A DNA stretch of 64,000 bases, from contig MCFE01000185.1 in NCBI GenBank assembly GCA_002104905.1, positions 74,348 through 138,347 of the forward strand, given 5' to 3'. This document shows, in pieces, positions 1 to 64,000 of the stretch (its first letter is position 1; each line of letters starts with the position of its first letter). Both the position numbers and the translations under genes were made by a program. This stretch comes from Basidiobolus meristosporus CBS 931.73. Taxonomy: Eukaryota > Fungi > Basidiobolomycota. The notes under the pieces were generated by a model that saw only the letters and a program-made list of their open reading frames with translations, did not search any database and was not told the DNA's origin.

Positions 1-52
1 ACAGGGGTCAGTTAGCTTTACAAAGTATCCTCAACATTTTTTTCTACAGGAT

Positions 53-165
53 TAGACTTGTTCTTTTGGATAGTGCCACATTGAGTCATGAGTGCCATAT
101 AATGCCATATTGTGCCAGGAAGGCCAAGAGGACTTTCACTTGGTCACAGACTGTGATCTTTAGAG
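53..165. mobile_element. Terminal fragment of the foldback/MITE family (same as the 7820 arm)
   Basis: Begins TAGACTTGTTCTTTTGGATAGTGCCACATTGAGTCATGAGTGCC, matching 7820-7865 TAGACCTGTTCTGTTGGATAGTACCACATTGAGCCATGAGTGCC. Confidence 0.7.
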
Positions 166-590
166 TAAAAGGGCTTCCTAGAAGAGACCTTCCCAACAGA
201 AAAGTGGTAGTTTTCTTGCAGAACTTAGATTGTATTCTTTGAACATTGCAGTCTCTTTACTGATGTATTACTTATCAAATTCAGGATGCCTAACAGTGCA
301 TGTGATGCAAGGGAAGTCTTATACCTTTAAACTTGTAATTGTAGTGTGGAGATTCTAGAAAGAGAGGCTCTCCATTCTTTTTCAGCTGGGGAAGTCAAAT
401 ATATGAAAATTCTGAAGGATCTAGGCTCTTGGGCAGTTGCAAAAGTAATACAAGTGATACAAAATTAAAATCTTGTAGTGGAGCTGATTGGACATAGATG
501 CAGCACCTGTGAAGATTGCATATGAGCTGATAGGCTAGTTCAAAAGATACATGCAGTCAAAGTCATCATAATAATCCTAGCAATAAAGGC
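160..590. repeat. Dispersed repeat, copy 1 (copy 2 at ~6665-7098)
   Basis: Colinear with 6665-7098, e.g. CCAACAGAAAAGTGGTAG, CCTTTAAACTTGTAATTGTAGTGTGGAGATTCT and TAATCCTAGCAATAA occur in both. Confidence 0.85.
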
Positions 591-599
591 ATGTATAAG

Positions 600-1100
600 G
601 AAACATAAGAAACTGAGTGCAATATAAGTTTTGAGATATTGTTTCAATGGAATACTTTCCATTGCCCCAAATCCATAAAGTGCCAAGGCAAAAGCATGTT
701 CATGCATGCCTTTAAAGTAGCCCTTGCTTCTTAATTGTTTGTAAAGATTGCCATCAAATATGTTGGGAATGTTCCACTTGATTCATACTGAGTGCAATAC
801 TTTATAGCTTCAAGATATTTTCAGAATGCAGGAGCTTCTTTAGATGGGGTATTATTAGAATATATCCTAAGTATGAGCAATGCTTTTCTTCATTGGTGGT
901 GGATTCCTGACAAGTTGGACACTTTGAGATGGTGGCATCTTCTGATTTAAATGACATGCAACTGTTGAAACATGCAGTATCAGGACAGTTACTGGGTCAT
1001 ATGTTGCCAGCTGCATGATGGGTGTGTTGAAATATTGGACTATTTGGTATCATTCAGCAGCTAAAAATTTACTTAACAATTCTAGGCTAGTCTTAGTCAC
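600..1100 (-). pseudogene. Degenerate EnSpm/CACTA-like (Transposase_21-type) transposase fragment
   Basis: Minus-strand translation gives CPDTACFNSCMSFKSEDATISKCPTCQE, then NIPNIFDGNLY and FALALYGFG. These resemble the C-x-N-x-C...CP-x-C, 'DIFDG.LY' and 'L.LSTDGF' motifs of this family. Interrupted by stops. Confidence 0.5.
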
Positions 1101-3189
1101 TGTAGGACTCATTTACTGCCTTAACTTTGCCACTTTCTTCAGATATATGATCTTATGATTATTCCCCTATAGTCAGGATCAAATTAGCACTATTACCAAA
1201 CATTATGTACTAACCCTGAAACTGTTACAGAATGCTCCTGAATATTGAGAAACCCTCCCTACTTAGTGTTGCAGCTGTATTACTTCTACAAAGGTATAAA
1301 TACTGAGCTTCTTTATGAATAAACAACAGTTCAACTATTATCACTATTTTTTGATAAGTTCCTTATATCCAAATCACTTCTTAAATTGCAACAGGGTGTT
1401 CATTTCTACCAAGTACGTAATAAGTTGCATCCCAAAGTGATTTTGACAAGAAATAGTGGTTAATCTTCTGAGCTCCCATTACTGATATTTGTTGAAAAAC
1501 ACTACTTCTCTAGCAACAACATCATATCATTCAGAAGTAGATTGATTACTTGACTCACTTGGCTGCAGTGAGTATCCTTAGAATCTTTTTCTATGAGTAG
1601 TGTCTCATTGCATATTGGGATTTTGCTGGGCTCAGGCAGGGTACTGTTATTAGGGGGAATAGGCTCACAATAAATTAGTGAGCCTTCTTCTTTAGAGCTA
1701 TCACTCTGCATGCCATATTTAAAACTCTGAGGTGAGTCCAAAGGCATTGCAGACTCACCTGACCCACATTGCGCTAGGTGAAAAGTACAGCAAAGTCCTG
1801 TCATATTAGTATCAAGTGGCTGGCAAGATATTGCAAGTACAGCAGTGACTGATGAATGAACAAATAACATTTGTGTGGTAAAACACTGTCCATGATCCCT
1901 GTATTACCTCCTATGCTGTCCGCATTCTTTATTAGCTGAGAACCTTGTTACAATAGCCACATGGTCTTTTTTCTCTTCTCTCATAGTGTTATATCAAAGA
2001 TATCTTCTCCATGTGGCAACTGATTGCACACTCAGCAATGTAATACTATTATACCACTTTTTTTCCACAATTGGTGTGAATTAAGATAGTCTTGTATTGG
2101 AGATGTTGCACCAATATGATTGTATAGCTTAATGATTAACTGCCATAGTAAGCATATTGAATATAGCTGTGGCAACACATACCCATGTATATGTAACACT
2201 ATTTCTCCTTTGCATTGACTCACTATATATGCTGCCAAAAAATAAAGCAAGGTTTTCTGGTTCCCAGCCAAACCCCACTATTGACAGCAGCTGAGAATGG
2301 TTGGACAACAGCTTGCATTGACATTCAGTGCAACAAGCAGGGCTACATCCAAAAAAGACCATGTGGTTAGTGTATCCACTGAAGGTAATGATGAAGACTC
2401 CTTGAGCTCTCAGTCATGTAGACAAGTGATAATCTCTGCAGAGCTGCAAGCAGACCATAATGCTCAGGCAGATGAAAATGTAGCAAGTGCAGTACCTTGA
2501 GTTTAAGACCAGCATATGGTAGTCATAGCATCACTACCACCTATATTAGCAAATATGTTGTTGGCTCATGCCAATGCATTTATGAGACAATTAGGTAGAG
2601 TGGCTAACAGGACAGATGCAACAACCAAGAGAAATCAGGAAAGAATCCTGAAACAGGACAAGTGGATAATATATGTAGAGCAATCAATATCTCAGGTAGC
2701 AAATCCAGTATATTTGCTGCAAAGAAGCTACTCAAGTGGCTTAATGTCACAGCCAAGAATTGAGCCATTTCCTGATGTAACAGCAGAGGAAAACTGTACA
2801 GTCCTTGAATCACAACAACAGTACCCAAAGATAAAGCCCACAGAATAATCTATCACAGCATGGGAAGAAGTGACTGTGGTACTTGTACCCAAGTCTAAAA
2901 GTCAAACCACATTGGAAATCCATCACTCCATTTAGTGCTATGATGAAATTTGGGCTAATATTCAAGTGGTCACTAGATGTCTAGCATGGTGTGGTATGGT
3001 ATAAATACTTCCTATAGAGAATTTATCCATATAGCAATGATGATGCACTTATCCATATTTTATCTTATCAGTATTATGCCATTCTTTTTTGCCCATGTTA
3101 TAAGTATTCTCCCCATATGATGTTTATGTTGCAATATTTTGAGGAGTATTGGAAGTGATGAGGAGAGCTAGATGATTTACATGTTATTA

Positions 3190-3440
3190 ACTTGTAGACC
3201 AATTGATCAAAAGAATGGTATTTATACTTTTGATAAAGTAGAGCAAACAAGCTTATAAAGCTTGCTAAGGAGGGTCCCAAGAATATTTAAGCAAAGTTTG
3301 AGGGCTTTTGGACAATTTTGAGAAAGATCATAATCTGTGTACCTGATAATTTGATGAAAATATTAGAAGTAAACTTCAGCAAGAAATTTGGTTAGGACAG
3401 AATGCTGATCAAAGAACAAGATCTATGTGACTAAGTTAGC
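3190..3440. repeat. Copy of dispersed ~280-bp repeat family
   Basis: Contains GCAAAGTTTGAGGGCTTTTGGACAA and GTGACTAAGTTAG, shared with the copies at 23.9, 25.6-26.1 and 54.9 kb. Confidence 0.6.
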
Positions 3441-4749
3441 CTGAATATCTAGGTGTCAACTTAATTATTACAGCACTCCTACTCAACAAAATATTCATGA
3501 GTAATAAGTACATATAGAGAGTGTGCAATCCACTGTAGTAGTCTATAAGTCCAAGGGAGATATACGTCCAACACTTCTCAAGTGTTTTGTGTGTAGGATG
3601 CTCACTGGGTGCAATAACATCTGGCAAAAGCTTGCTAGGAATACTTGGGGTCTTGTCTCTGATCTAATGTGAAGGGGGAAAAAGCTGCAAGCTTGTCAAT
3701 GGAAGACTATTGAGCTGCAATCCCCAAATTAGTTGGTGTCTTAACAAAAATATATACTGGGTTTTATGTCCTTTGAAATGACAATGTACTAAAGCTCCAA
3801 GGTCAGAACAACTGTAAACTTCACTAGCAGGACTTGATCAGAATGCAGCTGTGGTCAATAATTACAAAGACAGAAAAGTATCTTTGCCTGTACAAGAACA
3901 AACTTGGGAAAGAATCAAATAGAATAAAAGATAACTACTCTGTGTATTCCTCACAAGTAGTACCTCCAAGATCAGTTGGCTGTCAGAGCAGTTTCCTGGG
4001 AGTGTCCTATGGTCTGGGATTTGAAGTTTAAGTAACTTCAGATAGTAGTGGTTACACCAATTAACAAGTTTGCATGTTGATAAAAGGGATGATGTCTTAA
4101 TGTTGAGGGATTGCCTCCCTTATATACTTTTCTCACTGGCTAAGTGATTACTAATCATGGTGTTCCATAAGGTTCCAGATATCAGTAGAAATCTCAATGA
4201 CATCAGAATGACCTAAGAATGTTCTAAATGTGTGCCAGAAGGCTCCAACAGACACAGCACATTCAACCAATCAGGAATCAAAATTATGAAACCCGCATAA
4301 AATAGGGATACCATATATGGTATGGAGTTTGTAGATATAGTGACACAGATTGGTTATGTGTCATGGGTACTGTCATGGGTACTTGCTCAATATAGAAGCA
4401 CTTGCTTCTAGTAATGTTGCGTAAAGTGAGGGATAACTTATGCAATAAGGTAAGCAGGTGTGATAGCCAGCTAGCTTATGGGATAGTACTGATCAAATAA
4501 AATAAATGGGACCAAACTAAGATAAGGGTAGTAGAAAAATAAGGAAGTAGAAAATATAAGAATGACAACATCTGTCAGTGGGTGTTACTGTGACCCCCCT
4601 ACACTGTAAAAAGCATGTATGATATAACTATGTTGCAGACTGTACTAAAATGGTATCCAAACAGTATGTGCACTTGGGCTTAACTTAACTAAAATGGATC
4701 TTGTGATACAATGTACATATCTACTTAATAGTATGCCTAAAAATCAGAA

Positions 4750-6115
4750 TGATTTGATCAAATACTAATCATTAGCTTTGATCAGTTTTACCGGCTTGAA
4801 TAATGATCTAAGTCTAATTGGCAAATTGTAATAGCCTCCGGACTATCAAATGCTTTTAATTTGAGCAAAGTTTACCCATGCTTCATAGAGTTAAGATGAT
4901 GTCATTTAAGGCAGATCTAGAGTTTCCTAATTTCCAGGCAAAAGTCTAATTCATTAGACAACTTCACTGTATGCTCATAATAGGCTCAGGGACAGTTACT
5001 TTCATCTTATAGACTCTATATGCATCTTTTTCTTTCAGCTTCATAGACTGTAGACATCAAAGTTTCTGTATTGAATAATCTGCTCTATTTTATGCAAAAT
5101 ATCAGACAGATCCTGTTGAAGTTTCAAGGCTCTTCTAGGGTTTCTGGCTTGCAAGCTTTGTACAAGAGGCTCCAGGGATTATGTATGCACTGCCAGATAG
5201 CTCAAATATAGCCTACATAGGTTTTGGCTTTATTTGGGAAGTACCCTAATTTGAGGTAGTAGTATTTTCCCTTTTTCTTCTTATGGTGATGATTCAAGGG
5301 AAATTCCTTTAGTGAGAAGACCACAGACTTGATCAGTCACAATTCTTCTGTGCTGATCCAGAGAAGAATACGTCTTCAAGTGTTTTCTCCTGCTGTAATA
5401 AGTGATTTATATATAACAGGTATAAAGTACTATGTTATCTTCTGAGTGCCTTCCAGTTGTATACTGGCCAACAGTTAGTTGGTTGTATACTGCAATCAGG
5501 CTTGCATTCATATACTTCACTCTTTCTGGCTAGCTGTAGAATCTTCTTCAGTTGGTTTACTAAATTTGTATAATGCTCTCTCCCATTATCTTGTGACTTG
5601 AACACCATGATGGTAAGTCTAACAGCTCCATATCTAACTCCTGGAGCATTGGCTTCAGTATTCAAAGACCTGATAACAATATAGCATTCTTCCATTGGAT
5701 TGCTTAGTGCATATCTGTACTCCAGGTAGATATATATATATCATATCATTAGGATCCCTACAGCTCAGGGAGCTTGTTTCTGAGATCTTGCTCTACTAAT
5801 AGATGGTCCAAAATGTCAGTTGACAGCTCCAGTATTTGCATTCTCAGCCTTATTTTGAGCAGCAACAGATTTGGTAAGGTAGCAATTCAATATAATTGCA
5901 TCATCTTCTCCACAGTATTTTCTCACTGGGACTAATACAGAAACATTTGGTAGTGCTCCACTCTGCATGCCTGAATTATTTCCTTGTTGACTATCATCTT
6001 GGCTGCCTGTGTACTTGTAGTCAGTGTTTTGCCTCCTGGTTGATGAGTACAATGCTAGAGCTTGGCTGTGCTGAATTGCTCCAGGCAAAATAACAAAATC
6101 AGTCTGTAGTGCCAT
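4750..6115 (-). pseudogene. Degenerate Ty3/gypsy-like gag(-protease) remnant
   Basis: Minus-strand fragments KYCGEDDAIILNCYL, KPETLEEP, AERKRCI..NCP and AFDSPEA resemble gypsy gag, zinc-knuckle and protease motifs. Many stops; CpG-depleted. Confidence 0.4.
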
Positions 6116-6451
6116 GTGTTGATGTGTTCTGTTGTGTTGTATTATGATTAGTTTGGGGCTTGTTCTACAATGTAGAGGCTAATCAACAATATACAACAAC
6201 TTCCAGTATGCTAATACTGAAATAGTTTATTGGGAGTTTGATATACCGATAGAAGATATAACTTTCACTAATTTCCTCAATCTTGGGCTCAAAATATACT
6301 GTAGGCAGTGTTTATCACTTCTACAGCAGTGTTCTGACCTTCTGTTGACTAATGGGCTTATTTACTTTTATAGCAACTTTTCCTTATTTGGAAGACACTT
6401 TCCTTTCTGAGAAAATATTTCCTAATATGGAAATTCTGAACTCCCCTTTAA

Positions 6452-6693
6452 CCTAAAGGGGTGTTGTAGAAGTCTCTAAAGGGGTCTTTAGACCTAAAGG
6501 GGTGTCTAAAGCGGTGTCTTTAGAGTAAAGGGGCTTCTTGTAGTGGTCTCTAAAGTGGACTTTACACTAAAGGGGTGCCTAAAGGGGCTTCTTTAGAGTA
6601 AAGGGGTTTCTTAAAGGGGTCTCTAAAGGGGTCTTTAGACTAAAGGGGTGTCTAAAGGGGTGTCTTTAGAGTAAAGGGGTTTCTTAGAGGGGA
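6452..6693. repeat. Minisatellite built from TAAAGGGG units with CTCTAAAG/CTTTAGAG self-complementary parts
   Basis: Repeated TAAAGGGG(TG/TT/CT) units at 11-22 bp spacing seen directly. Confidence 0.85.
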
Positions 6694-7098
6694 CTTTTCC
6701 AACAGAAAAGTGGTAGTTTCTTGTAGAACTTAGATTGGATTCTTGTGAGCTTTGCAGTCTCTTTACTGATGTAGTACCAATCAAAGTCAGAATACTCAAC
6801 AGTGCAAGTGATGCAGGGGAAGTCTTATAACCTTTAAACTTGTAATTGTAGTGTGGAGATTCTGGAAAGAGAGGCTCTCTCTTTATTTTTCAGCTGGGGA
6901 AGTCATATATATGAAAATTTTGAAGGATCAAAGTTTTTGTGCGATTGCGCAAGCAATACATGTGATACAAAGCTAAAATTTTGCAGTGGCGCAGATCGGA
7001 CATAGGCGCAGCACCCGTGAAAATTTTACGTGATTTGATTGGCTGGTTCGAAAGTTACACGCGATCAAAGTCACCATAGTAATCCTAGCAATAAGGCA
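6665..7098. repeat. Dispersed repeat, copy 2 (distal half retains CpG)
   Basis: Aligns to 160-590. Positions 6940-7075 keep CpGs that are TpG/CpA in copy 1. Confidence 0.85.
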
Positions 7099-7819
7099 TA
7101 GTATATATAATAGTTAGACTCTTTTGGTCATAACTCCTTAAGTACTGCTTCAAATGAGCTGTAATTTGAAATATGTGTTGGCTACTACGTGTTCTGTATG
7201 ACATAATATTCTTGGGTGGATTGCTTGTCAGGGTCTGGAGCATTTGTTCTTCAAAGTTGGAAATTCTTGATCTTTCACTTGTGTGTTACGATAGCAAAAA
7301 GCAAAATAAAGAAATGAGTGCAATATTGGTTTAGAGATATTGTAGTAATGGAATACTTTCCATTACCACAGTTCTTTTACTTGTCAAAGGCTCCAGTAGT
7401 GGAGGCACTTCATGTGGGTCATTGTCAGTCAGCTCACAAGAAGTAGCTTGCTGATGTTCAGGTGTGCCAGCACATGCAGGTGCAACTTGATGTGTTGGCA
7501 TAGCCATTGACTGAGCCAGATGTAATGTTACATGATGATACAACTTGGCCTACACCAATGGACTTGTGCCTAAATGCGCAGTTTAATGAGCACTGATAAT
7601 CTTGCTCTGAAGCATGCATGTTGACTTGATGTGTGTCAACTCAATACAGGGTGCTCTTGATGCAGGGGATGGTAAAGAATCCAGCAAGGCATGCTGGTGC
7701 AATATACATGCAGTTGCTTGCAGTCTCTATTCTTCCTCTGGAAGCTCACCTTCTGATTCCTCAAGGTAATCACTTGCCCTCTGTGTGATACTTTGAAATT
7801 TTTGCCTTAATGCATACTG

Positions 7820-8555
7820 TAGACCTGTTCTGTTGGATAGTACCACATTGAGCCATGAGTGCCAAATAATGCCATTGCATGCCAGAGAGGATATAGCAGA
7901 CCTAAACCTGGCCCTAGAGTGTGAAACATAGCACTGCATCTTCATGCAAAGCAGCCCCTGTGTTTCACTCTTTGTGTTAGAGAAAATCCATTTTTTGACC
8001 TTTTTTTTTGGATCAGTGTTGTGCAGGATGTGTAAGTGGACAGAAGGACTGAAGACATGCATTTGGTACTCAATACACATGGCACTCTGAATCTAGCTCC
8101 TGTAGCTTGTATCATGTCACAAAAATGAATGGCACTATCTTGGTCCACTGGAACTATCTGGCACTACAAGCACTTTATATAGGTCTTACTTTAGGGCTAA
8201 TATTTAAATATAGTGCCAGATAGTACCAGTGGACCAAGATAGTGCCATTCATTTTTGTGGCATGATACAAGCTACAGGAGCTATATTCAGAGTGCCATGG
8301 GTATTGAGTACCAAATGCATGTCTTCAGTCCTTCTGTCCTCTTACACATCCTGCACAACACTGATCCAAAAAAAAATGTCAAAAAAAGGATTTTCACCAA
8401 CACAATGGGTGAAACACAGGGGCTGCTTTGCATGAAGATGAAGAGCTATGTTTCACACTCTGTGGCCAAGTTTAGGCTCAATTGGCCTCCCTGGCACACT
8501 ATGGTATCATTTGGCACTCATGGCTCAATGTGGCACTATTCAACAGAACAAGTCT
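7820..8555. mobile_element. Foldback/MITE-like element: ~345-bp inverted arms around a 44-bp spacer
   Basis: Left arm 7820-8166 is the reverse complement of right arm 8211-8555. The ORF track shows mirror ORFs 7942..8148(-)/8229..8435(+). The arms contain repeated TGGCACT/AGTGCCA motifs. Confidence 0.85.
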
Positions 8556-9649
8556 TGTGTATATTGCTGTTGGAAGCCACTTAGCTCTACTAAAATATCA
8601 TGTAGTACATTAGTCATTTGAGGCAAAAACTCTTTCAAAAATCAGTTAGTTTTCCAAAGTTGCTGCACAAACAGACATGTCCAGCCCATAGTGTGCTAAT
8701 TGAGCATGGAATTGCTTGCATGCAGCTTCCTCATCAAATCTCCCCACTCTCAGCTCATGATTGATTTCCATACTTGTCTTGTTATATATCTTCACACAGC
8801 TGCTGGTGTCTTGGTATTGAACTCATGTTGCAGCTTTCTACTGAGATTTTTCCATCTCTGTTGACTCTCTGAGGTATCTAGATCTGCTAGACTAATGAAT
8901 AGTGCCCATATATCTGCATGAGGGCTCATCATAGGCACTTGGGCCATGCTAAGATCATCTGGCAAGAACCTGCACAGATCCAACATTGACTTTTCCAGTC
9001 CAGACTGTGCTTGTGAGCTGGGAATGGGTTTGTCTGGGTTATACTAAAGATGAGTTGAGACTTGCCATAGGGACCATAGTGATGGATTTGGATACTTGTA
9101 CAGTAGTGTATTGGCATCAACCTGGCTTATGTGAAATATATATGAAAACTAATGTGATTGTTGATATTCCCATATATTATACATGATGCATCTTAAAATG
9201 CATTGACCCAGATCAGATCACATAGAATTGCAGATTTCTATTTGATTATAGACTTATGGGTAATTCATCAATAAGGTCACCCAAGTTGTTGTTTGAGGAT
9301 GACTTGTGCAACGTAATGATGGGCACATGGCAATTGATGGAGATTAATACTAATGCATGAAAATCAGATAAGTTAAGCTGATTGCACCAAATCAATTCAT
9401 ATCACCTCTACTTGATCACATACCAACTTAGTATGGCTTACTAATCTAAATGGACTTTTCTCATCAATACCATCACTACTACTGGATTCCCTTTTGACAT
9501 ATTAGAGGGGATCTATACCAAGTCCTGTGGACCATCTCCCCCAATCTACTCATGGAAATACCTATTTAAGCTTCTCTGCTATTACAAGAACTATTGCCCT
9601 ACAAGGCCTCATCCTACAATTCATGTCAACCATAGTCCTAGAAGCTTTC

Positions 9650-10320
9650 ATTTCCAGTTGACAGCAGTGGAGAACCACCTTGCAGAGGGTATAAATCACT
9701 TATAGCATGCTTGGATTACTAGGTTGAGAAGCTCCAATAAACCTCCATATCCCAGAGTGTTCAGCAACTGGTTCCATATCAGGAGTATTTTGGATACCTT
9801 CCCAGTCAGGAATAATATAGCTTCTAAAGGGCAGAGGCTCTTTTATTCTGGTAAATACAAGGCATGCTGTGTGAAATTTCAAGCACTGTAAGACATTGAG
9901 GGTAACATCATCTGATTTAGTAGGCCATTTGCTTAAGGTAGGCATGACAAAGTACTCTGATTGGAAAATCAATCAGAATTCAGTAGAGGGGAGAAATGTT
10001 TTGCAAACTTAGATAGTATAGGAGAGGATTCCCAGAGATTTGGATATATTACAGCTTTTAGGAAGCCAAGCAATGGAGTGCTTGGCAGGAGTTTGAAACT
10101 CTACAATGAGATATTTAATCATTTCAGAGTGAGAGTAGGGCATGCATTTGGATATCTGAAGAGATTCAGCATATTAGCAGGTAAATACAGAGGAAGGTCA
10201 CATATAGGAGAAAACAGCAGAATAGGTAAAATAGTTAAGATATTTATTAATGCACATTATATTCATACAAGAAGATATCCACTGAGAGAAATGTGTCTGG
10301 AGCATTATGAAGAGTAAATA
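9650..10320 (+). pseudogene. PIF/Harbinger (DDE_Tnp_4/HARBI1-like) transposase remnant
   Basis: Successive + strand fragments LFYSGKYKACCVKFQAL*DIEGNI, GRHDKVL and ITAFRKP...LYNEIFNHFRVRVGHAFGYLKRFSIL match the motif order of this family. Confidence 0.75.
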
Positions 10321-10483
10321 AAGCAGAAAAGCACTGTTCAGAGCAACACTGTATCCTACCACTGGCATAATGGTAGAAACTAGAGTGCTAGATCCATCTA
10401 GCACTATAAACAAGCTGGCACTATATGGCACTATCCAATAGAACAAGTCTAATGGATAGAGCCCACAGCTTTGTGAGGAGTCT

Positions 10484-11080
10484 GTCACAAGCAGGGCTGA
10501 AAGTTTGAAACAAGCAGAAAAGTAACATCAGGCTGCCAGGAGAGTGTCAGCAAGCCACAAGCAGGCTAAAAGAGATGTACCAGTGCAGCATTCATTAATG
10601 AAAAAGCAAAGTACAGTACAAGAGGTACTTGGCTATAGTAGCAGTGAAGGACTTGACAGCAACAAAAACCCACCACTTTCTCATGAGCCTGTCACAAGCA
10701 GGGCTGCTAGTTCCAAGCCAGTAGCAAAGAAATATCAAGCTACTGGAAGAGCGCTGGCAAGGGACAAGCAGGCTAAAAAATATGCACCTGTGCAGCATTC
10801 ATCAATGAGAAAGCAAAGTACAATACAAGAGGTACTTGGTTATAGTAGTAGTAAAGGACTTGACAGTGACAAAAACCCGCCACTTTCTCAGAAGCCTGCC
10901 ACAAGCGGGGCTGCTAGTTCCAAGCCAGCAGCAAAGAAATATCAAGTTACTGGAAGAGCACTAGCCAGGGACAAGCAGGCAAAAAAATATGCACCTGTGC
11001 AGCATTCATAAAGGAGAAAACAGAGTGTAGTACAAGAACCACTTAGTCAAAGTAGCAGTGAAAGACTTGTCAGTGAAAAA
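10484..11080 (+). repeat. 207-bp tandem repeat (~2.5-3 copies) encoding a 69-aa K/S/Q-rich repeat (ORF 10544..11011)
   Basis: ACAAGCAGGC recurs at 10557, 10764 and 10971 (period 207). The peptide KQAK...GRALARD repeats. Confidence 0.85.
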
Positions 11081-12379
11081 GGTGAAGGTAAAGTGAAAGC
11101 AGTCTACCCAATCCAGAGACAGGGAAGAGTGGGAAAAAACTGCAGTTCTCCACAGACAATGCCATTAGCCCAAAACAGGCTGAATCTCCTTATAAACACA
11201 AAGAATTACCAACAAGGCAAAAGCAGTCTTCTTAAGAGTTGGGAGTGCAGCCAGTTGCACTACCTTCCAGCAAGGTAGATGAGTTTTCACAGAAAAGCAA
11301 TTTTTCTACCACTGCCTCCAAATCCTCTAGTGTAGACAAAGTGGAGATCCCACCAACAGGCAAAGCAATAATGTCAAGAACCCAAAAGGCTATTACAGTG
11401 CCAATAGTGGAATTTCCAAACATTAATAGGCACACCAAGAGGTTACAGCACTTTGTGATGAGCAGTGCTCAAGAAAATAGAGTTGAATATTGCAAGAATC
11501 TATTGCAAAGACTGGTAGATGAGGTGCTGGACCTTGCAGTGCCAGCTGAAGATCAGGACATATGGGAGCCTGTAAATGAACAGTGGCTCAAAGCCACAGG
11601 TATCCAGCCAAAGTCAAGGGAAAGGGTGTTACAGCAGAAATACTTATTGAATGGAGGATCTGATTGAAGTTACATCTTGAGTGTGGGGTTGAGCTTGTTG
11701 TTAGTGTTGGGTATAGGGACTTGCATAGGTCAGTACAGTTTGCAATTGAGGTACAACTGGAGCTTCTACAGAAATAAATCAATTTATATGCATGAAAAGT
11801 GAGAGAAGCAGCCAAGTCAGGAAGTAAGGGGTGTGAAAAAGAAGCAATAGCCAATAAATGTACACAAACATAAAAGGTGATTTAGTGTCCAGGATCAGAA
11901 GGTGAGAGAACTTGTAGTAGACCAATCAGAAGCCACTTATGTATTGATGTGATCACAAATTTGGACCTAGTTTTTTGTGAAACCTGTTGTGCAATTTTTT
12001 TTAAGTGGTCTTTGCATGGTGTCCTGACAGGGTCAATACCTCTTATTCATATGACTTTAATTTTGTGATAGCCTTTTGACAAGATCAATACCTCTTATTT
12101 GTATGACTTTGATTTTGTGATGACCTTTTGACAGGATTCTTGCAATTATTTTTCTTAGGGTAGCCTTTTGACCAATGCAATGCCCTAACAATGTTCCAAA
12201 GAATGAATATTATGGTACCGGGAAATGTTTGATGAAAATGCACTCCTGTATATCTGGACTATATTAAAATATATTTTTGCTGGATACAAGTGTACATATG
12301 CAAGAAGTGCAATATATCTTAACTATCCTGCTTAGTAGTAACCTCAAACCCCAATCTATGAGGTGTCATCTCATGTATG

Positions 12380-13100
12380 CAAGACCACTGTTGCTGGGTC
12401 ACATCATATTAGGGGAAGGAGTGTTCCTATCAGCTTCACTACTGTAGGCTGTACAACCAGCATATGCACAATACTGAGAGTTTTCAGATTTAGCTGGCTA
12501 CTATTGCCACTTTGCTAAAGACTTTGTAAGGATAGCAGCTCCCATGTGCAGATTCACCCAGCAGAACTAATGCTACAAATATTTGAAAGTATCTATTCAG
12601 ATGTTTGGTAATCTAAAAAAGCTTTTGATGTTGTTCCCAGCAATGCTATTCCCTAGTTGGGATGGAAGATTTATTTTTTATTGTGACTGGCACCTCACAG
12701 ATTAAGGGTTATGTTAACATAGTAGCACCAACCTGAGGCAATCCAACTACTAGGCTATATGAGCCTCTTGCCAAATAACCACAAAGGTACGGTTCAATAC
12801 CAACATAGAATAGCTGGCTCTTCCTCATTTTATCACACAACTCCACATGTACATACACTGACAACAACTATAATAGTGCAAACCATAATGCATTTGTGTG
12901 ACTAATAAGCACTAAATATCTTACTGGCTGCCTAGCACACTACACCATTCATCAAAAGGAATATAACCTCAAATCACTTACTGTTACCAGGCAATAACAA
13001 GTGACATTATTGAATAGATGCAGCTCTCAAGTTCCAACTATGGTTTACACCCTGCCAGATTGGCACCTGCACTTTTACAAACTAAAGCCACAGGTCCAAA
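12380..13100 (+). pseudogene. Ty3/gypsy RT-RNase H remnant
   Basis: LGHIILGEGV, FSDLAGYYCHFAKDFVRIAAPMCRFT and LKKLLMLFPAMLFPSWDGRFIFYCD correspond to FLGH, FLGL.GYYRRFI..FA.IA.PL and LK..L...P.L..PD...F.L.TDAS. Confidence 0.8.
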
Positions 13101-13919
13101 TGCACCATTTTGCATAAGTGCCAATTAGCCTATTCCCTGCATGTGATATATGGTCTTCCAAATGTTTAGTCCATGAGATGTTGAGATGTACCAGCTTAGA
13201 GAATCAGAAACTAGGAGACAATTTGAGAGTGTATTGCGGACTCTTGTTGACTTTGTTGATTGGAGATATTTTCATAGTATTTAAGTCATTTGGGGGAGAT
13301 ATAAATCTAAAGGCTCCTTGTTTGTAAAACTGAATTGTAGATGGTAATATATGGCCTGCACTGTATATTTAACTTGCAGCATGGCTCTGACATATACCCC
13401 TTACCAGATATCCACACTTTCAGCTCATTGCCAATCTGATTGCTTATCTTGTCCATACTTCTGCTGACATCTTGCTGTATAACTGCCAATAATGCTTCCT
13501 GCTCAGATTCTGGCATCCCTGTTTACTATCTGAGAGATCCATCTCTGCTTGAGTGGTGTGTGCTCCCCTAATACTAATAAAAGGACATATGATAGACACT
13601 TGCAAAATACTCAGATCATTTGACAAATGTTTATTGGGGTCTAACATTAGTTAGTATGAGGCTAGTTGTACTTTGGAGCATGGGACAGATTTTGTATGTG
13701 TTGTACTAAGGATAAGTTAGGACTTAGTGTGAAAGTCATAGTGATTTGAATGCTGAAATAGCAGTGTGTTGACATTGTCTTGGCCTTATGTGATATATAT
13801 GAAAGCAAATATGATTATTGAATTATAAACTTATCAGGGACCCATTAACCATTGGAGAGTTTAGCCCAGATGTTATATCTGTCAAGAGACTAGCCACACA
13901 CACTCTATATAATTTCTGA

Positions 13920-14083
13920 CTTTCAGTTCCCACTACGGCGTAGTTGGTTCCCAGGCCGGCGCAAAGATATGCTTCATCATTGAAGGGGAAGGACTTCGTG
14001 GCTATAGAAGAAGCAGTGAGGAGTAGAGTAGTGATTGCCCGTAACAGATCCTTTCCTGAGACTTCGGACGGTTTGCCGCTCAT
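13920..14083 (-). pseudogene. Truncated, possibly secreted protein with bacterial-type SH3 (SH3b-like) start
   Basis: A hydrophobic leader ITTLLLTASSIA is followed by AYLCAGLGTNYAVVGT. Reverting two TpG to CpG gives YLRAGPGTNYAVVGT. The sequence becomes CpG-depleted immediately after. Confidence 0.45.
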
Positions 14084-14591
14084 GGTGATACCTGATGGAT
14101 AGCAGCCGCAACATGGGGATCTATACTCTCTTGAGCAAAAACTATGAGTATTTTGTTCCGGAAGTCTTCTGGTACTGCATCCATATACTACTTAAATTGG
14201 GTCCTCAATACGTTTTCTTGGGAGAGATGAGCCACGATTCCTACCCTATCGAAATACCCGTAATACTGGCAAGTGACACAGGATTTAATAAGCAACAATT
14301 AAATCCCAGCGAGTATTTACCCGAAGTCATGCATGACTTTTCCGAAACAATGGCCTTTTTTAGATACAGTGCCAGTTTCTTTACAGAGGCTTGGCTATTA
14401 AGTAAAGGACCAAATAAGTGGATTACATGCAAAATTTCACCGAGCTGTAACACAAACCACCATAGCGTTCACTAACTCGTATATAAATTCGAGCTCAGCT
14501 AGGATCTTGGGCTACACTTCAATCAAACACCACACTCAAGGTACCGTTTGTTGACTTGTTCTAGCAACTTCATCACTAACCTGGACTCTAG

Positions 14592-14813
14592 ATGAAATTC
14601 TCTCTCGTCAGCTTTTTCCTTGGCCTTTCTTTTCTTGCCGTTGCTCAAGGCGCCACCTGTCGCTGCTATTACGAGGGTAGTGACTACACGAAGAGCTGCT
14701 GTAGCTCATCTGGTGGAAGCTACTCCAAGTCCAAATGCTCGCTGAGCTCATCCAGCAAAGTTCAGAAGTTTGACAGATGTTGCCAAGGCTTTGGAGAATT
14801 CTCGGACTGCTAA
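14592..14813 (+). CDS. Small secreted cysteine-rich protein (73 aa, 8 Cys)
   Basis: ATG start; signal peptide MKFSLVSFFLGLSFLAVAQG; CxC...CC...C...CC...C pattern; CpG-normal codons. Confidence 0.8.
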   Translation: MKFSLVSFFLGLSFLAVAQGATCRCYYEGSDYTKSCCSSSGGSYSKSKCSLSSSSKVQKFDRCCQGFGEFSDC

Positions 14814-14909
14814 TCTCGATCGTCTGCTTCACTCACTCCAACAATCAGCATACAAAGCTATTGAAACACTCGTACACGTAATAGGATCGAGTTGGAATAA
14901 AATACATGT

Positions 14910-15310
14910 TTACATCAACAAATTTAGATTGTATTGTGCATTAAAATACCGTGGATCGCCAATACTGTCACTGGCATCATTTTGGTTTGCACCATTTCCC
15001 TTGCCACTATAATCATCTCCACTGTTGCCGTGATTGCTCTCATCACTACTTCTGTTGGCGCTACCATCTCCACTCCCTTATTGTCACGGCTGCGATGTCC
15101 AGAATCATCACCAACACTACTGTTTCTGTTGTCCCCTTTTTTGGAACCATTGCCACTTCCCAAAACCATAGCTCCGTTTGCCACATTCCCACTGCTGCCA
15201 TTGGCATTAGTGTCAACCAAGCCATATGCATCTACTCCGCTTGGATGGTTACCGCTTCCAACTCCCACATTGACTCCGTTGAATACATTAATCTCAGGGT
15301 GTCTTATCAA
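14910..15310 (-). pseudogene. G/S/N/D-rich low-complexity coding remnant with a frameshift
   Basis: ORF 14924..15310 is G/N/S-rich. A second frame (GDGSANRSSDESNHGNSGDDYSGKGNGANQND...) keeps the same composition to a stop at 14910. Confidence 0.3.
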
Positions 15311-16562
15311 CGGTCAAAATCAGGGGTACTCATCTGATATTCCCTTATCCAAACCACAATATATGACAGCTACGCGAACGATATACTCTTCAGATGTGCC
15401 CCCTTTTACGAGGTTAGGGCTCCATATTTTATCAGCCTTTCTCAACCACCAGCTGCCTTAGCTCACCATTGCCTGCTCGAAAGGCCATCTCTGCCACCTA
15501 CGCCCAAACATCTAAGCATGAGTCAAGGTTTTGGGATGGCTACTTGTTACACCCGATATGTGCAATATCCGATTCTATTCGCCGCCAACACAAATGAGGA
15601 CCAATACGATTATGCCACTAGTACACAGTAATGCTGACCAGAATAAAATGGGCATTGTTGGGTATGAAAATGAGAGCGTTTCGAGCTCGGCTGGGAAAGA
15701 AATATGTGCCAGGTTACACATGTGATACCCAGAATTAGTCAACGGGCGATATACCAACTGAGAAAATACCCTGGATACACTATTTAGCTACTAAGTTTGG
15801 CATATTCATCGCCTATCCGGATTTTACAGGTTCCCCAGTTCTTTGGCATCAGTTGGTTTCACAAGTAACTTCATTGGGACTTTCCACTTTGGTATTGAGA
15901 CGCCATTACCATTGATGGGGATTTTGTTAATACTGTGACTGCCACCTTAGCTCAGAATCTCTGGGGGAAAAGATATGGGATAACCTCTGGTAACGTGGCA
16001 GTATACTACGAAAGTCGATGTACGGGTATTGCCTCACAAGGGCCTGCTTTCGGATACAAAAGCGACACGAAAAACCTGATGTGACCAATGAAGCAATGTA
16101 AAGTGGAAAACCCAGGGATTAGCTTTTCTAGTCACATTCAACTGTGGATATACTACTTTCCACTCATTGTCCGGTGTGATACAGATATTTAGCCGACAGA
16201 ATTTCTCCGAGACTCCCACCACATCAAAGCTAACCTTTCCAGCCTTGTTGTTATGCTAGCTTCTGATAACAATGGAAACGGCCGGGTATCTCGGCAGATC
16301 AATTATTTAGTGTCGATGCACTTCCAACAAGATTCATTCGTACTTTCCTTGTCATCGGTTGGTGTTGTCAGGGCATATCATTGGAGCAACGATCGCAAGA
16401 CTGCCATACAAATTGTGCATGCCAAAAAAATGGATAGCGATGATGCATCATTTTTATTCTCAGTAAAATGGGGCATGGAGTGGTTGAACATTGCAAAATG
16501 ATCCCAAGCCCCAGGCGTTCTCATTACAGTGATCGGAATGGCTTGGAGATACCACTGTCCTT

Positions 16563-16859
16563 TTACCAACAAAGAACCGAGTTGTTGGCGCGCAGCTTGC
16601 GGGCATCGATGTTCTGGCCAACGGCACCTTCGACAAGATTCTGGCACTCGGTGTCAGAGTACAAGTAGCACCAGCCGCCAGAGGTGTTGGTAACACGGCA
16701 AAGGGATGTCTTTCTCCAGTCACGGGTAGGGTAGCAGTTGTGTGGCTTCAACTCTTGGAGGGAGTACTGGCCCTGGCAGCCGTAGAACTCGACGGTGGCA
16801 GCTTGGATGCTGACTGCAACGGCAGCTACAACAGCGGCAGTGGAGGTGAAGAACTTCAT
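16563..16859 (-). CDS. Small secreted Cys-containing protein (98 aa), possibly beta/gamma-crystallin-like
   Basis: Signal peptide MKFFTSTAAVVAAVAVSIQA; motifs WCYLYSDTEC and terminal NSVLCW. Confidence 0.8.
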   Translation of the reverse strand: MKFFTSTAAVVAAVAVSIQAATVEFYGCQGQYSLQELKPHNCYPTRDWRKTSLCRVTNTSGGWCYLYSDTECQNLVEGAVGQNIDARKLRANNSVLCW

Positions 16860-18569
16860 ATTGATTTACAGCAGAAGGAATCGGATTGAAGAAGTGACAG
16901 TTGGAAAATAGTGAGGCTAGGGCTCCATTTTTTATAGATACCTACTTCAGCTCACTATTGCCTACTCAAAAGATCATCTCTATCATAAAAACCAAGCATC
17001 CAGTCATGTGCAAAGGTTTTCATGTAGCCACTTGTTACACCCGATGCATGGAATAACTTGCCCACGCATTAGGCGCTACAATATCATTTTGGTGCTGGTA
17101 AGATGTATTTGTAGGCCATCATACAAGCCTATGAGAATTCGGCAAACATCGTTGTCAATGAAAATGAATCTTCTGGCTCAGCTAGGAATAATCATGTTCG
17201 TGTTACACTTGCGAATTTGCAGGAAGTATGTTAGCAAGTAATATAGGTTTACAGCTTCATCTATCGGATAGTACCATAGGCTTTTTGGATTTCTCACGTA
17301 TCACCATTACTGCATCCTTGTTGCTTCCATTGGAGTAGCTGGCACCACTCTGTCTGATCGCATCATTGGCTATAAGATTTAGAAAACCTCCAGGGCTTTG
17401 CCAATTCTGTGAATTGGATAATATGCCATAAAGCAAGTCCCAAGTATATGAATCATAATTTAGCAATTTGCGCGTAGACTCAATAACTATAATATGAACT
17501 CTATAATTACATATCAGTCCTGTATAGTTTTCAGATATACCAACGTAGTGACAAATGGAATACTCCAAAGCCAAAGACTTAACTGAACTGGATGGCTCTT
17601 ATTCTCTCTCATTATCAAGGTGCATACTTATTATTACTATTACATGCACTGATAAATGAATGCCAGAATGTAAAGTTGCCTTGAATTGCTTTTGAATAGT
17701 TTTTGCTTCTCTGCAATGACTGATCTTCTCTGAGCCTTGGGCAAAATGCAGACTATGGATTTAGGCTACTTGCTACAAGTGTCACTATGTAATAAGGTAA
17801 AATCAGCAGTCTATACAAGGTGGATGGTTCCATTAGGTGATGCATTTCCCATCTAGTAATTAATATATGTCCTTAGACAAAAGGAATGTACACACTATGT
17901 ATTGCATTTTGGTATGAAAAATCTGTAAGCTGAAGGGCAGGGTAGTGTGAAATTCTTTTAGATGCTGTCTGCTCATGATCCTTATTTGTTAGACTTCAAG
18001 TGTAAGAGTTAGATCTCTAATAGTATTTGCAGGACCCCAAACTGTTACCAAGCTCTACCTGTTATGAATTATTAATGGATTCAGCTGATGTTTGTACTTT
18101 GATGAATGCAACTATATTGGCTTAGTCTCCTGCACTGTGGACCTTGGATGTATTACATATATTTGCTTTATTATAGTACAGTTGATGGTGTCAGTGTATA
18201 GTCAACACTCTGTTTACACATATGGTGCATACACTTCAAGACTCTGTTCAGCTCATTTTTGAGCACTTATAACTTACATGGTACTTGTTTGCTATTTATA
18301 GGCTGATGCCTGGAATTAGTATGCTCCAAAAGCCACCAATATGATCTAGCCCATCCAATGGACTGCAAATTCTGATTCCATCTATTTGCCACAAGACTCT
18401 TAGAAGTAATGAAGACAATTCTCAAAACTAGAAAGGCTATTCAATTGAAGCTCTTACACTTATGAATTCAAATAAAGTGTTTTTAGTCCTGTGGATTTCT
18501 TATTGGTTGCAGGTGACAAGAATACTTTGAAGGGGCCCTTGGAGGCAGAGTGATACGGCTGGAGTCTTT

Positions 18570-18780
18570 AGTGATACTTGAAGTAACTTGAATAGAAAGT
18601 GTATTTGGTGGTTTTCTAAACATAATACATTCAATGTAAAAAGAGCATTTCAACTTTCACATTGTCTTTGCAGAGCAGACTCATACAAAATGCTTTGGAA
18701 TGTTTTAAGAGTGAATGTGCCAAGCTTGGGGCAGTCTGGACAACTTGTGGTATTACATTTTCAATATTCTAAGTGTATGT
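18570..18780. repeat. Copy of dispersed ~280-bp repeat family
   Basis: Contains GGTGGTTTTC, TTCAATGTAAAAAG and GCCAAGCTTGGGGCAGTCTGGACAACTT. Confidence 0.6.
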
Positions 18781-18929
18781 AGCAAGCTATTTGATTTGAG
18801 TTTGCTGGGATACAAAGCAAATGATCCAAGCAACCAGGCTAGATGAGTATATATGTGTAATTACAAATATTATAGTACCTCCTTCAGCTCAATAGCCATA
18901 CAAACAGATTCTAATTGTTACCTTGGATA

Positions 18930-19490
18930 TTAGACATTTTCTGCTGGATAGTGACCCATTGGGTTGTGAGTGCCAGAGTTTACCAAAGTGTGCTGGAGAG
19001 AGCAACTAGAGTTGTACTGGGCTACAGAGTGTAAAACATAGTTCTGCATGATCATATAAAGTAGCCCCTGTGTTTCACTCACTGTGATTGATCAAATTTA
19101 TTTTTTGACCTTTTTTTGGACCAAACATTGTGCTTGCTTTGTAAGAGCACAGAAAGACTGCAGTAGTACATTTTGTACCCAATACCCATGGCACTCTGAA
19201 TCAAGATTCTGAGGCTTCTAGCTTGTCACAAAAATGCATAGCACTTTCATGGTCTACTGGTGTTATCCAGCACAATATTGAAACATCATTCCTTAAGCAA
19301 AACATATACAAAGAATTTATAGTGCCAGATATGGTTGGTAAAATACATGTTCTGCTTTGCACAAAGATGCAGCGCTATATTTCACACTCTGTGGCCTAAT
19401 ATAGGTCCACTTGGCCTTTCTGGCACACCATGGCATTATTTGGCACTCATGGCTTTATGCAGCACTATCAAATAGAACAAGTATATTTGA
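18930..19490. mobile_element. Second, more decayed foldback copy (right arm internally deleted)
   Basis: 18930-19275 aligns to the 7820 arm. 19320-19482 aligns to parts of the 8211 arm and ends GCACTATCAAATAGAACAAG. Confidence 0.7.
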
Positions 19491-21469
19491 ACTTGTCCTG
19501 AGTTGATCAATGTCAGCAGTCATGTCATCTGCAGGATGGTAGGCAAAGCCTACTAGGTTATTTTTATAGCATCATCTAAGAAATGGTGTCTAACGTCTAT
19601 ATGCTTACTTCTAGCATGGAGGTTTGATATCTACCTAATTATGTGCACTCATGAGTATGTGAAGTAATATACCAAGTTTTGTGTGTGAAAGCTTAGTACT
19701 TTCAAAAGCTTTCTTGGACATATTGCATATCTTAGTTAATACACCCATCAGACTTGTCCATATGTGTAACATTATCAAGTTCAATATTGAAAATGTAAGA
19801 TTCACATTGCCTAAGAAAAAAGGTCAAGAAAAGGCCAGGAAAATACCATCATAATATCAACTGAATTCCAAGTTTTTTAAAATTGACGACTCTAAATATC
19901 CCTGTTGTTAGCTGATGGGCAGGCAAGCAAACAAATTCTCCAGGAGGAGACTAGGCCAGCTAGCATCCATGCCAAATGTGGTAATTAGCTGATTGTCACC
20001 TCCATCAAAGATTGCATTTGAAGTTTTGAGTCAAAAACACTAGCTGAATACCAGCAAAATACCATTAGAATACCAGTTGAACACCAGCTGAAAATCAGAT
20101 GAATTCCAAATTTGAGATTTTTCATAGGGATCTATTTGATCAATGAAAGCTTATATTTAACTGCAATGGCCAATATTTGCTTTATGACTAATGCTTGGCC
20201 ATATGTGCAAAGGGCTTAGTGAGGTCCATTTCTTTTGTTTTGGAGTACCCTTTGGCTATAATGCTTGCTCTTTATGCTTCTACTGCACCATTGGCCTAAT
20301 GCATACAAAGATTAGAAGAAAATTTAAGTTGCAAGTGCTGACTTATCATGATCTCATCAAGAGCATTCCCTACCATTACATCTTGGATGCAATATGATGG
20401 CAGATGGAGGACAGCCAGGAAAAGTTACAAAATACAGAGTACTGATAGGCACATGGAGACACCTACGCCTTTGGCATTAAGAGTCTGAGCAGCCCCAATG
20501 CATTGGTAATCAGTTAAGTAAGGCATGGTAAGATTGCACAAAACAAGCAATTAATTCTTCTTGGGAAAGCCCCACCAAAGTATGCTGGGTGTCTCCTGGG
20601 TACAATTTAATCTGCATACTTTCACTATGGAACCTACACAAAATAGAGTCATTTTGCCCTTATGAGAGGGACCAGAATCCAGTACAGAGTAGGCATCAAT
20701 TGGTTAAGTATCAAAAGATGTTTTGCAGATATAATAGTGGTATCCATGGCAAACATAGTGGCACCCATGCATATGCTTGCAAGATGTATGTGTTTCCAGC
20801 AACAACAAGTATGTTTTAACCTTGTAAGTATCACACTCAAAGGTTGTAAAGTTGAGGTGATTGAATTGTGCTGCAGCATGTGTAGATGTGAACAGAAGTT
20901 AATAAGCAACATACCATATTGTTTTGATTTAATCTATATGCAGAGTATCTATGACCATACTGGGTAAGTCATTAACCTGGGATAATAGTACAGTGGAGCC
21001 TATGATTGGCACAAGGGGGGTGGAAAAATGAAATATTGTTTGGTAAATTGATGTGGTAGCAATATATAGAACTAGCTGTAGGCCACCATGCTGCCGCAAG
21101 AATGTCTACAGGGATTCAAATAAAGGCTATTGGACTCTGTCAAGTTTTACCATGTGAGGCAGCAGCATATGTTGGCTAGTTAGGTCTGCTCAGATTAAGA
21201 CAGACCAGATTTGGATATCTTAAGGGAGATGGGGTGGGGGCGTAAAAATACTATTATATAGTTGGCCTATTGAAGAATAAATGCTTATTGAATCCAACTT
21301 AACCTTCCTTTACATGAATTAATACCGGCACATTTGGGCTGCTTAGCTTCCAAATGTTGGAGGCATAAGTGCCTCTATGATAAATCTATGTTCATAATTT
21401 CTAATGATTGGGGAGCTTGTAAGAACAGGTCTGCATAGTTGGGGCTTTTTGGACTCTTTGAAGAAACCT

Positions 21470-21760
21470 GAAGATATTGGAAGTGATTGGGATACAGGTT
21501 TATTACGTGGTTTTCAATTATAGATTTGCTGAATGTAAAAGTAGTATTTAATATTTACCAGCTCTGCGCAAGCTAGCTAGTAAGGTATGGTCATGATGGT
21601 CCCACCAAAATGTGCACAGAATTGGGGCTCTTTGGGCAACTTTGGGAAATTTCATATACTGGGTTCCTGATGTCTTGGTGCAAATATTTCAAGTTGATCC
21701 AACCAGGGGATTGATGGGAATTCTCTGCAATTTGTGGGCTATGATCAGAGTGGCTTATCT
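21470..21760. repeat. Copy of dispersed ~280-bp repeat family
   Basis: Contains GAAGTGATTGGG, GGTTTTCA, GAATGTAAAAGTAG and TTGGGGCTCTTTGGGCAAC. Confidence 0.7.
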
Positions 21761-21829
21761 TGCCAATATTTAGGTGTAATCACAAATTTTTACAACACCT
21801 CTATAACAAAATACTCACATGAACTAGTC

Positions 21830-24800
21830 TTAACTGTGATCTAAGTTATTCAAGTCTGTCTTTAGCTACTGGTTTGGTAAATATGTCTGCAATCATTTTA
21901 TCACTAGGATAATAAACCAAGAAGCCAAGTTACTCTCTACAGCTCCCTAGATGGAATGATGTCCAATATCTACATGCTTAACCCTATTATGAAAAGTTGG
22001 ATCTATACCTAGTTATATATATTCCTGATATTCTGCAAATGATATTTTAAGGGCTGTTTGACATAAGCCTCAACCTTTGAGATGCTCTCATATCTACACT
22101 ACTAAGCATTAAACTCCTGACCATACACTAATATGCAATATCTGGGCTTTAGGATGGTACTAGGCTCTCTTGTCCTGGGTAAGTTCTGACCAAGCTAAGG
22201 TTTATCTCCATTGCAGTAGCCACTGCTTTATAGTTGTCCATTTGGTACTTGTTAAGTATAGCTGGAATATATTTGGACTGGCTAAAGTTATTAGTATGAG
22301 AATATCTGTCTACATAGTACTATATTCCTTAGTAAAAACTGAACTCTCCTGTATTGAATATTTTGATCTTGCCAGATGGACTAGATTTAGTGTGATGGAA
22401 TCAAACTTTACTACCTGTGCAACAATTCTGGTGTAGTCAAGTCCTATTGTTTAAGAGTATTCACTGACTACAATTCTGAGTTTGTACCTTTCAGCTGCAA
22501 CATCAGCCATTTATTTTGTCACAAGGACTTATCTGCATCCCACAGTTTTCAATGATTAGGTACTTGGCAAAGCTCAAAGTTTGATTTTTTATTTGGGCAT
22601 GCTATTCTTTGATCATTGTAGATCTTGTGATTCCTATCTAAGGACTATTTAGTGCCTCTTTTACTCTCTTGGCTTATCAACATGGATTGAAATGGCAGAG
22701 ACTAATCATACACCCTCATTGATGTGGTAATCTGACCTGGTTTCAATCTGGCTTGATATCCTGCCTTATTATACTGGAATGATCACTTCTAAAATACTTG
22801 TAGGCAATGATTTGAGCCACACCATAATTTTCAAGTCCTTTGGAGCAGAAAACATCTCATTGCTTTACTCTGACTTAGTCCTGACTATTGGAGAACTTGA
22901 GATTGAATTTGTGTCATCATCTGTAGTGGTATTTGCAAAAATATTGAGTGTTCATCTGACAGCACATCCCTAGACTCAATTGGCTTATTTGATTAGGTAT
23001 TACAGAGTCTGCATCTTGCCTACTCTTTGCAAGAGCCCAAAATACTCATCTGAGACCTTTTGGCTCCAATTTGGACTGAATACCTGGTGGCATCTGGGCA
23101 ATTGATATGCCACCAGGTACTCTTGAGTGCTCTGCACTGGGTTTGCTTCCATACTCTGCCTCAAATATAGTAAAATCTTGAAGTATTTTACTTTAACTCC
23201 TATTTTATCAATTTTTGGCTGGAGCTGCAGATTCATCCTTGTGATTGTATTGTATTCTTCAGCACAGATCATAGGCCTTACCATATTCTTTATAGGTCTA
23301 TTTGCATCTTCTGCAACAGTAATTTGCTGTGGGGAGTATGATACAGAGGCTGCTATTGCCTATAATGGCTTGTAAGCACCTTGTTTTGTGGCTTAACTTC
23401 TCACTGAGCATCTTATTTCTTCCTTTGCATTGACAGTTTATTTTCTTGGTTCCACTTTGAGGCACCTGCTATATATGTAACCAAAGGTCAAATCTTCAGC
23501 ACTGGACTCTGGCATCTATACAAAGCCCTGCATCTGCTGGGATACTCAAGAGGGCCACAAGTATTATATCTTTATTAGTGGTGCATACGCTCACTGGTTC
23601 CATCACAGCAACAACAGTTTAACAATCTGTATGAGAAATTATTTGGTCCAGCAGGTTGATTGGATTTGGATCAGTCATCAGGATCACACAATGAGGCTGT
23701 TGTAAAGCCAGCAGCTTTGTGGCTTATCTTTGAATAATCAAAGTTAGAATATCATAATTGGAATTGCATAAATATTGGTATAATATTTTGATTAAAAGGG
23801 TTATTGCCTCTTGTGTTATCATCAATAAATGTGATTCAGTAAATCATACTGTTGAAGTATAAATGTTGCATTGGACCCCACAGATCTTGTAAGAGTTTGG
23901 TGATGTTAGAAGTGATTGGGAGAACATATGATTATGGGGTTTTCACTTTATGATTTAATGAATATAGAAGTAGTATTTAGACTTTTACATGGTCCTGGCA
24001 AGACAAATATGCTTAATATGCTCAGTAAGGTCACAATAGCTGTGTGCAAAGTTTGGGGCAGTTTGGACAACTTATCAAGCCTTCATACTGGGTGTGACTA
24101 AGCTTCTGGTGGAGATATTTTACATAATTCCCACCAAGGATTCTGGCTAGGATTCTTAAGGATTTGCACATAATGCTCCAAGTGACTAAGGTAGGTTAGT
24201 ACTTCAATACAACTACAAACTTTTAAAACAGATCTCAGTGCATTACATCCATTTTTACTCAGTTGTGATTATCTCAGAGCTCTTGAAGGGCTGTCTTGCT
24301 TGTTTTCCATATATACAGGCTGCACACTGCTCCAAATTAGACAAGGGACTTGTTTTTACTACAGAAATTAGCTGATATTTGATCATTTTGCACAAATAGT
24401 CAAAATTGATGTGTCCAAGTCATCTGTGTTAAAGCATTGGTGTGTCATTGATCAAGTTACTAATATTGCTTCCAGATATGTTGGAATACAAGTCAACTGT
24501 ATATATTCTGATATCTGATGCTCAAAATAATATGGGCACCATTTTCATCAGTGGCCCTGCATTCAGAAAACCCGCTTATTGGAATTTCTTGATACTGGGT
24601 AAAAGTACTCTCTGGCATGTGATGTGTTGAAATGTTCCAGTGTCAGTATATCACATCTGAGATTCCTTGTATGTGATCATATTTAGTGCAGATATGAATA
24701 GTCAATTTGTAGTAGTTGCAGCATTTCCATGTGTAGGCTTTTTCTGTTGATTTTCACTCTTTTTGAAGCACCAGTCTGGTATATGGCCTTTCCATCTACA

Positions 24801-25300
24801 GCAGCTGCAAGATATGTTTCTGTTGGCTTTAAAGCATGTTGAGCACCTCTTTTGGTGGTTATCATCGCTTATTAATGCATATCCCCTTTCTGCTGGTTGG
24901 CACTTGAGCTTCTCAGTTTCTTATCCAAGAGTCTTGCATATCTGTGATTCATATTCAAATCTCCAGTTCTGTGCTCTAGGGCTGATACAGGACCCTGAAA
25001 CCTGTCTGTCAGGCTATTCTGGTGGGTAACTATCATATCCTCATCAGTGGTCTATATGCCCATTGGTCCTACTTCATCATCTAGCAGGATAATTCTGTTG
25101 ATTAGATATTCCATTTCTTCTTCTGAGAGCATCTCTGGAGTCAAGAAATTTTGTCTATGATATATTTTGTCAGCAGCTGAATATGACTAGTAGGCTCCTC
25201 CTAATGCCTTCCAGATATTCTCTGCTGCTTTTGCTCTTGAGTATTGAATTAGTAACTTGACTTTAACATTGAGATAAATACAGTTGAAGCTGCTTTGTAC
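21830..25300 (-). mobile_element. Degenerate Ty1/copia LTR retrotransposon internal region (gag-integrase-RT-RNase H order)
   Basis: Minus strand, in order: UBN2-type gag (AENIWKALGGAY...YLINRI); CCHC knuckle CSCCRWKGHIPDWC; GAG-pre-integrase LGHINFDYL...CAACIYGKQARQPF; integrase YSPQQITVAEDANRPIKNMVRPM; RT GLDYTRIVAQVVKFDSI; RNase H FHNRVKHVDIGHH and MIADIFTKP. Confidence 0.9.
23880..24200. repeat. Copy of ~280-bp repeat inserted inside the copia integrase region
   Basis: Contains GAAGTGATTGGGAGAACA and GCAAAGTTTGGGGCAGTTTGGACAACTTATCAA, near-identical to 54950-55090. Confidence 0.75.
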
Positions 25301-25399
25301 TCTCTTTTGGCACTTCAAAGCTTCTTCCCATACACCTTTGGGAGAGCATTCCTCTCCAATAGCAATATCCTAAAGGCCTCTTTCCTGTAGCAGCATCTC

Positions 25400-26150
25400 C
25401 ATTTTCCCCTTCCAGGCTTGGTGGCTAAACCCATCCAACTTCTCAGCAGAGGGAAAATTCCAGTGATAGCAATGGCAGACATTCCAGAGAGGGACAGCTG
25501 GGGGCTCATAAGCTGTTGCACAAGTACTGGAGTAACCAGAAGTGATTGGGCAAACTGTTGTAAGAGTGTTGGAGATATTGGAAATGATCTGGAGAGCATG
25601 TAGATTATGTGGTTTTCACTGAATGATACATTGAATGTCAATGTAGTATTCATACTTTTACATGGTGTTGGTAAGCAAGCAGGTAAACTATGCTCAGGAG
25701 GATGTGAGTAAAGCTTTGGGCTCTTTGGACAACCTTGAGAAATACCATGCCCTGGGTATCTGATGTTTTGGGGAAAATATTATAAGTAAATGCCAGCAAG
25801 TAATTTGGTCAGAGTTCTCCAAGATTTGTGGACCAAGATCCAAGTGACTAAGTTAGGTGAGTGTCTAGGTGCAATCATAAAATTTAAACAGTTTTCACTT
25901 GATGATTTATGGAATGTAAAAGTAAAATATATATTCCTGCATGGTCCTGGCAAAACAAGCATATAGAATATGCTTAGGAAGGTCCCAAGAGCATGCATGC
26001 AAAGTGTGGGGCTGTCTGGACAACCCTGCGATGTTGCATGGTCACAGGGTACCTGATGTTTTGGTGAAAATTTTCCAAGTAGACCCCAACAAGGAATTCG
26101 ACCAGAATTCCCCAAGATTTGTAGGCCATGATCTAAGTGACCAAGTTGGA
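25400..26150. repeat. Tandem copies of the ~280-bp repeat
   Basis: GTTTTCACT at 25612 and 25891 (period 279), with downstream motifs also repeated. Confidence 0.75.
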
Positions 26151-27244
26151 TGAATATCCAGGTGGAAATAGAAAATTTACAGCACTTGATATGCTGGAGC
26201 ACATCCAGATTCGCACTGCCCCCATCACCAGGTTGACCTAGGCTGTGCTTTTAGAATGACTGTCTCATTCATTGTGGTCAGCGTTTGTATTTTTACTTTG
26301 TAAAGAATATGTATCCATCATATTGATGGGACTATGGAGTGATCAGGTACCCTGCAAGTCCACTGAGCTTCAATGGATGGAGGTTGGAGACTAGATATGA
26401 TATTCTTGGCGCTGGATAGCCTAATCCAAATCATCACTTTTGACTAGGTAAAATACCTCATTTACCACAATGGCTACTGGGTGGATGCATCGTTATATTT
26501 TGGAAGAGATGGCTTCCAAACTACTGATAGTCTAGACATCGATCTGTTGCACAACCTGGGGTGTACTGAAACTGGCATGGAGCACTAGAAGAGACTCGAA
26601 TGAAACGAACCTCAACCTCACACAGATGAGCATACCATATCCGAGCATACGCATCAACCACAGTTTCCCAGGGCCTTGCTTAAATCACTGCGATTAGTAA
26701 CTCCACAAGGTTCACCAAGAAGTAGATCTACCCTGGACACCACGCACAGCAAGTGGATTTCATACAGATCTTCCAGCACCCCCCCCCAAGTCCCCCTCCC
26801 CTCTTGCCACACACCAGGCAAGAGACTTGGACATCACATCCCCCACTTCATTACGGGGTAGCGGAACAATATGGCAGATGGATCATTTGGAAAAGCAACA
26901 CCAAATCTAACCCGCCCGATTGGAGTCAGGAGGGGTGTTGTCTAAGGTGCAGCGGGAAGCCACCTACTTCCACCCCTACGCCACACGGGGAATTGGCTTG
27001 GATGCGTTGATCGGTTAGAGAAGGGTTTATTTGTCGATTGCATCTCCCCTGGCTGGTGATCAGGAAAGCGGGTGAAGGGAGAGAAGGGGAAGGGGGGATG
27101 GAGAACGTGAGTGAGGATAGATTGACCACACGGCCATTAAGAAATTACATAGTATAGAATAGGACGTGGAGGAGGCGGGCGAGGGAGGGGCCGAAATTTG
27201 GGTGTTGGCGGAGGGACGGTGTGGGAAAGCAGATTCGAGGAGGT

Positions 27245-27985
27245 TTAGGCATGGGCGAAACTGGATAAAGTACACAGCAAAGAGGAAGCCAAGGAGGCTT
27301 CAGGGGTGGTGGCTCTGGAGGCCCTCGGTGGGGATTCCTGTAGGGTGGTGTAATACTTACGCCAGTAACTATGGGACGTATCGAACCACTGTCGCTGGCC
27401 AAGGTCCAGGTATTGGGTGCGTCTAGCCTCCTGCCGACTCCAGTAGTGGCCCAGGCACTGAAGCCAGTGGACGAACTCCTTCTCGGTGGCGTACAGGTCG
27501 AAGTCGATGAACACCAGGAACTCCAACTCCATCCGGTTGAGCTCCTCCACCGGGATCCGGGTCACTTCGGACCAGGTTTTGTTGGTGTAGGTGGAGTCGT
27601 CCAGAAACTTGCTGGCCAACATCAGGGCCACCGTGAACAGTCTATACTCGGAGCCCTTGTCTCCGCCGGCGGAGGGGCTGTAACTTTTGAACCGATGAAT
27701 GTACTGCAGTGCGGTCAGGATGATGGTGGACGACAGCTCGGTGGTGAAGATCAGCGCGCTGCAGAACGCCTTGAAATCCGCACTGGCGGTGTGGGAGAAG
27801 GAGCTGAACTGGGTGCTCCACATGTAGCTCACCATATTGGCGGCGAACTCGGCCAGCCGGAAGGTACTAATGTCCGGGAGGAACTGGAGAATCCTCTCGC
27901 GCACCACTGACTCGCACTGCTGGCTGGCCCTGCTGAACACGCAAAAATCCGTATGGTCGTAGTCCGAAGCGTATCGAGTTCCCAT
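27245..27985 (-). CDS. Pho80/Pcl-family cyclin
   Basis: Cyclin box FCSALIFTTELSSTIILTALQYI...YRLFTVALMLASKFLDDSTYTNKTWSEV...ELNRMELEFL. ATG at 27985. The C-terminal exon structure is uncertain. Confidence 0.85.
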   Translation of the reverse strand: MGTRYASDYDHTDFCVFSRASQQCESVVRERILQFLPDISTFRLAEFAANMVSYMWSTQFSSFSHTASADFKAFCSALIFTTELSSTIILTALQYIHRFKSYSPSAGGDKGSEYRLFTVALMLASKFLDDSTYTNKTWSEVTRIPVEELNRMELEFLVFIDFDLYATEKEFVHWLQCLGHYWSRQEARRTQYLDLGQRQWFDTSHSYWRKYYTTLQESPPRASRATTPEASLASSLLCTLSSFAHA

Positions 27986-29504
27986 GGTTCGCACTGTGAA
28001 CGTACTACGTGACAGGGGCGAAGAATGAGTGAGGGAAGTCGACTGAGGGGAAGGGGGAAACGTGGCGACCGTTGGGTTCGTGGGTGCTTTATACCTGAAC
28101 CGGCACGCCTACCAGTGTGACTTGGGCGAAGTTACACCAAATGCCCTTCCAGTTGATCAGATCTCCAATGGAATCCACCTTACATCAGCAACTGGATTAT
28201 TTATACATCAATCGCACTGATGTTCACTCGCTACCAGCCGAGCCACGCACGATTTTCACATGGGACTCATGATAATCAGGCTCATTCTCGGTCTGGTGAG
28301 TGGGTAGCTTAGATCGAAAAGTCCATGTTCCACATCACCGCTTGCATCTACTCACCAGTGGCCACATTACACTGGTGATCTCACCCTCCCCTGCCAGAGT
28401 CAGGGATGCCTCAGCTAATTAGACGAGCATTTTATCATGCATCGACCCATCGTGGCGAAGGGTCGGATTTATGCCAAACAGCCCGTTTGTCTCATAATGT
28501 GGAGCGGTGTTGCACAACGGCAAGCTCAGCCAACAGCAACCTGGTTGGCCTGACCAAGAACAAATCATTCGTAAACCAAATCATGCTTCCAAAATGGGGG
28601 GAATAGTTTATTTACAAGTTTCCAGGGGGTCCGCTGGCGTACCTAGAGGAAGGGTTGTGTGAGTCATGGATGGGACGGGATGGGAAGAATCTGGATGAGG
28701 GTGCTCAGTCCGGAAAGATGTCTGTCACAGCGGATCAGTAGTCTAACAAATATTTTGGATACCATCATCGCACCTCCCTCCTTACGCTAAATGCTACTTA
28801 CATTGTCATTGACATAGCACGGCGTTCAACCAGAGATACCGATGGGTCGCGGTCTAATGGGGATGGAGATTAGTTATGTGGTGTGGATGGGCTATCTTAG
28901 GATAATGCTCAGTATATGACTGTCCAACATTGTAGTTTCGGTAGTCTAACAAATAATTTATACCATCATAGCATCGGTTAAGATTGCATGGAATTGCTGA
29001 CTTACCTCCGAATGATTGCGGATACCTGAACTTCCGCCCTTGTCCGCACTTATATATCTGCGCTCCTTTGCATGATTGGACCTGGAGCGAGAAAAAATTC
29101 CTCTCCTAAGGCATGGGTGCCTGGGTGTCCCCCTAGTGAATAGCGGTCGGTGAATCCGATTGGGCCCCAAGGTTTCTAGAAAAATCTCGTTCGGGTTTGT
29201 GATAATGCAGCTGGAGGGCGGACCAATCCGGAGGTGCTATCGCGTAAGGGCAGAAACCGAGCTCTATCCATGAGTTTGTTTATTGACGTGGGTGGGAGCG
29301 GGGGTAGGAGAGGGAGTCGGGTGCAGCAGAGTATTCATACGTCGCTAGCGAATGGAAAGAGTATCGCCACTCTATGGCCAGTTGGGTTTCTTATCTTGGG
29401 CGTGATTATGCTAGGATTCGAGGGCTCCTGGTTAGGCAGTATGGGAGTGGGATAAAGGGTTGGGGGTGTGGAATATGGGGTCGATCGCATCGGTAGCCAA
29501 TTCC

Positions 29505-30269
29505 TTAGTGATGTCCACTGGTTCCACCATAACTTTCGTGCCCACTACCTACAGATGCAACTTCAGGGATTGTTTCGGCCCCTATCGACTGGAAATGTTG
29601 TGGCAGATCTTGAATTGGATCGTGGTGCCCGCTGAACCCGCCATACTGCGTATGTGCAGCTGCACTCTCGTGAGCCTGGTTGCTGCTGACTGAATGAGTG
29701 CTTACGGAGATCGTCTCCTGAGCGCTGGCGGTGTTGGTAGGTATACTGGACATGGTCCCTGAATTCTCGTCGGCCATGTAGGCGGTTGGGACATCCTTTG
29801 GTGGGTATATCTCCGTCGCCTGGCTGTCTGGGTGGTTCGAGTCGGTTGAGAAGTCGTCCTCGATATCATTGGCTGGTGCAAGCTCGGAGGCAGCTTCGTC
29901 TGGCAGCTCCTCTTGATCTGGATGACCGACGTCGGTAAAGGTCAGATCGGTCTCGTCTATGCTCGTCGAATCAGAGCTATCATCCTGATATTCATATACA
30001 TCATCGTCAAGTTCAATCTCGGTATCCGTGTCATTGCTCTGTGGAAGAGCCTGATGCCGCCACCAAACATTATTGGCATCGCTTGTGCCGGAGTCGTTTT
30101 GGGGGCTTGTTTCTGCCGAACCTCTGGATTTGGAACAGCTCTGGTACTGCTGGTCTAAACCAGATATGTTGTAAGCTTCAGTCAGGCCATTTGCTGTACG
30201 GGCAAACAATGTGGCAGCGTCAATGGATGACGTCCCCAAGATAAGCAAAATCAGGGATGGTACTATCAT
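29505..30269 (-). CDS. Secreted acidic low-complexity protein
   Basis: ATG plus signal peptide MIVPSLILLILGTSSIDA; D/E/S/T-rich body. Confidence 0.6.
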   Translation of the reverse strand: MIVPSLILLILGTSSIDAATLFARTANGLTEAYNISGLDQQYQSCSKSRGSAETSPQNDSGTSDANNVWWRHQALPQSNDTDTEIELDDDVYEYQDDSSDSTSIDETDLTFTDVGHPDQEELPDEAASELAPANDIEDDFSTDSNHPDSQATEIYPPKDVPTAYMADENSGTMSSIPTNTASAQETISVSTHSVSSNQAHESAAAHTQYGGFSGHHDPIQDLPQHFQSIGAETIPEVASVGSGHESYGGTSGHH

Positions 30270-31162
30270 GTCTTGAGGGATCTAAGGATTCGTATACGTG
30301 TGGTTGGCTTCACTCTCCGGGGATCCACAGACTGGTATATATATCAAGCAATCCTTGGATGCACGTTGGAGTTGTTTCTAACAAGGGAATTATTTGGCAC
30401 AGATGGTGTTTGGTGGGTATCAAATGCACACAGTATTTGTTGATGACTGCATTGCTGCCAGATCCACAACGGTGCATCTGCTACGTTTTTACGCTACGCG
30501 GATAACAGGATCTGGGGTGGAGTCGGGCTTTGTTTCAAGGATTTCCAAATCCACCTACTTCTTGTCGTGTGGCTTGTTCTATGCCATTGCAAGTGAAAGC
30601 CACAAACATTCGATAATTATCGACCCATGTGCATTGGATTCTATATTTGAGCTGGTGTGACTGCCGGTGTACAAATTCCAAGGATTTCGCTCGATAACAG
30701 GTGACCTTTCTCTCTCACAAACACCTCACACATTGGCAATCTATTTTCAGCAGATTAAGAGCCATGAGTGATTTCACTGTCAATATCCAAGGCTCTACGT
30801 TTACCCAATGGAGACCTGCAGGCCAAGGATATAGCATCTTGGGAGCAGGACATCCCATTTTGTAAACGCCCGCCCACAAGGAAGGTTGCCTTCCCGATAA
30901 TGCAGCCAGCGATTTCGCTCGGGGCTCATAACCTGTTGATGGCGGCTTGTTAGTGCATGCTGTGCTATGTGTGGAGAGGGGATCAACATCCCAGTGAACA
31001 AATCCCGTTCTTGGAACATAAAATTTCGGTTATTTTGTCAATGAGCGAACAATGGTGTCTATTGATTTGACATACATCGGGTGGAAGAAATAAATAGGAT
31101 GGCATTAAAGTATTAGGCAACAAATAATTAAGAGTCTATTGTGTAATTGAGTAAGTTGACTT

Positions 31163-32152
31163 CTATCCAGTGGGCTTCAACCCTGGCCCAAGCTCATGGT
31201 TGAGTATCCCCTGTTGACAGTGCACATCCTGATGAATCTGCAAGCCAGGAATTCCCTTCCTTTGGCACCGCCACCCATTGGAAATGACCAGGTAGGTAAA
31301 GGCTGATTGATCCTGCCGGTGGTTGGCCCTACTAGAGCCTGGTGGCGCTATGCAGGCCTTGACCAAAGCACAATCAAGCAGTGACCGGATGAGCTTGCTC
31401 ATGATGGTTTCCTTTCCGAGTATTATAGCTGATGAACGCCCCATTGCTGTTTTTTACGTGGGCGTAGCAGGTCGCGGGGGCATTGAAATAGGCATACATT
31501 CCGGGAGGAGTATATTCCTTCATGAATCCAGTGCTGGTGGGGTTGTAGTAGCCGTGCACTTTAATACGGCCCACCACGGAGTGTAGAAAGGCAGAGCTGA
31601 CACGCTCTTTGCAGTCCATCCACAGTATAACACCGGGGTACCTCCCGGCAGTTTCGTTGATGATCCCAGCCTTCCAGGCATACTCACCACGGCTTATCTG
31701 GATGTTCCGGAATGCGGGATACCTCGCATAGTCGAAGCGGACCACCTCATCGGCATAGCCTTTCTACACAACGCCGTCAAGCTTAGCTCGCTCCTTCGAA
31801 GTGAGGCCTATATTGTAAACAACTATACGGGGTAGTTCGCTGCGTGGAAGAGTATCAGGCATGCTATACAAGAAGCGGAGTACGGGGCAAAAATGGTTGG
31901 AGCTCGCGGCGGTGACGATGGTGTATGGGCGTCCATTCCTCGCCTCGTACATGCTCTGGAAGCATCCGTTGTTGAGCTCTGAAAGCAAGTATGTTCATTA
32001 GAGAAGCAACTGGATATGAGTGCTGGGTGGTACCTACCATCAATGGAGCACAGGAGGTTTGTCTTCAAATTGTATGCAGTCAGGGTTGATGTGAATATGA
32101 ACCCCAGAAATATCAACACCAGCCAAAGCAACGTGGCCCTCCTTCTGTTCAT
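31163..32152 (-). pseudogene. DUF1647-like (putative glycosyltransferase) type II membrane protein, disrupted
   Basis: N-terminal TM; intron 31979-32038; motifs TAASSNHF, IVVYNIGL, EYAWKA, LWMD and CIAPPGSSRANHRQDQSA. In-frame TAG at 31764-31766 and a frameshift near 31415. Confidence 0.7.
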
Positions 32153-33186
32153 TTATTGCGGAGATGGAAAATGCGAAATGCCCTGAGAAAAACTGCTGGT
32201 TGACGCGGCGGGTTGAGTTTAAATAGTGGGGAGGGGAGGGGAGTAGCAAAGCTATGAAGCAGGATGCGGTGTAATCAGTTGCAAATCCTAAAGCATGTTC
32301 ATTACGGAGCCTTAATTGTTGGCGCACTTCAGGCAGAGTGTAAGCTGAGATTGGGTTACTTTGGTAACACCTTGCTACTGCTCCTATTGCTGAAGAATGC
32401 ACCATCTTTCTCAATAGGCAGGCATTCCCACTGAAGCTACACACGGCCGTTAAGCTTATATCTGCGAAGACCTCAAATCGCATATGGCAATGGCGTACAC
32501 GGTTTCCAGAGCTGCCACTGAGAATCGGCGGGTAAACCCCATCGATCTTCACCAATAAAGTAGGCTCTTTGGTCACTCGGCATTTCCTTGATATGGGATT
32601 CCTTACATCGTTGAGGCTTGGCCATGGGGACTTTCAGGGTCTGTACGATCCGAGGCTCGCATCGAGCGTTCACATGGATGCCGAGAGGGTTGTTTTTAGG
32701 GCACCTGCATGATCCAACTGACCATTGCTGTGTATGCTGTGCCTCACGCCGACAGACATATCGAACCTAAATGCGTAGCTTGGTTATCACTTAAGGACTT
32801 AAAGCGACAAGCTCGGAAACACCCATCATGCGAGTCGTTCCGAAATATACGCACACGAGGAGATGGTGAGACTGCCTTCGCCAATTCCTGAACACTCAAG
32901 CATTGCGTGTGACGATCTAGCCTGGACATCACCAGCCAAATGCCAAGGAATGGGAAGGCGTACGTGGCACCAAGGAGGATTGGGATGCCAGCTTTGTTTC
33001 AGTATTCAGCGGTGGCGTCGCCGATGCGGGGACGAAGGGGTGGATCATGGCAAGCATCAATGTATAATTCAATTTCGTTTACTTTTGTGGCCGATTATTT
33101 AGGAATGGTACATTTTGTGGACGACAAACAAATATATATGCACGTGATATGTAGGTAGAGAATGGCGGAGACACTAGGAAGCAGGC

Positions 33187-36100
33187 CTATAGTTGGGTAG
33201 CATTCATGAGGTAGAACTCTGCGCTGTTTTCGCCAGTTCTGGGAAGATCGTAGAAGATTCTACGCGCAATACTCTCGTTGGCCCCGAACGAGAGATCGTT
33301 CTGCTTTTGATCGCTCAGGATCTCCTTCAGATCGGCCTTGTGCTCCTGGACCCAATGGTCCCAGAAGGAGGCGATGGAGCTGTTCATGATCTTAATAAGA
33401 TCAATCTCCCCGGGGTTTCCGGCCTTGCCCTCATTCGTGATGGCCTTGTATACCACGATCAGACATTCAACAGCGATTTGGCGCTCAGCGGGGTCCAGAA
33501 TGCAATCGAGGAACTTCTCGACCTCGAGGGCGAAGTTGAACTCTTCAGGGGTCTTTTCAGAGACGGTGGGGTCCCTGGGAAGGAAATATTCTCCGATGCG
33601 GATTCCCTTGGAGTTTTCGAGGACCTTCCAGACCTTTGGATAGAATCTTTCTGGCACGCGGTTGAAAGCACCGTCATTCTTACGTCTGCGCAGCCAGCGA
33701 CCGTTGGAGGGGCCATGGTGCGATGAGGTCTTGAACGAGTTGGTTGCTTTGTGAGTGGAAAGATCGTACACCTTTCTCAAAACCTCTGTGGGCCCCGTGC
33801 CGGATGCCTTGTGGGCCTCCACAGCCTCTCCCTTGGCAGCTCCCTTCTCACCAATCAAACACCAAGAATCCCGATACTTGATGGTATCGATGTGTTTGCT
33901 ACCCAGGCCTTCGATGGCAAGCTTGGCATTCAGCGTCAAATGCTCAACGAAGTCATCCTTGGCACTGATCACCACAACGGTGCCGGGGTCAAGCCACTCG
34001 ACAAGCTTGACGAAGTCCTCCGCGTCATTCTCGGAGATATGGGTATCGAAGCTAGTGGTCTCAAGGATTACTCCCTCAACGGGGTCGACCACGACCACAT
34101 TCAACCCACGGTTACTGATGTTGATGGAGTTCTCGTTGATCTCGATGCGGGAGAAGTTCCCGTCAGCATAACCCGCGGACTGCACGCTGATGTTCAATAG
34201 AGATTTGTTGCAGGATCTGTCCACCACACACACATTTCTCCAGCGATTACCCACTTGCTTGCTCTCAGTGGTGACCGACTCGCCACCGCTACTGCTCAGA
34301 TTGGGGCCGCTGAGAATGGTGCCAAGCAGCGACTTCAGCTCGTATGGGCTAAGCTGGGTCAGCTGCTCGACAGCCTCCTCCTCATCGCAGCCCTTCATTC
34401 TGGAGATTTCTTCACGGAGGGCGATGATGATGTAGTGGGTTCGGAGACGCATGATACCTTCAAACAGTTGTGGATCAGCACGCATGAAGCTACCGAGGTA
34501 AGTAAGGATTTCTTGAACCAAGGAGGCCTCGCGAACATCATCAGCACTACGCGAGTAGATGATATCAGTGAGCGCCTCGGGAGCCAGGGGAGATGTGATG
34601 AAGATCTCATTCTCACCGGACCCAATGGTGACCTCCTTCTGGCGGATCACCAGATCGGTCAAATTGATGGTCAGCGAGCTGGCCACCTTCTTGAGGAGGC
34701 CTGCGGACTGACGCACAATTCCCCAGAGCTTGAGTTGGAGGGCCTTCTTGTAGATCTCCTCCACCAGCACACCGACGGTTGCCATGAGTGGCTCGACATA
34801 CAGCTCTGCACCATGGCATGAGTACAGATAGTGGAGAAGATCGATCTGGTCGAACATGTTCGTGGTGGAGCCGAGTAGCGAGAGGGCTGCGGGAACTTGG
34901 GAGGTATCCCCGAGGGTCAGGGCAAGCATATCAGCAGTGATCGGAGATTCGGGATCGGATTCATCATCTTCGGTGGGAGGCTCCACGGGCTCCGCTTCGA
35001 TATTATTACTGATTTCCTTGGCGCTGGGTTTGCTGTCGACAGTGCTGGTTGGCTCTTCGGTCTTCACCTGTACACCAAAGTACCCCTCCTCGGTGGACTT
35101 CTCCGACTGGATAAGAGGGGTCATCAGATTCGAACTGGACCAGATACCAGACTTGGTTCTTTGGATCGAACGACGTCTGGAGCTCGAGCGTTTAGAGGAC
35201 TTGGATCGGAGTCTTATACCGGATGCACCAGCGTTGCAGCCGCGAAGGGTGGCCTGCCAATCCACTTGGTTCTTGTTGACCAAGAAATCAAGGCTCTCGA
35301 TGCAGCTTGTGTTGACCATCTCGTTAAGTCTGCCCAACTTGACCCGAACACCATTGCAATTTCCGGTGCGAAGAGTCATCATGAAATTCATCAGGTTGCG
35401 CTTGTTGCTCCACCCGAGGGCGTTTCTACGCCATTGCTCCTCGTTCTGATCCTCCGCGTTCGATCTCAAGAACTGGGACGAGGCAGCCGGTAGCTGTTCC
35501 CCGTTGAGCATTTCATGGGTGAGGAGGACAACGACAGTTGGTCTGCCTGGGTAGAACCAATGCTGTTGAACGAAGGCAAGCTCATGCTCGAAGACGGAAA
35601 CTAGGTAGTCATTGTCCGAAGACAGGTAGAACTGCTCCTTGTCCATGAAGTTAGGTGTGAAGGCATGAAGCTGTCCTTGAACGCGGTAGAGCTTACTGGT
35701 ACCCAGTGTGCCGATGGGTCTGCCGGGTCTTCCGGAAAGCGCTAGCTTTTCATTCATGCCCAAGGTGGCGTACACCTCCTTGAGAGCATTGGGCGGGGAG
35801 ATGGTGATTGGGCTGACCTGCTCAAAAGTCTGGGTTTCCAATCCGTATGTGGCCAGTTGGGATTGAAGGGCAGCATCCTCGGCCACTAGAGCGATCTGAA
35901 CGACGGTATCGGTGTAGTGAGTACGTTGGGCGTTGAATCTGCGCCCGAGCGGGTCGACTTCAGAAACCGAGAGTAGTTTGTCGTAGATCAGATTGCCAAG
36001 GATGTAGAGCGAATTGGCCCACACAAGAGGGATGTTGTCGTTGGGTACACGTGTCTGGGAGCCGGGATTCGCCTTTTCAGCTTCGACAGCTTCCTTGGGG

Positions 36101-37454
36101 ACAATATACAATTCGGGGATTAAGGGGAAGCTCTCACGGGCTCTGGGCGAGAGTGGAGGAGTCTTTGGTGGAGTGCGGCCGACCGGAACCTCGGCGTCAC
36201 ACACGCAATCGCCGAAGTGCTCGATCTCAATGGAATCCACGATCAATGGCTCGATAGCGTCCTTGTAACGCTCAACCAAGTCATCATCCCCCAAGAATAA
36301 GCCGTCCAGGATCAGGTAAGTGAAGAACAGTGGCCACTCGCACTCGATATGTTCGAAGATCTCAAGCTCGTGCGCATTATAGTACAGGCGCGAAGTGTCC
36401 TCCAGGATGGACTGGTGACCATCACGCAGGAAGCGCTTGCAGCCGTATTTGCCTCCAAGCTTTGTGATGATCTCATTCCGGGTTTTCTCCACCAGGCTTG
36501 GATCAGCAACGGCGAAGGCAGGGAACCCAATGACCGACAGGATAGCGGCATCGATTTCCTTGGAGTTCGACTCACGAGGGAGCGCGGAGTGAAGGGTATT
36601 GAAATTGCGAGTGAACTCATCGGGGAGAACGTGGATCACCGAGGAAGGGCCCCCCTTGGGCCCAAACAAGTTGACACCATTGATGGCCTGCAGAGCAGCA
36701 ACGGCCATTCCAATGGAGGAGGAGTTCAGCTCGGCTTCACCGTGGTTGATTTTGTTTCCGCGCTCCCAGATACCGTAATCTGGGGTGCGGTAGGCGCGTT
36801 CGATGTAGAACACCAAGTTCTGCACGAAGTCCACCTCATCCTGTGTGTAGACGATGCGGAGTCCGCTTGCTGTCATCTGGGCCAGGGTGAGCAAAAACAA
36901 GCTGGTGGCATCGATTTGCAGATGTCCCCACTCGGCATCCCCCACAACAACGTCACCTGTGTTTGTGTTGTACTTGGCGTGGAGTGCGTCCATGAGATTC
37001 TGCGTGTGCTTGAAAACCTCCACCTTCTGGGCCTGGCGCATCATTGAAAACAGGAGGCCACGCATAAGCTTTATCACGGAGTGCTCAAGCTCGTCTAGGA
37101 TTGGGAAATCTGGTTAGAAACAACGCTGGAGAGAACAATTGGACGGGATCATACAAGCACGGCCGTCGTCATCATCGATTTTGCGATATGCCAAGGCGAG
37201 ACCATAAACGGCCATTATAGAATATACATTATCTCTGTTCAATAGAATCATCAGCATCAATCCCGAGACAACGGATGGCAAAGCAATGCAACTAACCTCA
37301 CCCATGCGTCACGATAGTCGCCATGGGTAGTAACCGCCACCGAAGCAGGGATAAGGCCTGTGACAGGGTTTTGTCTGTTCAGAATGATGGCTTTAACAGC
37401 CCTATAGTAATAGTCTAATTTCTCCTGAATGCGACGAGTCTGGACACGAGACAT
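33187..37454 (-). CDS. Phosphorylase kinase alpha/beta regulatory-subunit homolog (GH15-like) with ILEI/PANDER-like insert
   Basis: Exons 37454-37297, 37234-37155 and 37094-33187 (GT-AG introns of 62 and 60 nt) join to give DAWVRDNVYS...YELEHSVIKLMRGLL. Motifs WGHLQIDA, PDYGIWERG, GCKRFLRDG and ECEWP. ILEI-like RGLNVVVVDP...FDT...YRDSWCLIGEKG. Confidence 0.92.
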
Positions 37455-39349
37455 CTTTGATGGGTTTCTCGGGTAGAGTTATGCAAGAGACAATGGGCAG
37501 AGGAACGTTCAGAGGTGTAGATGTGTGGAGCGGAATTAAGGGGCCGAGGAGATTGGAATGTATCTGTCATGACGTTGAGCCATATGGTATTTATAGGCCA
37601 ATTTTCAAGCCACAAGAATCCATGAGGGATTTGGCTACGTAATCTAGAAATCGAATCTGAGCTTGAGGAATTGATTACCTCCATTTCCAAATGCGGTGGA
37701 GTCTACTGGCACACTCTGGTAATTATTTCTGCTGCACCACCCTATTGACCAAGATAATCCCCATCTTTTGAAAGGGTCAAATTCCCTATCGCTTGATCAG
37801 GGGATAGTTGATATCAATTTTGGACTTGGACGGCAGTTGGGAAAACAAGGGTCCAAAAAGGCTGGTCAGAACCATGGCAGAGTTTCGATCTAAAAATACT
37901 CACCACCCATGCGCCCGCCTCAAGGGCAGCCCCAGGACCACGCTTTCGAGCGCTGCGTGTGGCTTCTCGGGGTGATTTGCGGTTTGCGATTGCTTTGGGA
38001 TAGTGTGTGGAGAAGAGAGGGGCTAAAGCTACCATCTCTGATAAACGATTTTGTGATACACCGACGCTGCAGTTTAGTGGATCGTCTAGTCATTGTAATA
38101 CCTACCGGTGGTATTCAACCTTATCAACTCTTGGGTGGTGTCATTTTTCATCGGCTATATCATGAGTTGCTCGGGAGATATCCTTAGATATCCCTAGCAT
38201 AGGGGATTCGAGCTATAGCGCGAAAGAAAGGTTAGGTAGAGTTGGCGGGGTTACACCTGTGTCGTGGTGTAACCGCATACGTCATCCAGCCATTGTAGCT
38301 GTATTGCGTAAATCAATTGAAGTCCAGAGTTGACGCGGGCTTTCCAACAATCATTCATTGACATTTGGGTATCTAGGATGTCATTGCGAATGATGATTTC
38401 AACCCAATGTACGACCAAGGAGGGCGATATCATGTCTATTGTGGCATCCACTTGGTATATGCTGGTGTTTTTGGGGGTGGATGGACTGGTTTGCCTGAAC
38501 GGGCCTATCTTTTCCATAGCGCCTCGCTCATAGGTCTGATGTAGCTGCCAAATGCCAGATATAGTAACTCAACCTTACTTGTAATATCCTTTAATAAGCT
38601 GCCCGAGCCAGAATTGCTAAATACCACGCTCGTGTTCTGGGATGCTGGATGCCTCGGAAGCGAGTTGAAGGCATATTATTGATGCGCTACTGCAAGGCTG
38701 GAGTCATGAAATGAATGTGTGCTGTGGATTGGGTTGTCAAAAATAGCAGCCACGCTGAACACTATCATCGTACTTGCATCAAGCCATCCGAACGAGCACA
38801 TTCCAGCATAAGGGGCCTCCCATTCCTACTTGGGATATTCCAGATTAAAGGAAACATGGGATACTCATGCCTAATGTATTTTATTAGGCTTCATTGGCCA
38901 CTGGCTACTCCAATCGATCCCATTTTTCGTTGGAATGGCATCAGAGATTTCCCTTTCGCCCATTGGCTTCTGCTGAGCATAAATGAATGATCTAAATCTC
39001 ACTTGATTGATGAACATATGCCCTGGGACTTGAACATTCCGCCATTGCCATTGGCTCAATACCTCGGTAGCCAGCCGACTTTCATGCTGGCTGGTTATGT
39101 ATTTGTTATCAACAAAGTTTTAACTTTCTGGATCGTAGATTGGTGAGTGGACGGATTTTATCTTCCACAATAAATTCATTCCGGTTTCTTACGACGTAAA
39201 TGATGTTTTATTGGTATGATATATAATACGGGTTTGTATTTCACGATAAAATAAATGACTGTGTCAGGATGTAAGATACCCAAACTATTAACATGAAGAC
39301 AAAAAATGTATGTATATATAACAAGTCCAAAATGAACTGTGTAAGAAAG

Positions 39350-42300
39350 TCATGCAGTATAAGCTGCTGGCGGTTTCTCGTTGATTTCCTCCTCTTTGTC
39401 ATCGTTTTCGTCCATAACAATCACCCGGCTTTTGAGGAAGGTGCGTTTGAGGAACTTGTAAAACTCGGAAAACACTATGAAGATCACGACCGATACCGCA
39501 ACGATTGACCACTCCCAGGTAAGTGCCTTGTGCCTAAAGATTTCGGTATTAAGGTACGGAATGTACAGGATAGGGAAGATCAGGATAACACCCAGAGTGA
39601 AGCTGCCGACTAGAGCCTTGTTCTCGAACAATCCTGGCAAACTCTTGGGAAGCCATTGGGGCTGGCGTAAGCTCCGGCAATTATACGCATGGATTAGGAA
39701 GAGCAATGTCAATGTTGTGAAAATGGTACCGCGAGCCCTGAATACCGCATCGCAGCTATCGGAGTAGGTGCGGCTACACTCAGTTCCTAGTGATCCGTCA
39801 CCGAAGGCATATACCACTAGAACGAAATCTGCCAGAGCAATAAGTCCCATGACTGTGCCATAGAGAATAATGTCAGCGATAGCCTCATGCGTAAATAAGC
39901 CTCCTTTAGCCTGTCTTGGTGGAACGCGCATGGTCAAGGGGTTGGCAGGTTCAAGGCCTAGAGACATAGCAGGGGGAGAGCTCGTGACCATATTCAAAAA
40001 GAGAATCTGAACGGGGGACATCGGGTTGACAGACTTTCCATCAACATCGATAAAAGCAAGGCCAATGATCAATGCGATAATCTCAGAGACGTTGGTGGAC
40101 ATGAGATGTAGGACGAACTTCTGAATATTGGTGAAAATGCGACGACCCTCTGCTACAGCACGGACGATGGTTGAGAAGTTATCGTCAGTAAGTACGATGT
40201 CGGAGGCATTCTTGGCAACATCAGAACCACCCATTCCCATGGCAATACCAATATTGGCAATTTTCAAACTAGGAGAATCATTTACGCCATCTCCGGTCAT
40301 TGCTGCAACTTTTTTACGTCGGTGGAGTGCCTCGATCATCTTCACTTTGGTGTCAGGGCTACAGCGAGCAATCACATGTGGCAGCTGAGGGAGATTGTCC
40401 ACTTCCTCATTAGTAAGAGAGTCAAATTCGGTAGCAGTCATGACCAGTTTTGCGCTTTCCTTGCTAGCTTGATAATCTGCAGGGAGAATAGCAACTTCTC
40501 TGGCGATGGCTGTAGCGGTAGCAGGATGATCTCCGGTTAACATATGTACCCGAATACCGGCTTTGTAGCACTCGCGCACTGCGTCTTTAGACTCTGCGCG
40601 AGGTGGGTCGTAAATCCCAACCAGTCCTAAGAATACCATGTTTTTGTCAACTTGGTCACGCTCCCAGTAGTCAGGGTGTGTTTCAGAAAGCTGGGGCTCG
40701 ATGTAGCGATATGCAAGGGAGAGTACGCGGAGCCCATTCGAGGCAAGTGTGTCAACTTTGCTTCCGACCATCTGCAACAGCTCTTCTTTTTTCTCGATCA
40801 TTACCTCCTTATCACCGACTCGGACACGGGTGCAGCAGTCGATTACCCGCTCTGTAGCACCTTTCAAAAAGGCAATGTGCTTTCCAGAATTAGCTTCGGT
40901 ATAGACTACGCTCATACGTTTGACAGTCGATTCAAAGGCAAATTCAGCGTGAATATCGAATAAAGCTCGTTGACCATCAACCTCCTTGGTGAGGGCAGGT
41001 TTACCGCTACCAAGTTTAGTGGCAAATACTTGCAAGGCAGTTTCTGTAGGGTCTCCAATCCCGATCCATTGGTTGCTTTTCTTGTCTTGCTTAATGACGG
41101 CCATATTGCACAAGGCGGAGACTTGGATCATTCGTCGCATCGTAGTACTCATGTTATCTTTAGAGATCTTCCGGGCGTTAGGACCAGGGCCAGACATGGA
41201 AACCTCAGCAAGCTCATCTTGGGTGAGCTCGCCCAACTGGAATATTTCACCTTCGGGATTAAATCCTTTTCCGCTAATCTCGTAATATCCATCACCAGGC
41301 AGATAAGCTTTTGTCAAGACCATCTTGGACTGCGTCAAAGTTCCTGTTTTGTCGGAACAGATATTGGTGACCGAGCCTAGAGCTTCTAAAGCGCTGAGCT
41401 GCCGGACAATCGCCTTATTCGTGGCCATGGTTCGGACACCAGCCGCCATAGTTAGTGTGACTACCGCAATAAGCCCTTCAGGAATCACAGCAATACCCAC
41501 GGAAATCGCATAGATTGCAACATCCCCAGAGATCTTGAATTTGTTTACACCAAATACGATCAGAGCTAACAGTATCGCCAATCCAAACAATACAAGGGCC
41601 ATTTTGTCAAGGGACCGTTGCAAAGCAGTTTTCCCGGAGCTTCCACTCTCAAGAAGCCTTTTTGCGATTTTACCAATTTCGCTCTCCATTCCGGTTGCAG
41701 TGACAATGCCTTTTCCACGGCCTTTGGTAACAGTGGTACTGGCATACACCATGTTTCTGCGATCGCCTATAGGCTCCTCAGGGTCTTGTACAAGCTCCAG
41801 TGTCTTCGGAACTGGGACAGACTCTCCAGTTAGCAAAGCTTCATCCACTTCCAAATTGAAGCTCTCAAATAAACGGCAATCAGCACCAATCACATCGCCG
41901 TTTTCAAAAAGTAGAATATCACCCTAATCACGGGTAAGAGTTCTGATTAGTCAAGCTCATCCAAACATGAGGGCGTGACTGGTTTTAGGCTTACCGGAAC
42001 AACCTCAGTGGTTGATACATGGATTTGGTGACCGTCACGGACAACGTGGGAAGTGGGTGAGGCCATCTTTCGTAGGGAATCCATGGTTTTTTCCGCGCGA
42101 TATTCTTGAAAGAAACCGATGGTGGTATTAAGGACGATCACAAAGGCAACGACAGCCCCTTCCACCCAGTCTTTGACCGAGAATGCAACGCCCTACAGGT
42201 GGCATTGTTACTAAAGTCACGAAGAGAATTTTCAAACTGTAAGTCACCTTACCATTGCAATGATTAGAATTACTGTCAAGTAATTGGCAAGTTGCCGCAG

Positions 42301-42492
42301 TAAGACCTTCCAAGGATTCACACCACCATCCCCATTCATTTGATTAGGGCCATATTTCTCGGTACGAGAAACCACTTCTTGCGGCGTCAGTCCGTCTTCA
42401 ATGCAGGTATTTAGTACCTCAACGACCTTTCGAACATCGTATGTATGGTATGGCGCTGCAGGAGAATTGGCTGTTGCGTCAGGTCTGGCCAT
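39350..42492 (-). CDS. ENA1: P-type IID (ENA) Na+/K+-exporting ATPase
   Basis: Exons 42492-42253, 42192-41995 and 41923-39350. Motifs LTGES, IPEGL, CSDKTGTLT, MLTGDH and TGDGVNDSPSLK. Confidence 0.93.
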
Positions 42493-44890
42493 ATGGTATG
42501 CAAGATTTACACGGCTACTAGAGTAGGAATACTATGTATGTAATAAAGTCAGAGTAAACAAGCTTCAATCAGAAGCTATTCCAATCAATAAAAGCTAGAA
42601 CAAAGTTCAAAGTATGGAGATTAGGTTCTACATCAGTCTCTTTTTATATCTCCCGTTAGCAGACAGTTCTGGTGTGTAGCTGCAGCAGTGTTTCTATTGA
42701 TGAACAATCCCTCCTAAAATGGAAGGCTGGAGAAAATGCTGATGGGTGATGATCACACTCTCATTCGTGATTTTCTTATTCCGGATCAAGAAACACATTT
42801 ATTTTAAAATTTAGTAGACCAGATTGTATATTGAAACCGCTTTATAAATAATATAAGCACCTCATCACCGCTTGGGATCCATTTATTAGTAAGAAAGTAG
42901 TGTTCCCAATTTAATTTCCAGGAATGGATACACAACACCCGGATCATATGATTTGTCATCGAGCCTCACTGTCCAGATCTCAACATACTGCTGATATGAA
43001 ATATGCAGATACTCAAACGATGGTCTCACTTATCCGAAGCTCCGCCAAAGCTTAATTTCACGGAAGCTAAAATAAGTGTGCCAGACCGAATCAGTCCACG
43101 AATATTATTTATCTTGGTCGATTGCTTCAGCAGGGCTTCTCCGTAATCCTCCAATGTCCCAAATGGCGATGGATAGAGCAGACTACAGTCAGTGCAGGAG
43201 CTCCAGGTCGCTGTTCGTCGGGAAGTTCGGCGCTAGTTTCTGATTCCAACTGTGGGAAACGGTGATACATGATGAGTCCATCCCCCAAGCCTCCAAAACA
43301 GAGGGATTCTAGCACTCATGCAGGAGAAGCCTGACATGCTCAACTGATCGTCACTTGCTATCAGACAGCTCTTAGCACAGACCCCATTGGTTATTCTTTG
43401 CTACATGTCCAATTGATATCCACGTCTATATTTTGGTTTCATACTAGCTCTAATGGAGGATCATGAATGTTATGTGTTCAAAGATTGTGGAAGGCATGTG
43501 ACATTCCATTCCAGAATTTCTAATTTTACTTTGTAATTCGTTACAACTCGTTTGCTAACAGAAGCATTCTCTAACTGTACCATTAGTCTATATTTAGCGA
43601 TTCAGTGTCGGGTCCTGAGACATCGGTCGTTCGAGAATGGATCCCCCTGGTGATACAAGATGAATTGATTCCGATATTACCATCATCCAGATAGGGTAGC
43701 CTAATGATTGTTCAGGCATTGCTGAAAGGGGACCTTATTGGCTTATTCTGGAGTTACCTTCAATGCCTGTCTCAACACCGCACCGTATAGCACAAACGCA
43801 GATAACGGGTGTCGAATGATCTCTTGTACCACGCAAACAACTCGTCACGAATTTAATGTTTTAGGTATTACAAGATGGATCTTCTATAGCTGCTTAGTTG
43901 GATCCATACCCCAACGAGTACTAGAGCGCGAAAAAAAGCAATAGACTTCGGAGCGCGGTAGCTATTGCTGCATTGTGCACCCTCTGTCTAGCGCCCGAGA
44001 ATGATTGTCATAGTATGACTAGTGCTCTTATACATGGCGCCAGTGGCTCCTATCTGGCAATTTGTGTGGATTACGTCTTCTTAATCAATACTGGAACTAT
44101 GATTGTAGAATTGATCCTACTTGATGGGTGTCAGCAGATCCAATAGGCATTAAGGCGGTTATTGAATAGAGTAGCATCATTGGAACATTCTGTCTCTTGA
44201 TAAAGTCGTATGAGATATAACCAATCAACTTGTTCTTCAATGGTGGAATCAAGCTAGCTCCATAATAGATCGGATTTTGAAACCAGCCCAAGCTAAAGCT
44301 GAGGGAAACTTACGTTAGATTCCGGATACTTCAACAGGATTTCTGCAAGCACCAGTCGAGAAGATTCACCGTCTTGGAAATCTCAGGCCATCCCAATATG
44401 GCTCTGCACCACTGGAGAAATGCCCCTTCGAAAGTGGGAAACATGTATGGCTATGCATTATGAAGGCCGGTATTGGGAATATCAACCCGATGGAGGCAAT
44501 ATCAAGTCAGTACTCGCCAGACCTGTGCTTGGTGGCTTTCGGATATACAGGTATTCATGATACGAGGTGGTCAGAATGTTCGTGATTTCCACGAGCTCCC
44601 TGAGATCCACATTAGATGGTCTGTATGTTTGTCTGCCGTAGCAAATACGAAGCCATATCCATCAAACTGCAACGCTTCCATCTCATAGCACAATCGTTCA
44701 GTCTCGCTTCGCTTCCCATTACCATCCCAACAGACCTTTCATCTGGATCTATCTACCAAGACCTAAATCGGTCTATGTTGCCATGAATATCGGGTGATTT
44801 TGAAGATCACCAGCAGCGCAGCACTGTTTCACTAGCCTTAGTATCCAAAGTACATCAATGCCATAAGATCCGTTTATTTGCTGAAAAGTG

Positions 44891-46013
44891 CTAATCCAGT
44901 TTTTCTAATTCATCAATCAATTCTTGAACATCGAAGGATGATGGATCATGGTGGAACTTTTCCACCAGCTTCTTCTTGCGTTCAGATCCGGTTACATAGA
45001 ACTGTTGCAACGCATATACCAAGAATTGCGCGTCCTGTGGCGATAGAATTCTGGGCTTGTCAGCGATTTCGCCGTGCATCAACACTATGTTCTTGGAATC
45101 CTTGAGGTCAGTGTAGTGGGTGAGGGTCAGATAGGGACGTGCATTTTCCCCATGGGTTTTGTATTCGAGCAAGGAGGTGAAATAGCACTGATGGAAGGCG
45201 AATTGCAGTAGATACATTTCTGCTCCTTCTTGGCGTGGGACTGGCAACACAAACTACAGAAAAAGGCAAAGTTAGTGTTGTCAAAATAACCCAGGATAAA
45301 TGGGCCGCCCGTACCAATGGGTATTTCTTGGAACGCTCGAAAAGCTTCCCGTATGTTTCAGCGGGAATGACGGCCGATAGGCAGTCTTTGTTAGCGTGGT
45401 ACTCGGTCCAAATTTTACCAATCGTTTCGGCGTCTTCGGCAAGAACTTTATCAAGCTTCAATATTTTGTCAAGAGGCTGGTATCGATGGGAAGCCAGTAT
45501 TAGTAATGAAGCGGCTCGAGTCGAGGAAGGGGGTTTTCTCGACTCACCTTCACGTTAGAGGGGAGACCGTTACTTGTATACTCTACGGATGAAGCGGAAG
45601 GGATTTTTCGGGCATCAGTCGAAGACTTGTCATTCACAGCATTTGTAGCAGTATCGGTGGTGGCTCTAGTGGTTGGGTATGTGTATGAAACCTTTACTGG
45701 CTTCAACACTTTGTCTTTAAGTTCTTGAACAGTCTTGACACCTTCTCTAGAAATTTTGTAAACCTGGGTTGGATTGACTATATTAAACAAGGAGTAGCTT
45801 TCTCATCACTTACGATTCAGCTTTGCGCTTTAACTTGTCAGCATACTTCTGTTCATAGAAAACTTGGGGATCAACGCTAGAATGTTCCCGACGTAGAATG
45901 GAGCGTGGGAAAAGCACAGAAGAAACTGAAGCAGGTCTAGTGCTAGCCTTCGGTATGGGAAACCTTGCTTTACCGGGGGTAACACGTCGAATAACTGAAG
46001 CCCAAGCGTTCAT
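44891..46013 (-). CDS. ATP11: Mitochondrial F1-ATPase assembly chaperone Atp11
   Basis: Introns 45747-45813, 45477-45547 and 45254-45314. Basic presequence; EGVKTVQELK, LDKILKLDK...IGKIWTEYH, FVLPVPR...LLQF, FTSLLEYKTHGENARPYLTLTHY. Confidence 0.92.
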
Positions 46014-47700
46014 GCTGAAGGTTAACTTGTCAAGTACAAACTGTTGAGTCTGAGCGCAATTCCTCTACAAAAATTTCGAATTTTGCCCTTCCCCACTTCT
46101 CAGCAAAATGCACGATCACTCCATGGCCATATACCGAATGCGGATTTCCCAAGGCGATCAACAATCGGAGCGTAAGTGATTAATTTCCAATTAATCGCAT
46201 GTGAGATCTGGAGCTGACTGTTGAAACATATGTATCGTCCAATGATCTCATCCATTGCTTAATGGTGATTCTCATTAACTAGTATGACCGGCTTTAATGG
46301 CGGTGTATTCTATGTTGTGAATATTCAAAGTTGAATATTTGAAAACCAGGTTGGAAACAACAAAATCTTTGCACTTCCCACGGTATTGATGCGTCACGCT
46401 CATTATAGTCAACATTTACCGTACTCCACCCGTACACTTGGGCCTGCAGATTTTTCGAAGGAGTTTATGCAGTCTTGAGTACACCTTTAGTACGATTAGG
46501 TACTAGCAGAGTTCCCGAAAGCTCGGAATCCACCTTAGCAGAAAGCATCCCGTAGCCAAGCCTGGTAATAATACATCAGACATCGATTCCCTTTTTGCTA
46601 TTCAACGCAAAGAGATCGAGCGACTAGCTACAAAAGCCCTTTCAAAAACATCCCTGCTACCCAGTGCTAATATTGGTAATTGGTATAAGGAAAACCCCAA
46701 CTCAAGAGTTGACTAGATGCTATTGAAAATGGGTGGTTATTTCATAGTAAAACGTACACCTTCTGACGCTATGAGAATGAAGCAATAGACTACATCTATC
46801 CCGTGGGATGACGACTGTGACTAAATAATGGCGAACTTTCAATGCCAATAAACCCCGGAACTTCGGATGTTTCCGGGCTATGGATTAGAGTATTCGTGCT
46901 ACATCAATGCCAATTTTAAGGCTTAAGTAGGAAGCGCTGCTGGTGCTGAAAACATCTGAGCACTTTCCATTTCCACATCAACTATTCAGAGGTAAGTTCG
47001 TTCTTGGGTGGCACTCATACTTACCACAATACCTAGCGTTCCAATCACACCAGGGCTTACCATTAGTGTTGGTAAGGGCGCACTTGAAATCACAGTACTA
47101 CATCCGCAGGGGTATTCAGGCGCCTACTGGGTCCGAATGTTTCATCACTACATGGAGAATCCCACACTGGGGCATGTTCACGCTTTCAAATCCTGTTACA
47201 AAGCACCCAGCATTCCAAGAAGACAATGATCGACTCACCGGACTGCTCGGTGGAATACTGACAACACACCAGTAGCTTACCCCTTCAAATCTACTGATCT
47301 CGTTGATGAAGCCTAACTTCGGTGCCGTTCTCGCCGATTAGCCAGAGATTTCTTTGATTCAATCATGCAGCTATTTCGAGCTATCGGCATTGCTGCCTGA
47401 AGATTCGGTTTACGCCATCAAGAGCCCAAGGATTCGGCCCTTGGTAATATAATTACTGAATATGAGCCATTTAAATAACACCGAGACCATGTCTTGGTTT
47501 AGCGCTTAATCGAACCCCCGTCCGCAATGCACATGGAGATTTCAGGGCTGACTATGCGAAAATGTCAGGTAAGTGACTACTTTGATCATCAGCGCCCGTG
47601 TTTTGCCGCATCCACGAGTCCTTCGCGTGACACAAATCAACATACATATATATATCCCGGGGAATTCTATCGAGCCCCTCAAGTAACCCTCCAGCAAATC

Positions 47701-49510
47701 ATGAACCATTCCAATACAGAAATCTTAATCGTCGGCGGCGGCCCAGTTGGCTTATCCTGTGCGATCTCTTTTGCTAAAGCAGGATTTGGCGTCAGAATTA
47801 TTGGTAATACTCCCGATCAATCTCTTTTGCTTGTTCATCGTACTTATGACTGGGCTAAATTCTAGAGAAGCATCCCGAGCGCTCGAAGGAATCAAGGGCC
47901 TTAGGAATCCATGCCCGAACAATGGAGATCTTCCATAACCTGGATGTTGCCGGCGTGTTTCTCCAGAACGCTTTCGCAGTCGATGGATTCAATGTTTACA
48001 ACCGAGGGGTTTGCATCTCGCACTTTACCCTGGGCCATCTGGATACTCAGTTTGCCTCGGTTTATAGCATTCCCCAGGCGAAAACTGAGATGTTTCTACA
48101 CGAGCATCTGACCAAGACTTTCGGAGTAACCATCGAGCGAAACACCGAGTTGTTAGCCTTCGAAAACCTCGAAGACAAGGTTGTGGCTAGAGTCAAGAAG
48201 TCAATCGACGGAAATGAAAGCGAAGAGATCATTGAAGCCAAGTATTTGATTGGGTGTGACGGCGCCCACAGCTCTGTGAGAAAGAAGCTTGGCCTACAAT
48301 TTGAAGGCATCTCCATGCAGAACAAATGGCATTTTATGGATGCTGTGATAGAGACCGACCTCCCATCTTGCAATGGCATGAAGTACATATCCGATAAATT
48401 CTATTCCCTGCTGTTCTGTTTTAACCACAAACTCTTAGTACTTTCTTGGAAGACAAAGGTGCCCTACTCCTAATCCCCATGGGTGACGACGTCTACCGTA
48501 TCTTGCTAGACACCGGCTCGGATGATATGCTTGCCGAGTTTAGCGAAGAGGCATACATAAGAAGGGCCAAGAGTCTGGTGTCCCCCTACAGGCTAGATAT
48601 AAAGAGTGTGCAGTGGTTCACCACCTTCCAGGTGAATGAACGGAAGGTCAAGGAGTTCAGTAAAGGAAGGGTCTTCATTTGTGGGGATGCTGCCCACATC
48701 CATAGCCCTGCCGGAGGTCAGGGGATGAACACTGGAATCCAAGATGCGTACAATCTGGCTTGGAAGCTCTCAATGGTTGAAAACCACAAGGGAAACAGAA
48801 ATAGTCTGGTTTCTAGCTACACAATGGAGAGAGAGCCCATCGCAGCGAGTGTGCTTGAAATGAGTGGAGCACTGTTCCGTGCGTTTTCAACCAATAATTC
48901 CTTGTTGCTGTACATTCGCAGCCGTATTGTGTCTGCCGTAAACTCCATTCCATATGTTAGGAACATGATGGGTCTAAGGGTTTCTGGACTGGCGATTGAA
49001 TATCCTCAGGGACCGCTCACTGTGCCGCATACTGGCTGGGTTGCACAGGGACCCACCAGTGTCAGGGCTGGTCGTCGTGTTCCTGATATTGTTTTCCAAA
49101 ACTCGACGATAAAAAGGCTCCATGATATCTTTGCTGACTTCAATGGCTTCCGTATTGTCTTGTGGTTGCCCTCAGGAAGCGCTGCGAACAGCTCACAATA
49201 CCTGGAAACGCTTAAAACAAAAGTGACGGGGCTTCACAGTAGATACGATGGCAATGGCTCATTCTTGAAGCCTCTTATTATTACTGATGACACCAGCAAG
49301 GTTAATACGACCAACATCCCGAGCCTAGATGGTGTCTTTGGTTCCAGCAGTATATTTGCGGTGAGCTTTGATGATGTCCAAGCCAGATTTGGATTTACCC
49401 AAAATGAGCCGGTTGCCCTGGCTGTACGTCCTGATGGCTATCTTGGGATCGCCATGTACCTCCAAGATATTGGTCATATTGATGACTATTTCCAACGATT
49501 CATGAACTAG
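47701..49510 (+). CDS. FAD-dependent monooxygenase (FAD_binding_3, PheA/TfdB-like aromatic hydroxylase)
   Basis: Introns 47804-47865 and 48383-48438. Motifs IVGGGPVGL, GCDGAHS and GDAAHIHSPAGGQGMNTGIQDA. Confidence 0.92.
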
Positions 49511-51047
49511 CCACTGGCAACCACAGTACGAATTCTTTATTTTACCCGAACAAGATATTTCTCGCATCATATAACGTAGCATACCCAAATTACCACCACT
49601 ATGCCTGTATCTTCAATCAATAAAGTGCTTACCCACTTCGGTTGATGACCAGTTTTTTCAACATCCCAGAGGCTTTGAAACTCAGTTTGTTGTCAAGTCT
49701 CGAGCCCTTGAACAAACCACATGTATTTCCTTTGGACAGTTCATTCCGCTGGCACAATACCAGAGAGCCAAGATCTACTTCAGCAACCATTCTCGCCAAC
49801 ATCCAACAGCGACACTCGTAAACAGCTATGTGATATCAAACAGAGCTCGGAGTCGCACAATAAGATATAGAGCGCCTGCATAGAGTACAACCATATCATA
49901 ATTTGAACAACTACATTGTTACTAGCAGTCATTGGACAAACGCTGCCTGGGAATGTACAGTAGGCATGCTGGATAGACCAAGCGTAGAAAGGAGGGAATT
50001 ACACCTCGACATGCCACAATACTGACCGCTAAGTTGGTAAGCAGTGAAGCGGCAGCCTTTCAGATTTTATTGATGTCACTCCTTTTCCAACATGAGGGTT
50101 TGTTGAGGCTACCTCATCCCATTACGTCGCCTCATCCAATCAAAAGTATTGGTTTGACAGGAATTTGACGTGTTTGGTGAGTCGATGTGTATACTAATCC
50201 TAATAAATCTGCTGTAACTGAGCCTATATTATGAATTTTTTTCAGCTTTCCAGACCAATCGGCTAGAATTAGATGGATGGGACTTGGGGTACAGATCTGT
50301 GGTATCTACCCCGTATGTAAATGCAGCAAGTCCCTGATCTGGGGAGATTTCCTCCACTTGACAACTGGGCAGAGCTTAGCTTCGGCACTTCTGGCCTGGC
50401 AAGGGATCCGTGTGCCGGGACGTGCTGCGGCTGGGCAGTGACTCTGGTGGATGCTGCTCGTTGATACACACATGTCAACGGTGAGAGCTGTGCCGCGCCT
50501 GGTGTCCAGAACGCATGGTGCTGGGCCAGCATACATGTAATACTTTGTAGCAGAATTGTGTTCGAAAGCACCGTGATAATATTAGACAGGAGCACTGTAG
50601 CCTATAGCCCGTGTAACCGTGTAACCGTGCGATTTTGTGCGTCATTACGGGGAATGAAGAAATACTGTTTGAGCTTAAGCTCGTGTTGTAGATTGCGGAT
50701 AGGCATGATATTTTGATAGATCCATGAAATTATCGATATGAACGCAAGTGCGATATTTTATGAGCCAAGATCTAAGGAAATGGTTTGAATTTGGGCATAG
50801 CTTCCACAGATGGGTAAGATGTGATTTTATATTTGCATCGGGGGCTATCCACAAATTTATTTCCAAAAGTCAGCGTGCAGGGAAATTTGTTGGGCTAGTT
50901 TCTATACGTTTTTTGTCTTTCAAAACTCTTACTCACTCTATCCCTTTTTGTATATTGGTTTTCGTTTACTCTTTTCCGCCGTCGTTCCCTTCACCGTTTT
51001 AAATACTTGAACCTTGTACATCAACCAGTTGTTTTCGATAAACTTGA

Positions 51048-53944
51048 ATGGATACTGATGATCTCACTTCGAGAACCCCTTGGCGGAGACCTGGTTCTTC
51101 TCCATACCTAAAAGATGCCAATTTCATCGACCGTCTGGCTGCTTCATTAGACCGGTACATTTCGTGTTATTTTCTTATGTATGTCTTCCATTGCTGATTC
51201 TAATCGGATTTTCCTTCTTGTACTATCTTTGGGCTGTTGTGGTCGTTCTATTGCTGATCGCGGATTTGGCATTGGATCTTGGTTTGACAGACATCGCGCC
51301 TTTAGTGTAATTCTTGTTTGGATGATCATGATCTTGCTTGATTATTGTTTCAACATACCCGTTGAATGGTTGCTCTTTTCTTACTTCACCTTTACAATCT
51401 TTTTCAACGCTTTCTCCATCAGTATAGCAGTATTCATTGTATTCTTCACTTTAATACTCACCACGAGTGCGCTGACTTACCTTCTTGTCTCATACCGAGT
51501 CACTAATCTCCTGGCTGCGTCAGTGGTCAATGCTTCCTTGGTTCATGGCTTTCACGGTCTAGATGTTGTAGGTTGGATATTGGTCTCAATGCTCTCAGCC
51601 GCTCGATATTGGCTACCATGGTTCAATGCGCTTCCACCAGATTTCATGGCACCCGTCGCAGCCCACTGTACCTCCTTTGGGTTCCTCTGGATACTGTACC
51701 ACTTCGCATTTTTCGTGCATTCATCGTTTGACAAAGTCGGGCTCTTCTTCGGACTAGTGATTCCCAAACCACCAGTGATATACATAAAAAACATCAAAGA
51801 GACTGGCACTAGCATATATTGGACACTCCCGGAAAAGCCATCTGTAGAAAAATATCTTATCGAGATTAATGGTATGTTAGCAGGTGAGTCCGACAAACAG
51901 GAGACCTCGGTGGAGATTATGGGACTTTCTCCCGATTCCTGGTACAAGATTCGCGTGTGGGCAGTCTCGAATTCCCGGATACGAACACCGTCGCAATGCA
52001 TCGTGATCAAAACCCTGCCTTCAGCTCCGGTCGCGTTCCCTCCCTCTGGCAAAGGTAGGTCTCAGTAGAACGGACTCAAAGGCTTCATTTATTTACTGAT
52101 AACTCTAACCTGTAGTGACGAAAGAGACCCCTACGAACCCCTTAGAAGTACAGGATGCAGTAGTTGCTACCAAAACCGTATCCAAATCAGAAGAAAACAC
52201 TCAGACGACAATCACAGAGGACAAAATAGATGCATTGCGGAGCGAATGCGAAACTGTAAGGAAGCAGCGACAAGAAATAGCCCAAAACGCCTACGAAGCA
52301 GAGAAACAATCGAAAGCTGAGGAAGAGAAGATCCGAAGCGAATTGGAGCGTCTTCGGGCACTTAAAAGAGCTGAAGAGGAGCCCAAGATGAAGTTGAAGA
52401 GTCGACTAAAATCACTTGACGATTCGAAAATCGAAGCGGAAGCAGCGCGTACGAAGTTAGAACGAGAGCTCAAGGTGGAACAAAACGCTAAACAACATTC
52501 CTTGGACGCCCTCTTTAATAAGGAAAAGGAGAAGGAAAAATATCAGAGATCATTAGAAGCTGTCAAAGATAAAGTCCAACAAGGAAAGGAAGAGTTTGAC
52601 AAACAAAAGGCCGAGTTAGAAGAGTCGATTAAACAATTCAATAATGACATCTCGTTTGCGGAGGTAGAGCTAACTAATGTCATGCAAGCTAAGGAAGAAC
52701 TATGGAATAAAATAGTTGAGAAAAAGGAAGAGTTGAAGGGGATTGTGAATGAAAACGGTAAGATTGCTGAGCCTGACAACAAGCTAAGAAGCCAAACCAA
52801 GACACTGGATCAGGAGCACCGAGTACTTTTCCAGAAATACCTTCAACTTCAAGACTTCGAGCGTACCATCAAAGAGCAGTTGCAACGGCTTGATCACGAA
52901 AAGTGGACCATCATGGAGGAGTTGAATAAGGCTAGAAGACTCGTTCGTCCCGACAGTGTTTATGCTGGTGGCTATCAGCTGTTTGGCCCTGCTGGAGGCG
53001 AAAGTCTGCCGGAGTTTTCATTATCTGGCCCCAATGAAGCCCATCATCCGGTGAGCACTACAACTGCGCCAAACAATTACCCCGCCGTTGGCAGTGGAAG
53101 CTTCTTCACCTCACAAAGTGAAATACCTTCCACTTCAGTTTCAACGAGCACCTTCCCTTCGACCACCTCTCAACCACAATCGCTGTTCTCGGGATTCACC
53201 GGCGCGTTCGCCCCATCCTCAGGCGCGGTGGGTGAAAAGCGAAATATCAACAATCCGCTACGAAACCTAGCGATCAACAACAACAGCGCCCCCGACTTGC
53301 TTGCTGTGTTGGGCTCGGGTACGATTCCCAACTCGAGCGGCTACAGTAAGCGGGACGTCAATGAACCCTCCAACCCCCCAACAAGCAGCTCCTTCAGACC
53401 GCGCCACCGGTATCAGTCTTCCCACGGAAGTGTCCACTCTTTGTTCGAATACGGGCCGGTGGGTAGCATTGATGACCCCATTGAGTATGCAGCAGCGTCG
53501 GTACCTTCAGTGTCCAACATGACTCCTTCGCGGTCAGCGACAGTCAGTCCGGAGTTTGAGACGCTTGCAGGAAATGGAAATACGCTGTTCCCCGTCGTGC
53601 GTAGTCCTTCGCCAGCGGGGACGATCACGCCGCCTTCAGGAGTTACCAATGGAAGAATGTTCAGGGGACGAGAGTTTAACTTTTTTGGTCGCTCCCCCGA
53701 GAGTAACGAAATCCCGAATTCAAGGCCCCAACTTCCATCAGGTATTCTGGAGACGGTCAATGGAGGTACAGAATTCCCGAGCATCAAGAAAGCACCGGTC
53801 AGTAGTCTAGCTGATAGATCCACCTCACCAGTGTCAGTAGAGGGCAGATCTAGAAACTCCTCCACCTCGTCACGACGTATTTCATTTGCAAGCAGATTTG
53901 AGCCGTTTTCTGGTTGGCCTGCCAAGAGTAGTAATAATAAATGA
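51048..53944 (+). CDS. Macoilin-like multi-TM protein with fibronectin type III domain and long coiled coil
   Basis: Introns 51155-51290 and 52055-52115. TM N-terminus (ILVWMIMILLDY..., AAHCTSFG) resembles macoilin; FN3-like IYWTLP...YLIEING...GLSPDSWYKIRVWAVS; E/K-rich coiled coil; S/P-rich tail. Confidence 0.8.
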
Positions 53945-54899
53945 GAAGTTGCTTTATTCTGGTGGTAGTTTGTTGTCAAATATGTGCCCGAGTTCATCGA
54001 GTCTGCAATGAGATCAGTGTTTGTGTTAAATCGTCGACCCATACGGCGGAGGCTGCTGGCCGTCATTTTGCATCACACACTGACATCGCTGCGTTCCATG
54101 AGACCGTTGAACGGATTGGTCTCTGGTTTTCTATGCCCAGGTGATGCTTGGCAACCAAGTGGTTGTTGCGTGCTGTTGTGAGGATGTCCAGGTATCAGGG
54201 TTGGTGCCACCAATGCTGCTTTCTAGTATCTAGTGACCATAACTAGGTATAAGGCCGTAACGATACCAGGTTGGTTTCGCTAGCAGCCGGGATGCTTTCT
54301 CCGCCAATCCCAGGCTGTTAGCGAGAGTTGGGCCGTCACACAATGTGCCTTGAGAAGCCTAGTCTAGCAAATTCTTTATATATATAGCAATGTCGGAGCA
54401 GATCTGAAGCACCTGGCAAAATACAGGCATTCATACCAGTACAAAGTTTGCCGCATTCTCATATTCAATCCAGACTAAACGTCTCCAAGTAATCCTCCCC
54501 ATTTCTTGACGCGTACATCGGGGAAATGGAAATCTGGGTCACACGATTCGGGCTCAGTTTGTGTTTGGTAATTTCTGTAAATAGAAACCATGGGGGGAAC
54601 TGTCCATTCTGGTATATGAATAGCCGCTATGGCGATTCTAATATCCTTGCATCTGTCTAGCAATGAAAACAATTATTTGATTGGGTTTGGAATCGAATCA
54701 AGATTCTATGAACAGAAGAGGTCACTCTCATACCATTTCCTATCCCGCTCTTTACCAAGTAGCCATTCCCATTCATGAAGTAACTCACTTCCAGAAAGTG
54801 TGGCTACCAGATGTTTTATAAATAGGACTCTGATTGCATACTTGGGTAATGTAGAAGAGGATCAAACCAGGGGAATATCCAAGATTGGATCATGCCCGA

Positions 54900-55175
54900 A
54901 GCAAACTAAGAATTGTTATAATAGTCTTGGAGATAATGGAAGTGATTGGGAGAACAAGTGGACTACATGGTTTTCACTCAAAGAGTTATTGAATGCAAAA
55001 GTATTATTTATACTTTTGCCTGATCTTGGCAAAGCAAACATGTAGAATATGCTGAGGAAGGCCCCAAAAACATATGTGCAAAGTTTGGGGCTGTTTGGAC
55101 AACTTATCAAAATTTCATGTTCTGGGTGCTTGATATTTTGGTGAAAATATTCAGAGTCCCAGCCAGAAATTTAAT
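54900..55175. repeat. Last copy of the ~280-bp repeat, ending at telomere-like sequence
   Basis: Contains GAAGTGATTGGGAGAACA, GGTTTTCACT and GCAAAGTTTGGGGCTGTTTGGACAACTTATCAA. Homology stops at ~55175. Confidence 0.75.
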
Positions 55176-55194
55176 TTAGGGCAAGGGTTAGGGG
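55176..55194 (+). repeat. Interstitial telomere relic TTAGGG-CAAGGG-TTAGGG-G
   Basis: Three in-register hexamers seen directly. Confidence 0.7.
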
Positions 55195-55326
55195 TCTGAA
55201 TTCCTTTTGTGAGTCTGATAAAGTACAGTAATAAAATTTCAACTGATACAAGTTGAATAGGGTTAGGGGGGGAGACAGTCACCAACAGGTGAAATCTTTA
55301 TTTCAGTTGAAACAAAGAAGCCAGCG

Positions 55327-58095
55327 CTACTGTTGTAGCTTTGATACAAGCGTGTGTAGCTGAGGGGAATTTGTAGGTAAGTTAATAAGAAGCGATGATA
55401 GTTCTTCAGTGCTCAAGACACTGTTCAGTGGGAAGGGGGGTAGCAAGAGAGGTAAGAATGACTTGTGAACAACATTAATGAGGGGAATGTGATAAGGATT
55501 AATATTCATCATAAAGGGAGTGTGCTGCTGAAGATATTGCTGCCAAAGGTCTGTCAAGTACTTTAGGTAGGCCAGCTTGGGTTTTTCTGACTGCAGAATG
55601 TAGTGAGCAAACTTCTTGACTTCAGGATCTCCAAGTATAGTTCTCCAGCAGGAGCCAGGTATTGTGTGGTGTGTTCTCTTCCAGGCCTTAATCAGTGGGT
55701 TGTTGCAGTTGTGAAGTCTGAGGTATAATCTGGTTCTAAGGTAGAGAAGTCTAATCTTATAGGGCATAAACCCAAAAGCACCAAGAATAGCATGTCTGTA
55801 GGGGCATTCAGGCAAATGAGGCACCAAGGAGGTAATGCACCATACTGCAAACTTGTCAAGCTTAGTGCAGTCTCTAGAAGTAAGAGAGAGAAGTGGTAAG
55901 CCAAATTCCAGGACAGGGAAGACAAACTGCTTGAGTAGAAGGAGGCAGCTGGGAGCTGAAGTTGTAGGAGGAGTAACAGCCAGTAGCTTGTGGAGTGCCT
56001 GTCTTGCCAGGATAATTCTCTTCTTCAGGTGTGCTCCAGAGTCTAGTCCAGTAGGAAGGAAAGGAAAGCCAAGATATGTAGCAGAAACCTGAGCAGGTAG
56101 AGTGGAGTTCTCCAAGTTGATGGGAGAGCCCAAAGGTACTGTCTTTGCAATGGAAAGCTGGAGATTATTCTTCTGCAGATACTGGTGGATGGTCTGGGAG
56201 TCTTGTTGCACATTGGAGGAGGATATTCTGATGTCATCAGCAAAGAGAGTAACCAGGCAGTCAGCTGAGAGTCTTGGGAAATCATTCAGGAAGATGGCAA
56301 ACAGTATAGGACCAAGCACAGAGCCTTGAACCACTCCATTAGGAACTGAGAACACAGCTGATTGCTCACTTGGGTGCAGAATTCTTGCTTGTGGATCCAG
56401 AAACAGAGACCTGACAAGGAGGGTGAGAGAGATACTGGAGAAGCATTGCAACTTGGACCAAAGCAGATTTCTGTCAACTGAATCAAAGGCCTTAGTAATA
56501 TCAAACAGAACTGAGGGATACTTGCACTGGAGAGAGTGATCTTGGCTAAGTATGACTGCATATTCCAAGGAGAGGCCAGGAACAAAGCCATACTGTGCAG
56601 GATGAAACTTGAGGGAGTCAGAGTTGAGCTCCTGAGCAAGCAGAAGCTCAAACACCTTTCTGCAGGTGGGCAGCAGAGATATTGGCCTGTAGGAGCTAGG
56701 ATCCAGGTGCTTTCCTTTACCCTTGTACAGTGGCAGAACATTGGCAAAGGACCATTCCTCAGGAGTAGAAAGCTGGGCAGAGCATTGCTGAAACAGTGGA
56801 AGCAGAAGTGCAGACATGGCCTTGGTACTAGTCTTCAGAAGCTCATAGGAGATTGTGTCCACACCTGGAGCAGTAGAGTTGGAAAGCCTCTTGAGCACAT
56901 TATGGATTCTCCCTTGATCAAGTGCAAGTGGGATGGGCAGAGTCTTGAAGTCAGGGTGAAAGCCAGGAGTTGAGTACTGCTTTGTAGAGAAGAAGATGTT
57001 AGCCAGCTGTTCTGTTGAAGGTAACTTCCTGGAAGAGGGCCTCATTGCCCTGTAGAGTCTTGATACTGTTCTTGTTATAGAGTTGGAAGATTGCAGAGGC
57101 AAGGAACTCATAATATGATCCCAGAGCTGAGTATGCAGAGTGTGGTGAATTGCCTTGGAGTGGTGTATTGCTGTCAGGAGGAGTTTCTCTGTTTTTGGGT
57201 TAGTGAAACTCAGGTAGCTTTGTTGCAGGGCTGAAACAATGGATTCCCATTTTCTCAAGGTAACAGCAGTAGTCTTGCATGGCAGTGAGAGGGAGGCAGA
57301 CACCAGAATCAGATGCTTCACAAAGAGCCAGGCATAGTTGAGATCATCTGGCAGAGAAAGTAGCAAACTGGCAAGCTTCAAGTAGTTCCCAAAGTCTTTC
57401 TTCTGATTCTTGGTAGCTTTGTGGGTGAGCACAGTAAGTTTTGGCAGCTTCTTCTTCACAACTGGTTGCATAGAAAGGGACCAGGCTGGGTGGTCAGAGG
57501 CTCTCAAGGATCCTAGCTCAGCTCCAGAGAATTGCTTAACTTCATTGACAAAGTAGAGGGCAGCAGCAGAAGGGCAGATCCAGTCAACACATCTTTTCTC
57601 AGATTGAGCACCTAGTGCTAGCAGATGGCTTTCTCTCAGGAAGTTCAGTAGGAATGTAGACCTTGGCTTCATTCTTGCAGTCAGAGTAGTCTTGTTCTCA
57701 GGATGGGGAATGTTGAGATCTCCAAGCAAGATAATAGGTGTTGATATAGATTGCTGGTATTGCTGAACTTTCTGGCATATAACTTGCACTTCCTGAAGAG
57801 CAAGACTTGGAGGCAGATAGCAGAGCACCAGACTGATAGTTGGCAACTGGAGAGCAGCACAGTAAGGGGAGTAAAGAGGAACACAGAGCTGAGGAGTATT
57901 GATGGTAGAAGAGATGAAGCAGATAGAGGAGGTATTCTTTGTACTAGGAGTAGAAAAGCAATATAGATTAGTCAATAGTACAGAGGGTAGCGGGACATCA
58001 ATCAAACACAGGAGGGAAAATCTTGAAAGAAGTCTCTCTAGAGTTGGTCTTGATGGCTGTATGCTGTTGCAGTTAAGCAACAGAACTTCAGGTAG
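55327..58095 (-). CDS. TEL-A ORF2: APE-type endonuclease + non-LTR reverse transcriptase (no upstream AUG)
   Basis: EN motifs LLNCN, LLCLID, CYLPP, LLGDLN, VDWI and SDH. RT motifs APGVDTISY, YRPISLL, QYGF, FDITKAFDSV, GVVQGSVLGPILF, LFADD and YLG. No C-terminal CCHC or RNase H seen. Confidence 0.95.
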   Translation of the reverse strand, partial: LPEVLLLNCNSIQPSRPTLERLLSRFSLLCLIDVPLPSVLLTNLYCFSTPSTKNTSSICFISSTINTPQLCVPLYSPYCAALQLPTISLVLCYLPPSLALQEVQVICQKVQQYQQSISTPIILLGDLNIPHPENKTTLTARMKPRSTFLLNFLRESHLLALGAQSEKRCVDWICPSAAALYFVNEVKQFSGAELGSLRASDHPAWSLSMQPVVKKKLPKLTVLTHKATKNQKKDFGNYLKLASLLLSLPDDLNYAWLFVKHLILVSASLSLPCKTTAVTLRKWESIVSALQQSYLSFTNPKTEKLLLTAIHHSKAIHHTLHTQLWDHIMSSLPLQSSNSITRTVSRLYRAMRPSSRKLPSTEQLANIFFSTKQYSTPGFHPDFKTLPIPLALDQGRIHNVLKRLSNSTAPGVDTISYELLKTSTKAMSALLLPLFQQCSAQLSTPEEWSFANVLPLYKGKGKHLDPSSYRPISLLPTCRKVFELLLAQELNSDSLKFHPAQYGFVPGLSLEYAVILSQDHSLQCKYPSVLFDITKAFDSVDRNLLWSKLQCFSSISLTLLVRSLFLDPQARILHPSEQSAVFSVPNGVVQGSVLGPILFAIFLNDFPRLSADCLVTLFADDIRISSSNVQQDSQTIHQYLQKNNLQLSIAKTVPLGSPINLENSTLPAQVSATYLGFPFLPTGLDSGAHLKKRIILARQALHKLLAVTPPTTSAPSCLLLLKQFVFPVLEFGLPLLSLTSRDCTKLDKFAVWCITSLVPHLPECPYRHAILGAFGFMPYKIRLLYLRTRLYLRLHNCNNPLIKAWKRTHHTIPGSCWRTILGDPEVKKFAHYILQSEKPKLAYLKYLTDLWQQYLQQHTPFMMNINPYHIPLINVVHKSFLPLLLPPFPLNSVLSTEELSSLLINLPTNSPQLHTLVSKLQQ

Positions 58096-59198
58096 TCAGG
58101 CAGAGGTTGTAGCTTCTTCAGAGGCAGCATTGCCAATGTGACCTGCAGAGTCCCAGAGCTCTTCAAATGGTGCATCACTTAAGTCAGCAAGGAGGGAAAT
58201 GGCATGATTCTTGAGGAAGTATGCCACATCATAGGAGGGGGCTTGTCTCTTGATGGCAGCAAAGAAAGACAGAATGGCAACATGGGCTGGAGGCTTGTTG
58301 AACAGTAGAGAGTCAGAGGATTCAGATTCTTCAGGCACTATCTTGAAGTCAGTTTCAGCCAGTTAAGGTTCTTCTCCACAAAGGCAACAAATGGGTCAGC
58401 AATGTTTTGGTCTAGGATAACCTCCAGAATCTTCCCTTTTCTCCAGGCCAGGTTGACAATTCTTGAGAGCTGAATATTGCATGCCTTGAGTGCTTTCCTG
58501 ATGTTGGAAATGGGAGTCCAGGGAACTTGCTTCAAGTACACCACAGTCCAGGTAGAAGCTGGTGGTAGGTTTGCTGGGGGCTTGTAAGTCCTTCTGTGTT
58601 GCAATGGAGCTGCAGTAGTCAGATTGGATTCCACATTCTCAGTAGAGGGTTTTCTTGATGTGTCTTGCTGAATGGTACTGGAGCTGGATGTGCTGATAAT
58701 TCTTGCTACAACCTTGCCTGCATAAGTCTGAGGTATAGCTGAGGTGACTGTAGAGGTGGTAGCAGCTGGTGCAGGTGGAGAGGCAGAAACTGAAGCAGGA
58801 ACTGAGGTCACCTGGGAGAAGGCAGTAGAAGCAGGTTTTCTGGGAGGAACAGAGTTCACTATCCAGTTGTTCTGTAAAACACTGGAGTAGCTTTTCTGTG
58901 GAACAGGATCTTGCTCTTGAACAGGAACAGAAGCAGGAGGCTGGGGCTGAGCAGTGGTGGTAGGGCAGTGACACTCTAAGGAAGCTTTTTGCAAGGCATC
59001 TCTGGCAGTTTTCAGGGCAGTATTGGCTTCATTCTTGAGCTTCTTGCATTGGGCATCCAGTCTCTTGTTTTCAATAGCCAGGGCAGTATTGGCAGCCTCT
59101 AAATCAGCAATTCTCTTCTCAATTGCAAGGAATCTCTGAAGAAATGCATCAGTAGAAGTGCTGGCATCTGGGAGTGCAGTGGCAGGAATAGAGTCCAT
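58096..59198 (-). CDS. TEL-A ORF1 (coiled coil + RRM-like), with a -1 frameshift near 58350
   Basis: ATG at 59198 (MDSIP). Coiled coil IEKRIADLEAANTALAIENKRL; domain WTVVYLKQVP...IVNLAW...ILEVILD. Continues in another frame (APSYDVAYFLK...FEELWDSA), homologous to the uninterrupted TEL-C ORF. Confidence 0.8.
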
Positions 59199-59217
59199 TG
59201 ACAGTGGGCTTCTTGGA

Positions 59218-59713
59218 GGGTTAGGGGGGAGGAAAGTCACCAAGTGGTGAAATCTTTATTTACTTATGACAAGTATCTAAAGAAGCCAAGTTAATCTGAA
59301 GTAATTCCTAGAAAGCTAGGTCTGAGAGATATCTTCCTGGTAAGCCAGGTCTGAGAGTTGAGAAGCTGAGTGGTACTATATTTCCTAGTTAGCTAGGTCT
59401 GAGAGAGGTTTCCTGGAAAGCCAGGCCTGAGAAGTGAGAATCTGAATATATCTGAGCTAAGTTATACTGGTTTGCGGTAGCTGAATTGTGGCCAGAATGG
59501 CCAGTAGACTAGGGGAACTGAGATGAATTTCTGGGCGATCACTGGCCAAATTTACTAGGCAAATCTGACCAATTAGCATTTCAAGGATTTCAGCCAATCA
59601 GAGCCTTTACTTTGCCCAATGGTTGATCAAGCCATCTCCCAATGAGCACACATCAATTTATTGATCAAATTTTGTTAGATCCAGGATTTGATCCCACAAC
59701 CATGGGTATGGAA
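59218..59713 (-). mobile_element. TEL-B1: ~500-bp non-coding telomeric unit with the shared 3' tail
   Basis: Starts GGGTTAGGGGGGAGGAAAGTCACCAAGTGGTGAAATCTTTATTT; no ORF >=60 aa; ends at GGGTTAGGG (59714). A second copy at 63207 is identical over its length by eye. Confidence 0.85.
59569..59643. promoter_or_regulatory. Cluster of four CCAAT boxes in TEL-B1
   Basis: CCAAT at 59569, 59594 (AGCCAATCAG), 59616 and 59639. Confidence 0.4.
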
Positions 59714-59750
59714 GGGTTAGGGATAACCACAAGGCTAAGTGTTCTTGGTT

Positions 59751-60633
59751 GGGTTAGGGTTAGGGGGATGATCATCACCAAAGGGTGAAATCTTCATTTA
59801 AATAATAAACAAAGAAGCCAAGTTTGCATATGAATATCTGAGATGCAGGAAGCCTACAAGATAAACTTGGACTTTGCTGTATCCCAAATATCCTCAATAT
59901 CAAAGTCTAGAGGAGAGTGTAGCAAGACTGCTTGTTCACTGTAGTATTTCTTGAGGAAGTTTGTGACTTGAAGGGAAGGAGAGTTTTTCAACAAGCTGGT
60001 AAATCTTTTGAGGAGTTCTTTTTCCAGAGAGAATGGCACAAAGAGTGGAATGTCCAAATGATGTCTGAATATATGCTCTGAGAGCTCCCAATCCAGCATA
60101 TTTTTGACTTCTTCTGTAAAATCTTCAACAATATCTTTGTCAAGAATAACTTCCAAGAGATCCCTGGCAATGTACTGAATGTTAATAATCTTAGGCATAT
60201 GAATACCTAGGTCCTTGAGGTAGTTTCTTTGTTCTGATATTGGGAGATATCCTGCATTTCTGAAATAGCAAACAGCCCAGTTGGCAGTAGGAGGAGTATC
60301 AGGGCTGACAGGGAATCTTCTTTTGGCTTTAGAGTGCACTGGCTTAGGAGATTGTCTTGATGGAAGGGCAGCTGGTTTTGGATGAGCTTGAACTGCTTGG
60401 GAGTAGGTCTGAGTACAAGTAGTAGAAGTTCCTGGTTGCTGAGAATTTTCAGATTGACTGGATGAAGAGCTAATTGAGGGGTTGCAAGGTAAGGAAGAAG
60501 CTGAAAGAGAAGTGGAGAGGGCTGGGTGAAGTTCAGAAAGAGCTTTGAAAAGAATTTGGATCTGAGATTTCAACATTGAGTTTTCAGCTTCAAGAAGAGA
60601 AACTCTTTGTTCAAGGTAAGAAGTCTGTAAAGA
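59751..60633 (-). mobile_element. TEL-C: ORF1-only telomeric unit (5'-truncated) with the shared 3' tail
   Basis: Starts GGGTTAGGGTTAGGGGGATGATCATCACCAAAGGGTGAAATCTTCATTT. The ORF ends at 59854, only ~100 nt from the 3' end, so no ORF2 follows. Confidence 0.85.
59854..60633 (-). CDS. TEL-C ORF1-like protein, open through the 5' junction
   Basis: Coiled coil LEQRVSLLEAENSMLKSQI; WAVCYFRNAGYLPISEQR...IINIQY...LLEVILDKD aligns with TEL-A ORF1. Confidence 0.8.
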   Translation of the reverse strand, partial: SLQTSYLEQRVSLLEAENSMLKSQIQILFKALSELHPALSTSLSASSLPCNPSISSSSSQSENSQQPGTSTTCTQTYSQAVQAHPKPAALPSRQSPKPVHSKAKRRFPVSPDTPPTANWAVCYFRNAGYLPISEQRNYLKDLGIHMPKIINIQYIARDLLEVILDKDIVEDFTEEVKNMLDWELSEHIFRHHLDIPLFVPFSLEKELLKRFTSLLKNSPSLQVTNFLKKYYSEQAVLLHSPLDFDIEDIWDTAKSKFIL

Positions 60634-60936
60634 GGGTAGGGGGGGGGAGACAGTCACCAACAGGTGAAATCTTTATTTCAGTTGAAACAAAGAAGCCAGC
60701 GCTACTGTTGCAGCTTTGATACAAGAGTGTGTAGCTGAGGGGAATTTGTAGGTAAGTTAATAAGAAGTGATGATAGCTCTTCAGTGCTCAAGACACTGTT
60801 CAGTGGGAAGGGGGGTAGCAAGAGAGGTAAGAATGACTTGTGAACAACATTAATGAGGGGAATGTGATAAGGATTGATATTCATCATAAATGGAGTGTGC
60901 TGCTGCAGATATTGCTGCCAAAGGTCTGTCAAGTAC
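60634..60936 (-). mobile_element. TEL-A3: ~300-bp 5'-truncated TEL-A
   Basis: Matches the 3' end of TEL-A. Preceded by GGGTAGGG; followed by TTAGGGTTTAGGG. Confidence 0.92.
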
Positions 60937-60946
60937 TTAGGGTTTA

Positions 60947-63172
60947 GGGTAGGGGAGGAGACAGTCACCAACAGGTGAAATCTTTATTTCAGTTGAAACA
61001 AAGAAGCCAGCGCTACTGTTGTAGCTTTGATACAAGAGTGTGTAGCTGAGGGGAATTTGTAGGTAAGTTAATAAGAAGTGATGATAGTTCTTCAGTGCTC
61101 AAGACACTGTTGAGTGGGAAGGGGGGTAGCAAGAGAGGTAAGAATGACTTGTGAACAACATTAATGAGGGGAATGTGATAAGGATTGATATTCATCATAA
61201 AGGGAGTGTGCTGCTGCAGATATTGCTGCCAAAGGTCTGTCAAGTACTTCAGGTAGGCCAGCTTGGGTTTTTCTGACTGCAGAATAAATTCAGCAAACTT
61301 CTTGACTTCAGGATCTCCAAGTATAGTTCTCCAGCAGGAGCCAGGTGTTGTGTGGTGTGTTCTCTTCCAGGCCTTAATCAGTGGGTTGTTGCAGTTGTGA
61401 AGTCTGAGGTATAATCTGGTTCTAAGGTAGAGAAGTCTGATCTTATAGGGCATAAACCCAAAAGCACCAAGAATAGCATGTCTGTAGGGGCATTCAGGCA
61501 AATGAGGCACCAAGGAGGTAATGCACCATACTGCAAACTTGTCAAGCTTAGTGCAGTCTCTAGAAGTAAGAGAGAGAGGTGGTAAGCCAAATTCCAGGAC
61601 AGGGAAGACAAACTGCTTGAGTAGAAGGAGGCAGCTGGGACCTGAAGTTGTAGGAGGAGTAACAGCCAGTAGCTTGTGGAGTGCCTGTCTTGCCAGAATA
61701 ATTCTCTTCTTCAGGTGTGCTCCAGAGTCTAGTCCAGTAGGAAGGAAAGGAAAGCCAAGATATGTAGCAGAAACCTGAGCAGGTAGAGTGGAGTTCTCCA
61801 AGTTGATGGGAGAGCCCAAAGGTACTGTCTTTGCAATGGAAAGCTGGAGATTATTCTTCTGCAGATACTGATGGATGGTCTGGGAGTCTTGTTGCACATT
61901 GGAGGAGGATATTCTGATGTCATCAGCAAAGAGAGTAACCAGGCAGTCAGCTGAGAGTCTTGGGAAATCATTCAGGAAGATGGCAAACAGTATAGGACCA
62001 AGCACAGAGCCTTGAACCACTCCATTAGGAACTGAGAACACAGCTGATTGCTCACTTGGGTGCAGAATTCTTGCTTGTGGATCCAGAAACAGAGACCTGA
62101 CAAGGAGGGTGAGAGAGATACTGGAGAAGCATTGCAACTTGGACCAAAGCAGATTTCTGTCAACTGAATCAAAGGCCTTAGTAATATCAAACAGAACTGA
62201 GGGATACTTGCACTGGAGAGAGTGATCTTGGCTAAGTATGACTGCATATTCCAAGGAGAGGCCAGGAACAAAGCCAAACTGTACAGGATGAAACTTGAGG
62301 GAGTCAGAGTAGAGCTCCTGAGCAAGCAGAAGCTCAAACACCTTTCTGCAGGTGGGCAGCAGAGATATTGGCCTGTAGGAGCTAGGATCCAGGTGCTTTC
62401 CTTTACCCTTGTACAGTGGCAGAACTTTTGCAAAGGACCATTCCTCAGGAGTAGAAAGCTGGGCTGAGCATTGCTGAAACAGTGGAAGCAGAAGTGCAGA
62501 CATGGCCTTGGTACTAGTCTTCAGAAGCTCATAGGAGATTGTGTCCACACCTGGAGCCGTAGAGTTGGGAAGCCTCTTGAGCACATTATGGATTCTCCTT
62601 TGATCAATTGCAAGTGGGATGGCCAGAGTCTTGAAGTCAGGATGAAAGCCAGGAGTTGAGTACTGCTTTGTAGAGAAGAAGATGTTAGCCAGCTGTTCTG
62701 TTGAAGGTAACTTCCTGGAAGAGGGCCTCATTGCCCTGTAGAGTCTTGATACTGTTCTTGTTATAGAGTTGGAAGATTGCAGAGGCAAGGAACTCATAAT
62801 ATGATCCCAGAGCTGAGTATGCAGAGTGTGGTGAATTGCCTTGGAGTGGTGTATTGCTGTCAGGAGGAGTTTCTCTGTTTTTGGGTTAGGGAAACTCATG
62901 TAGCTTTGTTGCAGGGCTGAAACAATGGATTCCCATTTTCTTGAGGTAACAGCAGTAGTCTTGCATGGCAGTGACAGGGAGGCAGACACCAGAATCAGAT
63001 GCTTCACAAAGAGCCAGGCATAGTTGAGATCATCAGGCAGAGAAAGTAGCAAACTGGCAAGCTTCAAGTAGTTCCCAAAGTCTTTCTTCTGATTCTTGGT
63101 AGCTTTGTGGGTGAGCACAGTAAGTTTTGGCAGCTTCTTCTTCACAACTGTTGCATAGAAAGTGACCAGGCT
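60947..63172 (-). mobile_element. TEL-A2: ~2.2-kb 5'-truncated TEL-A retaining an open RT frame but no endonuclease
   Basis: The ORF matches TEL-A1 ORF2 from VVKKKLP onward with about 14 substitutions. Homology ends at 63172, just short of the SDH motif. Confidence 0.93.
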
Positions 63173-63206
63173 TAGGGTGTAGGTGTTATAGTAAGGGCTA
63201 GAAAAA

Positions 63207-63381
63207 GGGTTAGGGTTAGGGGGGAGGAAAGTCACCAAGTGGTGAAATCTTTATTTACTTATGACAAGTATCTAAAGAAGCCAAGTTAATCTGAAGTAAT
63301 TCCTAGAAAGCTAGGTCTGAGAGATATCTTCCTGGTAAGCCAGGTCTGAGAGTTGAGAAGCTGAGTGGTACTATATTTCCT
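63207..63381 (-). mobile_element. TEL-B2: 5'-truncated TEL-B (~175 bp)
   Basis: Matches 59218-59386 up to TATATTTCCT, then GGGTTAGGG. Confidence 0.9.
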
Positions 63382-63766
63382 GGGTTAGGGTTAGGGGGGA
63401 GACAGTCACCAACAGGTGAAATCTTTATTTCAGTTGAAACAAAGAAGCCAGCGCTACTGTTGTAGCTTTGATACAAGAGTGTGTAGCTGAGGGGAATTTG
63501 TATGTAAGTTAATAAGAAGTGATGATAGTTCTTCAGTGCTCAAGACACTGTTCAGTGGGAAGGGGGGTAGCAAGAGAGGTAAGAATGACTTGTGAACAAC
63601 ATTAATGAGGGGAATGTGATAAGGATTGATATTCATCATAAAGGGAGTGTGCTGCTGCAGATATTGCTGCCAAAGGTCTGTCAAGTACTTCAGGTAGGCC
63701 AGCTTGGGTTTTTCTGACTGCAGAATAAATTCAGCAAACTTCTTGACTTCAGGATCTCCAAGTATA
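63382..63766 (-). mobile_element. TEL-A4: ~385-bp 5'-truncated TEL-A, capped directly by the telomere
   Basis: Matches the TEL-A 3' end up to CCAAGTATAG, then TTAGGG repeats begin. Confidence 0.92.
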
Positions 63767-64000
63767 GGGTTAGGGTTAGGGTTAGGGTTAGGGTTAGGGT
63801 TAGGGTTAGGGTTAGGGTTAGGGTTAGGGTTAGGGTTAGGGTTAGGGTTAGGGTTAGGGTTAGGGTTAGGGTTAGGGTTAGGGTTAGGGTTAGGGTTAGG
63901 GTTAGGGTTAGGGTTAGGGTTAGGGTTAGGGTTAGGGTTAGGGTTAGGGTTAGGGTTAGGGTTAGGGTTAGGGTTAGGGTTAGGGTTAGGGTTAGGGTTA
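63765..64000 (+). repeat. Telomere, (TTAGGG)n
   Basis: 38 perfect TTAGGG from 63770 to 63997 plus TTA at the window end; G-rich strand runs toward the end. Confidence 0.98.

Follow-up and report, generated by a model that had tools for sequence, protein, structure and literature searches.

A telomere-specific consortium of non-LTR retroelements that probably builds a chromosome end of the fungus Basidiobolus meristosporus

Penelope-like Athena and Coprina elements carry, at their 3' ends, reverse-complement telomere repeats able to pair with the G-overhang, and a 3' hairpin tail shared by a LINE and a SINE is a classic sign of trans-mobilisation by the LINE reverse transcriptase (RT). The window analysed here, a 64,000-nucleotide stretch of B. 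meristosporus CBS 931.73 DNA, ends in an array that resembles both. It consists of an autonomous LINE (A), a SINE-like element (B) and an ORF1-only element (C), and we consider it probable that this chromosome end has been built by a telomere-specific consortium of such non-LTR retroelements. Athena and Coprina are alike in their reverse-complement telomere repeats and equal polarity at chromosome ends, but have a PLE-type RT without endonuclease, whereas A, a LINE, encodes RVT_1 and ORF1 as well as an endonuclease of the APE type. As in stringent LINE/SINE pairs, B, C and a further family, D, have the 3' hairpin module of A; unlike in those pairs, the tail ends in a telomere repeat and the partners occur at chromosome ends only.

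The array shares with HeT-A, TART and TAHRE of Drosophila the head-to-tail arrangement with 3' ends toward the centromere, the variable 5' truncation, the biased composition on the strand continuing the chromosome 3' end and the pairing of an autonomous LINE with a Gag/ORF1-only partner, C (and D elsewhere) paralleling HeT-A. The differences are that Basidiobolus, a fungal host, has telomerase and a (TTAGGG)39 cap beyond the array, that its units end in telomere repeats instead of poly(A), and that one partner is SINE-like. Bombyx TRAS1 and SART1 (R1-clade) resemble A in having an APE-type endonuclease followed by RT, in their fixed orientation in telomeric repeats and in their telomerase-bearing host. 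In contrast to these, A has no poly(A) and junction tracts of just 1-2 units, its ORF1 contains a coiled coil together with an RRM-like domain and no CCHC knuckles, and ORF1 and ORF2 lie in frame with UGA-CUA between them. The published fungal telomeric non-LTR elements MoTeR, Cnl1 and FoTeR are of the REL-endonuclease type and the CRE clade, with MoTeR1/2, Cnl1 and FoTeR grouping with SLACS, CRE and CZAR (PMC12857005). Likenesses to Basidiobolus are the fungal hosts, the chromosome-end arrays, the 5' variable-number tandem repeats, the telomere-like repeats within the element and, for MoTeR1/MoTeR2, the autonomous element with a non-autonomous partner; these elements have REL, however, where A has an N-terminal APE endonuclease and ORF1. 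The initial annotation of this DNA knew of no such combination in a fungus, and a literature search likewise found no report of this Basidiobolus system and no paper on a telomere-specific SINE.

The features of the array, in window coordinates, are as follows.

55176-55260, + strand: array base, with a telomere-like seed (TTAGGGCAAGGGTTAGGGG), a 62-nt piece and a GGGTTAGGGGGGG unit ahead of the A1 tail
55261-55329, - strand: A1 3' UTR, the common tail module (RNA fold -18.1 kcal/mol, z -3.4)
55261-59215, - strand: A1, autonomous LINE copy (98.5% median identity to other copies)
55330-58095, - strand: A1 ORF2, open frame of 922 codons (endonuclease residues ~1-205, RVT_1 residues 466-678)
58096-58098, - strand: in-frame UGA, then CUA, between ORF1 and ORF2, a readthrough candidate
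58099-59198, - strand: A1 ORF1, ATG at 59198, with a coiled coil and a conserved C-terminal domain
59217-59748, - strand: B1, full-length non-coding SINE-like element of 532 nt, from a repeat family with a common 5' end
59749-59765, + strand: junction of the B1 5' end and the C tail, telomere units GGGTTAGGGTTAGGG
59766-60634, - strand: C, ORF1-only element (ORF 59854-60636)
60641-60936, - strand: A3, last 296 nt of A at the 3' side (repeat search and TRF)
60950-63175, - strand: A2, 5'-truncated 3' 2.2 kb of A, with RT and the C-terminal part of ORF2
63176-63216, + strand: A2/B2 junction, irregular filler resembling telomere, then GGGTTAGGGTTAGGG
63217-63381, - strand: B2, ~165 nt from the 3' terminus of B (repeat family D4)
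63393-63765, - strand: A4, final 373 nt of A at the 3' side, the outermost unit (repeat search)
63765-64000, + strand: terminal telomere tract (TTAGGG)39 (TRF: 39.3 copies, 100% matches)

Sequence reading, a repeat search and TRF reproduced the seven head-to-tail units of the initial annotation (A1-B1-C-A3-A2-B2-A4, window 55261-63765), together with their order and common orientation: all are antisense on the + strand and have their 3' ends toward the centromere. The start of the array moves from 55260 to 55176, and the cap, given before as (TTAGGG)38, is corrected to the TRF count; it reaches the contig end, which is also the window end. Across the window, (TTAGGG)2 occurs 40 times compared to 0.01 by chance. 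No match to A, B or C was found in window 1-55260, as DNA or protein, in agreement with the reported absence of copies from the preceding 55 kb, and the 62-nt piece at the array base has no match among the sampled loci. The description of the junctions as one to three telomeric repeats holds in general, the units being linked by one to three telomere-like units, but not for the C/A3 junction, which consists of a degenerate GGTAGGGGG only, with no full TTAGGG, nor for the 33-nt irregular filler at 63176-63208, the like of which is also present at junctions in other arrays. A3 is preceded by a degenerate GGTAGGGGGGGGG unit, A2 has a 741-aa ORF (RVT_1 6.8e-25, Pfam), B2 is 100% identical to the matching part of B1, and the truncated 5' end of A4 directly abuts the terminal tract.

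Element A is an autonomous LINE encoding ORF1 and then, as had been proposed, an APE-type endonuclease and RT. A1 ORF2 matches RVT_1 at 3.9e-25 and Exo_endo_phos_2 at 2.6e-4 (Pfam), and human L1 ORF2p matches it at 4.9e-12. The assignment of the endonuclease to the APE type rests on an alignment, in which relatives of 43-56% identity all retain the catalytic D, N, D and SDH, and on an AF2 model (pLDDT 84), for which Foldseek returned the L1, TRAS1 and APE1 endonucleases with probability 1.0 (TM 0.69 on target for the TRAS1 endonuclease structure 1wdu). ORF1, which combines a coiled coil with an RRM-like domain and lacks CCHC knuckles, shares one frame with ORF2 in the A copies compared. The UGA-CUA between them is a candidate programmed readthrough site; UGA-CUA or UGA-CUC is kept in three relatives of 47-62% identity, the endonuclease motif beginning 5-6 codons on. 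A1, which had been called near-full, lacks ~630 bp of 5' UTR carried by full-length copies elsewhere, and its ORF1 is broken by a 1-bp deletion near 58352 with a premature stop at 58338-58340; reads from other A copies have a T inserted behind 58352. The ORF1 frame is uninterrupted over 372 codons in 23 of 30 A copies, compared to 291 in A1, and 29 of the 30 have an open ORF2, with a pN/pS of 0.26 and 37 synonymous and 15 nonsynonymous variants shared among copies.

The 3' ends of A, B and C lack poly(A) and have in common a ~70-nt module of two hairpins, a spacer, a C-run and at least one CCCTAA unit. In A1, it comprises hairpin 1 (CUUCUUUGUUUC/GAAAUAAAGA), hairpin 2 (UCACC-UGUU-GGUGA), the spacer, a C7 run and UAACCC. 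Folding predicts both hairpins in the tails of A, B and C and in that of a relative from another sample (ORF2 58% identical), which likewise ends in CCCTAACCCTAACC, and the module aligns across A, B, C, D and this relative. Hairpin 2 is invariant, so that no covariation stands behind its predicted structure. The tail of B1 is A-type with the loop AAGT on the + strand, and the loop in C is AAAG on the same strand. Ahead of 124 tails in the sampled arrays, one telomere-like unit was counted in 78 cases, two in 35, three to seven in 9 and none in 2. As most tails are preceded by 1-2 units, compared to ~30-39 in the terminal tracts of these arrays, the telomere unit behaves like part of the element's own 3' end. 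The sharing of the hairpin module suggests that B, C and D would be mobilised in trans by the RT of A.

B is a separate non-autonomous family with Pol III box-like motifs. It has more than 50 copies of 97-99% identity with an identical 5' end position, and its description as non-coding is borne out by the lack of any ORF of at least 80 aa. On the B1 sense strand, nt 12-22 resemble an A box and nt 55-65 a B box, a result equalled in 1 of 2000 shuffles; ARAGORN and Rfam called no tRNA in B. The body of B1 holds internal repeats. C is a genuine ORF1-only, non-autonomous family distinct from B, with more than 45 copies whose ORFs are mostly open. The copy in the window encodes, as annotated, a single homologue of LINE ORF1 (268 codons; coiled coil, RRM-like domain and helical C-terminal domain in an AF2 model, RRM-like matches Z <=7.5), but is slightly 5'-truncated, a few codons past the ATG position, and has lost the ATG and 5' UTR found in fuller copies elsewhere. 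The two partners proposed for A are therefore separate families that carry its module, but the genome also holds D, a second ORF1-only family, and the ORFs of C and D are open in most of ~120 copies. The consortium thus has more than three families.

Confinement to contig ends had been set beforehand as a test capable of refuting the proposal: all 36 scored A copies (98-100% identical to A1) are at most 6.8 kb from a contig end, a count that covers the best-scoring copies only, with diverged interstitial copies possible. The expectation of one orientation at the ends agrees with the tail motif, found genome-wide 1224 times forward and 101 times in reverse (control matches, 0), on the same strand as the (TTAGGG)6 tracts (6728:68). 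On contig C1, one tail lies ~18 kb away from the telomere tract, and in this assembly nearly all telomere tracts are at right-hand contig ends. At several ends, A copies cut at differing points are joined straight to the long terminal tract. Within loci, the outer copy of a pair looks younger in 50 cases, the reverse holds in 29 and 42 are ties, and the oldest A fragments (88-94% identity) are mostly at inner array edges; this age gradient is weak and comes from non-independent pairs, and none is seen in the window, where all A copies are at 98.5-98.7%. A further, independent sample labelled as this species has a contig of 8.9 kb that terminates in a B tail and one of 12.8 kb that terminates in an A tail.

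A TERT RNA-binding domain was detected above the Pfam cut-off (G000:C935); of the two options left by the initial annotation, this supports elements that act beside telomerase and not in its place. Given the observed anatomy, common tail, confinement and polarity, intact selected ORFs and TERT, we infer from the anatomy that elements are added onto chromosome ends. The A-encoded RT would recognise the common hairpin module, and the terminal CCCUAA of the RNA would pair with the TTAGGG G-strand of a very short or deprotected end, its 3' OH priming reverse transcription; recognition, priming and their timing relative to telomere shortening are parts of this model. The cDNA, G-rich like the telomeric strand, would lengthen the chromosome, early stops in synthesis would yield 5'-truncated copies, telomerase would re-cap the new end with TTAGGG repeats, and repeated rounds would give a head-to-tail stack with 3' ends toward the centromere.

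The conservation of the endonuclease implies that nicking matters, so that a mechanism of end-priming alone may not be correct. It is possible, if doubtful, that A behaves like TRAS and SART, its APE endonuclease nicking a motif in the telomere or at a tail junction and elements inserting into short internal TTAGGG motifs, among them the junction that each earlier insertion regenerates, so that arrays grow by intercalation and not by end addition. Catalytic residues invariant in diverged relatives and a fold matching the TRAS1 endonuclease are in keeping with this, as are the missing age gradient inside the window and the internal junctions of 1-2 units, which fit re-use of a regenerated short target. 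Random nicking of the tract, however, predicts proximal tracts of 0-39 units, whereas the maximum observed is 7 and 91% have 1-2; moreover, the oldest fragments tend to be innermost and the long tract directly adjoins the outermost units.

That the unit order in this array is an artefact of near-identical repeats collapsed or mis-joined at a contig end is unlikely, even though no contig or read piece examined spans the stretch, its units match copies elsewhere at 98-100% identity and the tracts are so one-sidedly placed. The architecture recurs at every sampled end with different specific junctions each time, the independent sample has unique contigs running into tails, and such an artefact would touch only the exact order here and not the phenomenon. 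Also unlikely is an origin of today's arrays mainly as subtelomeric repeats that recombination or break-induced replication has carried from one chromosome end to another, retrotransposition being now rare or absent. More than 30 ends do carry copies 98-99% identical, the same junction types recur across many read contigs, and a paralogous ATPase gene (87% identity) on another array-ended contig suggests duplicated chromosome ends; yet more than 150 distinct junctions and points of truncation were seen, unrelated bodies carry one tail module, and the open, constrained ORF2 is unlike that of passive repeats. Construction by a telomere-specific retroelement consortium thus remains the probable reading, and would make this chromosome end a fungal counterpart of the retrotransposon telomeres known from fruit flies, coexisting with telomerase.

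The final 8.8 kb of the window consists of seven co-oriented units at a chromosome end, an arrangement described in the initial annotation and reproduced here by sequence reading, repeat search and TRF. The units belong to three families, namely the autonomous LINE A (ORF1 and ORF2), the non-coding SINE-like element B and the ORF1-only element C. For all seven, the coding or sense strand is the - strand and the 3' end points toward the centromere:

55261-59215, sense on the - strand: A1, copy of LINE A
59217-59748, sense on the - strand: B1, copy of element B
59766-60634, sense on the - strand: C, ORF1-only element
60641-60936, sense on the - strand: A3, copy of LINE A
60950-63175, sense on the - strand: A2, copy of LINE A
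63217-63381, sense on the - strand: B2, copy of element B
63393-63765, sense on the - strand: A4, copy of LINE A

The array is capped by a perfect TTAGGG tract of 39.3 units on the + strand (63765-64000), and the end of the window is also the end of its contig, C463. The motif (TTAGGG)2 occurs 40 times in the window, compared to 0.01 occurrences expected by chance. The true start of the array lies at 55176, with a telomere-like seed followed by a 62-nt piece (55196-55257) for which no match was found among the sampled loci, and an irregular 33-nt filler is present at 63176-63208. The separation of the units by telomeric repeats was largely borne out, with 1-3 telomere-like units at the joints, except that the C/A3 joint contains only the degenerate GGTAGGGGG. 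The unit order is that of the assembly: contigs from the DNA runs, most of which derive from the probable source sample of the assembly, are short and none spans the array. These contigs contain more than 150 alternative joints, i.e. many different arrays, and in another sample with the same species label an 8.9-kb contig ends in a B tail and a 12.8-kb contig in an A tail. In 55261-63765, A, B and C have G-poor sense strands (14-18% G), so that the strand running on into the telomeric G-strand is G-rich (GC skew +0.2 to +0.34).

As had been noted, A, B and C have no other copies in the preceding 55 kb: neither DNA nor protein similarity was detected in window 1-55260, which contains genes for a glycosyl hydrolase 15 protein, a P-type ATPase, a cyclin and a FAD monooxygenase. 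The product of the P-type ATPase ORF shares 86-87% identity with proteins of Basidiobolus ranarum and B. meristosporus CBS 931.73. This ENA-type gene (39350-41893, - strand) has an 87%-identical paralogue on contig C507, which also ends in an A-containing array; the chromosome ends may have been duplicated, or the two genes may be polyploid homeologues. A 40-nt segment immediately before the array (55112-55151) has matches of 87-92% identity, in either orientation, in subtelomeric DNA of three other sampled loci (L008, L015 and L024), and may be a small subtelomeric repeat or MITE.

Genome-wide, the scored A copies lie at contig ends rather than interstitially and in random orientation: all 36, which are the best-scoring copies (98-100% identical to A1), are at most 6.8 kb from an end, while more diverged copies may also lie at interstitial sites. 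The motif of the 3' tail, a module of ~70 nt common to the families, occurs 1224 times in forward and 101 times in reverse orientation in the whole assembly (control 0), and (TTAGGG)6 occurs 6728 times on the + strand versus 68 times on the - strand. Tails and telomere tracts thus have a common polarity, and nearly all assembled telomeres are at the right-hand contig end, apparently through a convention of contig orientation or an effect of the assembler. Telomere tracts are present on ~200 contig ends, and on contig C1 one tail lies ~18 kb from the telomere tract. Many tract-bearing contigs are 10-20 kb long and consist almost wholly of arrays.

Full-length A measures ~4.6 kb; CCCTAACCCTAA occurs inside its 5' UTR, together with ~100-bp monomers that vary in number. 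The description of A1 as near-full holds for its ORF2 of 922 codons, but ~630 bp of the 5' UTR is missing and ORF1 is frameshifted by a 1-bp deletion; the missing T at 58352 is present in reads of other copies. Among 30 near-full A copies from other contigs, an uninterrupted 372-codon ORF1 frame is found in 23 and the 922-codon ORF2 in 29. The 5' truncation of A is variable, as in A3, A2 and A4 in the window and at many truncation points genome-wide.

That A encodes both an APE-type endonuclease and a reverse transcriptase (RT) was upheld, the RT by Pfam (RVT_1, E 3.9e-25 in A1 and 6.8e-25 in A2) and the endonuclease by alignment and structural model. The N-terminal 205 residues of ORF2 can be aligned with canonical LINE endonucleases, with D126, N128, D171, S200, D201 and H202 invariant and with an aspartate in place of the glutamate in motif II (LIDV). 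The AF2/AlphaFold model of this domain (pLDDT 84.3) retrieves L1 EN, TRAS1 EN and APE1 in Foldseek (probability 1.0, E ~1e-10). The Pfam Exo_endo_phos_2 score of 21 bits is under the Pfam cut-off, and phmmer with the endonuclease domain found no match among PDB sequences; it is the alignment together with the predicted fold that identifies A as an APE-type LINE. RNase H and REL domains are absent from A, with no Pfam match to REL in ORF2. The closest solved relative of ORF2 is human L1 ORF2p (4.9e-12), the best matches beyond A's own family are unnamed arthropod APE-LINEs at no more than 32% identity, and a homologue search and the ESM Atlas returned only unnamed APE+RT LINEs.

Among 29 intact ORF2 copies, pN/pS is 0.26, with 37 synonymous versus 15 nonsynonymous shared variants. 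The A family has evolved under selection for function, as expected for recently active lineages, and the selected and intact ORFs suggest that the system is active. Distal to the A copy on contig C191, a segment (sampled locus L031:1785-2277) is only 68% identical to A and probably belongs to a further telomeric LINE family of the same genome, one that has diverged more. In sequencing run X5 (organism B, 2022), two low-depth contigs are ~99% identical to the RT region of A, matching window 61708-61965 and 62624-62806; their source is either Basidiobolus DNA present in the sample at trace level or a very close relative.

ORF1 and ORF2 of A share a common frame and are separated by a single UGA. 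The end of ORF1 reads SA-UGA-CU(A/C) in A and in three related LINEs with 47-62% ORF2 identity, and the UGA is located at:

58096-58098 of the window, - strand: in-frame UGA of A1
L058:2112-2114: in-frame UGA of a relative
L060:1666-1668: in-frame UGA of a relative
L059:905-907: in-frame UGA of a relative

The first endonuclease motif, LLLNCNS (LLLNCHS in one relative), follows 5-6 codons past the UGA, and no AUG is present between the UGA and this motif in three of the four lineages. ORF2 would most simply be made by stop-codon readthrough, and the conservation of UGA-CUA/UGA-CUC in four lineages suggests that this readthrough is programmed. The conserved in-frame UGA-CUA may exemplify readthrough-dependent ORF2 expression in a LINE.

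The initial annotation recognized three components. A, B and C are indeed families, but the consortium is larger because another ORF1-only family, D, is found at other loci of the genome. Element B is non-coding, as stated earlier: its 532 nt contain no ORF that reaches 80 aa. More than 50 copies, 97-99% identical, have the same fixed 5' end. The element contains an A-box-like motif at nt 12 (1 mismatch) and a B-box-like motif at nt 55 (2 mismatches), a pairing equalled in 1 of 2000 shuffles. No T4 terminator is found in B. A tRNA origin of its head was considered and dropped, as ARAGORN and Rfam (E up to 1) made no call and only the box-like motifs are left. By its short, non-coding sequence and the 3' tail that it has in common with LINE A in alignment and folds, B is SINE-like.

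Element C encodes ORF1 only, in agreement with the first reading, and is a real family of more than 45 copies (87-100% identity, two subfamilies), nearly all with an open ORF. Fuller copies have an ATG and a 5' UTR of 103-bp monomers, each terminating in GGGTTAGGG. A recent internal deletion of A is ruled out as the origin of C, since identity between the C ORF and A ORF1 is only 24% along the alignment and 33% in the best BLASTP stretch. The open frame of family D spans 271 codons and is 48% identical to C, and the scored copies in which it is open number more than 70. Examples of D, all outside the window, are:

L004:79-891: ORF1-only element D
L013:5747-6472: ORF1-only element D
L032:1283-2026: ORF1-only element D

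In both A and C, the 5' UTR terminates in monomers of ~100-103 bp, variable in number and up to seven, which may be promoter units. These regions contain embedded telomere units and a GGATGGATGG motif on the + strand, and the relative in L060 has a CCATCCATCC motif close to its 5' end. Monomer regions are found at:

L006:6071-6766: 5' UTR monomer region
L015:6068-6270: 5' UTR monomer region
L032:4233-4600: 5' UTR monomer region

The ORF1 proteins of A, C, D and the three relatives align across a coiled coil and a conserved C-terminal part of ~150 residues. The model of the C protein has a long N-terminal helix, a disordered linker, a beta-alpha-beta-beta-alpha-beta domain and then helices. Its best structural matches in VIA-align are RRM domains with middling scores (Z at most 7.5), so that an L1-like organization of ORF1 (coiled coil, RRM, C-terminal domain) is no more than a lead; Foldseek gave no significant match for the ORF1 fold. 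CCHC zinc knuckles were not found in ORF1, which lacks a zinc-knuckle Pfam match and is modeled as a coiled coil, an RRM-like domain and helices.

The families are united by their 3' ends. The tails of A, B, C and D can be aligned with one another and with that of a relative found in another sample, and have in common TGGCTTCTTT...AAATAAAGATT, CACC-loop-GGTG, a 7-9 nt spacer, a C5-7 run and TAACCC(TAA)n. A poly(A) or A-rich 3' end is absent from all units, which have the C-run and TAACCC(TAA)n instead. The folded tails of A, B, C and the relative are each predicted to form the same two hairpins (z -1.8 to -3.4). Hairpin 1 varies between families in its apical part and length; hairpin 2 has an invariant stem with variable loops, and its invariance means that it provides no evidence of covariation. 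The D tail is of the same design, with the 6-nt loop AAGGTA on the + strand. The tail pattern is that of a stringent LINE with partners that would borrow its RT.

The junctions bear on how the arrays grow. Among 124 tails in sampled arrays, one telomere-like unit precedes the tail in 78, two in 35, three to seven in 9 and none in 2, and terminal tracts measure ~30-39 units. From these counts, the tail-adjacent unit behaves as a part of the element, copied from an RNA ending in CCCUAA, and new units do not land at random positions within long tracts. Several ends have a long tract joined straight to the outermost A, be it full-length or variously truncated, which indicates that telomeric repeats are added onto element ends. 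Furthermore, a Telomerase_RBD match is present on contig C935 (40.5 and 34.7 bits, over the 25-bit cut-off). Of the two relations to telomerase originally envisaged, the array exists alongside the enzyme and not instead of it, given this TERT RNA-binding domain and the (TTAGGG)39 cap. In the preferred mechanism, a telomere that is very short or deprotected would pair through its G-strand 3' end with the CCCUAA end of the RNA and so prime reverse transcription, after which telomerase would re-cap the new end. Copy ages weakly favour such distal addition. Of the within-locus pairs, which are not independent of one another, 50 have the younger-looking copy on the outer side and 29 on the inner side, and 42 are tied. 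The oldest fragments are mostly innermost, and no age gradient is seen within the window. A TRAS/SART-like model, by which the endonuclease would nick short telomeric or tail-junction motifs, is a live alternative to priming from the G-strand end, and the conservation of the endonuclease speaks for it.

Telomere-specific retrotransposons occur in insects (APE-type), in Drosophila, where they replace telomerase, and in a few fungi (REL-type, CRE clade). The Basidiobolus arrays resemble the Drosophila HTT arrays in their head-to-tail terminal arrangement, proximal 3' ends and Gag-only partners (here C and D, with ORFs mostly open). However, the HTT arrays replace telomerase repeats, whereas Basidiobolus has a TERT domain and a perfect (TTAGGG)39 cap. 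With TRAS/SART (R1 clade), the system shares the APE endonuclease and a telomerase-bearing host, but not the CCHC-knuckle ORF1, as A ORF1 has no zinc-knuckle match. Compared to both HeT-A/TART and TRAS/SART, it is set apart by its own telomere-repeat tail, ORF1 type, in-frame readthrough junction, SINE partner and fungal host. The Penelope-like Athena/Coprina elements differ in having a PLE-type RT and an endonuclease that is absent or GIY-YIG, while A ORF2 is LINE-type with APE. MoTeR1, Cnl1, which forms subtelomeric arrays in Cryptococcus, and FoTeR belong to the CRE clade with a REL endonuclease C-terminal to the RT (PMC12857005, section 18). These have REL after the RT and no APE, in contrast to the N-terminal APE of A, which lacks REL. 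The view that no such system had been described stands after a full-text literature search, which returned no paper on Basidiobolus telomeric elements and no description of a telomere-specific SINE.

Basidiobolus, a culturable fungus that retains telomerase, thus combines an APE-type LINE with telomere-repeat tails, HeT-A-analogous ORF1-only partners and a SINE-like element confined to chromosome ends, at ~200 telomeric contig ends of the assembly. We tentatively propose, as a possibility somewhat short of even, that this consortium is a working second layer of telomere maintenance: at a telomere worn to one or two repeats, CCCUAA-ended RNAs would be copied onto the bare G-strand end, which telomerase would then re-cap. 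An early-diverging fungus with ~200 assembled ends would in that case have retained telomerase and yet converged on a HeT-A/TART-like division of labour, in which an autonomous LINE is accompanied by Gag-only partners and a telomere-specific SINE. If active, the system would be a tractable model for how retroelements and telomerase share chromosome ends and for the origin of Gag-only telomeric partners, and it would bear on whether a mixed retroelement/telomerase stage preceded the Drosophila state.
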